A stretch of DNA of 63,589 nucleotides, the filler included, from Lenisia limosa (taxonomy: Eukaryota > Protista > Breviatea), in the NCBI GenBank assembly GCA_001655205.1. It is 18 parts of 18 records of this genome, joined end to end, with 100 filler letters (N's around TTAATTAATTAA, not from the genome) between each part and the next. Parts side by side here need not be neighbours in the genome. Positions count along the whole stretch, not along the records: positions 13,253 to 18,155 come from LPNZ01000838.1; 17 more parts are not named here. One strand, given 5' to 3'. Shown piece after piece: positions 1 to 63,589 of the stretch. The position numbers and the translations under genes were made by a program. The notes beneath the pieces are model-generated. The model did not search any database. It had not been told where the DNA came from and worked only from the letters and a program-made list of their open reading frames with translations. How positions within the stretch are numbered: position 1 is the first letter of the stretch; each line of letters begins with the position of its first letter.

Positions 1-1721
1 GGGGGGGGGGGTCACCAATGACGTTAATTCAAGAGCTTCGATTTGATAGAAGATATTCAACATTATTAATTATTGAACAGAGAACATAGTAGTAATGTTC
101 TCTGAATGTGATGCTCTTATGATGGGCTTATGTTTTAGCTACAACGAGTGCTCCTTCTCAACAACGTACGATACACCCATGTCTCCAAATGGGTTATTCG
201 ATGCGAAACGGACGCTCGTCATGAGTGGGGGGGGGGGGGTACTACGTNNNNNNNNNNNNNNNNNNNNNNNNNNNNNNNNNNNNNNNNNNNNNNNNNNNNN
301 NNNNNNNNNNNNNNNNNNNNNNNNNNNNNNNNNNNNAATGAGAGTTTGTAAGTTTTTTGACCTTCAACTTTCATGTCACCAATTTTGATTTAACCAATCT
401 TGGGGGAGGTCTTTTTATCTCTTCTCACATTCCGACACCATCTTTTTATCTCGTCTCACCACGTAGGCATGGCGCCTCCCGTGGTGAACATGGTCTTGTT
501 TTCGAGCTCGAAATCTGCAGAATTGCCCTGTGGGGGGAGGGTGCTTAATGAAAGGGTTTTTTGCTCTTTTTTTTCTTTTTTTTTGTGCTTCCCCTTTGAG
601 GAAAACGTTTTTTTTTTTTTTTTTTNNNNNNNNNNNNNNNNNNNNNNNNNNNNNNNNNNNNNNNNNNNNNNNNNNNNNNNNNNNNNNNNNNNNNNNNNNN
701 NNNNNNNNNNNNNNGCGTCTACAAGGTGAAACCATTGTTTATCAAGAGGTAGGCCCACAGCTTGCTTCGGTTATGTACTTACCATGATTTTTATGTTCTT
801 CAATTCTGTATTTTTGTTTCAGTTTTAGTGCGGAGGGAGATAGAATTGTAGCAAAGAGATACTTTTCCATGTTGAATAGAGGGAATTGTATTAACACATC
901 TCACCTCTTAGTTCTCCAACCGACTCATTGCCCTCATGAAGGTGTAGCTGGCCTTTATGGTATTAGTCTAAGTCTAGTTTTCTAAGTTTCAATATAGTGT
1001 TCTTTTTTTGTTTCTCTCTGATTCTTGTATGTTTTGACAGATATTTCTTACTTGTTTCCGCGTAAGGGATTCACAAAAAGATTCACTCAAAAGTCTTTTC
1101 TGCTATATAATGACGAATTTATTACTAATTTTATATTGCTATATCTACATAGTTAGCCTCTTCATAACCAATACTCATGGTGTAGATCCTAGTGGCTGCG
1201 AAACATATCAGATATGTATGAATTGATTTTTGTAAACTGAAAAGGGGTCGGGAAAGGACCGTTAAGTCACATTCCCAGAAGTAGAAATTCTAGTCAGGAG
1301 ATGCCAATGAAATGACAATCCCAACCCTTTCCGCCTCTGGAGTGCAATGAGGGTTCCGGGATTGGCCTCCTTGCCTGAGTGATCACAAGGATGGCTGACC
1401 AAGGTAAGTTTAAGGTTTGGCGGAATGACCACACTGAAAAACAAGGGTTTGTGCCCAGGGGAAAATACAGGGTTTACTTCTTTGTTTTTTGATGTAGTGG
1501 AAGCATAGAGAGGCAGGAGGGTAACCGTTATCCCGTGTTCTCGTCGAATATATATTGTTTTTTCTAGCTTTTTCTCCTGTTTGATTTGTGTATTGGTGGG
1601 TGTGCTATTGGTTTGTGTGTTGTTCGTGCCTGTGGAAGGGGGAAGCGATACTATTACCGAACTTGCAAAAACAAATTTGCTCTAAGGGATTCAAGCAGTA
1701 GAAATAGCGTTCTGTTCTTTA

Positions 1722-4700
1722 GATATCCCTCGCGAAGTATTCTACAATGGGAGACGATGGATGGTAGGGAGCTGCACAACTTTATCATCTTTTTTCAGGA
1801 AGATAGCTGGCTCCGGAGGCAAGAGTATGCCTGCACCCACGAAAAACCAGAAGAAAAGACAGAATCAAAAGGCCAACAAGGCTGAGGTGGGGATTTCAGT
1901 TTTTGGTGAATCCGTGTAACTCCCTTCCCTCTTACCCGATGGTATTTACATGATTAGAAGGAGGCACTTGCAGCAGAGGAAGAAGTAAAGGGTTCAGCCG
2001 ATTCTGACGAGGCCAACATCTATGCGGTTTTCAATGATGAGAAAACTAAGCAAAAGATCGACTCACAAATGGGTGGGCGGTTTAACCCCTGATGCTTGCT
2101 GATGAATGATGAAAGTATAATCTTCTTGCTGGCAATAATTTGTATGTCATTTCAATTCAATATTCTCTGAATGTCATTTAATTTGGATTTCACCCCTCAA
2201 GAACGCGCGGGTATGAAGGAGATACCTGAAGTCCTCCTTGCTCCTGTTACCCCCGAGACTGACCAATACGATGAGGAGGAAACACCATTGTATGCGGGTT
2301 GTGTTGTATTGTCTCGGGGTTCGCCTCGCGTTTTTGCCTCGCGTTTTTGTTTCCTTAAATTAAATAAAATTGCATGTTATCGCCCTTGATAAATCCTTGT
2401 GGTTTCATATTTAGCCAGCAGAGTTAATTTAGTTTTGGTTTTGTTTCATACACCCCCCCTCCCAGGACAGCAGGTGGCAAGAAGAGCAGAACTCGTATCA
2501 AGAGGCCTGCCCTCAACACCATCCTTGAGACCACTGTGAGTCTCACACTCAAGATTATTTAATTATATCATAAATATCTGAAGGCAAAGTATCCTCACTA
2601 GGAGAAAAAACAGCGCCGCTCCTCACCTCCTCCACCATTTGTTTTGTAAAAGCCTATTCTTCTGGTTTTCTATTGTTTGGAAATGTTAATATGATACAGT
2701 TAGTGTGGTAACAGTGATATCTAAATAAGTTTGCTTTTGAATATTGTGATAGTTTTCATTCATGAAATTCGCTTGGTTTCACCCACCCCAGGTTGACTCC
2801 GATGAAATTGCCGCCCAGTTCACCTCCAAACTGGAAGACTACCAGGACCGTGATGACGTTGCACTCTCAAGTGGGGGGGGGGNNNNNNNNNNNNNNNNNN
2901 NNNNNNNNNNNNNNNNNNNNNNNNNNNNNNNNNNNNNNNNNNNNNNNNNNNNNNNNNNNNNTTTATCAAGAAATTCATTCTTTTTTCGAACTGAAGTGAA
3001 GCCCAAGGCAGACTGCAGCTGAACTTAGGTTTTATAACGCTTCCTATAAGCATGATGATGTGGACGGCTTCGGCCAGAGACACGGTATAACACTGTCATT
3101 GGGATCTAACATGAAGCTCGTGCTAACATTCCTAACACCCCAGCTATTCTCTCATATTTGGACATTAAAATGGCCCCCGCGCGCCTCCTCACCCCGACGG
3201 CGCTTGGCAAAAGGGAGCATGAGCATCTCATTGGTTGGTTTGTTGTTCGCAACCCTCGTGTTGTCAGCCAAAAGAGTTTATTTTTGGGCTTCTTCTTTTT
3301 TTTGTGTGTGTGTTTGTTTTTTCATGCATTTTCCAATTTCACTCCCCCAGCGTACCCCAGCAGCCAGTGCCCCGAAGCCATCACAAAGCAGATCACAGAT
3401 CTCTGCGCCAAGGTCTCTACTGCGGCACGGGTCAAGTTCTGTCTCTTCGCTCTTGCCCACACCTTCAACATGGTTCCTGGTTCGGGGGCTGTCTTGCGTC
3501 ACTATTTTGTGTTGTGATTGAAGTTTATTAGTTTGTCCTTTGACCACATATGGCCACTTGTATAACAACCTTGAAATCAACGTACTCCAAACGACTGAAA
3601 TCCTTTCCTCCCATTTTTTATAACTTTTTAAAGCAAAAATAATGGGGGATTTCAAGACGCTTTGTCGGGTGAATTTTCAGACACTTTGAGTCTATTATTT
3701 GGTGTTAACTACTCAGATAAGCTGACCCGCTGCACCTCCCCTGTCTCCTTTATGCTGATGCTCCAAGTAAGTTGTAGCTCGCTTCCATTACTGTATTAAT
3801 TGTGAAAGCCCCGAAGTTGTAGTTCCGTTACTATATTAATTGTGAAATTTGGGCATTAGGTCTCACTTCGGTTCAAAAAATACCGGTAAAAATATCGATA
3901 ATTTCCGAAAGCTGTATTGCGAGTAAATTACCATTACCCCTCTTGTATGTAGTATTCACTATTCTAATAGAGTAGGAAAATGGGGGGGGGNNNNNNNNNN
4001 NNNNNNNNNNNNNNNNNNNNNNNNNNNNNNNNNNTCCTGTGCTAACCTCCAGTGCTGCTTTGCTGCCGGAGGAGACGTGGCAAACATCGCTGTAGAAGCC
4101 TTCTTGTTTGGACGGGGGGGTATGAAACACACAATAACCTGGTGTGGACGGGGGGGTATGAAACACACAATAACCTGGTGTGGACGGCTTTGGCTTCTTA
4201 TCCTTTTTGTCACAGTACGCCTTATGCATCGCTACATTCCCATATACAACTTTCTCGCTCAAAATACCTTCGATAACTATCGATATTTCACGGACTGTGT
4301 CGAGACCAAGAAAGCTCTAGTGCTCAATTGACAATTCAGGTCATCCCTGGACTATGGCGAAGGCGAGCGCCGCCTTATGAAAACAGTCGACCGCACTGTT
4401 CTCCTTCATTGGCTTCTCGGACAGAACTACGTCAAAACACCGCTCCATACTTTCAGATGTGGGGGGCAGGGCTTCACTTCAGTTCGAAAAAGAGGGTAAA
4501 ATATCGATAGTTTTCAAGGATTTATCGAGAAATTATTTCTGTTTTTGAACCGAAGTGAAGCTAGGGTATTTCTCTTTCATATGTGGGGACAGCCTTATGC
4601 TATTGGTTCATTTGAGTGGTATTGAGAGTTTTGCTGAGAGCCAAACAATGCAAAAAATACATATTCTAGAGAAACAATTCTACGTCAATCCGTCGCTATT

Positions 4701-5803
4701 CACTACTCAGACCTGTTCATGACTCTTCTGGGAAGTACCTCCAAGAAGGTTCTTGCCGGCATGAAGCCCACTGCCACCCTCTTCGCCACCTTCATCAACC
4801 TCATTTGGTGGGTAACTCGTGGCTTAAAAACAAGATTAAAAGTAGTCCTCTTTTGCTTTGTTTTGTTTTTGCTGTTTCATTTGTTTTTTACTATTTGTTG
4901 TTTTTATCTGCCCAGTACTCCCCAACTGGTGAAGTTGGCCCGCACCGTCCCCATGATTCTCCCCCACTTTGCCTACCGTTTTGTCCTCAGCGCTGCAACT
5001 ATTGACCCCAAGAAGTATGCCTCATTTCAACTTGATATCTCCTGAGGCTTTGAATAGAAATGCGGATTATTACTTTTATAATAATATCCTTTACTTTACT
5101 ACTTTGCTCCCAACACCGTTTAGCCCCTTTATACTTCTATAGCCCCTTATACCCTGCTGCCGAGGCCGTTCTCAAGAATTACAGTGTCATCAAACAGGTT
5201 GGCCTGGGCTGCTTTGGGTTGCTTAAAAATATCTCCATTTCTCTAAGTAATATGTTCTTTTGTTTTGTTTTATGTGGGAGACAATTTGAATGACCTTCCC
5301 CCCCCGCCGCTGGAGTGACACGATGCGGTGCTGCAGAAGTGGCTGGCCTGGGCTTTGTTTTGTTGTCAACCCTCGTGTTTTGTCATCCAACAAAGTTAAT
5401 TTTGGTCTTTTGTTTGCCCCGTTTTCTCCCTTGTTGTTTGAGAGAGTGGGGTCTTTTATCCCGCTGTACCGCCGGATCCTGTTGGCTTCATATCTCATTA
5501 TTTATCAAACTTGCATGTGATATGTTGAGTCGGAAAGGTGTTGATATTATTATTTTTTTATTTTTTTTATTTTTTATTTATTATTATTTTATTTTATTTT
5601 TCATCCCCAATATTTCCAATTTATTATTAAAAGCTCCTTCCCTCACCCCTTCGCAGGTCTTCATCGAAACAGCCATCCGCAACACCAAGGTTCCCGACCA
5701 AATGGTGCTCTACATTGAGAAGAGCCTTCCAAGCCATTGCACCACCCTCTTCCTGACCTGTGTGTCCCTTCTCGACAGTCGCACTCCTGACGTCGCCAAA
5801 AAG
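1722..5803 (+). CDS. Multi-exon host gene, unknown helical-type protein (partial; exon set approximate)
   Basis: Series of GT-AG-bounded, GC-richer exons: KIAGSGGKSMPAPTKNQKKRQNQKANKAE; KEALAAEEEVKGSADSDEANIYAVFNDEK; VDSDEIAAQFTSKLEDYQDRDD; AYPSSQCPEAITKQITDLCAKVSTAARVKFCLFALAH; TPQLVKLARTVPMILPHFAYRFVLSAATIDPKK; VFIETAIRNTKVPDQMVLYIEKSLPSHCTTLFLTCVSLLDSRTPDVAKK. No family recognised. Confidence 0.6.
3234..3350 (+). repeat. Intron-resident repeat family D (introner-like); this copy is an entire 117-nt intron
   Basis: Shared core CAACCCTCGTG(T)TGTCAGCCAACAGAGTTGATTTTGG...TTTCATAAATTTTCCAATTTTAC-polyC-AG. Other copies at about 5313-5410(+), 8349-8463(-), 9152-9240(-), 12865-12962(-), 26469-26612(-), 34798-34885(+), 35140-35225(+), 35490-35553(+), 36437-36531(-), 37095-37150(-), 39995-40150(+), 41582-41625(+), 52510-52625(-), 56095-56150(-). 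Confidence 0.85.
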
Positions 5804-6025
5804 GTGCGTACCTGCTCAAACTCAGTTTCGGCTAGGATATAAGACCGAATTGTCATTAATTCGCTAATATCGATAGATCAAAAGTCTTCTTAATGTCTTC
5901 AGTTCCTCAAGTGCTTGCCCCTCTTTCTCTTCATTATTTTTATGACCACTATTTGTTGCCATTTATTATGTTGTTGTTTTGTGCAAACATTCCCTTGAGT
6001 TTTGGATGAAGGTCGCCTTTGTTCC

Positions 6026-6125
6026 NNNNNNNNNNNNNNNNNNNNNNNNNNNNNNNNNNNNNNNNNNNNTTAATTAATTAANNNNNNNNNNNNNNNNNNN
6101 NNNNNNNNNNNNNNNNNNNNNNNNN
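6026..6125. other. Artificial scaffold linker (44 N + TTAATTAATTAA + 44 N); first of 17 in the window
   Basis: The same 12-mer, which gives stops in all six frames, is centred in a 100-bp N block at 6070, 13197, 18200, 20169, 21355, 22974, 25657, 29780, 31701, 34382, 35598, 38304, 39446, 41403, 45003, 57988 and 62382. Sequences on either side are not genomic neighbours. Confidence 0.97.
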
Positions 6126-6147
6126 TAAGAGGGGTATGATTGTCAAC

Positions 6148-6203
6148 TAGGGCTTCACTTCGGTCGAGATATTCAGCGTTTTTCAAACCGAAATGAAGTC
6201 CTA
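6148..6203. mobile_element. Internally deleted hAT-like MITE (family A)
   Basis: TAGGGCTTCACTTCGG...CCGAAATGAAGTCCTA flanked by the direct repeat (A)TTGTCAAC on both sides. Confidence 0.75.
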
Positions 6204-6619
6204 ATTGTCAACCAAATGATTTAGTACTTAATGATTTTTAACTAAATGATTGTTAGCTTTTGTTAAAGATGATTGTTAACTTTCATATGATTGTTAACTT
6301 CCATTCAGGTTATCATTAAAAACGTGTTTTCACTGACATTTAGGGTGTCCCCTCTCCCGAGCATGCTTGATGATTTCATCTTAACCGCCACTCTGCACTA
6401 CCCTGAAGGTATACTGCTGGCTCTTCGGTTATGACAAAGACTGAATTTCGTCAATCCCTACTTTACTTATTAACTCCCCAAATCCCAACTTTGACTATTA
6501 CCCTCACCCAATCCCACAAGGCATCTTTTGACTTTTTAGGAACTTCATCGACGTTCACACGCTCGTGAAATAATGTGCTGTAATCGTTTCTTATCCGGTA
6601 AGGTGGGGAAATGTTTAGC

Positions 6620-6985
6620 AGCGAGAAATAAAAAAAACAAGGTTGTATCTGGCTGAAGCCGTCCACACCATCACACTTATGAAATTGTTTATATTATATA
6701 GTCTGGAGATGTTTTTTTTTTGAAACTGGGTAGGGGGGATTATGTGGATGAATGTATCATAGGGTTAGACGCCTGGAGAGGCATTTAGAAGGCTGTGTGC
6801 ATAGAGTTGTTAGCAAACGATGTGAATCAATATATTGTAATATATCTGGTTCGAATAAAGACTTAAATTCTCGATAAATCCTCGAAAACTATCGATATTT
6901 GACCGGTCTTTTTCGAACCGAAGTGAAGCCCTAAAAATATATTATTCGAATGATGGACGGCTTCGGCCACACAAACTTGTTTTAG
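6620..6985. mobile_element. Long-TIR MITE (family C) with a nested family-A MITE at about 6845-6933
   Basis: Left arm GAGAAATAAAAAACAAGGTTGTATCTGGCTGAAGCCGTCCACACCATCAC, inverted right arm GATGGACGGCTTCGGCCAC..., and internal CTGTGTGCATAGAGTTGTTAGCAAA shared with the 10470 and 55465 copies. Confidence 0.65.
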
Positions 6986-7519
6986 TTTTCCTCTCGAATT
7001 TCGATAAATCTTGAAACCCAGTATTTATCGGTGAATGAGAGCTATCTTTAGAGGGAAGGGGGGGGGGGGNNNNNNNNNNNNNNNNNNNNNNNNNNNNNNN
7101 NNNNNNNNNNNNNNNNNNNNNNNNNNNNNNNNNNNNNNNNNNNNNGAAAGAGGAAAATTAATCCATTTCAATATGCTCAACTCTACATTTCACAATCAAT
7201 ATAGTCTCAAGGAGCCTTCTCTCTTCTTCTGTTGAAGGCTGTGTGAAGCCCTCAGGAGTTTCTTCATCTAATGCTAGCTGTATAATTGTTCACTTTATTA
7301 TTCATGTTTAGATCTATTTTTGAGAGCTTACAGTGTATTATATAATTGGTAAACAAATACATCGGGATATAGATGAGAAATAAAAAACAAGGTTGTATCT
7401 GGCCGAAGCCGACCACACCATCACTCGCTTATAAGAGATATTGGGTTATAGTATATTTAATTCACCCAATCATCTGCCTTATGGTGAAGGAAGCAAAGGA
7501 AAGTCTATTAGACACATTA

Positions 7520-10500
7520 GGCGCCCATGATTCCAGACTTTTTTGCAGCCCCATCTTTTCGATTGTGGTTGCCTATCCGACTCTACAATAGTAAGAGATA
7601 TTGGATTATAGAATACTAGTAGCAAGGAGGGTCTCACCTTGTTTTTATTTTTGTAGTTCCTTGAATTTGTGGACTTTTGAGAAGAAGCAGTTCTAATTTG
7701 ACGTTATTGATGGAGAAATTGTATTTTTTTCATATATTGAAACAAGAAATAGAGATCCAGCGGTTGACTACACTCTACATGAAAGAAACATCCACAGAAA
7801 GCAACATTATATCATTATTGGAGTACACCCAAGTTTATTACATCCTCCCCCCTGGCGTCTTCCCCCTACCCACTGTTCTTTAGAATTTGTTGATGATACG
7901 ACAGCGTCGTCAGGTTTCGAGTACTTTTGTCCCTGGACAATGAAACCAAAAACAGTGGATTGAGTACAGTAGTTCTGAAATGTCGAAGCTCTTAACCATT
8001 AAGTATTGACTTACAANNNNNNNNNNNNNNNNNNNNNNNNNNNNNNNNNNNNNNNNNNNNNNNNNNNNNNNNNNNNNNNNNNNNNNNNNNNNNNNNNNNN
8101 NNNNNNNNNNNNNNNNNNNNNNNNNNNNNNNNNNNNNNNNNNNNNNNNNNNNNNNNNNNNNNNNNNNNNNNNNNNNNNNNNNNNNNNNNNNNNNNNNNNN
8201 NNNNNNNNNNNNNNNNNNNNTCCAATGTTTGCCTTTGTTGATGGTTTTTGGGTTGAAGATGATGGCGCTGGCGCCACGCCCGCGCCTCCCACTGTTGCAC
8301 CTGCTCCGACAAATGCAGATCCATCCTTATTTCGGATGGTAAAGGAACCTGGGGGAGTAAAACGAAGGAAAATTATGAAACAAACAAAAAACCCAAATCA
8401 ACTTTTTTGGCTGACAACACTCAAGGTTTGATAACCATAAAACAAACAAAGTCTAGGCCAGACCCTGGGGGGGGGGGGTAAATATGGANNNNNNNNNNNN
8501 NNNNNNNNNNNNNNNNNNNNNNNNNNNNNNNNNNNNNNNNNNNNNNNNNNNNNNNNNNNNNNNNNNNNNNNNNNNNNNNNNNNNNNNNNNNNNNNNNNNN
8601 NNNNCAGCGATTCCTGTACATTAATATGTCTAATAACAGCTGAAAACACTGCGATGATAGGACAACAGACCTTTAGTGGCTTTCTTCTCTTCCTGGTTTT
8701 TGGCAGGAGAGGGTTTGGAGGGTTTCGCAGATTTCGAGGGTATTTGGGGAGCGGATGAGGGAAGTGCTGAAAAGGAGGATTTAGTTACTTTGGATGGATC
8801 ACATAATAAGCATATTCCTCCTCTTATACAGCTCCGCTCCTCACCCTTCTCACAGCATTAATCAATCCTACCTAGGGATTCCCTACGGTCCCAAAAAAGA
8901 CTGAATTTCTCGATAAACACTGATAAATATCGATATTTTGACGGTCTTTTTCGGATTGTAGGGAAGCCCTGATCCTTCCACTTACCCCCCCCCCCCNNNN
9001 NNNNNNNNNNNNNNNNNNNNNNNNNNNNNNNNNNNNNNNNNNNNNNNNNNNNNNNNNNNNNNNNNNNNNNNNNNNNNNNNNNNNNNNNNNNNNNNTGTTG
9101 TTGTCCAGAACCGCATCATTCTCAAAGTTATCGTAGCTGTCGTCATATTCTGAGGGGGGGAGGGAATAAAATTGAAAAAAATTGGAAAATTTATGAAACA
9201 AAAAGCCCGAAACAAATCTGTTGGCTGACAACATCCAGCGTACGTCAGATTGGGGATTGGGGGGTAAGACGGGGGGTATCATTAATTCATTCATTACCTT
9301 TCAAATCATATACTATACCGTTGCGACTGTATTAGTAATTCTAATATTCACCATTGTAACTACATCATTTTCCACATCAAAGAGAGGTTAATCAGTGAAG
9401 AACCTTCTTCAATCACTTTTCCATCATTAACTGCAGTATCCCTCCCCACCATCCTCATCCACAAGGGACATAACGGTGGCGAGCATGGAGGGATCAAGAT
9501 CAGCCAAGCCATCCACATCATCATCCTTCAGTGCCTCCAGCCGAGACTCAATCTGAGGAAATTGGTCAGAATAAATTCATAATTAAATGCGTTGGCAACG
9601 AATTTGAAACATGTAGTAAGGGATTTGAAACAATGAAACAGACAAAGCAAGTGAGTGGAGGATTGAGTACAGTAGTTCTGAAATGTCGAAGCTCTTAACC
9701 ATTAAGTATTGACTTACAANNNNNNNNNNNNNNNNNNNNNNNNNNNNNNNNNNNNNNNNNNNNNNNNNNNNNNNNNNNNNNNNNNNNNNNNNNNNNNNNN
9801 NNNNNNNNNNNNNNNNNNNNNNNNNNNNNNNNNNNNNNNNNNNNNNNNNNNNNNNNNNNNNNNNNNNNNNNNNNNTCCAGCGGGGAGCGATCAATCACTA
9901 AAAATGCTCAATCCAATCCACATCCATACGCCTCCCTCTCTCACTTCTTGGGTCTTAACAAGCGTCGTGATTTGGTCCATATCGGTGTTAGTCATGGGCT
10001 GAATGGTCAGATGCAAATGGTCAGACATATTGTTACAATTATGTATCCTATAGTATTGCTATATACATCATATCCCCCTCCACTCACAAGGATTTAACAA
10101 GGATTTTATCCCCTCTAGGGCTTCAATTCGGTTTGAAAAATTACTGAATTTCTCGATAAATCCTCAAAAATTATCGAAATTTCACCAGTCTCTTTGGGAA
10201 CCAAAGAACCCATACATATTACCCGATTTCTTACCCCCCCCCCTACCTTAAGCACGTCATCCAGTTCCTTCTTGCCAACGTGGGAGACTTCGGATAGATC
10301 GGCACCTCGCATTACGTCAAAACGATCCCCTAGGTTTTATTATTCTATTTATTGATACTATATGATAGGTAGAAAGGAAAAATAAAGCAAAGTAGGACAA
10401 TAGTAGCGTCTTGTATAACGTCAAAACGGTCCCCTAGGTTTTATTATCTATTTATGATATGTATTTGGAAGTAAGCAAGGTATTAGTATCTGGCCGAAGC

Positions 10501-13152
10501 CGTCCATACCATCACACTTCCTAAGAAAGTAATAATTATGATTTGATACTGGGGAGGCACGCAGAATACTGTGTGCACAGAGTTGTTGGCAAATGATGGG
10601 TGAATTAATATTATGCTATAATCCAAGATCTCTTATAAGCGTGATGGTGTNNNNNNNNNNNNNNNNNNNNNNNNNNNNNNNNNNNNNNNNNNNNNNNNNN
10701 NNNNNNNNNNNNTTTATTTCTCATTCTAAATACATACGTCCCCTCTCTCTCAATTATTGTTTATTTCTCATTGCTATATGTTATTTGATACTATTTGAAG
10801 CAAAAACTAAAAACTGAAATATAAAAATAAATCGTGGAATTCTCAAACTTCAAAAGAGGAATGGGTATTTTATGAAAAGGGGGGGGGGGTACTACGATTT
10901 CAAAAAAAAAGGAGTGAAACCCAGCCTATNNNNNNNNNNNNNNNNNNNNNNNNNNNNNNNNNNNNNNNNNNNNNNNNNNNNNNNNNNNNNNNNNNNNNNN
11001 NNNNNNNNNNNNNNNNNNNNNNNNNNNNTTCAATTTTCGCAGAAGCAACAATGGGAATTGGGAGCTTGTCTACAGCGTAAAATGAGTCGCAATTCACTTT
11101 GGCCTCAAAATACAAGAGACATTCTCGAAGGACCCCGTGTAATTGATTTTGATTATAAAGTGCTTCGTATTGTAACGAGAACGCTCAAGATTTAAATGGC
11201 TAAAATAATTTGAATTAAATATACCTCCCCTTACGTTTATATTTGCATCTTATAATATATAATTATGTATAATATATATATGCATATAATATATATATGG
11301 CTATATGACGAATATGATATGTTAGTGTCAAGAACTTGTTGCGGTTAGTGTGTCAGAGAATAGTTTGATATTTTTGCTGCTTAATAATAATTGACACCCC
11401 TCCTCCCACCAGTGACACCTTGACAAATGGCGTTGACCCCATCACGCTTGTCAGAGATATTGGATTATCGTACATTTGCTTTACAACTCCGTGCGCACAG
11501 CTTTGCGAGCCTCCAGCATATCATGTAGTAGTATAATGTTATAGTAATATATAATAATATAATATACAACATGCATGTATATCCCCCTCTTACCAGTAGA
11601 TAAAGCAACGCCTTCACAAATGGCATTAACGGCCGAGGAGCAACTTCCGTAGTGAATCACCAGCTGCGTAGCGTACATCTGAAAACCTGAGTATTTCACC
11701 TGTTTAAGCACACATCTTTTTTTTAAGCAATAAAATATATATGCATATTATTCAATAAATCCAGGGAAACATAAGAATATCAAGGGATGCCATAAATAAA
11801 CCACCATAATTATCGCCTGAAGCATCACAAAAATACTCCAACCCCAAAGAAAACTACAACAATAATCCCTTCCCTCCCATTGAAAAAACAAAAGTAACAA
11901 AAGTAACAAAAAAAACATGCCCATTCACCTTTTTTCAAATATCTAAAAGAACCTTTCACCCTTTCCAATCCAAGAGAGATAGCCCTCCCTTCCTCCCTCA
12001 AAATGAGACACTAATATACATAGCAATGAGAAGTAAAAAAATATAGATGTATTTGGCAACCATCATGCTATAAGAGATACTGGAAATAGTAAGACACTAA
12101 TATAGAAATAAAATTCACCACGACCAACCCCNNNNNNNNNNNNNNNNNNNNNNNNNNNNNNNNNNNNNNNNNNNNNNNNNNNNNNNNNNNNNNNNNNNNN
12201 NNNNNNNNNNNNNNNNNNNNNNNNNNNNNNNNNNNNNNNNNNNNNNNNNNNNNNNNNNNNNNNNNNNNNNNNNNNNNNNNNNNNNNNNNNNNNNNNNNNN
12301 NNNNNNNNNNNNNNNNNNNNNNNNNNNNNNNNNNNNNNNNNNNNNNNNNNNNNNNNNNNTTCGTCCGCAATTTCGCCTGTCATAGTGATTACATGAAAGT
12401 TGGTTATTTTAAAAAAGCAATGAGAAATAAAAACATATTAGGGTGTATCTGGCCGACAGTAAAATAACGAGAGTTTATCGAGAAATTCAGTCTTTTTTCG
12501 AACCGAAGTAAACCCCTTTTTCAACCCCACCAACCAGTTTCGCCAATAGTCTGAGCCTTGGCAATCGGCTGCGGAAGGCATGGCAGATTACTGTCATTCA
12601 ACCCAGCGGCAAACGCATCATATGTCACCTCCAACTCCCTGAATACGGATGGCTGAGCGGTGACTAATAGTTTTTTTTAAAAGAATTAACTTTCATCAAC
12701 AGTTTTATCAAACAGGAATAGCTACTTTTTGTCGCTATTCCTTAGAGCTTCGATGAAAAAACAATCCAAGGAATTTCGACCAAAAGTATCTATTCCTGGT
12801 TTTCAGGAATATTGATTATAGATGGATTTAGCTTTTCTCATATCTGAAAGGTTATCCAAATCAACTCTGTTGGCTGATAACACACAAGGGTTGATAACAA
12901 CAAAACAAACAAAACCCAGGAGAGTCACTTCTGCAGCACCACATCCCATCACTCCAGCGTGTGATATCTGGCTAAAGCCATCTGCGTCTTATAAATATTC
13001 CTCCAAAAATATACCCCCCCTCCCTACATCAGAAATTTGAGCCGCGATAGCGAAGGCCTCAACCAAGTTGGCTTTCCGACTGCAGTTTCTCAAAACGGTC
13101 AACTGGTCAGTTGTCGGATCTTGGAGAGCTTCGGATATGGGAGAGGTCATGG
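7520..13152 (-). CDS. Multi-exon host gene, unknown protein with S/P/K-rich and acidic segments (partial)
   Basis: Minus-strand exon-like segments: TSPISEALQDPTTDQLTVLRNCSRKANLVEAFAIAAQI; DVMRGADLSEVSHVGKKELDDVLK; QFPQIESRLEALKDDDVDGLADLDPSMLATVMSLVDEDGG; EYDDSYDNFENDAVLDNN; GSFTIRNKDGSAFVGAGATVGGAGVAPAPSSSTQKP. C-rich acceptors lie on the minus strand. Confidence 0.5.
8873..8971. mobile_element. hAT-like MITE (subfamily B), 99 bp
   Basis: TAGGGATTCCCTACGGTCCCAAAAAAGAC...GTCTTTTTCGGATTGTAGGGAAGCCCTG; flanks ATCCTACC / ATCCTTCC (7/8 match, 8-bp TSD). Confidence 0.8.
10470..10725. mobile_element. Long-TIR MITE (family C)
   Basis: Left arm GTATCTGGCCGAAGCCGTCCATACCATCACACTT; inverted right arm CTTATAAGCGTGATGGTGT[gap]TTTATTTCTCATT; shared internal segment. 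Solo or partial arms also at about 3035, 7370, 12020, 12415, 19470, 22435, 52395, 55465 and 57030. Confidence 0.7.
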
Positions 13153-13252
13153 NNNNNNNNNNNNNNNNNNNNNNNNNNNNNNNNNNNNNNNNNNNNTTAA
13201 TTAATTAANNNNNNNNNNNNNNNNNNNNNNNNNNNNNNNNNNNNNNNNNNNN

Positions 13253-13881
13253 GAGAAGTGTCAGAGAAATAATAACCAGCTGGCAAGGGTGGCAAAGCTG
13301 GCACATGGTGACGTCATGAGTTCAGGTATAAAAGTATATAGAGAGTATAGGACCAGGGTAGGGAGAGACCCAGCAGAGAAGTGTCAGAGAAATAATAACC
13401 AGCTGGCAAGGGTGGCAAAGCTGGCAAAGCTGGCAGAGCAGAGAAGTGTCGGAGAAATAATAACCAGCTGGCAAGGGTGGCAAAGCTGGCACATGGTGAC
13501 GTCATGAGTTCAGGTATAAAAGTATATAGAGTATAGTACCAGTGCAGGGAGAGACCCAGCAGAGAAGTGTCAGAGAAATAATAACTAGCTGGCAAGGGTG
13601 GCAAAGCTGGCAAATTTGGCAGAGCCGAGAAGTGTCAGAGAAATAATAACTAGCTGGCAAAGCTGGCAAAGCTGGCAAATCTGGCAGAGAAGAGAAGTGT
13701 CAGAGAAATAATAACCAGCTGGCAAGGGTGGCAAAGCTGACAAAGCTGGCAGAGCCGAGAAGTGTCAGAGAAATAATAACCAGCTGGCAAGGGTGGCAAA
13801 GCTGGCAAAGCTGGCAGAGCCGAGAAGTGTCAGAGAAATAATAACTAGCTGGCAAAGGTGGCAAAGCTGGCAAAGCTGGCA
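13253..13881 (+). repeat. Complex tandem array: 65-bp unit GAGAAGTGTCAGAGAAATAATAACCAGC + (TGGCAAAGC)n, 8 units, two with an extra promoter-like cassette
   Basis: Unit starts at 13253, 13376, 13441, 13562, 13627, 13692, 13757 and 13822 (65-bp period; two long units of 123 and 121 bp). The array runs off the scaffold end and into a gap. Confidence 0.95.
13309..13333 (+). promoter_or_regulatory. CRE-like palindrome TGACGTCA plus TATAAAA cassette (second copy 13497-13521)
   Basis: TGACGTCA at 13309-13316 and 13497-13504, each followed 10 bp later by TATAAAA. Motif match only; function is inferred. Confidence 0.4.
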
Positions 13882-14298
13882 NNNNNNNNNNNNNNNNNNN
13901 NNNNNNNNNNNNNNNNNNNNNNNNNNNNNNNNNNNNNNNNNNNNNNNNNNNNNNNNNNNNNNNNNNNNNNNNNNNNNNNNNNNNNNNNNNNNNNNNNNNN
14001 NNNNNNNNNNNNGTTCCAGTGGTCTTGGGGTTTTCCCGGCAAAACCCCAAACGCTAACGTATAACCAGTTGGGCAGTCCGGCGGTAATAATGGGAGGAAA
14101 GGCATACATGGTATAAAGTCCCAGCCCACAACAAACAACGAAGCAAAAACAAAACTAACAACAGATAAATATAGAAAACTAATAGCACTGGCTGGCGAAG
14201 CTAGGCCTAGAAAAGATTAGGACAATCAAAAAAAACAAAACAAATCAAAACAAAAAACCGAGGCACCAGATTAGTCGTAAGCCTACCCTGGTGGCGCC

Positions 14299-17200
14299 CT
14301 AGTCCGAGATGGTGTCGAGGTCAATACTGTCGTCGTCGTCGTCGGAGCCGTTGGAGTGCGGGAGAATCGGCTGGAAGTCGGTTAGGAACAACAGCAAAGA
14401 AATGACCAGCGACCGAGAAACTAAAGAAACCCAAAAAAAAAACGCAAAAACTGCAAAAGCATACTGCAAAATTGGGAAAGGGGTCGTCAAGAGGGTCGGA
14501 GGCCGGCAGGCTTGGCTGCGCTAGGACGGGAGCAGCAACCGGCGGCGGAAGTGGAAGGTGGACCGTAGGCTTGGCAACGACGGGGTGTCTTGAGAAGGCG
14601 TTGACTAGGAGTCTGTTTGGCGTTGGTGCGGCGGGACCGAGGCGGGCCTTAGGCCTCTTTGCCTTGTGCTTACGAGGCCGCTTGGTGGGGCGGGCGGCGG
14701 CTGGGTTAACCGGGGACTTGGGCCTGGCTTGGCGGTCGGGCAAGGGGCTGGGCGGCGGAGTGTCGCGGGCAGGAGCAGCGTCCGTAATGTCGTCGAGGGG
14801 AATATTGGCGACAACGGCGCCAGGCTCGGGGTCCAACTCGTAGTGGACCTTGCGTTGGCCGGCTGGGCTGCGGCCGTCGCCAGGCAACACCTCCACAACT
14901 TGGTAGACGGTGTTGTGGAGGCGGACGCGGCTGTGAAGTGGCAGACCAGTCATTAGCGTGTTGTAGTGGTACACGTATCGCTGGTTGGCTGATAGGCAGG
15001 CGAGGTCGCTGGCACGGGCAGTAGCGGCAGGGGGCTGTTGAGAAAGGTCGGGCGACGGCGTACGGCGGCGGCGGGCTTTTGCGAGCTTTGCCTCCTCGAC
15101 GTTGCGGAGGTACTCGGCCTCGTCCAGGCTGTCGTTGGACTCGTCGGACTCGTCGGACTGGGATTTGTCGGCGGTGTTGGGCTGGTCGTCGGGGCGGGTG
15201 GCGTGGCCGGCCTCGGCGTCCACCCTGAACTTGGCCTCAGGAAGGCGGACGAGGTTGGGGAGGATCTTCCGGGTGGCGGCGGCAAGGGCGGGGCAGTTGA
15301 AAGGGCCTTCGCGGGCGAGGAGGCTGGGCGTGTACGGCTGGACTGCAAACGGGGCGCGGGAGGTCTTTCGCTTCGCCGGAGGTGGCNNNNNNNNNNAGGG
15401 AGGATCTTCCGGGCGGCGGCGGCAAGGGCGGTGCAGTTAAAAGGGCCTTCGCGGGCGAGGAGGCTAGGCGTGTACGGCTGGACTGCAAACGGGGCGCGGG
15501 AGGTCTTTCGCTTCGCCGGAGGTGGCTGGTAGTGGGCCAGCAACGTGACCTGGGCCATGTTGGCCAGGACGCCGTCGCTGTAGAGAGGCACAACAACGCA
15601 GTCGTCGGTGCGGCGGCGAGTCGTTGCACAGGCGTGCTCAACAAAGGTCGCGGAGTTGATATTGACGACCGGTTCGCGTGAGCCGTGCTGGCGAGGCCTC
15701 GGCCCGGCCTGGACCATTTTGAGCATGACTGTGTGCTGGCGGCCGACGCGGGACTCACTCGCCTGGGCAAGGACGTCGTTGTTGCGGTCAGGGGAGAGGC
15801 CGCACATGGCCAGCACGCGGCCGCAGCGGTTGTAGTGTAGTAGAGCGGTGTCAGGGTCGACCTGGTGGCGGAGGTGGCCCATGGCCTTCAGGCAGAAGGC
15901 GAGGGCGTGCAGGCCGACGGCGGCTTCCAAGGCAGACCGCCAGGCCGGGGCGTAGTCAGCGGCCCCAACGGCGAAGCGCGAGTAGTCCTGGTCTTTGGCC
16001 GAGGTTGGAGCGGCGGTGGTAAAGGCCCACGGCAGTGGGTCGTGGTCGGGGCGGAAGTTGGCCGGCAGCGGCAGGCGCGGGAAGGCGAAGATGTCAATCA
16101 TGAACGGGGCGGTGCCCTCTTTCGGCTGGACCGGCCGCCAGAACTCTAGGACACTCATCCACCAGCCGTGGACGGCGTAGGTCGGGTTACCGGCCTTGCA
16201 GAGGCCCGCCCAGAAGTACGCCAGGTTAATGGCGCAGCTGTCTACCAGGCGAACGGCGGTGGTGAGGGCGGCGTCGTACGCGTCCGGCCAGTGGATGGCC
16301 ATCGCCACGTCGCCGGTGGGCTTTTTGACAGGGTCCAGGCAGGACACGACCGCACTTGCGATGACGGAGTTGAAGAGGGCCTGGGCGGCGGCGGGCGGCG
16401 ACCACTTTCCTCTAATGGAGGGCATCACGATCGCGTCGCCGCCGTGCCAGCCGACAACAGTCGACTCGCGGGCCGACACGCAGCGACTCGCGTCTGGGCC
16501 TTCGGCGAGACTGGTGACGAGGGCGGCGACAACATGGCTGGCGTCCTCTGTGTCGTGCGTAAGGAGGTTGAAGAAGTATGTAACCAACGCGAGCGGCAGG
16601 TCGTCGACGTAAGCGTTGATAGCGAACGGCGAAATGGCAGCAATGGCGGCGACAACGGCGGGTGTGAGCACTTCGCGAGCTCGAGCGGCCTTCGCACCGG
16701 CGGTCGTGGCCAGGACCATCGCGTAGGCGTTTGCCACGGTCATGCTGGCCTTTGACACGACGACCTGGGCGTGGATGAGAGCGGTAAGGAAGTCGTAGTG
16801 ACTGGCGCGAGAGTACGGCGGCGAGGTTGAGATGAAGTTCGTTAGGCTCTCCAGGCTGAACATCAGCCGGTCTTCGTAGACTAGCGCTACATGCTGGACG
16901 TCGTCGAAGCGCCGGCGCAGCGGGCCGGTCCAGACCGACGGCGTCATGTTTGCCAGCTTGCCGGACTCCATTAGCCAATGGCCAAGGAAGGACGCCTGCG
17001 GCCGACTCTGAGACTTGCCGTGCAGCTTGCGGGCCTTGAGGACGTCTGCCACAGGCGAGGTCGCCAGCGGCGGCTGCCCGTTGGCCAGGGAAGCGAGAAC
17101 AACGGTGCGCAAGAGGCCGCGCGGAGTGTGAACCTCGTCATCGCTCTGCAGCGCGCGTAGACGGTAGCTCTCAGAGAGCTGGCGGGCGTCGGCAGCGGTC

Positions 17201-18021
17201 GGCGTGACGTAGACTGCAGCGGCGACGGTGTAGGCCTTGCGCTCCTCGCGGCCCAGGCGGGAAAGGGCCGGGAACATGGACGCAATCTCCATGCCGTGTG
17301 TCTGGGCCAGGGGCGAGTCCGCGTAGTAGCCGGCAGCTACCAGGAGAAGGTGGACAATGTGTTGGCCGTTCACGATGCCGACGCGTTTGTCGACAAAGGC
17401 AGCCGGCAAATAGCGGTCGGCCTGGGCGTAGTCCTCGTCCTCGCGACGCACCAGACCCAAAGCCAGATCTGGGTCACGGCAGGACGCCGCCCCAATCAGC
17501 CTCACGGCACGGACAAGGCTAAAGTCTCGGCAGTTGACCACCGTCGACACGCCACTCTCGGCGGCAAGGAAGAGGTCGCTCATCGTCACCTGCACGTCGT
17601 GACGGAGGGCTGTCACCGGATGCAGGTTGTCGGCGTTCTGGCTGACGTAGGTTGACTCTGGTGTCGACAGGTCGGTGCGGCCGCAGAAGGTCGGCAGTTG
17701 CTTCTCAAAGGAAGCTAGCGTGGTGTGTTCCAAGGGAGGGTCTGGGAGGATGCTGTTTGTCGGGAAGGCCGACGCAATGACCTTGACGGAGTTGGCCTTG
17801 CGCCCGAGTTCGGAGGCGACGTCTGTACCAGAGGACGTCTCGGCCTTGTTGAGGACGTTAGCCCAGAGGGCCTTGTCGGCGTCGCTTGGGTCTCCAACTG
17901 CCTAAAACTATTAGGGACCTGCCACACCCTTCTTTGTAGGTTTCAGCTGCCCACCATGATTACGGCCAGTCGCCAACGTCGGACGCGAGCACTGTTTGGC
18001 CACGGGGCAGAGAGTTGAAGT
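14299..18021 (-). CDS. GC-rich orphan gene of about 1,120+ aa with spliceosomal introns; candidate viral or mobile-element protein (5' end truncated)
   Basis: Open frame 17901-15397 (835 aa) continues, after removing the ~130-bp overlap duplicated around the 10-N gap, as 15256-14465 (264 aa). A phase-0 intron 14464-14371 (GTATGC...CCTAACCGACTTCCAG) joins the last exon PILPHSNGSDDDDDSIDLDTISD* (14370-14299). Upstream acceptors at 17902 (CCCTAATAGTTTTAG) and 18022 (CTAACCCCCCTCCCCCCAG). The track's 926-aa and 300-aa ORFs are two parts of this gene. Confidence 0.8.
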
Positions 18022-18050
18022 CTGGGGGGAGGGGGGTTAGAACCGTCGGA

Positions 18051-18155
18051 AAAATTTTTAGGAATCCTCCGGAGGATTCCCAAAATGAAAATCATCAAAT
18101 TTTTAGGAATCCTCCGGAGGATTCCCAAAATGAAAATCACCAAATTTTTAGGAAT
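18051..18155. repeat. 45-bp tandem repeat, each unit containing the perfect 20-bp palindrome GGAATCCTCCGGAGGATTCC
   Basis: Palindromes at 18061-18080 and 18106-18125, a third starting at 18151; AT-rich 25-bp linkers nearly identical. The array is truncated by the scaffold end. Confidence 0.95.
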
Positions 18156-21100
18156 NNNNNNNNNNNNNNNNNNNNNNNNNNNNNNNNNNNNNNNNNNNNT
18201 TAATTAATTAANNNNNNNNNNNNNNNNNNNNNNNNNNNNNNNNNNNNNNNNNNNNGTGGAATGTGTGTATGTGGGGGAGGAGGGAATAGTATTTTGAAAA
18301 AATAAAGGGAGGGGGGGAGTAAAACGAAATAAATTTCGATGAAGAATTTTGGTGTAAAGGTACTAATCACGAACCGAATAATCTGAAACTTCGTCATAAA
18401 ACCAATACTTGAGAAGAAATGGGAGGGGTATAGGTTATTGTTTCATTAACTTGCCATTTTACCCCCTCGCAGCATCAAGAGGATAGGCGAAGTTGTGTGT
18501 AGTATCAGGATGTAGTGTAAATGTATTTCAGCTGATTCAGCGCTGGTTGTTTTGGTGGTGGAGTTGGTTTAAAGTGGGATGGTATTGGGATGATAAACAA
18601 GAATTGTTTTCTTTTGGGTACATGCCTTTTATCAATTTATCAAAGAATAAAAATTGTACGAATGGCCTTGTTTTCGTCATTACAATACTCAGGCTCCTCC
18701 AATATTCATCCCATATTGGAGGTGTATATCTACTTTAGTAAATATATTCCTTGTATATTCCTCCCAGTCATTTCAAGCAAATCTTGTTCGAGTTTAAACC
18801 CTATTGGCAAAGTTGCAAACCATTTTTCGTTTTCAGACATCAGACGTTACGATTAGTATCAAGGGGGGTCACTCCCAGAATTTGTTCACCATCACTCTGG
18901 ATTGATAAAAGTGGGGGGCAGCTGTTGATCACCCCCATGATTTACTTGTCCCTCTCCCCACACTGCAAAGCCTGCACGCCTGCGCTGCCTGCGCCCACTC
19001 TTTCACTCTTTCATCAAAAGAAGAAGTTGAGAAGGAGATAACGGCAAAAAGGCTGAGAAAGAGAAACAACGAGCATATTGTCCCCCTTCACCCTTCACCT
19101 CTATCACCATGTTCCTGAATACTTTTGCCAGAGTAAGTGGTTCCTCTAATGTGAGTTAGACAGTGATACCTGCATGCCTATGAGGAACATATCCTTGAAG
19201 TACTTTTGATGAATACTCCTCGTAGATTGATTCACTTGTTATTCTTGGTCTCAAAACCATTCTTTTTTATCCATATTGTGCTTTGTTCCGACACATAAAT
19301 CAATGGGAATTTAGATACGAGTATCTAAACTCCAATATTTCGTCTACAGATGACTTCTGGAATAATTTTGGTCATAGTTTTTTTTCTGATGGGAAATCCG
19401 ACTCGTATTTAGTTGCTTTCGCAGTTGCAGCTGTAAATTGGGTGAATAATATTATACTATAAGCCAATACCTCTTATAAGCGTCTTGTTGTAGAAGTCCA
19501 GATACAATCAAAATAACTCTTTTTGTATGATTTTCAGCTTGCCTCCCCCTTTCTATGTCTTCATGATTTGTTGAGAAATTCCCCCTTCACCTCAAGAAAT
19601 ACTTATCAACCTTTTGTAGACTGCTTCCACCGAATATTGTAATTAGTCTCCTTATAAACGTGATTTGTAAGGCTTTGGACATTAATTTCTCTTTTTTCCA
19701 CCTTGGCTTTTCCACCTTGGCTTTTTCATGATTATTGTTGTGTTTTTTTGTTTCGTTAATCCCCCCCCNNNNNNNNNNNNNNNNNNNNNNNNNNNNNNNN
19801 NNNNNNNNNNNNNNNNNNNNNNNNNNNNNNNNNNNNNNNNNNNNNNNNNNNNNNNNNNNNNNNNNNNNNNNNNNNCAAGATAAACCACAATATCCGTATC
19901 AGATCTTATCGCGGTTTCTGTTTACAATATTTTGTTTCTTTATTTTTCCTCTCCCAAAAGATGTTTAGCCAATAGAGTTGATTTGGCGTTTATTGTTTTC
20001 TAAATGTGTTTTCCATTGTCACTCCCCGCAGACATTCAGCCAGGCAGCCAAGGCAGCTCCCAAATCTGGGTCTTTCCTCAAGAAGTTGGCGGTTTTCGGA
20101 GCGTCCGCGTCAGCCCTCGGCGCCNNNNNNNNNNNNNNNNNNNNNNNNNNNNNNNNNNNNNNNNNNNNTTAATTAATTAANNNNNNNNNNNNNNNNNNNN
20201 NNNNNNNNNNNNNNNNNNNNNNNNCCATGTAGCACTTCACCCTAAGATTCATTACTTGTAATTAATTATCTTACACTTCGCCTTTGTTATTTTGTTATTA
20301 TTACTGCACACTTATTGTCATTTCACTGTTTTGGCCAAGTAAAGCTTCTAACCATGCCGTTAAGTACGGATTCAAGGACGACCTGTTAATACGTACACTA
20401 CCGACGACGGCAAACTGGCTGTTGCTGTTCGTGACATCTTTCCCGGGGGTAACACGACCAAAGGGTTCCAACGCTATCCGACAGTATTTGGCTTGGACTT
20501 GATTATTTGATTCCTACTTCACTATTCTTTGACTTGTTTAGTTGAGAGAACACGTTGTCCACATCAATCATGGACTAAAGGTTATTCCCTTAAAAATAGT
20601 CTTATCAGCGCTACCTAAAGGATACAGCTATGAACTTGTATAAATTCAAATTTTAATTAATTGATTGATTTTTGGTCAAGTGTATTTCTGTTCATCAATT
20701 GCCTGACTACCCACCCTTTAATCCCCTGTACTTGCTGCGAAAATGCTGACATCTTCCTTTTAAAAAATTATTCGATAACAATGTATTGAACAAAGAACTG
20801 AAGTTTTAAGAACCATCATAGCCCACTGACTAGCTCGGATCTGAAAAAAATGACACGAAACTTTCAACTCTAAGATACCTTCATGACCCAATACGATCAT
20901 CCCAGAATTCTGTCATAATCCTTTCTTATCATCCTTGAATTATATCCTATCAACACTACCTCCCGAAAACCACGAGACCGATACCCATATCTTGAGTTAC
21001 TTAAATGGCAACATACAAAGCCCTCCCCCCACCTCAAACTGTGCCGCAGTTTGCCGGATACTTTGGTGAGTCTGCCTCACATCAGTGCCGTGTCCACCAT

Positions 21101-21588
21101 CTGAATGTCTTATAAAAATTCACACAGTTGCAAATAGAAATATATATTTGAATAGTAATTATATAGGGTCAAATAAAAGCTGGAAGGTTAGGAGGTGAAA
21201 CCCAAACTTGACTTTGATAGACAGGATCATTGGTGATACATCACATATTATATTTGCAGATATCATAGACTATGCTATATGATATATACACATTTAAGAG
21301 CCTTCAAGAANNNNNNNNNNNNNNNNNNNNNNNNNNNNNNNNNNNNNNNNNNNNTTAATTAATTAANNNNNNNNNNNNNNNNNNNNNNNNNNNNNNNNNN
21401 NNNNNNNNNNTTTGTGAGGACTGAATGTCTCGATAAATCCTCGAAACCTGTCGATATTTTCCAGAGTTTTTTCGAACCGAAACCCTATTTGTTCTATCAT
21501 ATATAGCCCTCTCTCCCCACTTTACTCCACCTTTATTTCCGCTTGTAGGCGTGACCAATCCGGCGTTTAGTGGAACACATTTTGAGAT

Positions 21589-22620
21589 TCAGAAGTCCGG
21601 ATCATCTTTGATGTCCTCGATCGGTTCTGTTGGTGCAGGTGGGGGAATTGTTTTTCTATCTATTTTTATATTTTTTTTTTTTTTTTTTTTTTNNNNNNNN
21701 NNNNNNNNNNNNNNNNNNNNNNNNNNNNNNNNNNNNNNNNNNNNNNNNNNNNNNNNNNNNNNNNNNNNNNNNNNNNNNNNNNNNNNNNNNNNNNNNNNNN
21801 NNNNNNNNNNNNNNNNNNNNAACGTTCTTTTTCTCAATGCAGTCACAAAATATCACGTTTTAGGGGCGGCCGAAGTTGCTCTTGTGACTGGAATCGGGTA
21901 TGTTAAAGGCTCTAACATGAGTACCTTAAACCAAATCGGAACGTTATTTCTTTCACCCCTAGCAGCAACCAGGCCTTCATCATAATTTGAATTCCGAATC
22001 TCAGAAATTTTGCCTTAACTCTGGATAATATTGGTCAAAACTACGCTTATATTATATAATTAATATTTGAAAAAATTAATTGACGAAGTTAGAAATTAAA
22101 GTGTCTGAAATGGGGTTCTGGTTACACTACGTCCCACTTCAAATTGGGCAATTTATTTTTTTAATTAATTGCACTTTCTACTTCTGGGATAATCTTTTTA
22201 GCAATCCTGTCGAAGGAGTTTCTTGCATCCAAGGTCACTTAGCCGCGTTCACTGTTCCAAACAGTGCTGTAGTGTTCTCTAACAAGTTGGTGATATATAT
22301 TATTTTTTAAAGGACCTGTTTTATATGACCTAGTGCAATTAGTAGAAAAACAATTTTGAATTTTAAAGTCAGGTTTCGTATGTTGCATTTCGGACTCTTT
22401 AATGTGAAATTTTCAAGGATATACCTATGATATATTATATAGACGGCTTCGGCCAGAAACCATTTTTTTATTTCTCATTGCTATACATACTTTGTATGCA
22501 TATCTACTGCCTTACTGCTTTTAGGATATCTCTCGCAGACAGCATCAGTTATACCTATTACCCTGACTCGGAAACGTAGGTTTTTGATAGCAAAATAGGC
22601 GTGGGGAATGTCAAGATGAC
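21589..22620 (-). CDS. 3' exons of an unknown host gene
   Basis: Exon-like GHLDIPHAYFAIKNLRFRVRVIGITDAVCERYPKSSKAVD; ARGERNNVPIWFKVLMLEPLTYPIPVTRATSAAPK; APTEPIEDIKDDPDF*. Confidence 0.4.
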
Positions 22621-23599
22621 CTGTTTTTTCATCCAACATATTTGAGTTAAATGGAGGAGGGGTAAGGTATGTCACTTTTGTGTATCCTTTAAAAATTGTT
22701 TTGAGGTTTCTTTCATTTTTCCTAATGATTTATATTACTGAAGTTGATTCTTGTTCAAAACATGATTGTACGGCTTCGGCTTAGATTACCTTGTTTTGTG
22801 ACTCATCTGTTGACATGAAAAAAGGGGACATCTGGCTAAAGTCCGAAATACACGGGTATTATCTAGGTTACTATACATGAACGCGAACACTCCCATGAAC
22901 GCGAACGCTTTTTAGAAACACCCAAAAATNNNNNNNNNNNNNNNNNNNNNNNNNNNNNNNNNNNNNNNNNNNNTTAATTAATTAANNNNNNNNNNNNNNN
23001 NNNNNNNNNNNNNNNNNNNNNNNNNNNNNTACCTCTCGCCCCCAACCCATGTCAACCATGCTGCAACTCATGTTAGGGGTATAATCTGATGGGGGAGGGG
23101 GGTAGAATTGTAGGGTGATGTGCATTTAAACGACTGCCAGGGTGAAGGCGAGGAGGATGAGGAAGGAGTTCTAATCTTCTTTTCTTGATCTTTATCAGTA
23201 TATTGATTACTTTACACTTTGTTGTTCATGGGTCTTTATCAGTCAATGTGTGCAGAGTAACTATGTTAAGAGTCTGTAAAACATAACCACAGATTTGTTT
23301 TTATTTTATTTGACAATTCGCACAAAATTCAAATAATAATAAATTTTCGAAAACCTCCACGTTTATTCTTCCAGGGGTCAGTTGAAGCACTTAATCAAAG
23401 TGAGTGGGATACATGAAGGTTTTGATGCTGCAGTTTTTGGTCTTCACTTCGGTTTGAAAAAAGACTGATTTTTGCGATAAATCCCCGAAAACTATCGATA
23501 ATTTACCAGTCTTTTCCCAACCGAAGGGAAGCCATATACTACATACATATATTGATATACAATGTACATATCTCATTCTGTCCTAAATATGTAACACAA

Positions 23600-25612
23600 C
23601 GATTCAACTCTCTGGAGTTGTCTTCTTTCTTTTGTTGACCCAAATCGCCATGTGATATTATTATATGACTGACTTTCGAGTCGAAGTGATGAATGAGGAC
23701 AACACGAGGGTTCACCCCAAGTGAATCAGAGTATAATTGAGACTTGTCGGTCAATAACCATAGAGTGGATATGAGATGTCATATATAATATATACATGTG
23801 AAAATAAACCAAGAAGTGAAATGATAGTGATATTGTTATTTGGCTTAATATTCAGCTATTTATTATCTTTCAAAGATATTGCCGTATTAACTTTCTATTT
23901 CAATTGTGATTTTTTTTCTCTCGATTTGATCCCTTTTCTATAGGCATTCCACTCAAAGAACCCCGCATAATTGCGTGGCGTAAACCTAATTAATTACAGA
24001 AGTGAAGAAAATTTTTCAACCATCTAACATTACCTAAATGAGCCTGTGTTTTTTTCATGAAGAGCAGATGGCGGATTTTATGGCTGTCGCTATGTGTCGG
24101 TCCTTATCATATGCGTTCAGTGATAGTTGTTTCAAAAGAGGGAAAACAACAGCCTTACACTACTACATTCATGTAAATCCTCCTACTTCATGAAATCTTT
24201 CTCTTAGAACATATATATGTTGATTCCCTTTCAACCAATAATTACATGCAAAACAGAATGACCAACCAGTACAGCAACTATACTGATAGAGTCAACGTCA
24301 ATATTCTCCATTCTCCCACGGCCAACAGATCAAACGGCCTTCATGGCGTTCCTTGACAACTTTCAAGTTGTCCCTGTAGTTTTATTATATATTAACACGG
24401 AACGTTTCTGACGCGAAAGAAAATGAGGAGCGAGATAGGAAATCAAGAAACTAAAAGACAATTAGTCTATTGGAACAATCCATGGATTGTACCTTGTACG
24501 CCAAAGAAAGAAAAGATAATCGCAAAAAAATTAAAACCTACACAAAAAGACGCATTAGGCCGATAAACCTCCGTGTTTCGGTTTTCAGGATGCCGCTCCT
24601 TCTCATGAGCGAGTGCCCGGCTGATCGAATCTCAAACACGCTAAGTAGCCACAACAAAATAGCAAATGAATGGAGGGGTGGGAGAAATTGCATAAACTGA
24701 GTGAGGGGGTACTCTTGTGTGCAGCTTTGGTGATGACATTCTTTGAACTTGGTCTCAGCAAGAGTTCACCATCTCCTAAAATATTAGGTTAAGAGTTCAC
24801 CATCTCCTAAAATATTAGGTTAAGAGTTCACCATTTTTTAAAATATTAGGTTAAGAGTTCACCATCGCCTAAAATATTAGGTTAAGAGTCTATCATCGCT
24901 TTTTTTTACCCAGCCCTACGTACTGGTTTTAATTGTTACTGGTCAAACACATCGTGCAAAATATTAAGATTCTGACATTCGGTATGGGAGACAGACACTC
25001 AGAGTCACGTCCATATAGAACACGGGCATGTTCACTTCAATCGAGAGGAAATGACAGCATTTAAAAGATATAATTGGCTCACGTTGTCGGACATCTTTTT
25101 CCTCCAGGCAAACTAATATAAATGAGTGAAACCTTAAGAATTTTCAAACCTCTTTCAGATACATTTCGTGAAATTTCTGGAATTCCAAGCTAAGCTGTTT
25201 ATTGTTTTCAAATTCTTATCTCTTTTTCCTGTGCATTATTTCAGAAGTACAATTGCGTAGTAGTTTCTTTCTTCAATAAACATATGTTCTGCACTGCTCT
25301 TATATTTGGATATTCTTGATCCTCCATATTATCTATTGCTATCTGTTTGAGATGTTTTGTAACAAGAAATATTATATTACCTTAAAAACTTAAGCAAGCA
25401 AGTGTATTATATCGATATCATTTAATTATCCATCCTACATTTCAAAGCTATCCAAATCATTGATGATATATCCCTCCAACAATTCAGAGTTGACTTGCGG
25501 CGTATTAGGCCCCCAGGTCGCAGCTGGACTGGAAATTACCATGTCTGGCCTGAGTATGACCTCAACCGGCACGGCCGCGGATATCACTGTCACCGTGGGG
25601 GTTGTGGGGTAT
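23600..25612 (-). CDS. Probable multi-exon host gene, unknown
   Basis: Exon-like YPTTPTVTVISAAVPVEVILRPDMVISSPAATWGPNTPQVNSELL; RPFDLLAVGEWRIFDVDSISIVAVLVGHS; splice model not resolved. Confidence 0.3.
24760..24900. repeat. 31-bp minisatellite, about 4.5 copies
   Basis: Unit AAGAGTTCACCATCTCCTAAAATATTAGGTT starts at 24760, 24791, 24822, 24853 and 24884. Confidence 0.9.
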
Positions 25613-25712
25613 NNNNNNNNNNNNNNNNNNNNNNNNNNNNNNNNNNNNNNNNNNNNTTAATTAATTAANNNNNNNNNNNNNNNNNNNNNNNNNNNNNNNN
25701 NNNNNNNNNNNN

Positions 25713-27124
25713 CCGATGTTGTCAAGGTCGTTGAAACGAAGGCAGAACTGGGCCATGGCAAGGGGGTTGGCGGGGGGTGCAAGCTCACCGGTCACACAGA
25801 AGGGCTGTGAGTGTGACCGTACAGTTTCAACACAAATCATCAAGTGCTTGATCCAATCCAGAAGCGACAATGTACACCGACCCCGATTAGTCTTGACCGA
25901 TTTTCCTTGGGAAATTGTATAGCATCGATCAAGACTTATCAAGGTCACTGAAGATATTCGACTTCATCCCAAACCACGCTACGTACCTGGAAGCAGAAGA
26001 TTCCGGCCGCGACATATTCGACGTCATTTCTCCAGCGGGCAACAACGGGGTACCGGGGGAGGATGGTGTGTTCGATGGGCATGTTCTTGAAGGCACTGGA
26101 GCGTGGTTATGCAAAAGGTTACGCAAAAGGTTACGCAAGAGTGGCGCAATAATAGACATTGACGCATTGCCGGAGCTTAACATGAATCAATTGTATGATA
26201 TATCAATTAAAAACGGACAGAACCTGGATATCACGTTCATAATAGATGCCTATTAACAAAATTTTGTGTTCCTATCGGTTTTTTAACTGAATCAATTAAC
26301 ATATGAAAATACCAAGAAATTATGCTTTATTCAATGACCATTCCCCCACTTTGAGAAGGAGTTCCAGGCGTCAGTGTACGACATTTTGTGTCCATCCGGG
26401 CCCTTGCCGACACCCACGCCGGTGCCAACAAACGTGTACTTGCCCTTGCAGCCGGAGTCTCCACATGTCTGTCACATTAGGGGTGGGGGAGGGGGGTAAA
26501 ATGGGAAGATTTATGAAAAAATAAAAACCCCTTCTGTTGGCAACACACGAGGGTTGAGAACAACAAAACAAACAAAGACCAGGCCAGTCGCTTCTGCAGC
26601 ACCGCATCCCAATTTATGAAGCAAAACGCCTTTTTTGCCATCAATAAGAATAGGCTACTTACNNNNNNNNNNNNNNNNNNNNNNNNNNNNNNNNNNNNNN
26701 NNNNNNNNNNNNNNNNNNNNNNNNNNNNNNNNAGTTCTCAAAATCACATCTAATAACCAAATAGAAATAAAACTCAAACATCAAACGCGGACTCCAATTT
26801 AAAATTGAAGAGAGGAAATGATAGTGAGCGCAAGAGATATGAATGAGAGATGAGAGAAGGGAAGAACGAACTTTCTTTTCAACCTACATCAGCCTTCTCG
26901 GAATGACGCCAGTACTTGGCTCCACATTTGGGGCATTCAGCGCGAGAGAAGCCGAATTTCTCCAAAGTCGCAACTGGGTAGAACTTCTCATAGTTGGCGT
27001 CAAACTCAGGCCTAGCACGAGCTTTTTGCTCCTAAATCAAGTGTCAAATCGACCCAGTCTTGGCTTAACAAACCTTGGCAGTGAGGCACTTTTCAACTTG
27101 CTCCTCTTCCATCTTCACACTGAT
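25713..27124 (-). CDS. alaS: Alanyl-tRNA synthetase, archaeal-type, N-terminal five exons (3' truncated by scaffold end)
   Basis: Exons 27124-27074, 27031-26888, 26468-26350, 26095-25987 and 25804-25713 splice in frame to ...FYPVATLEKFGFSRAECPKCGAKYWRHSEKADTCGDSGCKGKYTFVG...HTILPRYPVVARWRNDVEYVAAGIFCFQPFCVTGELAPPANPLAMAQFCLRFNDLDNI. The Zn-binding CxxC..CGD..C N-domain and the RYPVVARWRxD / PPANPL motifs are hallmarks of archaeal AlaRS. Confidence 0.92.
25875..25950. mobile_element. Family F hairpin MITE (Tc1/mariner-like) inside an AlaRS intron
   Basis: ...TAGTCTTGACCGATTTT...ATCGATCAAGACTTATCAAGGTCACTG, homologous to the 47881 copy. Confidence 0.6.
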
Positions 27125-27329
27125 CTATTAGTACACACTCAAGATAAAAGGGGGCTTATTTCTTGCAAACCAGAGATAAAGCGAACCCGTCCCGGACATT
27201 CAATAAAGCAAAAATATGAAAAAGTCTGATCTGAAAGTGAATTCCACATTTTGTACAGGTGTTACTATTTATTAAGAATATATTACTGTAGTTGACTTTG
27301 TAATATTGGGAAACCAAGACTAAAGAAGA

Positions 27330-27720
27330 AAAAGCCGCCTCTGTGTACAAAATGAAAGTGCCCAGCGCTCAGCTGGTAGTTCGGCTGCTCTGCTTCTGCT
27401 TTTTAATAGCATATTCGCAGGGTATGAGCGGTTAACTTTTCGATACATTTGCAAAAGGTCCGTATTGACCACTGTAGCAACAGAATGCGCTCCAGCGACA
27501 ACAATTTCATCGCAGGCTGCTTTAAATGCCCTAGCAGGATGTACCTCGTTCACCAATTCGATTACACTGTCTTGTTCTTCACTGTCAGACTTTTCGCCAC
27601 TCTCCTCCCTTGTGACTGCCCTTGACATTAATATTAGCAGTGGGTTTGGGATCGATTTTTGTGCGGTTCTGGGTGCTATTTGGATACAATATTCTTCCGA
27701 AATTAAGTGGTTGTGGAAAG
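27330..27720 (-). CDS. ORF upstream of AlaRS; possible N-terminal extension or separate gene
   Basis: Stop-free ~130 codons including EVHPARAFKAACDEIVVAGAHSVATVVNTDLLQMYRKVNRSYPANMLL; no family recognised. Confidence 0.4.
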
Positions 27721-28164
27721 CCCTTCATGGCCGGCGCTTCTCTTCACCTCCAATTGCTTCGGTGTATGAATGAAGATGTTGTCTGATGAGAAAGGACTGA
27801 GTTTGTTTTGGTGGTGAGTGGTCGTGGGAGTTGGCGATACTCTTCGGAGGATTGTTTTTTTTTTTGAAAGCGGGATGATGAATGAGGGGATTCGAGAAGT
27901 GACGAGGTTCTAAAGGTGTGTCAAAAGGCAGTACTTTGAACCACTTTGTAATGTTGGATTCTTTTATTTGTTATTATTTGGACAATGGTCGACCAGATAA
28001 ATTTGCTCCCCAAGGTACCTCATCGAAACTTCCCCCCAACATGTGCTTTGTTTGCCTTTTCTTCTCCTCTTATTCCTCAAATATTTTGCCTCATAGTTTC
28101 GCATATTTTTTATTTCATAAATTCCCTTTTTCACGCTTGTGTGGCGTATTTGTTTATGGCATTC

Positions 28165-29700
28165 TCATCTACACAGGTTTCAGTGGTTCATCCATGCCTG
28201 AGCTAAGCGCTCTTCGGACTGCTGGCGTTGTGAAGTTCACCGGTTGGGGGTTGGGTTGGTCCATCCTCTGCTTGTTGATCACTTTATCTCACACCCAGCT
28301 TGTAACTCACAATGCCCCTCCCCCCTCTCTCTCTAACCCCCCAGCATGTAACTCTCTCATCGATATTTCGTTCCTCGATTTGGCCGACATCCAGGAACTT
28401 CACTTTATCTCAAGTGGGGTATTCTCAGGGCCGCTATATTGAAGGCCACAAAGGAGGAATACTTATTTTTGTGCATATTGTGTTCAGCCCTGACCCCCTA
28501 GCATCCATTGCTGCCCTACCCTCAGGCTCCCCCAAGAGTGTCGGCAAGTTCTTCAGTCANNNNNNNNNNNNNNNNNNNNNNNNNNNNNNNNNNNNNNNNN
28601 NNNNNNNNNNNNNNNNNNNNNNNNNNNNNNNNNNNNNNNNNNNNNNNNNNNNNNNNNNNNNNNNNNNNNNNNNNNNNNNNNNNNNNNNNNNNNNNNNNNN
28701 NNNNNNNNNNNNNNNNNNNNNNNNNNNNNNNNNNNAGTTTTTCTTTTGCTTTGGAAGTACTGGTCTTATAACACTTGCAGTCACAACTGCCACGTCATTG
28801 ACAGACATGTCCCTTCTCCATCTTGGCACTATTGAATCCGCCACCATGATGACAAGTGAGGGGTACTACCACCAGATGACAAGTTTAACATGTTGTTATG
28901 GTAATGAAGCTTCACATATTCTTTTTTATTTTCCCTGTTCTGCCACGATCATCCCCTTCAGTGTCAGGACTGCGCTCACTGCACCATTTGCCGTTCACCA
29001 ACGTCACTGGCGAGTTCCTTATTCAGAGTGCCGGCATATTCGGCATTGAAGGCATCCAGTCACTTTCCGGATTAGGAAGTTTGTGGGTTGCCTCTTTGGA
29101 AACGTTTTCAAAAGGAGACATGTATTCAGTCTTAACTATAAAGAGCCATCATAGTATTATATAAGGTATTGCCGAACTTATGATATATCTTTTGAGCTTG
29201 GTCTGTCTCATTGAAGGGGTCAACTCTTTCCTAGGTTTATTCGTTACTTCCCCCCCCCCCCCNNNNNNNNNNNNNNNNNNNNNNNNNNNNNNNNNNNNNN
29301 NNNNNNNNNNNNNNNNNNNNNNNNNNNNNNNNNNNNNNNNNNNNNNNNNNNNNNNNNNNNNNNNNNNNNNNNNNNNNNNNNNNNNNNNNNNNNNNNNNNN
29401 NNNNNNNNNNNNNNNNNNNNNNNNNNNNNNNNNNNNNNNNNNNNNNNNNNNNNNNNNNNNNNNNNNACTGATTGTGCATTATATGATATACATTGAAGGA
29501 ATTGCCATGAAGTACAGGGACCGGGGTAAGTCTGACCGATTTGTTGTATGATTTCGGTCACTGTATATCATATTATATTTATCTAATGAATTGGCTCTTT
29601 ACGCCGCTGTAGGAGTGCGGAGAGTCTCCGGGTTCAATTCCCTCGACCATGTAGGCATACTGCGCCTCAACACGCTCACTGAGCTTCTTGATGTTGATGG
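28165..29700 (+). CDS. Leucine-rich / receptor-L-domain-like surface protein (partial), divergent from AlaRS
   Basis: Exons GFSGSSMPELSALRTAGVVKFT; ACNSLIDISFLDLADIQELHFIS; STGLITLAVTTATSLTDMSLLHLGTIESATMMT; VSGLRSLHHLPFTNVTGEFLIQSAGIFGIEGIQSLS; GVRRVSGFNSLDHVGILRLNTLTELLDVD show LxxLxxL periodicity. Confidence 0.5.
29515..29563. mobile_element. Short family F MITE with TA flanks
   Basis: TA|CAGGGACCGGGGTAAGTCTGACCGA...TCGGTCACTG|TA. Confidence 0.65.
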
Positions 29701-29835
29701 TAGGGGAGGGGTGGTTGATGTTGATGGTGAAGAGANNNNNNNNNNNNNNNNNNNNNNNNNNNNNNNNNNNNNNNNNNNNTTAATTAATTAANNNNNNNNN
29801 NNNNNNNNNNNNNNNNNNNNNNNNNNNNNNNNNNN

Positions 29836-30108
29836 CCCTGGACCGACCGAATGGGAATCCGAGCCCATTCTCCACGACCACTCTCTTACTGGGCCATGGC
29901 TTGCTGGTCCCGTTGAGAAAATGAAGAACCCCGACCCAGATGTATGGGGTACCTCTCATCATTGGTTCTATCTCTGGCACCTCTGTTAGCAACGGTTTCG
30001 TCTGTATATATCGCGTGTTCTTATTCGTCGTTTCAGAGGTTGTCCAACCATGTTGCTTTTGGATCAAGATCTACATGGGACTCTAAAGACCCGTATAACG
30101 GCTTTGGT
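29836..30108 (+). CDS. Two probable exons of an unknown gene
   Basis: PGPTEWESEPILHDHSLTGPWLAGPVEKMKNPDPD followed by a GTATG donor; next exon-like segment 29990-30108, frame not resolved. Confidence 0.3.
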
Positions 30109-33100
30109 TTGTGGGGAAAGGGCTTTACCTGGATATAAGGGTATCATATGATTGTGATATAATAAGTTTCTGATATTCACGAGGACAGTTTTTGTTTCCA
30201 AGTAGAATATTGAATTCTGATATTGTAGTTCCACCGTCAACCTGGCCGGAAAATCCTGATGTTATTTTCACTTTCACCCTGATGTATCAGCCAGACCCCC
30301 AGGGTAAGTTACTGATATTAGAACATCAAAATTTCACTTTTTCCAGGAGTAAGGAAACCATGCCACACGACCAAGTGCATGATGGACTATATATCATTGT
30401 GGTATGCTCTAACATAGAGAGTCGGAAGACTGGGAGAAATTATATTTTTCGAGAATTATTCAAGGCTTTCAGTCAATAAAGGAATAAGTGAGATATAATA
30501 TCTCACAACCCTTGGCAAGACCTGATACTGAAATATGTGCAGACCTTTTTTGGCTACTGCTGAGTTGTGATATTATCTGGAATGCCACCCTGGCTTTGTT
30601 GACGTATTTAGGTACAACAGTGTCGTTGACCTGAACTTACCCGCTGTTGTATTCTATGATGGCCCAATGTGGGTATTTGCTGTACTTGAAATGGCGAGCA
30701 TATCATATGGTTATTAATTATTTGATGCATACATAAATCTTATACATAAAATACATGTTGATTTGATACTTTGTACTCTGTATTTAATATATAATATGCT
30801 TTGTGAATCATTATTAACTGGTTAGACTGTCAAAGGAAGTGCTGGATTGTTACCAAGTAAGTGGACTCATCCCCATCGTCTCTCCTTGACTAGAATAATG
30901 CCTAGTTTTTTTTTTACGGTAGACAACATTTTTGACATTTGGTTTTATTGTTGTGTGGTTTCAATTACTGTTTTGTCAGCTGTTTTTTTATTGTTACCCC
31001 CCCCCCTTCCCACCCAGGTTAAGAACGTNNNNNNNNNNNNNNNNNNNNNNNNNNNNNNNNNNNNNNNACCTATGCAGTTAAAAACTACAGTTGGCTCTTA
31101 TATTTATATTGCTTTTTTTTTTGTACAAAAGGCAAACGATATCAGGATTGCAAATATCATAGTTGGATATTTAATTATTTTTTTGTTAGAATAATAGAAC
31201 AATGGATTTTAGAAGATCTAGGGCGGTATGGTTGTAAAAATATTTTTATTTCTCTTGGGCTTATCAAGATAATATGTCATTTCTGGGGCTAAGATCACCA
31301 TTGGTGATTCTACTCCCTTTTTCATTCTTCCAGGGAAGAGCATCAATGATTCCCGCTTTATTGTGATGCTCAACTGGCTCCTCAAACACGGTACGCTGGT
31401 TTTTTCAGTAAACTTTTCCCCTCCACAATCCCACGTCTCTCATGGATGCGATGTAACAATGATAGTGTAATATACCTGATGATAGCCCAGAAAACTCCCC
31501 TTCATTATTAGGACAACATAAATGTTTGTTCGTCTTTTCACCAGATTCCATGTCATGGCTTTATCAAGCATTAACTTATATACTATTTATTCTGTTTCGG
31601 GTGACCTCCCCCTCCCCATTGGATGGTTTTTTGCTTGTTTCATTCCCTCCACCCCCNNNNNNNNNNNNNNNNNNNNNNNNNNNNNNNNNNNNNNNNNNNN
31701 TTAATTAATTAANNNNNNNNNNNNNNNNNNNNNNNNNNNNNNNNNNNNNNNNNNNNAAAAATCTGGGGTGGTGGTGGGGGGGTTGGAAAAGTAAAAAAAA
31801 AATTCTGTCTCTGGTGGTGTGGTGATTGTCCAATAATCGCTGATACATTTTTAATGAAAAAGAATCCCAGACATGCTAGAAGAGAAGCACGCACTCGCAC
31901 TCCCCCATACATGCTAGAAGAGAAGCACGCACTCGCACTCGCGAACGTGAGGAATACGAAGCTGACAAGGTTGATGCAGAAGCGTGTCTGTAGCAATAAG
32001 AAACAATCACCGAGTAGGATAAGGGAAGGGGGACCGTTAACAAGGCCCAAAAAGATACCGCCACACCCCCATCAAGACTATCGCTCATAATGGCTTGAAG
32101 CAGCCGCCACACCCACATCAAGATTATCGCTCATAATGGCTTGAAGCAGCTGGAACAACAACATTCCGAACATCATTCGAACCACAGTTCGTAATAGAGG
32201 CTAAGCAGTGAAAAACGGGCAGGGATGGAGTAAAGGGCAGGGGTAATAAGGTGTGTACTTCTGTGACTAAAATATGACATAATATGTCAAATCTATTCTG
32301 TGTTTTATTTTTCTCGTATCTACAAATGTATCACGGTATTGGTATAATATGTAGTGCGATATGGCCATCCCACAAGGTTCTTTGACGTGATTTCATGGGA
32401 GTACACAGTGACCAAATCCTTTATGGAGGCGCTGAACCTGAAAAATAAGGAATTTTCCCGAACGGGTTCTAGTACCTGTGGATCCTTGCGGTCCTTAACT
32501 ATCTGGAGAAATGAAGAGTGAAGTTATGCCCAAATGACGCACCATGATTAGATCTTAATAGTTGCTATTATTGATATTTTACTAATATTTCAGGTATTTA
32601 TTAACAGTTACTCAAAAACATAGGTGTTTATCACCGAAAGGTTTTCTAAACAGCCAATCATTACTATGATTCCAAGAAATTGTACTGTCTTCGTCACAAT
32701 ACAAACACTCAAATATTAAAAAAATTTTATAATTGGGGTGCGAACCTTGTGATCTTGGGAGAAGGGAGGAGCGACTTCACCAAGGTCACTGACTGGAATG
32801 TCAGAGGGTATGACGTGGCCCCACTGTTAGAAACAAAAAGGCTAAAACAATCCATAGATTAATGTATCTTAAAAAGACTAAAAATGGGTGTGGAATGGGA
32901 AATGAAACTCTAAATGGAAACAAAAAACAAAAAGGTAAGTGTTGCTACTTGTAACACAACTATTACAATAAAATCCATCGTCACCACTCACCGGCTGGAT
33001 AACTGAACTCGCGTTTTGCAGGTAGTTGATGAGGGTGTCTTGCTGAAGCTGAAAATGTCATTTAAGGATAATGACTAAAAATATCGACGTGAGAGGAATA

Positions 33101-34437
33101 GAAGATCATAGATCAATAGATCAAGGAGACTGACCTCAGAAGCATGGGACACGTGAGAGTGGAAAGAGCCCTGGGATTCAGCATGTTGTATATAGTGCGG
33201 ATCAGGGTGTCGACGGGCAGAGTGATTCGATCTGAAAATAATGAGCTTTTTGGGGGGCGATGTAAAAATGATGTTCTTGGGGGAGGGGGGGGGGTTGCCA
33301 TCTAAAATGAAAATTATGAGACTATCTCTTGCATCCCAAATCTTATGATCTGCTTTCCTTTTCATGATCGTCATATATAAGCCTAACTCAATACCATCAA
33401 TCGTGTTCATTCCTTGAATAAACCACCAACCTAAATGACCCATTGGACCTTCCAGATAAGGGGCGAATCTGAAGGTGTGAGAACAAGGTTGTGGTCTTAA
33501 GGGAAATGGAATGTGATGTAAAAAAAAGACTCAAATCATAATATCTACGCGGGTATTATTTAGAACGCATCATAACCATTGAGCAAGTATGTATTCGTGC
33601 TCGCTCATTATGTGCATAAAGCCTTCCATCCATTACAGCTTTGTCGGTGTTGAGTGAGGGGCTTACATGATGGGCTTTCTCGGTTTCAAATGAAGGATCT
33701 CGTCGCACAACAGGATTAGATCTATGAGATCAGAAAGAAGAATTGTATTGGGATAAACGCTGGAAGATTTTTCAATTACCAAAAATTTACACTATTTTAT
33801 CAAATGTGAATTTGCTTTATGTAGTATACTCAAGGAAGCGATGGTTACCAATCCACAATGTTATTACCTACCATTACTGATATCCTTCTACATGAACATG
33901 ATTCTTAATAGGTTGCAAATGAAGAAAGAATACGCGTGTATTTCTCTCTTACCACAACATAATGGTTGAAACGAGTCCCCCCATCCCATGCCCCTCAAAC
34001 AAGTGAGACGAGTGAGACTTGGGGTTGGAAATGCTCAACACTGAGTTCGTTCGGACTATCACTGCCACACTTTGCTGCTTCTAAAGTCGTAAAAAATGAA
34101 TCGCTGTAATGCTCCCAGGAGGCGATACTACACTACTGAGATGCAGTACAGGGTATAAGATACCCCACAACCTCCTCCAAGTCTATACCACAGCCCCTCC
34201 CAACCTCCAGAGTCTCCACAGGTGTCTCTTCTTCGATATACTGAGAGAACGAGATAGTTTGAAAGTTGATGCCTGAAATGCCAGATGCCACTCGAACGTT
34301 ATCGGCCAAAGCTGCAACCTGAGGGGGGGGGGGTGAGNNNNNNNNNNNNNNNNNNNNNNNNNNNNNNNNNNNNNNNNNNNNTTAATTAATTAANNNNNNN
34401 NNNNNNNNNNNNNNNNNNNNNNNNNNNNNNNNNNNNN

Positions 34438-35387
34438 TCTTTTCTCCGAAACTTCATTTCAACGACATTGACGAGGAGGAATTTGCCCGCCAGCTCACCA
34501 TCTTCGAATTTAGGACGTTTTCCGAAATCCTGCCGTAGGGAGGGGGAGGCTCTTTTTTTTCTGCGTCTTTGATCACTTTCAGCTCTAAGTTTTCCTTCTT
34601 GTTTCTTCGACTCAGTTGATTCCGTCTTATCATCTCTTATTATCAAGGTCTGAGCTTCTGAACCTGAATTGGAGCAAAGCAAAGACGCGCTACAAGTCCC
34701 CCCATGTTCTCGCCTTCATCAGCCAGTTCAACCTTATCTCCAAGTATGTTCTGTGAATACCAAACTTTTGTGATTGCTCCCGTGCTCTACGAACGCTGAG
34801 TGATGGGATGCGGTTGTGCCGAAGCGACTGGCCTGGGCTTTTTTTTTTGTTTCATAGATGTGCAATTTTACCCCCCCCCCCCCCCNNNNNNNNNNNNNNN
34901 NNNNNNNNNNNNNNNNNNNNNNNNNNNNNNNNNNNNNNNNNNNNNNNNNNNNNNNNNNNTTGGTAGTTTCATCTCGCAACTGGTCGTCAATGAGCTTCGT
35001 TTGAAGCACCGTGCTCGTGTCATGAGCAAAATCATTCGCATTATGGAACACGTGGGGGGAGGGGGGTACTAATACAATTTTGATTCTGTTACCCCTTTTG
35101 CAATTACAGAAGCGTCTTTGCTTCTGTTTTGTTTTGGTGTTTTCAAACCCTAATGGTTATCGTTTCGGCAACAGAGTTGATTAGGAGGTTTATTCCATCC
35201 ATCCATTTACCCCCATCCCCCACAGTTACGTCGATTAAACAACTTCAACACCCTGACGGCCGTCCTTTCAGGGCTCAACGCCTCGGCCGTGCACCGGCTG
35301 AAACACACCGTGGAGGCCTGTGGTGAGAAGCTCATCGAGTCCAAGAGCAAGGTCGAGGAAACCGTCAACCCCAAGCAGAGTCATAAG
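34438..35387 (+). CDS. Ras guanine nucleotide exchange factor (CDC25/RasGEF catalytic domain), partial
   Basis: Exons LHFNDIDEEEFARQLTIFEFRTFSEILP; SELLNLNWSKAKTRYKSPHVLAFISQFNLIS; FISQLVVNELRLKHRARVMSKIIRIMEH; LRRLNNFNTLTAVLSGLNASAVHRLKHT match the RasGEF motifs (ARQLT, NNFN..AxxSGL..S.V.RLK.T). Confidence 0.93.
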
Positions 35388-36344
35388 GTTGGCTGAACTG
35401 CGTGGTTTTTGTTTGTTGTTCGTTATTCCTTCCTGCCTTCCTTATTTAATACTATTTTGTGATAGCTTCCCCCGCCCCCTCCCTTACGTTCTGATGGGAT
35501 GCTTAATCAACTGACCTGGGCTTTGTTTGTTTTGTTAACAACCCTTGTGTGTTNNNNNNNNNNNNNNNNNNNNNNNNNNNNNNNNNNNNNNNNNNNNTTA
35601 ATTAATTAANNNNNNNNNNNNNNNNNNNNNNNNNNNNNNNNNNNNNNNNNNNNAAAAAAAAAAAAAAAAAACAAATAAACCAAAATAAAATTTTATGAAA
35701 TAAAACAAATCAAAAAGCCCAAAATCTACTCTGTTGTAAGAATTGGGTGTGTGTGTGACTAGTACTTCCCTACGTTCTCAAAAAAGACCGGATTATATAA
35801 TTCCTCGATAATATCGATTTTCACACGTCTTTTTTGGGGAAGCCCAAGTTGTCAACTATCAGATTTAATTTTGGGCTCCATAAGTTTAAAAATTCCCCCA
35901 TCCCCCATCACTCTTCACTAATCCCATCATCTACAACAGAGTTGATTTTGTGNNNNNNNNNNNNNNNNNNNNNNNNNNNNNNNNNNNNNNNNNNNNNNNN
36001 NNNNNNNNNNNNNNNNNNNNNNNNNNNNNNNNNNNNNNNNNNNNNNNNNNNNNNNNNNNNNNNNNNNNNNNNNNNNNNNNNNNNNNNNNNNNNNNNNNNN
36101 NNNNNNNNNNNNNNNNNNNNNNNNNNNNNNNNNNNNNNNNNNNNNNNNNNNNNNNNAATAAGTGGAAGGAATACAGAAGAGTTGCATTTTAGACAAAAAA
36201 AAGAGAAGTATCGAGCCAAGAAGTGTATCTATCATATCATTTAGTTACAGTATTAGCATAAATACAGGTTAAACATACCTGACCGTTTATATGGCATATC
36301 CTACATATTATATCTAATATTTAATTAGTATATACAGGGTAAAC

Positions 36345-36905
36345 ATACCTGAACGTGTGGCCACGGCCTTGTTGGAAGGAGTTGAGGGCGAGGAAGAGCT
36401 GAAACCCCACAAACACCGCCATGAGGGTGAAGATCACTAGGGGGGGGGGGGTAAAACTGGAAAATTTCTTGAAGCGAAAAAAACCAAACTCTGTTGGCTA
36501 GAGCACTCGAAGGTTGAAAACATAACTAAACAAGCCCTGCAGCAACCCTTGAATATGGTAATATACACAAACATAAACCCAGTTTTGAGCTAGACATGGT
36601 CAAACCCCATTCCTTGGTGTATAACCACCATATCTCGGTTATTTTGCAGTTCCTATTATATACATATGATATAATATATCGATATATCATGTAATATATA
36701 TTATTATTTTTGCCGGTAAAAACCTTACAGCACGGATATTCAAAAAGCACCGATTTTTGGGGACGGGGATATCGATATAATTATATACTACATGTTTATT
36801 ACATGCCCCCCCCCACCACAAATCACGATAACGGTGATGAGTTGGACATGGTTGAGGTCGAAGTAGTCCTCGAGACCCTTCAGCCACGAGCCCACCATCC
36901 TTCGG
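36345..36905 (-). CDS. Exons of a small membrane protein, unknown
   Basis: LRRMVGSWLKGLEDYFDLNHVQLITVI; YITIFKGCCRA spliced across intron 36531-36437 in frame to LIFTLMAVFVGFQLFLALNSFQQGRGHTF (hydrophobic helix). Confidence 0.5.
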
Positions 36906-37739
36906 AGTGTGAGGAGGAAAAAATTGGAAAATGTACGAAACAAGAAGAATTAAAAAAAATATATATACAGTTTTAAGCAAAAAAGTGAGTGATGTGGAAA
37001 ATACTGTTTTTGAATGGTTAGTGAGGGGGGTTTGAAAGCGAAACATTTGTGAAAAAAAGTGTGTGAGGCTGTTTTATTTTGAAACAACAACAATAAAAAA
37101 GGTACAAAATTGGAAAATTTATGAAAGCGCAAATTGGCTACCAACACATGAGGGTGAGAGTAACATACTGCTTTTTGTGAGGGGGAGGAGTGGAAAGAGA
37201 AAATCTATAAAACAAAAACCTCAAACAAAACAGGGAAACAAAAATAAAAATAGTTACGGACCAGTTAAAGGGGAAGGGTGAGTATAAACTGGTGGTAGTA
37301 ATGTCAAATCCCAGCTATTCTAAGCTGAATAATGTTCGTTGGAATATCAAAACATTCATATTACACTGCAGTATACACAGAAATCAAACAGAAAACGGGA
37401 ACGTTTTTTTTTAAAAAAACACATCAAAAACAAAACTTCAATACAGATTATTACAACCACTGTTAATTCATTAATTCATCTCAAGCCGTGCGTTATTCCA
37501 TATTTCCCAAAAAAGAGCCTACTTGTCCACTGGCGGGAATCTAACTAAGACGCTAACGAGGTCGTATCAGTTTGCCCAAAAGGCGTAGGTTTGGACTTGG
37601 GACGTGACGTGTTACTTTGGTAAGTTTGTTATTAATCCTTATAATTGTATATTATTATGTTATATGATGATACACTCATTAATATTGTCGAGAGGGGCTT
37701 TTTTTGTGCCACTTCTTCTTGATAGTTATATAATACCCG

Positions 37740-38000
37740 CCATTATACTCTCTTTGTTGTTCTCCCAGCTCCCAGCCATCTAAGTTGCCATCTAGGCTGG
37801 CTTGCCTCAAGCTCTTTCTCAGCTTAATTGGTTTAGTGGATAAAGTTAACAAGTCAGCTAACTGCAGATAGGACGACTTGGCGAAGAAGCTGTTCAACTT
37901 GCTGAAGATTTTGGCGCAGAGAAGATGAACATGCTCTGAGCTCCTCATAAGACGCAAACATGTTCCCTTCTGGGTCTAAGGTGAGCTGTTGGGGGTGGAG
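37740..38000 (-). CDS. Two probable exons, coiled-coil-like, unknown
   Basis: PEGNMFASYEELRACSSSLRQNLQQVEQLLRQVVLSA, a short GTTAG...AAG intron, then AEKELEASQPRWQLRWLGAGRTTKR. Confidence 0.35.
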
Positions 38001-38359
38001 CAGCATGGGTTGCGTTATTCGATCATAGTGGGTCCCTTCTTTCTTCTCTCTTACACATTCTAACACCCTCTTTATTGCAAATTTCTCTTGTTCATTTATT
38101 TATACCCCGCCTCCCCTCCCACCCATATCATTTGTCTTACTTTGTTTTTCTATTTCCAAATCTCATATTCCGCAAAGCTTTAGCCAACAGAGTTGATTCT
38201 GGACTTACCTCGTGTGCTTAAAACCAGCATATTTGATTTTAGGCTTTTTTTTGCTTTATNNNNNNNNNNNNNNNNNNNNNNNNNNNNNNNNNNNNNNNNN
38301 NNNTTAATTAATTAANNNNNNNNNNNNNNNNNNNNNNNNNNNNNNNNNNNNNNNNNNNN

Positions 38360-39389
38360 GAACATTTAGCATCTGGCGGGACGGGTGAATATTGAGGGTA
38401 GTGAGGGGACATTGTGAGCACTTATCCCGGCTTGGAACTGGATTGTAGTAGTCTGGGGAAGGGGGAGTAAAGAGAGGAACATTTGAGTAGACCTATCCCA
38501 AAATAATAATAGTAATAGTAATAATAAAATAATAATAATGGTAATAATAAAATAATAATAAAATAATAATAATGGTAATAATAATGGTAATAATAATGGT
38601 AATAATAATAATAAACAACACACACACACAAAAAAAGTAACACACTCTCCACCCTCTCCCCAATACTTTCGCTGCAAGGAGTACACGACACTTTCCCGTT
38701 GAATTCTGAGTATTGATAACCTAAATATAGTAAGTGGGTATTGATAAACTTAATTTGGCAAATAACCGTATGCATACGATATGTAAGCAACACACCACCT
38801 CCCCCACCCACCAGGTTGACACACGCAGCGATACTCTGTCGATCCAAGTGGCCAGATTCCCTAGGATGTTAGGCAGAATAGCCTGGTATGTTAGGCAAAA
38901 TAACCTGAAGTTTGTGAGCTTGGCCAAATATTCATTTCCTGTTATGTTAGAGCATAGGCCAAATATTCCTTTTTTGTTTTTTGATAATTTTGTGGCACAC
39001 TTCTCGTTAACCCTAACACTCAAGTTTATTTTGCAAGTTACGGTCTCTTATAGGCAATGTTCGCAGATTACACAAGTTTTTAGATCCAAAACGACCAGTG
39101 CTTCACTTCGGTTCAAGTAAAGACCGAATTTCTCGATAAAACCTCGAAAATCATCAATATTTCACCAGTCTTTTTCGAACCGAAGTGAAGCACTAATAAG
39201 GCCCTCCCCCCTTCCCACCAAAACGCTATTAGCGATTTGGTCCTCGCAAGTCTTCACCACAACGTCATGCTCATTTTCCAACGTAAGGGCCTCGGAATAT
39301 CCCTCCGCTCGCACTCGGAAAGACACCGTATGAACGACATTGGGAATGCCGAAGATTTGAAGGTTGTTGAAGGTTGCCACACCATTCTG
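38360..39389 (-). CDS. Cys-rich surface protein fragment (ephrin-receptor-like / GCC2-GCC3 repeats)
   Basis: NGVATFNNLQIFGIPNVVHTVSFRVRAEGYSEALTLENEHDVVVKTCED; YSEFNGKVSCTPCSE; DYYNPVPSRDKCSQCP. Confidence 0.6.
38500..38612. repeat. (AAT)n-rich intronic microsatellite
   Basis: Imperfect AAT/GGT repeats. Confidence 0.9.
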
Positions 39390-39579
39390 GGGGGGGGGGG
39401 GNNNNNNNNNNNNNNNNNNNNNNNNNNNNNNNNNNNNNNNNNNNNTTAATTAATTAANNNNNNNNNNNNNNNNNNNNNNNNNNNNNNNNNNNNNNNNNNN
39501 NCTATTTGTCGTGGATTTTACCCTCAAGAAATGCGGTTAAAAGATTGGCTCAGATCGCTGTATAGTTTCTCACCTTTCA

Positions 39580-41124
39580 GTCTGAAGACCTGGCGTGTTT
39601 GAGTGGCGCTGGTGTTGCACCTACTAGTGAGGGGAGAGCTGCATTTAAAGTGCCACAGTACAAGAATTCCACTGATGTGGCCCAGAGGGATGCGCATTGC
39701 AATATAATNNNNNNNNNNNNNNNNNNNNNNNNNNNNNNNNNNNNNNNNNNNNNNNNNNNNNNNNNNNNNNNNNNNNNNNNNNNNNNNNNNNNNNNNNNNN
39801 NNNNNNNNNNNNNNNNNNNNNNNNNNNNNNNNNNNNNNNNNCTGTACTCCTGAATTTCAACATTCGAATGTGACTGTCACATACAATGTCCCTGTTGGCG
39901 CTATACACAAAATTGACCTTTACAAGTAAGAGGTTTTGTATGCCCCTATAGACAGTGACATGCATTCTGATAGTGTTCTTCTTTCAGATGGCATTGGAGT
40001 GATGGGATGCGGTGCTTAGAAGCGACTGGCTTGGGCTTTGTTTGTTTTGTTGTGATCAACCCTTGTGTAGTCAACCAACAGAGTTGATTTTGGACTTTTT
40101 TGTTTCATGTGGGTCATAAATTTTTCAATTTTACTCCTCCCCCCCCCCCCCCNNNNNNNNNNNNNNNNNNNNNNNNNNNNNNNNNNNNNNNNNNNNNNNN
40201 NNNNNNNNNNNNNNNNNNNNNNNNNNNNNNNNNNNNNNNNNNNNNNGGGCTGCCTCTTCTTCAGGAGGCTCAGTATAACTCCCTCTGGAAGCCGCCTTGC
40301 CCTCCTGGTGGGTTCAAGTTGTTTGTATTTCAAGGGAACCTTTCATGGTTGCATTTTGTTAACTCAGACAATTAGTAGAATGCTCTTCTTGAGATTCATG
40401 CTGTACTCTGACTTTTAGGGTTCTATTTGGAGTCTCAAACCGGGCCATGCACCGCATGCCCAGGCGGGCATTACAGTAACACCGTGGGGGGGGGGGGGTC
40501 NNNNNNNNNNNNNNNNNNNNNNNNNNNNNNNNNNNNNNNNNNNNNNNNNNNNNNNNNNNNNNNNNNNNNNNNNNNNNNNNNNNTGTGGACGTTTTCTACG
40601 CGAAAATGCTTTTTTTTAAAAAAAATTGCACTTACTCCCCACCTAGACTGACTCAACCTCATGTGACGAGTGTGGTACAGGAACCTTTGCGGCCGAGGAC
40701 CCCCTGGGTATCACCGGGTGCGAGGACTGTCCCGACGGGCTGTCGTCCTTCGGAACCGGCGCCGTATCTTGCTCGGTATGCCGGCGCATTTCAATACTCT
40801 GTTTCACGTGTAATAATACGATTTGTCGTGGATTGCCTTACTCCTTCAGAGCTGCCCCCCTGGCCAGGCTGGAGAACCCTGTGTGCCGTGTTTGGAGGGA
40901 CAGTTCAAGTACCCTGCCGAAGTCCCATCGGTTTGTGCCACATTTTGCTCCTTGTTTGTTTCAAACCCTGTGAACTGCTGAGCCCCTTGCCCCTCTTTTG
41001 ACGCATTCAGGTGTCTTGCGACCTCTGTCAGGCCGGAACTGCCAACAACCTCCAGGGCCAAATCGAGTGTCCTGATTGTCTCATCGGAACCTACACCGAC
41101 ACTACCGAGAAGCACACTTGTGAT
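39580..41124 (+). CDS. Cys-rich surface protein (ephrin-receptor-like / GCC2-GCC3 repeats), partial
   Basis: GFYLESQTGPCTACPGGHYSNT; DSTSCDECGTGTFAAEDPLGITGCEDCPDGLSSFGTGAVSCS; SCPPGQAGEPCVPCLEGQFKYP; VSCDLCQAGTANNLQGQIECPDCLIGTYTDTTEKHTCD, i.e. repeated CxxCxxGx(Y/F). Confidence 0.8.
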
Positions 41125-41154
41125 GTAGGCAAGGCTGCTGGGTAAAAATATAAT

Positions 41155-41254
41155 CAGTGCTTCACTTCGGTTCGAAAGAAGACTGAATTTCTCGATAAAT
41201 CTTCGAAAATTATCGATACTTTACCTATTTTTTTCGAACCGAAGTGAAGTCATA
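41155..41254. mobile_element. hAT-like MITE (family A), 100 bp
   Basis: CAGTGCTTCACTTCGGTTCGAAAG...TTTCGAACCGAAGTGAAGTCATA; flanks AATATAAT / AATATAAC (7/8). Confidence 0.8.
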
Positions 41255-41719
41255 AATATAACCATAAATATAACCCTGAAGCTTCCTCGATTAGTGGGCA
41301 GCTTCTACCTCCAAGAAATTGGCTCAAAATGCGGCAATAAGCAATTGACCCAATAGAGNNNNNNNNNNNNNNNNNNNNNNNNNNNNNNNNNNNNNNNNNN
41401 NNTTAATTAATTAANNNNNNNNNNNNNNNNNNNNNNNNNNNNNNNNNNNNNNNNNNNNGGAGGACACAGTGCTTATTGAACATATGAGGGAGGTCGCAGC
41501 GACACAAGCAGCTAAAAATAGCCCTAAACCGGAGAAGGACGCAAATGAAGAAACAACTGGAAAGGACAGCTCTACTGTAGGCTGGAGTTGGGATGCGGTG
41601 CAGAAGTGACTAACATGGACTTTGTTTCGTGAAACCGGGGAGGTACATACAAAACATCTCAAAAAGCAGTAGTACACCAAAATTGAATATCATCTGCATT
41701 ATCTCGTCATCAATACAAA

Positions 41720-41962
41720 TATCATCATCATCATATTATCATCACCAACATCATCATCATCATTATCATCACCAACATCATCATCATCATTATCATCACC
41801 AACATCATCATTATCATCACCAACATCATCATCATCATTATCATCACCAACATCACCAACATCATCATTATCATCACCAACATCATCATTATCACCAACA
41901 TCATTATCATCACCAACATCATCATTATCATCATCATCATCAACAACAACATCATTACTAAC
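41720..41962. repeat. Compound (CAT/CAC/CAA/TAT) microsatellite
   Basis: Imperfect units such as CATCATCATCATTATCATCACCAA. Confidence 0.9.
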
Positions 41963-44900
41963 ATGATCAAACAGCAACAACAAGATCACCATCTGACCCT
42001 CCCCCCCCCCNNNNNNNNNNNNNNNNNNNNNNNNNNNNNNNNNNNNNNNNNNNNNNNNNNNNNNNNNNNNNNNNNNNNNNNNNNNNNNNNNNNNNNNNCG
42101 GAGCCTGTTATCGGTATCACCGAAGACGCGTTAGAGAGCCTTGTTTGCCCGGATCGCAGTAGATACGTTCCTGTTTCTGTCAAAATCGAGGATGGGAATA
42201 AGGTGGGGAGCTGTGCGCCTTTTGCAATTCGTAAAGGCTGGAGAGGGTGGGGGGGTACTGTGGAGAAGGATTAACCTTTTAAACCTTTTCCCCTTTCAAC
42301 CTCCTTTCAATCTTTGGATTTATATATACATACATGTATGTATATCATGTATATAATGTATATCATATACTGAAAAATAATAAACAACCGAAAGCATAGT
42401 GGGAATAATCACACTTACCTCAAAATTGAGTTTTTTGATCCTTTTTCTCACCTGCTCCACTCCATTTAGCTCTGATGGAAATTTGAGTTCACATTAAAAA
42501 GTTTATAATGACAGTTTTGACAATAACATTAGAAGAGCCCCTGGTGTAATCACCACAACGTCACCCACTTACTTCTCAGTAGCATACTACTAGAGCGGTT
42601 ATTTTAACAAATATACATAAAACGGTCAATTACCTACCTGCTCTCCGCATCACTAACAGGCCTTACACTCTTGGCACCTTATTGTAAATTGCTGCATCCC
42701 TAAAAAGAGGTGAAAAACAAACAAAAAAAAATGTAACTGTACCATTACAACCCCAAAAGGCGACACCGTCGTCCATTTCAGCGGAATTTGGGTACACTGA
42801 CTTGGTGTAAAAAACGCCTTTAAAATAAAACAGATACAGTGGCAGTTAGCTTGGATGGTTTACAGTCTTGTCGGGGAATTCGGGGTGGTGTGTGGAAGTT
42901 GGTGCAAGATCCTCTGTGTATTCTACGTCGTTTACAGGTATCCTCCTACAACGAAACAAACCATCACTGCCACCTTCACTCTCTTTGTTGCTTTTGAAAA
43001 TGGAGGGGATCAGACTCTTAACCATCCCCCGGAAAAGACGTCCTTTTCTTGGGTTGTAGCCTGAAGAGGGTCAAATATGAAATCTTTGCTAAAAAGGAGA
43101 GGTTCCTTCTACTTTTATTTTGCCAGAAATGGCATCTCGCCACAGGCGAACACCATTGCGACAGGGGTGTGTGGATGGGTAGTGATTGGCATTACAGCAT
43201 TAAAGGTGGGGACTTCGGGGAGGACACTGCCTGCGGTGAACAGCTCTAACGCGACCGCGACATGATGGCATCTTTGGCCTGTACGGATCAAACAAAACTG
43301 TTGAACTGCGGATGGATAAATAAAAGAGGACATCCATCCACAACTCGGCCGTGTAGAAGTACATCCTCGTCGGAGAAGACGCCCTGTGAATTAGGTGGTT
43401 ACAAAGTATCATAATTCAATAAAAGTTTATCATGCACAAGTACCCGGGAAGCAATGCCTCAAAAATAAAATACGAGCGATCTCAGCAGGTTGACGCCCTC
43501 GGCACGCGAAACTGTTGGGTTGTATCGTCATGAGATCATACATCTGGGTTGTGTTATACTGTCTTTATTTGATCTTTTCAATCTCTGATTTTTTCCATTT
43601 TTGATCTTTTTTCTTTTTTAAATGATAGTTTTCCCAGTTGATCATTTAGATCACCTGTTTTGATATTTTGATCGTTTAGATCATCTGCGTTTCCGACCCC
43701 TTCACGGTTCCGACGTTCACGGGACGGCGAGTGGCAGAAATGGTCACAGCGGCGGGGTGCTTAGATAAAGTAGGCTGCTTGTTTGAGATCAAGATGTATA
43801 TTAAATATAATCTAGTTTTACGGACAAAGTGAATAGATATAGCCCCATTTAATCATTTAGATAAAATAACCCCCCATGATTTCATTTTATTAGACCCATG
43901 GACGATCTAACGTCCACAGATCCTTAGATCAATACATCACTATCCATTTTCTTTTTATCTACCTTTAATTTATTTACCCCCCATGAAATAATTTTATTAG
44001 ATCCATGGACGATCTAAAGCCCAAAGAACTACAGACGTCACCATCCTGCCACCCGACGTCCCAAAATCACAGAAATCATCTTCAACTGCCCCTTCACAAG
44101 GTACACATTCGATTAAATGGCATGAAAACATGATTTATTTTTTAAAAAAGAATTGACCGATTTGATATGATTACCCAAGGAAAATCGGTCAAGACTTATC
44201 CCGGTCAGTTGTTTTATCTGAACTTGTCCTTGACCTACCCTACCTCACCAAAAAACAGCTTATCATATATGATATAGGCAATGAGAAAAAAANNNNNNNN
44301 NNNNNNNNNNNNNNNNNNNNNNNNNNNNNNNNNNNNNNNNNNNNNNNNNNNNNNNNNNNNNNNNNNNNNNNNNNNNNNNNNNNNNNNNNNNNNNNNNNNN
44401 NNNNNNNNNNNNNNNNNNNNNNNNNNNNNNNNNNNGAGAAATATCGATTTTTTACCAGTCTTTTTCGGACCTTAGAGAACCATCAATTATATATTGACCG
44501 TGATAAGCCTTGACATGGATATTGGGCTTTAACTTTAGTCAATCGTGTCAGGACTTATCGCAGTCACTGTGTATTTCAACTGAATTGCGCAGGTTCATTC
44601 ATGCCTTCCAATCCAATGCTATATATGGATGTGTTCCTGTGAAATTATGTCAATAAATTTCTTCCAAAGAAATATATAATTAATCTGGGTAATACTAAAA
44701 ATAAGTCATATCTAGGGCTTCCCTATGGTCCGAAAAAGATCGTTAAAATATCGATATATATCAAGAATTTATCGGGAAATTCAGTCTTTTTGGGACCGTA
44801 GGGAAGCGCTATATATGACGGACTGAAGGGACTCCCTAGTCGTAACATATAAACATTAAACATATGACCTTTTCATCCATTTCCAGAATCAGACACACCC

Positions 44901-46997
44901 GACCAAACCCAGCAATCTTCGGTGAAATCAGGGTCCCCAGAAAAAATCTCGCGCATACNNNNNNNNNNNNNNNNNNNNNNNNNNNNNNNNNNNNNNNNNN
45001 NNTTAATTAATTAANNNNNNNNNNNNNNNNNNNNNNNNNNNNNNNNNNNNNNNNNNNNCCCGAGGCAGTTGTGGTCATCATGGCAAACACGAAGCCATAC
45101 GCCTCGGTCCGCGCAGACGTCTTTGTGATGTAGTCGTTGATCTGCTGCAGCGCCACTTCCGTCGGCGTTATCACCGGTCTAAGTGTGTTACTATACTATA
45201 ATACTATAAAATGTGGAATAGATATAAGTAGAGCTCTCTTTGGTCCAAAAAGACCGGTAAAATATCGATATCTTTCGAATATTTATCGAAAAATTCAGTC
45301 TTTTTTTGGGACCATAGGGAAGCCCTAGTTACTATACTATATACTATATGATATAATATATTTGGTGTATATCGATATATATATATATATATAATAGCTT
45401 TTTTGTTCTTGCATAGAAACCATCCAGAGAGACGAGGGAGATGAGAAATAAAACAAGGTTGATAAATACGGTCTGGCGATGTCTAATAGGGCTTCCTTTC
45501 CCAAAAGGATTAGATTTCCCGATAAGTCCTCGATAAATTTCGACATTTTACCGGTCTTTTTCGGACCGTAGGGAAGCCCTAGTTACGACCATCATAGAAT
45601 AACAAATGTCATATTTCCCCAGCCTTTCTATTTGATTGTGTTACTAACCAAAACCGCTTTACAGCAAAGCGATGAAAGTGGGACATGAGATTTTGAAAAT
45701 AAAGTTGTCATTTTTGTTAACAAGGGAGGTCATTTTTGTTAACTATTAAAAAAGTTTCACCCCTGATCAGCTGTAAAGTTTCTAAGTAATGATCTGGCGG
45801 TTAGATAAAGCCATTTGTGAGCTTTTGCAACTGTTCATTATTGTGTCTGAGTTATCTCAACAGACTATTTGCTCAAAAGCACAACAGTGACTGGGGTAAG
45901 TCTTGACCGACTTGCTATGAACGGTCACTCTATAATGTTTACTTAGTATATGTAGATGTTTGCATCTTTCAACCAGTATTGCTGTGAATGGTGGTATTCC
46001 CCCCATCATCGCTAATCTGATAGGTGTCTTTGTAAACCAAAATTTAGTGTACAAAAATATTCGATTGTAAATATTGAAAAAAACAAAAACATATAAAGAA
46101 TTCAGTCTTATGTCACATGAAAACTATCCATATTTCTCGCGCAATCAACGTTAAAAAGAGCCCCGCTCAACACTCATACCGTAACTCAGGCTTTTTTGTC
46201 CTCATACCCCCCCCCCCNNNNNNNNNNNNNNNNNNNNNNNNNNNNNNNNNNNNNNNNNNNNNNNNNNNNNNNNNNNNNNNNNNNNNNNNNNNNNNNNNNN
46301 NNNNNNNNNNNNNNNNNNNNNNNNNNNGACGCGGTCGGCAGGCTCGATAACTGCCCTGTTGCTGTCTCGCCTCGTTTGAGTACCATTCTGCTTCGATTCT
46401 GCTTCGGGTTAAGCAGGTGAATGCCAGAAAATTCCATGGGGTTTTGACGGATTTTGGGAGTATAAACCTACCGTAGGGAAGGTGATGACAAGGCAATGGC
46501 AAGGTCAGCGATCAGTGGAATCTTCTGTGAATTTCGGGGGTAATGCGGTGAGATATGAAGCAATGGTATCAAAAGGTATAACTTTTCTTTATAACGTCTT
46601 ATAGCGTCTTAAACCGCGATAAGGCTTGACAGCAAGGGATCACGGGAATAAAGAGTAAATTCGATAAAAAACTATCGAAGTATATATCGGCATTTACAAT
46701 TTTCTGCAAGCCAAGCTACTACAAGCTACAAAGAAAGAAGAAAAACAAAAGAAGAAGAAGAGAGGAAGAAAAAAGGGCAAGGGGCAAGAAGGCAGAAAGA
46801 GAACAGGGGCGCAGCAGTGTACAAAGGTTTGCTTCCGATATCATCATATCATATATTTAGTCTGTTGGTTGTTGGTTCATCAGGTCACGCATACTCATTT
46901 CTTATTTAGTTATACCGCTTATACTCTTATACTTTGTGTTGAGTCTGTCAGTATTCATTTTGATTTATTGGGACCTACTGTTTCCTCCCGCACCATT

Positions 46998-47149
46998 CAA
47001 CTACGACGCATCGACTTAGGATTCTTGTGAAAACGTTGGAATTCCCATATTTTACATGGGAATCCCATGGAATTTTATAGAAATTTGAAGAAATTTATGG
47101 GATTCCCAAATAATAGTATACGGGAATCCCAAGTCGATGTGCCGTAGTG
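46998..47149. mobile_element. Family G MITE, CACTA-like termini (second copy 49781-49913 in opposite orientation)
   Basis: CAACTACGACGCATCGACTTAGGATTC...GAATCCCAAGTCGATGTGCCGTAGTG; the interior matches the reverse complement of 49781-49913. No TSD resolved. Confidence 0.6.
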
Positions 47150-47578
47150 TTACCAATTACATTCACATGCGCATTCGTATATTATATATAATATCTACAA
47201 CTCGGCCAGTTCCACAAATCAGGATAGTTGACACTGTAGCTCTTTGTACTCTACGGATTCATGGAAGATTGGTCTCAACAAAAACAGGTTAGTTGATCTT
47301 TTGGTTCTTTTGATTCAGTTTTACTTCTCGAATCTAATTATTATTATTAGCATTCAATACTCTTATAAACGTGATGATCTGAATGGCTGTCTTGTGAAAA
47401 AACTTGTTTCCACCTCCATCCTATCAATGTACAAAAGATTCTCTCATCCCTCTTTCAACTTTTAAATATTTTTATATTATATATTTATCTTTTATTGTCC
47501 AAAAAAAAAAAACTTGTTGGTATTCTTCACTCAAAGTTATGATTAACAAATTCCATCTTATTATTCCCCAAACCACCA

Positions 47579-49772
47579 AGACATCCATCCCTCTAAAGCA
47601 AGCGTGTGAAAATGACGACCTGGCTTGTGTAAAAGCTCTTGTTGCTCTTGGAATCAATTTAGACGAAGAAGATGAACTGGTTAGTTGGGGTGAAGAAGTT
47701 GGTTATGGAGAAGAAACACTTTTGATAATGTGCAGGGGATGACAGGACTACATGTCGCATGCCAAGCGGGGAGTTTGCGGATAGTTGACTTCCTAATCAA
47801 GCAAGGGGCATCTTTGGAAGCCAAGGTAATTGATTAATTGGCAATTTCCGTCAATATTCCTATCATATATGCACATGTAACAGTGACCGTGACGGGGATA
47901 AGTCTTGACCGATTTTCCTCGAGAAATCAAAATCGGTCAAGACTTATCCCGGTCACTGTATCTGGGCATATTATCATATAGCTAGGGCTTCCCTGCGGTC
48001 CCAAAAAAAGACTAATTTTTCGATAAATCCTCGATAAATGTTGATATATTACCGGTCTTTTTCGGACCGTAGGGAAGCCTTACATATAGCTATGCAAGTT
48101 TGGAAAAATATGGCAGTACAGATGGCTGTTAAAAGAACCGATTAAAAGTATCCCTGTTTATTCCCCTAGGCACTGCATTCAGCCTGCCGTTCTCATGATG
48201 ATGAGATCCTCCCATATTTAATTGCAAAAGGGCTGGATGTAAACTCTCGCAATTCCAATGTGAGTCGTAGTTATGGATCAGGAAATCTCGTGTTATTTTG
48301 TATATATTGCATTGAACATAAAATTGATCCCTAATAAGCGAATTACTTAAAAATTAGAACCTTAGTAACAAATATCCAGGGAAGCACACCGTTAATTGTG
48401 GCTTGTTGGCGATTCGATTTGCGAAAAGCATCTCTTCTCATTGACAATGGGGCAGACATTCTCCTATCCGATAATGCTGTAGGCCCCTAGCTAGCCCCCT
48501 CCTTGAACAAAGGATTATTATTAAGGCTTCCCTACTGTCCCAAAAAGGACCTAATTTCTCGATAAATCCTCGATAAATATTGATATTTTAAGCCCTAATT
48601 CCGATATTGATCACATTTGGGCATTTTCGCAAGTGTGATCGTTTTATCTTTTTTATTTCGATTCTAAACATAGTCATAAGGTAATATCACTGGTAGATAT
48701 GGGTTAACAGTTCACCAGACTAATCCTCCCCCCACCCCATGTACCAAGCTCAAGAATATCAATTATCAGAGTTAACTCGTCATTAGATTTAGCCATTATT
48801 ATTTTTCCATTTAGGGCATGTCAGCACTTCACATTGCTGCTTTGGCTGTTGGACAATCAGAGCTTTTGGAGTATCTTCTTGACCATGGGGCTGACATAGC
48901 TATTTGCGACAATACGGTAGGTTGATTTCTTCTTTTTTCACTTTTGATAGGGATTGTGTGAATACTACACACACAGCTTACAAGGTTTAAAATGCGTGAT
49001 TAGTTCGTCGCAATTTAGAAAAAAAGCAGGGTCTCATTGACCACCTGACCATAGTTGATGCGGAATTAATTCCCTTCTGTCTTTTGACCAAACAGTGTCA
49101 CAATGACCTTCATTCCTCAGGGTAGAACGGCTTTGTTCTGCAGCACTGCAGTTGGCAACTTGCCCGCTACCAGGTCCCTCCTCAAACATGGCGCTAATGT
49201 TAACACGCGTAACTCCAGGGTGAGTGGCACTGAAAATCAATTGGATGAGAAAGAAAGATTCCAGATTGTCGTAATTTTACTATAGGGTGAAACTGTTCTT
49301 CATATTGCGGTAAAACGAAGTAAACAGTCGTTTATAAGACTGTTTTTAAAACACGGTGCTCAACTTGATACTGAAAATGACCAGGTGGGTGGGCTGTATC
49401 CGTTACGTGTCGCGGCCCTCTGATGCGCATTTTTGCACATGATTTTTCTTGAGCACATGTAATGTGCATCGTTATATCTAGACGCAGTGAATGCTCATTC
49501 CGCATTTTCACCGCATTATTTAATTCCTAACATAGTGTACTAATACTCCCAAAAATTTATGATAATTTGGTAATGTATAAAAATGTAGTGATAATACATA
49601 ATATATTACACACACACTATCAATTTACCCTCTCTTTGTTACTACAGTAATAAGTGCTTGCTGGAGATTGACTTTCTAGGGGAACACCCCTCTTTTTGAT
49701 GCATGCATGGCCGGACGAGAGATTATCGCTGAATACTTGTTTACTCAGGCCGTCAGTATACCTTATGAAATG
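47579..49772 (+). CDS. Ankyrin-repeat protein (about 8 repeats); probable further exons to about 51840
   Basis: Exons 47736-47825 GMTGLHVACQAG..., 48170-48259 ALHSACRSH..., 48380-48478 GSTPLIVAC..., 48815-48916 GMSALHIAA..., 49121-49219 GRTALFCS..., 49286-49384 GETVLHIAV..., 49680-49772 GNTPLFDAC..., all GT-AG and phase 0. Confidence 0.92.
47881..47958. mobile_element. Family F hairpin MITE (Tc1/mariner-like CAGTG...CACTG|TA), 78 bp
   Basis: TIR CAGTGACCG..GATAAGTCTTGACCGATTTT; other copies at about 25875, 29515, 44155, 44495, 45885 and 57598. Confidence 0.75.
47983..48082. mobile_element. hAT-like MITE (subfamily B), 100 bp, perfect 8-bp TSD
   Basis: CATATAGC|TAGGGCTTCCCTGCGGTCCC...GGACCGTAGGGAAGCCTTA|CATATAGC. 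Further A/B copies or halves near 2961, 3856, 4467, 6845, 10097, 12470, 21411, 23440, 35770, 39098, 44713, 45230, 45487, 48523, 50227, 51535, 52117, 52753, 53310, 57330, 58255 and 61971. Confidence 0.9.
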
Positions 49773-52700
49773 GTGAGAGTCACTTCAACGCATCGACTTG
49801 GGGTTCCCTGTTATTATTTGAGAATCCCATAAATTTCTTCAAATCCATATAATTTCATTGTATTCCCATGTAAAATACGGGAATGCCAACGTTTTCACAA
49901 GAAACCGGTAGTGTTCTTGTTTTGTTTTTACCATTTTTAGATCTTTTCAAGGTTGAAAAGTTTCGTTTTTCAAAATGAGCCGAGGTTTCTTGCAATTCTC
50001 TTTGATTTAAGTGAATCCATTATTTCTTAACAAGTGGAAACAAAGAAGGAAGGCAACTGATTGGTTGAATTATATATGTAGTTTTTCTTTGTAGGTATAA
50101 ATATAGATGATTAGAGACCAATATAAACCATTTGATGTATATTTTTGTCATAGCTAGAACAACAGTTAATGATATCTTGGGAGAAATGAGTAATAGAGTA
50201 TCACAGACGTTTTGACAGAATTATTTCTAGGCTTCACTTTGGTTCGAAAAAAGACTGAATTTATCTATAAATCGTCGAAAAACTATCGACAGTTTACCGG
50301 TATTTTTCGAACCGAAGTGAAGCCCTTTCACATACTACTTGGAATGTTGGTATTTAGTAGTTCAAAATCACAATGTATTCATTCAAAGAAAAATAATAAT
50401 TCATATCTCGATATAATACTAGTACAGAGAGTGGGTCCACTTCGACGATTTACAATTCTACAACTGAAGAGCCGCTTGTAAAGGCAAACCAGCGAATTTT
50501 CTCATTAGAACTGTCCTAAAACTGTGAATTTCCATGTCAAAACAGCAGATGTTCCTGCCTTGTTTCCTCCATACCCAATGATTTGTTCATTTGAAAAAAC
50601 TCTAACAAGTCCACCACACGATAATACTAACAGAACAAAACGTACTGAACTTGCACTCAACTCTTACACAATGGTAACTGTCAATCAACACTAACCTTAT
50701 AATACATGTACATTTAACACCACTTACACTGTTAACACTGCGATATCGGCAAACAAAACTGGCTCCAGTAGTCGACACAGTAGATAAGGCTGAAAAAATA
50801 AGACTGATTCTCTCGAAAAGTTCTGTTTTTTTGTTTCAGCGTTCTTCCTCCCCATCTCTCAAGAAGAACTAGAGCCTCGCTTTCTCTATTAAAAGAGACA
50901 CTTTTCTAAAAAACCCAATCGGTAATTCAAGCGTTAGAGAACCAAAAGTGAAACTTGCACAAAACCCACAGCAGAAAGCTCCAGAGCGATTGGTGTCGTT
51001 ATCTTGCACTAAGACAGCTGGAACGGAAGAAAACGCCGGAGAAAATGTGATGGTGCGCCCCTAATCCACATTAGATGGTAAATCAAACGAGAAAAAAATA
51101 GAACTCATTTCACTAATATGATACGATATCATATCAAAATATAGTATATATATGGTATATTATATAATATAGCTACATATGATATGATATAATATACTAA
51201 TTATATATCAAATACAGTATATTTTATAAGTATTATATTCTTAACACATCAATATCGGGATTTCTGGGAAATACCAATCAATGATTAGTCGAACTCATCT
51301 TACTGTGGTGGTTCCATATTGAAAAACTGTCGGGTCTTTTGGTACAATATCAGAGTTCAAGAGGAGTACGTGGAAGTTATTGCAGCTGTTGACATCATGA
51401 AGATCTCCGGAATAGCCCAGAACTTCTACGTCGCTATTGGTAGGCTCCGTTCTTATCCAACCCTACATTTTTATTACGTTTGCGAATGATCAGATGAATA
51501 AATACTCTAAAAATATCGATATTGAATGTAGGTTGGGCTTCACTTCAGTTCGAAAAAACTCGGGGAAATCTCGATAGTTTTCGAGGATTTATCGAGATAT
51601 TCAGTCTTTTTTCGAGCAAAAGTGAAGCCCTAGATATCGGGGACTGAAATCAATCAAGCCCCTAGATGTGCTCCTTAGAAGTTCAAATTTTCAGCTTACA
51701 TGAGAAACACGGGATTTGCCAATTTCGTTACAAGTAACCATAGGGGTGGGGTTTAAGGCATGATATGGGTAGACAATCAGATTTGCTTCGTTCTGTGTAC
51801 CTTCAAAAATCTAAAGCTGTCAGAACACTGGAAAGGTACGGAGGACCTTGTTTATATATCATATAGACACATTCATATGGCATGTGGCTATACTAGATAT
51901 CATATATGTACATGTACATACAATATGATATGATTTATAATATACTATTAGTATATGATACTAATACTACTATGAATCTGATATGAAAATGTACCACATA
52001 CTATAATATTATATCATATGCACCACTAGAATATCATATGATAATGTAGAGATGCCGAATTAGTACAATGATAAAAAAAAGACATGCAACAGCGATATTT
52101 ATCGAAGATGTAATATTAGGGCTTCACTTCGGTTGTTTTCGAGGAATTATCCAAAAATCAAGTCTTTTTTCAAAACGAAATGAAGACCTAAAATTAAGCC
52201 TTTTTGGTACCAAAGCATGATGTACTACTTGGCTTACCTGAAAAGATGTGTTCTTTTGGGAGACACTGATATCGATAGCCACAACCGCAAGGTACATAGT
52301 GGTCATGTTCCCCTATGTTGAGATTAAACTTCCTGAAATAATACTTCAATATTGTCAACAAAAACATGGGGGACATATTTTTGTTGCTTTGAAGCAATGA
52401 GAAATAAAAAATAAGGTTTATCTGACCGAAGCCATCCACACCATCACGCTTACAAGAGGTATTGAATTATAATCATGTTGAGGCTGGTGAGGAGATTTAT
52501 GATTTAACAAAAAAACTCCAAATCAACTTTGCTGGATAAACATTTGAGAAACACAAGAGGGTTGAAATAACAAACAACAAAGACCAGGTAAGTTGCTTCT
52601 GCAGCACCGCAACCCATAACTCCTAGAGAGGTGGAAAAACAACCTCCATCACTGCCATTACCACAACAAATTTACTAATACAGTGATATTTTATGTTACA

Positions 52701-55700
52701 CTATTTATTATACTGCTATACAACTGTACTTTGATAATTATAACATTGTGTCTAGGGCTTCACTTCGGTTCGAAAAAAAAGACTGAATTTCTCGAAAAAA
52801 TCCTACGATAATTTACCAGTCTTCTTCAAACAGAAGTGAAGCCCTAGGTGTAACTTGCAGTCTCAAACCTCAGGGTATCTTTGGACCAAAGCTGTTGCAG
52901 ACGTTGGGGTTCTTTCAACAATTGAAGAGAGCGCCGGGTTAACATTGTCTGTCTAAAAAGGGTTAACATTGTCGGTGTGAATAGTACCGAACCAGAACGG
53001 AGGGAGGTAATGGTAAATGTTGAGCATTTCCGATAAATCCTCGATAAATATCGTATATAATTATTATACTATATGATATGATGATATTTTGATACATACA
53101 TATGATATACGCATACATCTAATATTTATCGATATGATAATAAATGTCGGACCTGAGGGAAGAAAAGCGGGAGAGATCATCTCCCCTCCCCCTTCACCAA
53201 GGCTGAAGTGAAAGTGAACCTCTTGAAACCCTCTGCAACCGGGGGGAAGGTGGCTGTAGAGAGATGGCTGCTTGGGGCCTGAAAAATGAGAGGCAATGGG
53301 TAAAATATGCTTCGGTTCAAAAAACCCCCGGTAAAATATCGATAATTTTCGAAGATTTATCGACAAATTCAGTCTTTTTTCGAACCGAAGCATGGTTATT
53401 AATGCCGTCTCAGGGCTCCTTTTCCGTCGAAAATAGATAGATCGATATCCCATTGGGACCTAAAGTGGAGTTCGTGTCTCGTTGTGTGCTGAGTGAAAAA
53501 CCGAATCCCTCCTTCTCTTACTTACCAGTAGGCTTAGAAATGGGTCTGCATGGAAATTTCCAAACAAAAACAAAAACAATCACTTTTTGACTGAAAATCC
53601 CATCTCACCAAAATGTCAGCATGAGTGTAAAAGTACTTCGGCTAAAAAAATAAGTTTGTTTTTCAATGCAGATTTGAAAGAAATCAGGGATATAATCACG
53701 GCAAAAAAAAAACCGTTAAACACAACATCAAAACAATATTCTCAAAACCTTTGAATAAGAAGAAGACACCAAGTACCCCGACAAACCAGAAATTCATAAA
53801 GTTGATCCTAAGCAATCAGTGATAAAAAAACACTCTCAATTAAGGCGTGAAGAGATGGAGAAGAAACTTCCATTGATATTGTCTCAGTCTCACCTTCATT
53901 TCTTGGATAGAGGCTGTTAATTCATCAACAGTAGCGTCGAACGCTTTCTAATAAATAAATAGTGGACGTATATGGCCAAATAAAAAACGCCTTCTAATAA
54001 ATACTTAATGGGAGTATTTGGCCACACACTTTGTTGTATTTCTCATTTCTAATCATAGCACACTACCTTGTTGCATTTATCATTTCTAAATCATACACAC
54101 TAACATGAAATTCACTCAAATCCTCCCGCCCCACTTTGGTAACAGCATGTTCAGGCAGAACGGCTTCGGACCCAAGCCTAAACAATAAATAATAACCTTA
54201 TTACATGATCATTGGGCACAACAAGTTACATCATGAAGCAAAAAAGACCCCAACAAATCCTCACATAATCTGGTTGAAGGACACCACGTCACCACTAGTC
54301 TTTAGAAGGAAGCAGCTGGAGGGTCAGAAACGAAATAGTAGGTTTGACATTCTTTGATAAGAAGCTCCATTTTAAGTATCAATTAATAATGGTTGAGTCA
54401 AGGCCAGAAAATAATATGACTAATCGCATAATCGCATAATTCCCAAATAACATTTACCAAACCTTGTCTGGATTGCTAAAAAAAGCAGCGGACCGAAGAA
54501 TAATATCATTCTCTTCATTCTCAACATAATATCAATGTGTTGAGGTTGTAGGATGGGTTGTGAGTGCACTCTGAACAAACTCCTCGGATGCTCAGCTGTG
54601 AACCTCAGGTCGGTTGAGAGTGTGTGAGTGTTGAATTAACATGGAATTAATTCTCCTTGAAAAGCAGTAAGCTTGCCTTGCTTTCCCAGATCACACTGGA
54701 TCACATTCCGATTTTCAAGTCACCCTTCCCATCCACCTCAAGTAGGGATCTTTGATCTAAAATGGTTTTGAAGAAAGCAGCCGCCAAGCCGCCAGCTGCT
54801 GGGGGGGGGGGGGAATTGNNNNNNNNNNNNNNNNNNNNNNNNNNNNNNNNNNNNNNNNNNNNNNNNNNNNNNNNNNNNNNNNNNNNNNNNNNNNNNNNNN
54901 NNNNNNNNNNNNNNNNNNNNNNNNNNNNNNNNNNNNNNNNNNNNGTTGGATCAAGCCCGAGCCAGCCTTCCCACTCACTTTGAACATACTCATGTCAAGC
55001 AAGATGCTACCACTCTTGTCCTTGTATGCCTTATCACCCTCCCCATTCGATGTCCCGTTTTGGAAGCTCAATACGCTCAATGGTAATCGTAACTGTAATC
55101 TGACCAAACTCCCCATCTCAACTTCATCTATAATTTGTCTAAAATGGGATTTCAGTTTCTCAATTTCTCATCTCCTAAGAGCCCAAGGGCATCGATCTCG
55201 CTTTTTTTTTTTGTTTTTTCTTCTTTTTTTTTTTTGGATGTTTTATAATTTANNNNNNNNNNNNNNNNNNNNNNNNNNNNNNNNNNNNNNNNNNNNNNNN
55301 NNNNNNNNNNNNNNNNNNNNNNNNNNNNNNNNNNNNNNNNNNNNNNNNNNNNNNNNNNNNNNNNNNNNNNNNNNNNNNNNNNNNNNNNNNNNNNNNNNNN
55401 NNNAAAAGTAAGAATGTGAAAAAACAGGAGTTTGGAAAGGCCATCTTTGAGGATGTCATGACCAAAGGTGAAATAAAACAAGGTTGTATCTGGCTGAAGC
55501 CTTCCACACTCTCACGCTTATTGGAGATATTGAAACATGTATAATACTAATGCACCCAATCATATTTGCACTACATCTCTGTGCACACACTTTGTGCACA
55601 CAGCTTTCTGCGCACCTCTCCAGTAGTACATATTGTATGAACGGATTTCAGTTCAAAATCACGACCAAGCTGTTCCTCCTCACATCAAAATCGGGGTCAT

Positions 55701-56635
55701 AGACAGAGCACTGAAGAGAAGCGCCCAGTTGGAAGTGCGATTTGACCTAAATATCGGATTAAAGGTAATTGACGATTACAATTGAAGGTATTGAAGATCA
55801 AAGGTAATTGACGAATTTCTGAACACGTGGCACCCCACCACACACAGTAGCTCGATACCATTACCGCTTTGATTGAAAAATCCCTACTTGGGTTGAAAGA
55901 TCTCCCCCCCCCCCCCNNNNNNNNNNNNNNNNNNNNNNNNNNNNNNNNNNNNNNNNNNNNNNNNNNNNNNNNNNNNNNNNNNNNNNNNNNNNNNAAACAG
56001 TAATCAGTTTTATTAAAGAAAGCCACCATAAAAGCACGTTCATTTACGATGAGCTACTGTGGTCCCAAAAAGGACCAAATTTCTCCTGGACCGGTGGGAG
56101 GGGGGGAAAATTGGAAAATTTATGAAACAAAAAACCCAAATCAACTCTGGGGAAGCCATACTATTATTAAATTGATAAAAGTTTCCAACATCATTTGAAG
56201 GGCTTCACTTCTGTACGAAAAAGAGATGTAAACTATCGTAATATACCGATTATGGATCAGGGTGAAGAGGCTTGAAGACGGAAACACCCAGTTTTCGTCA
56301 CAATGAGAGAAGCCAGCAACAAACCTTAGCAGCAGGCTTTTTGGGAAGCTCAATAAGAAGCTTGAACTCTCGATCTAAAAGAGGTCATGGAATCTCAGAT
56401 TACCAATTCAGTTTTCACAGAAATAAGCGATATCATCTCATCTGAAATGTGCCAATATTATTACTTTCCCCAGAACTAACTGCCGTGATGGTAGTAGCTA
56501 ACAACTTGGATCTCCCAACTATTTGCCACGATTTTCAATATTTACTATAGTTATTTTCCCGTTTTTCGAGAGAAAAATAAGCCACTATTACAAATATCAA
56601 TATTAGAGTTGTATCAGTGTAGCGAAGACAATGAG

Positions 56636-56726
56636 TAGGGCTTCACTTCGGTTCGAAAAAGACCGGTGAAATATCGATAGTTTTCTAGGATTTATCGGGC
56701 TTTTTTCGAACCAAAGTGAAGCCCAA
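56636..56726. mobile_element. hAT-like MITE (family A), 91 bp
   Basis: ACAATGAG|TAGGGCTTCACTTCGGTTCGAAAAAGAC...GTGAAGCCCAA|GCAATGAG (7/8 TSD). Confidence 0.8.
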
Positions 56727-57427
56727 GCAATGAGTCTAATATTTTGACCATGCACCCACAACAGGCGCGACCGGGAAGTGGGTTGTGAACTGCCATATCT
56801 TTCTTGGCAGTTGAACGAGAGAACTGAAGTAGTTGACTGACTGACGCGTTTTGGGTGTTGGGGATGGGGATGGTGGTGGTGGAGAGGGGAGGGGCAGGGA
56901 GAGGCTCATCGGTTCGGGTCTGATAAGGTGAGTGGGTGCGTATGTAAGATAAGGTACACTATTTCACACTAAACAACGTTAAATGCTCTAAGCTAGTCCC
57001 CTGTAAAATAAAATTGGGCACAAATTACGACATAAAACAAGGTGGTATCTGGCCGAAGCCATCCACACAAAAACGCTTTGGCATGCAAATGTAGTAGGAT
57101 CGTCTCTTGCTCCCCCTCTCCCCACCTTCATTAGTCTTGCTCCCCCTCTCCCCACCTTCATTAGTCTTGAGAAACATGAGTCTGCATACTCCTCATACTT
57201 GCTGTCAACTACCTTGAGCATTTCAATGCTGCTAATCACTGGTGCGTTAAAACAGCCTCAAAGAAGAACAAGCTCATGTACTATTCACTCCCTTTAAAAC
57301 AAGAATACATACAGAGAAATTATCTAGGATTTATCAAGGATCGAAGTTTTATCAAGGATTTATCAAGGATTTTTCGAGGATTGATCGAGGGTTTATCAAA
57401 AAAGTACGAAAGGAAGCCCTAGCATAC

Positions 57428-57532
57428 AGGAAGAATTCCTTCTCAGCGCCTCCACCACCGCTCTAGTGATGTGGAGCGGGGAGCCGCAGTCTGTCATATC
57501 CAAGTGTGTCAGGGAGGTATTGTGCCTCATAC
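57428..57532 (-). CDS. RNI-like LRR exon of a minus-strand gene that probably extends toward about 52200
   Basis: cag|GMRHNTSLTHLDMTDCGSPLHITRAVVEALRRNSS|gtatgc matches the NxsLxxLdL...l..aL..N pattern. Confidence 0.6.
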
Positions 57533-58559
57533 CTGGGGTGGGCGTCATCATATTTGGGCTCATAAACCATAAACAACATTAATAATGGTGGAATACAATG
57601 ACCTGGAAAAGTAAGTCTTGACCGATTTGCTATGTGATTTCTCAATGGGTTACGACTTATCCCACTCTCTGTATATTGTCAAATTTACGGATATTTCAAA
57701 TGTAAGGATCACACAATTTTTACATTTGAACCTACTACGAATAATCAACTAAATCCCTTCCATCCCAACCCCGCTCTTCCATTGAAATATCCTTCCTTTT
57801 GCCCCTGTACAGAGTGTGCATTATTTGTATTGTTCTTCCTTAATTAATTGACACGTTTACACTCCCGTTCTCAAAACAGCTCACCCCCCCCCCACCCTGA
57901 GCGAGGGCAAGACATCCTTCTTCGTTAAACGGGTTAAACTGAANNNNNNNNNNNNNNNNNNNNNNNNNNNNNNNNNNNNNNNNNNNNTTAATTAATTAAN
58001 NNNNNNNNNNNNNNNNNNNNNNNNNNNNNNNNNNNNNNNNNNNGGGAGGGGCGGAGAGGGAATGGGTTGCGGCGGCGTCTGCGTGAATGTGATGGGCGGC
58101 CCGGTTGTGACACTAAAACGTCAGTAATCCAGAGCCTTGGTCGATATTAAGATGAGGTACTCAAAGAGATTGCCTTGTATGAAACCAAATAATACAGATG
58201 GGCTTTCATGCTTTAAACAGCGGGGCACGAAACTGGGGTTAAGTGATCACGATCAGGGCTTCCCTAATGTCCGAGAAAGACAGTTATAATATCGGGATTT
58301 TGTCGAGGATTAATAGATAAATAAATATCTCTTTTTTTGACTGAAGGGAAGATATATGTAATCGTGAGTGTTGAGAGATGCCAATTTGAATGGATACAGA
58401 AGACACTGTCTGTCTTTTATTTGTAAAAGAAGACAAAAGAAAAGAAAAGCTCTTTATGAAAAGAAACTATTGTTGAGGTATATGAAAGTTCAACAATGCC
58501 TTTGATGTCCGCAGCGGATTTCAAAGACAAAAGTTCTGTCCTAACTAACAATTGGATAG

Positions 58560-59600
58560 ACCTCACTCGCACACGCACCTCTTCTCCCATGGCTTCTGTG
58601 AGTTGAATTTGCTTGGTAGGACGGGAATGGCAGTTGACGAGAGGTGTTTTGGCGCCTCTGCGGGCGGCAGAAGGGGTTTTGCCGCCTTCTTTCGAGATGG
58701 GCGCGAAACTATTTCGTTAATTCAACCCTACCTAATTATTAGAAAAAACTATAAACAATACCATTGTGAAAATGAGAAAAAAAAAAAATTGACAAAAATC
58801 CTCAAATGATTCCATTGTGCAAAAAGCCAAATTCTTATCCGTATTGCACTCATAGCGCACCGGGGAGCGGCTTTGGAAGGACGGAAGGGATCGGTGGAGG
58901 AGAGGCGAACGGCGTGAAGGGGGTGACGGATGAGAAACTTGACAGAGCCTGACTGATTTGTGTTCCGGGACGGAGCTTTGAGGGCTGAGGGCTGCGAAGG
59001 TAAATGTCAGTTGACTCTGATTGTATTTGAAAACCATTATCTCTACTGTTTGGAATTAGATATTCAAAGGACAAATGAAAGATGATATGATTCGAATTAC
59101 TGAATTGCATGAACTGAAGTACAACAGGTTACAAATTCAACTTGTCTCTGCTTGCTAGTGTCAATACTTCACATATATGAAACTGAAGGTGACCCGTGAT
59201 TAGATTGTTAATGGAACAGGAACAAGGGGATATAATTCATTCATACCAATCCCCCCTCCCCAACGTGATCAAAGGACTTGCTGGCGTTGCCTTAGACACG
59301 GACAACGGTCCTGATGGCGCTGTCACCTGGCCACCAAGCTTTGAAAGCAAAACAGATACTGCCGAGTCTTCAACTGTAGCCGGGAACTCTGTGATGGATG
59401 ATGAAGGCGCTGGCTCAGGAACGCTGGATGCTGAAGAAGGGGCGATGGGAACAGCATTATCCTGCGCTTCTACAGTAGTATAAAATATGTTTCTTGATTA
59501 CTTACTTACCAGGGACTGCCTGGATATGGGAAGAGTAGAAGAGATTTTTTTCTCTCTCCTCCATAGCGCTTACTTCCGCCTGTAGTCCTCCAGAACTACT
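58560..59600 (-). CDS. S/P/A-rich low-complexity protein, partial
   Basis: TTVEAQDNAVPIAPSSASSVPEPAPSSSITEFPATVEDSAVSVLLSKLGGQV; DIYLRSPQPSKLRPGTQISQALSSFSSVTPFTPFASPPPIPSVLPKPLPG; SRPSRKKAAKPLLPPAEAPKHLSSTAIPVLPSKF. Confidence 0.5.
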
Positions 59601-60000
59601 GATTTTAGAATTTTCTGTGTATTATTCCTGTCTAAAGTGCAACTGAGTCACTAGCTGTGTCAATGTCAGACGAAAAGGCCAAAGACTGAAAAGAACTGAA
59701 GTATATCAATCGTTACAAATTTATCTGCTAGATTTGATGATTTAGCCTGTTTGACGATCTTCAATTTCTGCTCGTGGTTACAAGTCAGTAATTTCGTAAA
59801 CTGAACTGGACTTTCGGTAAAAAATTTTACCTTCCGACATCAATATCTTCCGATAAAAACAAAAATTACCTGACCACATTCCCCAAAACCATAGTACTAA
59901 CTAAATATAGTTGATAGGTTAAGTCAGAATAGAAGGATGGAAGGAAGAATATGAAACAGCAGTTTGAGTTGAGGCTCTTTTCGGACCCTCTCTTTTCATA

Positions 60001-61415
60001 ATGGAGCAGCAGTTCGTATATTCAGATAATTATGAGCAGTCAGTTGTTGTAGACAGTCCAGGCTCCCTTAATTCGGATTGTTATAGATCAGAGGATGAAG
60101 CTGGAGACTTCTCATGGCAAACCAATGATGGTTCTGGTAGTTGGACTGATGAACACAATCATGAAGGTGGAGACTGGCAAGAAGAAGGTGCTCAGACTCC
60201 GACTGAATGCCTGGATAACTGCTCTATGGAGCCTGACTCCCTTGCTCCAAGCTGGAAGTGGTTTGGGAATGTCAAAATCAAGAACCCGGACAGGATGCTC
60301 ATTCTGCATTCAACAGCCCTCCCTGAAACTCAGGTACTTTCCTTCCTACTCACTCGGGATTATGACTTATATACCTTTAGATCGCTGTAGGATGGTTCCT
60401 TGTGGTTGTTGCATACTTGACTCTTCTTGAAGCTACCATGGATGGCTCTGGACTCCTTCCTGTGTTACCTTTTCGAGCTGGAATAGTATTAATTCTAGCA
60501 ATACTGGTGCTTTTTGCTCGAGGTTTTGCAAAGCACTCGCGATTTGGTGAGCAACATTTCCTTTTGCACTCCTCCTGTCCTTGCACCTTATTTTGTAATT
60601 CACAATCAAGGAGTAACAGAGGCTACGACGCCATCCAGCCAGCTGGGCGACCCGTCCCCGCAACGAAACATATCGTCAACAACGTTCCAGATTGGCCTTT
60701 GCATCTCATGGAGCCTGGTCCTTGTTCTGCACATCTTCTCTGCCTTGTTCAATGCTGCCGCCCCCGTGTGGAGGTTTGCTTTCTGTTTCCTTGGCTAACG
60801 CCGTAGTATGTACAACATTAGCGTAATCCTGATCTTCATTCTACTTGTTACCGTGACTGCCGGCATCAGGGCCCACTTCCTGCCCATCCCGTTCACGTGG
60901 GTCCCATGGTGCTTCTTTGATCTTGGCATTGCTTTTGGGGGTGGTAGCATCAGTAAATTAGTTGGCTGGAAACATCCGAACCTCTAGTGGAAGTGGCCTT
61001 TTTCGTTACTGTTCAGGGCATGTGCAGTGGCCTTCTTCTGTGTGACCCTGATCGAGGAAAAGCGCGAATCCTTTTTTGACACTTCTGTGAGCCGTGGATA
61101 TGGAACGGGCCTCTTGCATCCCAGGGGCTTCGATTGGTATAACAGGCCTTTTGGATAGTCAGTGTCTCAAGAGTTTTGCGTTGAATTAAGCTCGCACCTT
61201 TGATTGTTTAGTTGACGTATAACGTGCTCCTTCCCATTTTCTCGATCATTATCATGGTACTGTCGTGCTTTTTGCGGCATAAAAAGGATTTGGTATGTTG
61301 GGGCCCCTTCCATTCTTATTTATTTGCTGTACTGTGTGGCTCAGGTAACCTCCACGAGCTTGGGACTGTGGTCGAAAAAGAGACGATTGATGAGCTACCG
61401 ATGAGAAGCATTTAA
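60001..61415 (+). CDS. Multipass membrane protein with acidic N-terminus, unknown family
   Basis: MEQQFVYSDNYEQ...ALPETQ, then hydrophobic exons WFLVVVAYLTLLEATMDGSGLLPVLPFRAGIVLILAILVLFAR; FQIGLCISWSLVLVLHIFSALF; MYNISVILIFILLVTVTAGIRAHF; TYNVLLPIFSIIIMVLSCFL; final exon ...DELPMRSI*. Confidence 0.65.
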
Positions 61416-61803
61416 TTTCTACGGCTTTGACTTTTCAGATTGTTGTGAGTGGAACTGAGACGGAATGGCGGACCCACCAGGAGAGAATGAAGGTGGAGGG
61501 GGGGGGGGGCTAAGGATTATGNNNNNNNNNNNNNNNNNNNNNNNNNNNNNNNNNNNNNNNNNNNNNNNNNNNNNNNNNNNNNNNNNNNNNNNNNNNNNNN
61601 NNNNNNNNNNNNNNNNNNNNNNNNNNNNNNNNNNNNNNNNNNNNNNNNNNNNNNNNNNNNNNNNNNNNNNNNNNNNNNNNNNNNNNNNNNNNNNNNNNNN
61701 NNNNNNNNNNNNNNNNNNNNNNNNNNNNNNNNNNNATTTGGGTTGTGGGCATTGACATTTTAGATACCACGACAATCATGCTGTTGTCACACACGTGCCG
61801 TTT

Positions 61804-61902
61804 GCTTCAGTAATGTTGGAGGAGAGGGATTCATTAGCTTCAGTAATGTTGGATGAGAGGGGTTCATTAGCTTCAGTAATGTTGGAGGAGAGGGATTCAT
61901 TA
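61804..61902 (-). repeat. 33-bp tandem repeat x3, possibly coding (NESLSSNITEA)
   Basis: Minus strand reads KANESLSSNITEANEPLSSNITEANESLSSNITEANGT with several N-x-S/T sequons. Confidence 0.7.
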
Positions 61903-62437
61903 GCTTTTCAAACTGAATTATCGATAACCATTTTTGAATTGAGCTAGCCAGACATTTGTAGGAGAGTCACTAGGGGTTCCCTACGGTCCCAAAAAAGACC
62001 GAATCTCTCGATGAATCCTAGATCGGTTCAAAAGGACTGAGCAAATATCGATATTTATCGAAATTTATCGAGAATTCAGTCTTTTTTTGACCGAATGGAA
62101 ACTGGCCTCTTGCATGGCACATATTGAGTAGTAACACAACGCACAGCAACAAATTTTAAGATATGAGATATAGCTTGAATTCGCTTTTGGATGGGGCAGT
62201 CTGTCCGATACCGCTTTTCCATTTTCTTTTCCACACATTCACCATCCAAGGTTTGCGAGAATTGCATACTTTGACCAGATTACGCAAGGGCTCACGCCGA
62301 CGCAACTCGTCACTGTTCTGGAGTCTCTCTACACTGTNNNNNNNNNNNNNNNNNNNNNNNNNNNNNNNNNNNNNNNNNNNNTTAATTAATTAANNNNNNN
62401 NNNNNNNNNNNNNNNNNNNNNNNNNNNNNNNNNNNNN

Positions 62438-63589
62438 TGGACGCGGACCTGGAGCTAGCCCTCGGCATGACGTCCGACCTTCTACTCAAGATGGACCACA
62501 CTCAAATTCGATTCCACGACGTAGACTTGGATCTTGTCCGCAACCGGCCGACGCCGATCGACTTCAACGTCCTCCCCGCTAAGACCTTCACCACGACATA
62601 TCCGGCCTCACAGGCAGACGCTGCGTTATGGCAGGCCGAGCACCCGACAGAGCCTGCCCTTGACGTGCGNNNNNNNNNNNNNNNNNNNNNNNNNNNNNNN
62701 NNNNNNNNNNNNNNNNNNNNNNNNNNNNNTAGCGCGCAATGACGCATACGCGGTCCTCGGCGGCTTTTGCATCCCACTGGCCACAAAGATGGACCTCGCG
62801 GCCGACGCCCCCATCCATGCCGCCAGGACGATGCTGTACATCTTCGGAGCAGGCGGCACCGGAAAGTCGGAGGTCTTTAAGATGATTACCAGCGGCACTC
62901 CCGAGGCTTTGGTTGCCAACTTCCCGGGCGCGGACAGGAATTATCCGGCGTCAGAGGTTTACGACTGCCGCGACACGGCCGTCTACCTCACCAACAGCGA
63001 CCTGAGCACCGACCCTACCACGCACGCGTCACTGGACATGCTCAAGAAGACCGCCCTCGGCGAAACGCAGTCCATCACCGCTAGAACCGGCCGAGCGTGC
63101 CATACACCAACGTCTCGGCTCACGTCCTTCTTGCTTCCAACACGACCTTCCCGGTGGCAAACGAAGCCGATCGCCGGCCCCTTGCACGCCGCCTCAGCCA
63201 GCTCGGCTTCCCCCTCGCTATCAATCGTGACCATATGGACCTGCGGGTGGCCAGTGTCATGGCGGCCTCATACGGAGACTGTGTCGTCGCCACCATTCGG
63301 ACCTACTTCGCCAAAATGCAGGAGCTGACTGCCAAGAACGTCAGCACGCCGAACTGGACGTCCGACCTGTCGCGCGACCTACAGGACCGCGAAAACGCCG
63401 CCAAGGTTGCCTGCACCGAGGTTGTGGCCACCGGCCGGAAGCGGCAGCTCGACGCCGGCCTTCGCGCCCTCCTCGTTCGCGGCGCCTTCGAGGTCAACAC
63501 CGACGCCAACAACCGCGGGGTGAGTGGTGCGGACGTGGCCCGCATATGTAAGGCCGCAGTCGCCGCCATTCGCGACGGAGCGGCTGAGG
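62438..63589 (+). CDS. D5/P4-type primase-helicase (SF3 helicase part), GC-rich, incomplete at both ends, -1 frameshift at about 63085
   Basis: D5_N-like segment (LKMDHTQIRFHDVDLDLVRNRPTPIDFNVLPAKTFTTTYP), Walker A MLYIFGAGGTGKS (62846-62869), putative Walker B AVYLTNSD, MLKKTALGETQSITAR; then in the -1 frame motif C HVLLASN (63121-63141), arginine finger PLARRL (63178-63195) and an open frame to the window end. Confidence 0.85.

Follow-up and report, generated by a model that had tools for sequence, protein, structure and literature searches.

A GC-rich orphan gene between two repeat arrays in Lenisia limosa, a possible arm of a virus- or plasmid-like element not described before

Gene W and its flanking repeat arrays

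The window is the whole stretch of DNA, 63,589 nucleotides from the breviate Lenisia limosa (assembly GCA_001655205.1), and consists of 18 parts joined end to end. One part, from LPNZ01000838.1, occupies positions 13,253 to 18,155 and holds a large gene, here called gene W, with a different repeat array on each side. Its features are as follows, with P0001 denoting the paralogue of the encoded protein.

13253..13881, plus strand: downstream (3'-side) array, 8 units with a common 23-nt head
13882..14012, no strand: assembly gap of 131 N, outside gene W, between the left array and the 3' flank
14013..14298, minus strand: 3' flank or UTR of gene W, GC 0.44, T-rich in gene sense
14299..17957, minus strand: gene W, full transcription unit (ATG to TAG), three predicted exons, ~1,123 aa
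14299..14370, minus strand: exon 3, 23 codons, acidic tail with five consecutive Asp, then TAG
14371..14464, minus strand: tentative intron 2, 94 nt, phase 0, GTATGC...CCTAAC...CAG, GC 0.40
14465..17901, minus strand: exon 2, 3,437 nt as assembled
14795..15058, minus strand: conserved C-terminal module, ~90 residues, 49% identical to P0001, no Pfam match
15258..15526, no strand: assembly artefact, a 129-nt stretch in two copies (97% identical) flanking a 10-N gap
15400..17901, minus strand: conserved body, residues 2 to ~830, collinear with P0001 at 40% identity
17902..17954, minus strand: intron 1, 53 nt, phase 0, GTGGGC...CTAAT...TTTTAG
17955..17957, minus strand: exon 1, start codon only, inside the conserved 11-mer ATCATGGTGGG
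17958..18051, minus strand: leader, 94 nt, between the palindrome array and the ATG (paralogue equivalent 87 nt)
18052..18155, no strand: upstream palindrome array, 45-bp units, palindrome centred on GGAATCCTCCGGAGGATTCC, ending at the piece edge

The reading frame of gene W is free of interrupting stops. As assembled, it is open for 982 codons on the minus strand (17901..14956), and the chance of a frame this long staying open in 65%-GC DNA is ~1e-11 by our own estimate. The match to the paralogue at E 2.6e-146 shows that the frame is coding. When the 129-nt contig overlap is counted once, exon 2 comprises 3,297 nt and 1,099 codons, which confirms the single exon of ~3.3 kb described in the first-pass annotation; the model of 1+1099+23 = 1,123 aa likewise agrees with the ~1,120+ aa given there. 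Intron 1 is placed behind the start codon because the conserved N-terminus would otherwise have no start codon. It is common to P0001 (93 nt, positions 5233-5325 of contig L001), and the 11-mer at the start-codon intron also occurs upstream of P0001. Intron 2 is tentatively predicted from splice signals, a drop in GC, and the Phe/Cys-rich peptide that read-through would give, and is not clearly shared by the paralogue. Exon 3 depends on it, since the unspliced frame stops at a TGA at 14321-14323. The 3' flank contains a hairpin with a 10-bp stem (TTGGGGTTTT/AAAACCCCAA, ~14025-14050), and a CCGACGG motif in the leader adjoins the palindrome array.

Gene W is a compositional island with its own codon signature. 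The GC content is 0.62-0.69 over 14450-17900, whereas the arrays have 0.34-0.48 and the 3' flank has 0.44. Exon 2 has a GC of 0.66 and a GC3 of 0.76-0.81, and the codon-position GC is 0.66/0.50/0.81, so the earlier estimates of two-thirds GC and a strong GC3 bias hold. The 10-N gap (15387-15396) lies within exon 2. Its left flank (15258-15386) and right flank (15398-15526) are identical at 125/129 positions with an offset of 140, and both translate in the gene W frame into the same 42 residues with 2 differences. The duplicated flanks and their common frame mark the gap as an unmerged overlap of two contig ends and not a biological frameshift; these ends come from two slightly different copies or haplotypes. 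No overlap was found between the flanks of the 131-N gap, which probably stands for unresolved array copies.

The downstream array is bounded on the left by the piece edge and on the right by the 131-N gap. Its units are spaced by 123, 65, 121, 65, 65, 65, and 65 nt, and comprise two long units (123 and 121 nt) and six 65-nt units, with AGCTGGCAA 9-mers throughout. An 18-nt module, GGTGACGTCATGAGTTCA then TATAAAAG, is confined to the long units (13307-13324 and 13495-13512). The array that was first read as 65-bp CRE/TATA repeats is thus present, but its TGACGTCA plus TATAAAAG module is not a property of the 65-nt units. The TGACGTCA-TATA module faces gene W and is antisense to it. The 45-bp palindrome array upstream, also recognised earlier, has 2.3 copies here (98% matching), each unit with a perfect 30-nt palindrome. 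The near-identical contig L014 has at least three copies, i.e. at least one further copy. The piece ends within its palindrome array, short of where a helicase gene could follow.

Protein W and its few relatives

Protein W has no match in Pfam, NCBIfam, PHROGs, PADLOC, PDB sequences, IMG/VR, JGI metagenomes, or word searches. A phmmer scan of 1.84 billion proteins gives one paralogue at 40% identity (P0001) and two fragments (P0002 and P0003), which are the sole relatives there and all come from assembly ERZ3820729. This assembly holds the W locus at 99.9% identity and is thus the same sample. The protein that could not be assigned at first sight therefore stays unassigned, and sequence searches support the view that no relatives outside its own sample are detectable. 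All known members of the family come from this one sample. The commonest residues in the conserved body are Ala, Leu, and Val. It is mainly helical in low-confidence predicted models (AlphaFold2, pLDDT 36 and 31), and searches of it for families, repeats, and transmembrane segments gave nothing. The Pro/Ala/Arg-rich, charged tail around the C-terminal module is probably disordered.

The record title of L014 assigns this contig to a Colwellia MAG, which would make gene W bacterial. Such an origin is scarcely credible. Without removal of a GT-AG intron the conserved N-terminus lacks a start codon, translation from the first in-frame bacterial start would lose 56 conserved residues, and the leader has eukaryote-type signals. 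NCBIfam, PHROGs, PADLOC, GTDB genomes, and the protein libraries gave no prokaryotic relatives. L014 is just 1.9 kb, and contigs of small size are prone to mis-binning.

The W family is small. Apart from gene W it has a single intact paralogue, which is divergent, and at least two decayed copies in ~40%-GC DNA. The copy on contig L003 has at least 7 frame changes and 4 stops, and that on contig L002 is a 96-residue fragment with 2 stops. Both are flanked on each side by kilobases of 38-49% GC DNA without long ORFs, and the flanks around the L001 genes have 39-49% GC. The coverage is 25x for L001, 29x for L002, and 20x for L003. These copies argue against a scaffold foreign to the host, such as a free large DNA virus or another GC-richer eukaryote in the culture. 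This alternative draws on a composition quite unlike that of the 40%-GC contigs in the same assembly, on a sample that is not axenic, with the same contig binned into a bacterial MAG, and on the fact that contigs with intact copies all end in repeats, so that a host junction is not seen for them. It is nonetheless improbable, as high GC is confined to the exons. The GC content is 34-48% in intron 2, in the 3' flank, and in the two arrays, and it is also low in the flanks of the L001 genes, which is not the pattern of a GC-rich organism. The decayed copies lie inside low-GC DNA, the gene density is far below that of large DNA viruses, and the coverage is the same as in other contigs. No search placed the protein in a conserved cellular family or the scaffold in a co-cultured eukaryote.

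The paralogue locus and the nature of the element

On L001, a 9.5-kb contig outside this piece, P0001 lies head-to-head with the gene of a second protein, P0004, across an inverted repeat of palindrome arrays (0.8 kb; 233-nt arms). The layout matches that of the W locus, with a palindrome array upstream and an array with the TGACGTCA module. The palindrome arrays have periods of 45 (W) and 44 (P0001) and lie 94 and 87 nt before the ATG; their sequences differ between the two lineages, while period and position are kept. The decayed L003 copy has four palindromes of the GGATCC-CCGG-GGATCC type upstream, with 0.03 expected by chance. Its protein remnant is nearer to W and it shares W-type palindromes, so the palindrome sequence follows the protein lineage. 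A 98-bp array at L001 1-213 has two occurrences of the module 18-mer (one position being S), oriented towards its adjacent gene as in the W locus. The 18-nt module is antisense to the adjacent gene in the arrays of both loci, with 0 expected by chance.

The best named match of the P0004 ATPase domain in three libraries is a P4/D5-type SF3 helicase/primase-helicase, spanning residues ~117-266. The matches are to Pfam DUF5906 (E 0.0019, profile positions 2-114 of 114), NCBIfam TIGR01613 'phage/plasmid primase, P4 family' (E 0.011), and the C-terminal parts of PHROG 1156 and 1829 'DNA primase' (E 0.039 and 0.14), all of them under the curated cut-offs. The motifs are readable as Walker A GAGGTGKS, an -ASN- motif C, and RR after motif C. 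The ATPase is followed by ~640 low-complexity residues with CxxC...CxxC at the end; no AEP primase or D5_N domain was recognised before it. Searches by tblastn against phages, by words, and of PDB sequences gave nothing for P0004. The SF3 primase-helicase is a hallmark of viruses, plasmids, and integrated elements.

The piece is best explained, with somewhat less than even confidence, as one arm of an undescribed GC-rich selfish element, virus- or plasmid-like, whose host is a eukaryote with an AT-richer nuclear genome in which it resides. The full element would measure ~10 kb, with the helicase gene and the large gene on either side of a central inverted repeat and an outer array at each end, the one beside the large gene being inverted; terminal arrays in inverted orientation are a model from orientation logic alone. 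The central inverted repeat would serve as a bidirectional promoter and probably as a replication origin, with the palindromes as putative binding sites for a dimeric element-encoded protein. The helicase-like protein may unwind the element DNA at the repeats, and the large protein would supply a second core function. The helical conserved body and the conserved module in a Lys/Arg/Pro-rich charged tail suggest that W is bound to DNA or chromatin, and our guess is a role in maintenance or structure, not one of the known classes of enzyme. No inverted similarity was found between the subterminal regions of L001, and the right end of this contig stops short of any array. The spliceosomal introns and TATA-type signals would be just as expected of an ordinary nuclear gene.

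A host origin is less likely. The W family would then be a lineage-specific family of fast-evolving nuclear, chromatin-associated proteins with paralogues and pseudogenes, the arrays would be satellites of promoter and terminator regions, and the helicase-like gene would be an unrelated neighbour or an old viral insertion. The start-codon intron kept between paralogues, the leader, the TATA-type signals, a charged tail whose basic patches resemble those in nuclear proteins, and a coverage as for other contigs are in line with such a family. No mobile-element or virion gene was recognised, and a search beside the L003 copy detected no helicase-like remnant. In contrast, the P0004 gene shares with the W family the inverted-repeat promoter region, the outer array module, and the codon signature (for W, P0001, and P0004, GC3 0.74-0.81, RSCU r ~0.9, and ~50% C-ending codons), which an unrelated neighbour would not. 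The lack of relatives outside the sample in 1.84 billion proteins, the coding parts as GC-rich islands in 40%-GC DNA, and the decayed, truncated copies scattered over contigs also speak against a host family.

The Ddp2-type plasmids of dictyostelids have one large Rep gene and a large inverted repeat. A low-copy nuclear plasmid or episome of this layout, not integrated, would account for large orphan ORFs that adjoin a 233-nt-armed inverted repeat, for palindrome arrays as in plasmid origin or partition loci, and for contigs that break at arrays. Few natural nuclear plasmids are known, and they have probably been overlooked (PMC11962162). L001 has the same level of coverage as L002 and L003, which gives no sign of an amplified episome. 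In our reading, a simple circle does not fit the way the outer arrays are oriented, and no similar protein was found outside the sample; a plasmid of this kind is very doubtful.

The virus- or plasmid-like element retains part of what the first-pass annotation proposed, an endogenous virus or mobile element. The orphan island, the decayed copies, the recurring arrays, and the SF3-like neighbour of the paralogue are consistent with it. On the other hand, neither the 4.9-kb piece nor the 9.5-kb L001 yielded a capsid, packaging ATPase, integrase, protease, or polymerase, so that membership of the Polintons, Polinton-like viruses, virophages, or giant viruses is not supported. Ends and integration are not seen.

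Comparison with known systems

Polinton-like viruses, virophages, and Polintons/Mavericks in protist genomes resemble the present locus in forming distinct islands with multiple or decayed insertions and repeat-rich ends. Their double-jelly-roll capsid, penton, packaging ATPase, protease, integrase, and protein-primed polymerase were not detected here. Polinton-like viruses carry many short genes, whereas two large genes are seen here in 9.5 kb, and these are GC-rich and bear spliceosomal introns. A size of 14-40 kb is given for Polinton-like viruses (PMC12220804). The SF3 primase-helicase is one of six genes common to all virophages, and Mavirus-type members have an S3H protein without any other recognisable domain (PMC3671162), which P0004 resembles. 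P0004 also shares Walker A, the -SN- motif C, and RR with the P4/D5-type primase-helicases of phages, plasmids, and giant viruses. It differs in scoring under curated cut-offs and in its long low-complexity C-terminal part, and its gene is not in the piece.

CACTA/En-Spm TIR DNA transposons have subterminal short-motif arrays near both ends, facing inward. The short-motif arrays here are alike as putative protein-binding sites, but no DDE, tyrosine recombinase, or HUH domain of a transposase was recognised, and ends and target-site duplications are not seen. Natural nuclear plasmids include the Dictyostelium Ddp family and the 2-micron family of yeast (PMC11962162). As in the present case, their large genes lie beside long inverted repeats and tandem repeat loci. 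These genes have no family assignment, and the repeat loci serve replication or partition. Sequence similarity, multi-copy coverage, and a recombinase were not found here, and the decayed W-family copies reside in chromosomal-type DNA.

The geminivirus/CRESS layout has two divergent genes with a hairpin and iterated sites between them, and one gene encodes an SF3 helicase domain. L001 similarly has a central palindromic iterated region between divergent genes, one of which is helicase-like. No HUH endonuclease was recognised. The genes here are three to five times larger, nuclear, and spliced, and the outer arrays suggest linear or inverted ends rather than a small circle.

The large gene W and its relatives

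The large orphan gene of the piece (13253-18155, LPNZ01000838.1), here called W, lies on the minus strand and has a GC content of 0.62-0.69 over ~14450-17900. Outside the W exons, GC is 0.34-0.48 in the repeat arrays, 0.44 in the 3' flank and 0.40 in predicted intron 2. The codon-position GC of 0.66/0.50/0.81 indicates that W is real coding sequence. The features of the piece are as follows.

13253-13881, downstream array on the 3' side of W, eight units with a common 23-nt head
131-N gap, outside W, between the downstream array and the 3' flank
14301-14299, minus, W stop codon TAG
14370-14302, minus, W exon 3, 23 codons, dependent on intron 2
14464-14371, minus, W intron 2, 94 nt, tentative
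17901-14465, minus, W exon 2, 1,099 codons with the overlap counted once
17954-17902, minus, W intron 1, 53 nt, well supported
17957-17955, minus, W start codon ATG (exon 1)
18052-18155, upstream array, 45-bp units with a 30-nt palindrome in each

The open frame of W as assembled has 982 codons and contains a 10-N gap. The 129 nt at 15258-15386, left of this gap, recur on its right at 15398-15526 with 125 of 129 positions identical and an offset of 140 nt. Both copies encode the same 42 residues with two differences, each in the W frame of its own side. Such duplicated, in-frame flanks indicate an unmerged overlap of contig ends and not a frameshift, and the gap is, judged from the sequence, a fixable assembly artefact. 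The W gene is intact. In the searches W was used as two separate pieces on either side of the gap. The overlap copies differ at 4 of 129 positions (3%; two residue-changing), far more than the 0.1% (2/1838) by which an independent assembly of the neighbouring stretch differs. The scaffold therefore seems to combine two slightly differing copies or haplotypes, and the genome probably holds two such versions of W.

Intron 1 is well supported because the conserved N-terminus would otherwise have no start codon: the first 20 W residues are kept in P0001, an intact paralogue on the 9.5-kb contig L001, and the W frame closes just upstream without a start codon. The window and L001 have one copy each of the 11-mer ATCATGGTGGG, both on the sense strand. 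The distance from it to the first conserved codon is 53 nt in the window and 93 nt in L001, and a phase-0 YAG acceptor comes after the 11-mer in both. Intron 2 is based on GTATGC...CCTAAC...CAG signals, the drop in GC, and the Phe/Cys-rich peptide obtained by reading through; left unspliced, the W frame stops at a TGA 24 codons on. The predicted product of the three-exon model has ~1,123 aa. A hairpin with a 10-bp stem, TTGGGGTTTT / AAAACCCCAA, is located at 14025-14050, ~250 nt 3' of the W stop (DNA fold -8.7 kcal/mol, z -2.5). This hairpin may serve as a 3'-end signal, and its likeness to G4T4 telomere repeats is probably a coincidence.

A phmmer search over 1.84 billion representatives found three relatives of W: P0001 and two short fragments. 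The contigs of all three belong to a single ENA assembly, ERZ3820729. P0001 has 1,212 aa and is 40% identical to W, collinear over residues 2-793 (E 2.6e-146). A GTDB scan found that ERZ3820729.6532 equals window 16318-18155 at 99.9% identity, filed under an 'uncultured Colwellia sp.' MAG of run SRR2018010; this MAG contig is CBDLPA010000087.1. Since ERZ3820729 holds the window's own locus at 99.9%, the window and the contigs L001-L003 come from the same sample. The bacterial label is a binning error, and the public MAG is contaminated by a eukaryote-type contig. From the label it also follows that the sequenced culture was non-axenic and probably marine. No paper naming ERZ3820729 or SRR2018010 was found in the literature.

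The contigs L003 and L002 carry decayed copies. In L003 the remnant is truncated at its 5' end, contains at least 7 frame changes and 4 stops, and is closer to the W protein than to P0001; L002 has a 96-residue fragment with 2 stops. Both remnants are flanked by DNA of 38-49% GC without long ORFs or Pfam matches. At 6269-10827, L002 also has patches of locally higher GC (0.48-0.54) in which several ORFs of 167-275 aa lie; these ORFs have no Pfam match and may be remnants of other element genes. On the sequences compared, all members of the W family come from a single organism or culture: two intact lineages, 40% identical, plus decayed copies. An origin of the piece from a free virus or a foreign eukaryote is unlikely, because high GC is limited to the exons and decayed copies lie in AT-rich DNA.

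Neither piece of W matched Pfam, NCBIfam, PHROGs or PADLOC, and the C-terminal module alone gave no family match at E up to 10. Against PDB sequences, each piece and a two-sequence profile gave low-complexity noise only. IMG/VR scans and a JGI metagenome scan found no W relatives, and a 300-aa ORF of the window had no exact record. Word-index searches were blank for the 834-aa W piece and for its alignment with P0001. The alignment query missed even P0001, which suggests saturation of the word index by the Ala-rich W, and little can be concluded from these blanks. The GC-rich exon and orphan protein described in the first-pass annotation are borne out, with a GC3 of 0.81 and only same-sample relatives in the 1.84 billion proteins. 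That annotation also considered a conserved cellular eukaryotic family, against which stand the lack of a homologue outside the sample and of any Pfam domain.

AlphaFold2 gave the 834-aa W body a pLDDT of 36 alone and 31 with a 4-row alignment, and these low-confidence models are mostly helical. W has no internal repeats and no transmembrane segments, and no polymerase, primase, reverse transcriptase, recombinase or RdRp motif could be read as conserved in both paralogues.

The paralogue locus and its helicase-like gene

In L001, P0001 is arranged head-to-head with a helicase-like gene, P0004, in the following order.

1-213, outer 98-bp array
805-3636, minus, P0004, a 943-aa ORF, after the outer array
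3725-4075, P0005, a 116-aa ORF upstream of P0004, probable first exon of P0004, no family match
between P0004 and P0001, central region, 233-nt arms, 94% complementary
after the central region, plus, P0001

The arms contain 44-bp units with a 26-nt palindrome, outward TATA boxes, (AACTG)n runs and a 22-bp A-run/GTCCGTCGGC array. The centre of the inverted repeat (4706-4838) consists of six 22-bp units, each an A-run plus GTCCGTCGGC. Runs of (AACTG)4 flank this centre in inverted orientation and occur again in L003 at 2694-2910. L001 has a low coding density and long non-coding repeat regions. A GT...AG interval of ~170 nt would join the first ~84 codons of P0005 in frame to 14 codons before the P0004 ATG. 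Past the called stop of P0004, an exon-like stretch encodes an acidic run (five Asp), like W exon 3. P0001 has a (GAA)20 run (L001 8341-8402) encoding poly-Glu in its tail, which is absent from W.

Residues ~117-266 of P0004 contain a readable GAGGTGKS, then hydrophobic residues up to a D, and further on LLASN and DRRL. In SF3 helicases a Walker A, a Walker B, a motif C (S/T-N) and an arginine finger follow one another in this order within ~150 residues, and the stretches read in P0004 are candidates for them. With the ATPase region as a 241-residue query, Pfam DUF5906 was matched over its whole profile (E 0.0019, 19.3 bits vs a cut-off of 27.6), and NCBIfam TIGR01613, 'phage/plasmid primase, P4 family', at E 0.011 (14.7 vs a cut-off of 108.7). 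PHROG 1156 and 1829, both 'DNA primase', were matched over their C-terminal parts at E 0.039 and 0.14. All of these matches are below the curated cut-offs, yet they agree with one another and are the best or only named ones. The ATPase domain of P0004 is a probable P4/D5-type SF3 helicase, a class typical of viruses, plasmids and integrated elements. No match to P0004 was found in PDB sequences, nor among 50,697 phage records by tblastn with its helicase region, and in the word index the ATPase region retrieved only itself. Beyond the ATPase, P0004 comprises ~640 Ala/Pro/Asp-rich residues with a 69-nt tandem repeat. Its C-terminus has CPLC...CPHC with the look of a zinc ribbon and weak MYND-type PDB matches (E 1.4).

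P0004 is not a paralogue of the large proteins W and P0001. The three genes have a codon signature in common, with GC3 0.74-0.81, ~50% C-ending codons, and RSCU r ~0.9. The main rival reading is a lineage-specific host gene family; this codon signature and the cis-elements common to the helicase-like gene and the W family make it less likely, as do the scattered decayed copies.

Repeat arrays and their orientation

In the downstream array, GGTGACGTCATGAGTTCA plus TATAAAAG is present in two long units only. It is absent from the six 65-bp units, and the '65-bp CRE/TATA array' of the first-pass annotation does not stand in that form. Both window arrays end at a piece edge or gap. The 18-nt TGACGTCA module recurs, with one base changed, in the 98-bp array at L001 1-213, which also has a TATA-like stretch. 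In these outer arrays the TGACGTCA module faces inward, beside W in the window and beside P0004 in L001, and at both loci it is on the strand opposite to the adjoining gene. The same orientation relative to the adjoining gene at both loci fits inverted terminal arrays and not a circle, and a simple circular genome was rejected on this ground. We infer from this layout that the outer arrays are probably inverted terminal arrays. In L001 no inverted similarity was found outside its centre, and no single contig shows both element ends. CTGGCA-containing 9-nt repeats stud both outer arrays beside the TGACGTCA module, as AGCTGGCAA (window 13278-13881) and CTGGCAGCA (L001 88-210), and look like a second, phased putative binding motif. 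Single matches to the 19-nt array module, 6 and 4 in number, came from metagenome and viral contigs; none was accompanied by arrays or related proteins, so these are chance matches.

The palindrome array ends 87 nt before the ATG of P0001 and 94 nt before that of W. The window palindrome GGAATCCTCCGGAGGATTCC is unlike the L001 palindrome, and a related form occurs four times upstream of the L003 remnant. The L003 protein is closer to W. Period and position are thus kept while the palindrome sequence tracks the protein lineage. Given the charged tail and these lineage-specific palindromes, W is tentatively proposed to be a putative DNA- or chromatin-bound maintenance or structural protein. A single CCGTCGG with a flanking A/T run adjoins the window palindrome array (~18037-18047). 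Rfam and tRNA scans of the piece gave sub-threshold hairpin look-alikes on the palindrome array only. MicroRNA genes at 18052-18139 were rejected, since mir-5429, MIR1512 and others scored 29-36 bits against gathering thresholds of 64-100; these precursor matches are generic hairpin look-alikes.

Nature of the proposed element and likeness to known systems

The most economical reading takes the window to contain one arm of a selfish element that is GC-rich, bounded by repeats and made up of two genes, with the helicase encoded on its other arm. A further step, to a new class of eukaryotic nuclear replicon or virus-like element of ~10 kb with two large spliced genes, terminal arrays and a central inverted repeat, is speculative and rather doubtful. 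Inverted terminal arrays of TGACGTCA-TATA modules would bound the ~10-kb unit, and the central palindrome-array inverted repeat would act as origin and bidirectional promoter. One gene would encode an SF3 helicase without a recognisable primase, and the other a 1,100-1,200-aa protein of new fold that maintains or packages the DNA. The lineages would have diverged to only 40% identity within one host. If true, this would be a selfish nuclear DNA element based on a virus-type replicative helicase and devoid of every other hallmark gene of endogenous viruses and self-replicating transposons, and marker-based screens would therefore miss it. It would be a further lineage among the very few small DNA replicons known from eukaryotic nuclei, and its protein of >1,100 residues, for which neither fold nor relatives are known, would have a function linked to the nuclear-replicon lifestyle.

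The endogenous virus or mobile element of the first-pass annotation is supported in part, by the probable SF3 helicase beside the paralogue, while the capsid, packaging ATPase, integrase and polymerase were not found. The hallmark genes of Polintons, Polinton-like viruses and virophages are listed in PMC3671162. In W, P0001, P0004 and P0005 (4.9 + 9.5 kb), no Pfam, PHROG or PDB-sequence match was obtained for the double-jelly-roll major or the minor (penton) capsid protein. An FtsK/A32-type packaging ATPase and a cysteine protease gave no match, and the sole P-loop, that of P0004, fits primase-helicase families best. A protein-primed family B DNA polymerase and a retroviral-type integrase had no Pfam match, and no polymerase or DDE motifs were read. 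No transposase family of Pfam was matched in the available sequence, which stops short of the element ends. On capsid, packaging ATPase, polymerase and integrase alike, the W element thus falls short of these three groups in the sequence covered. The giant-virus hallmarks (major capsid protein, A32 ATPase, family B polymerase, VLTF3) gave no match over the same 4.9 + 9.5 kb. Nucleocytoviricota have dense, intron-poor coding, whereas the W element has a low coding density and lacks their hallmark genes. Transpovirons were rejected as an analogue of the SF3 gene, as they carry an SF1 helicase (PMC3671162).

Dictyostelid nuclear plasmids of the Ddp2 type have a Rep protein, a large inverted repeat and a multicopy circular state. 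L001 has an inverted repeat with 233-nt arms, and its coverage is not raised. The phmmer search found no W relative outside the sample, in a library that may or may not include the Ddp Rep proteins. A geminivirus-like layout offers an analogy of architecture only. The Ddp and 2-micron layouts are again analogous in architecture only (PMC11962162).
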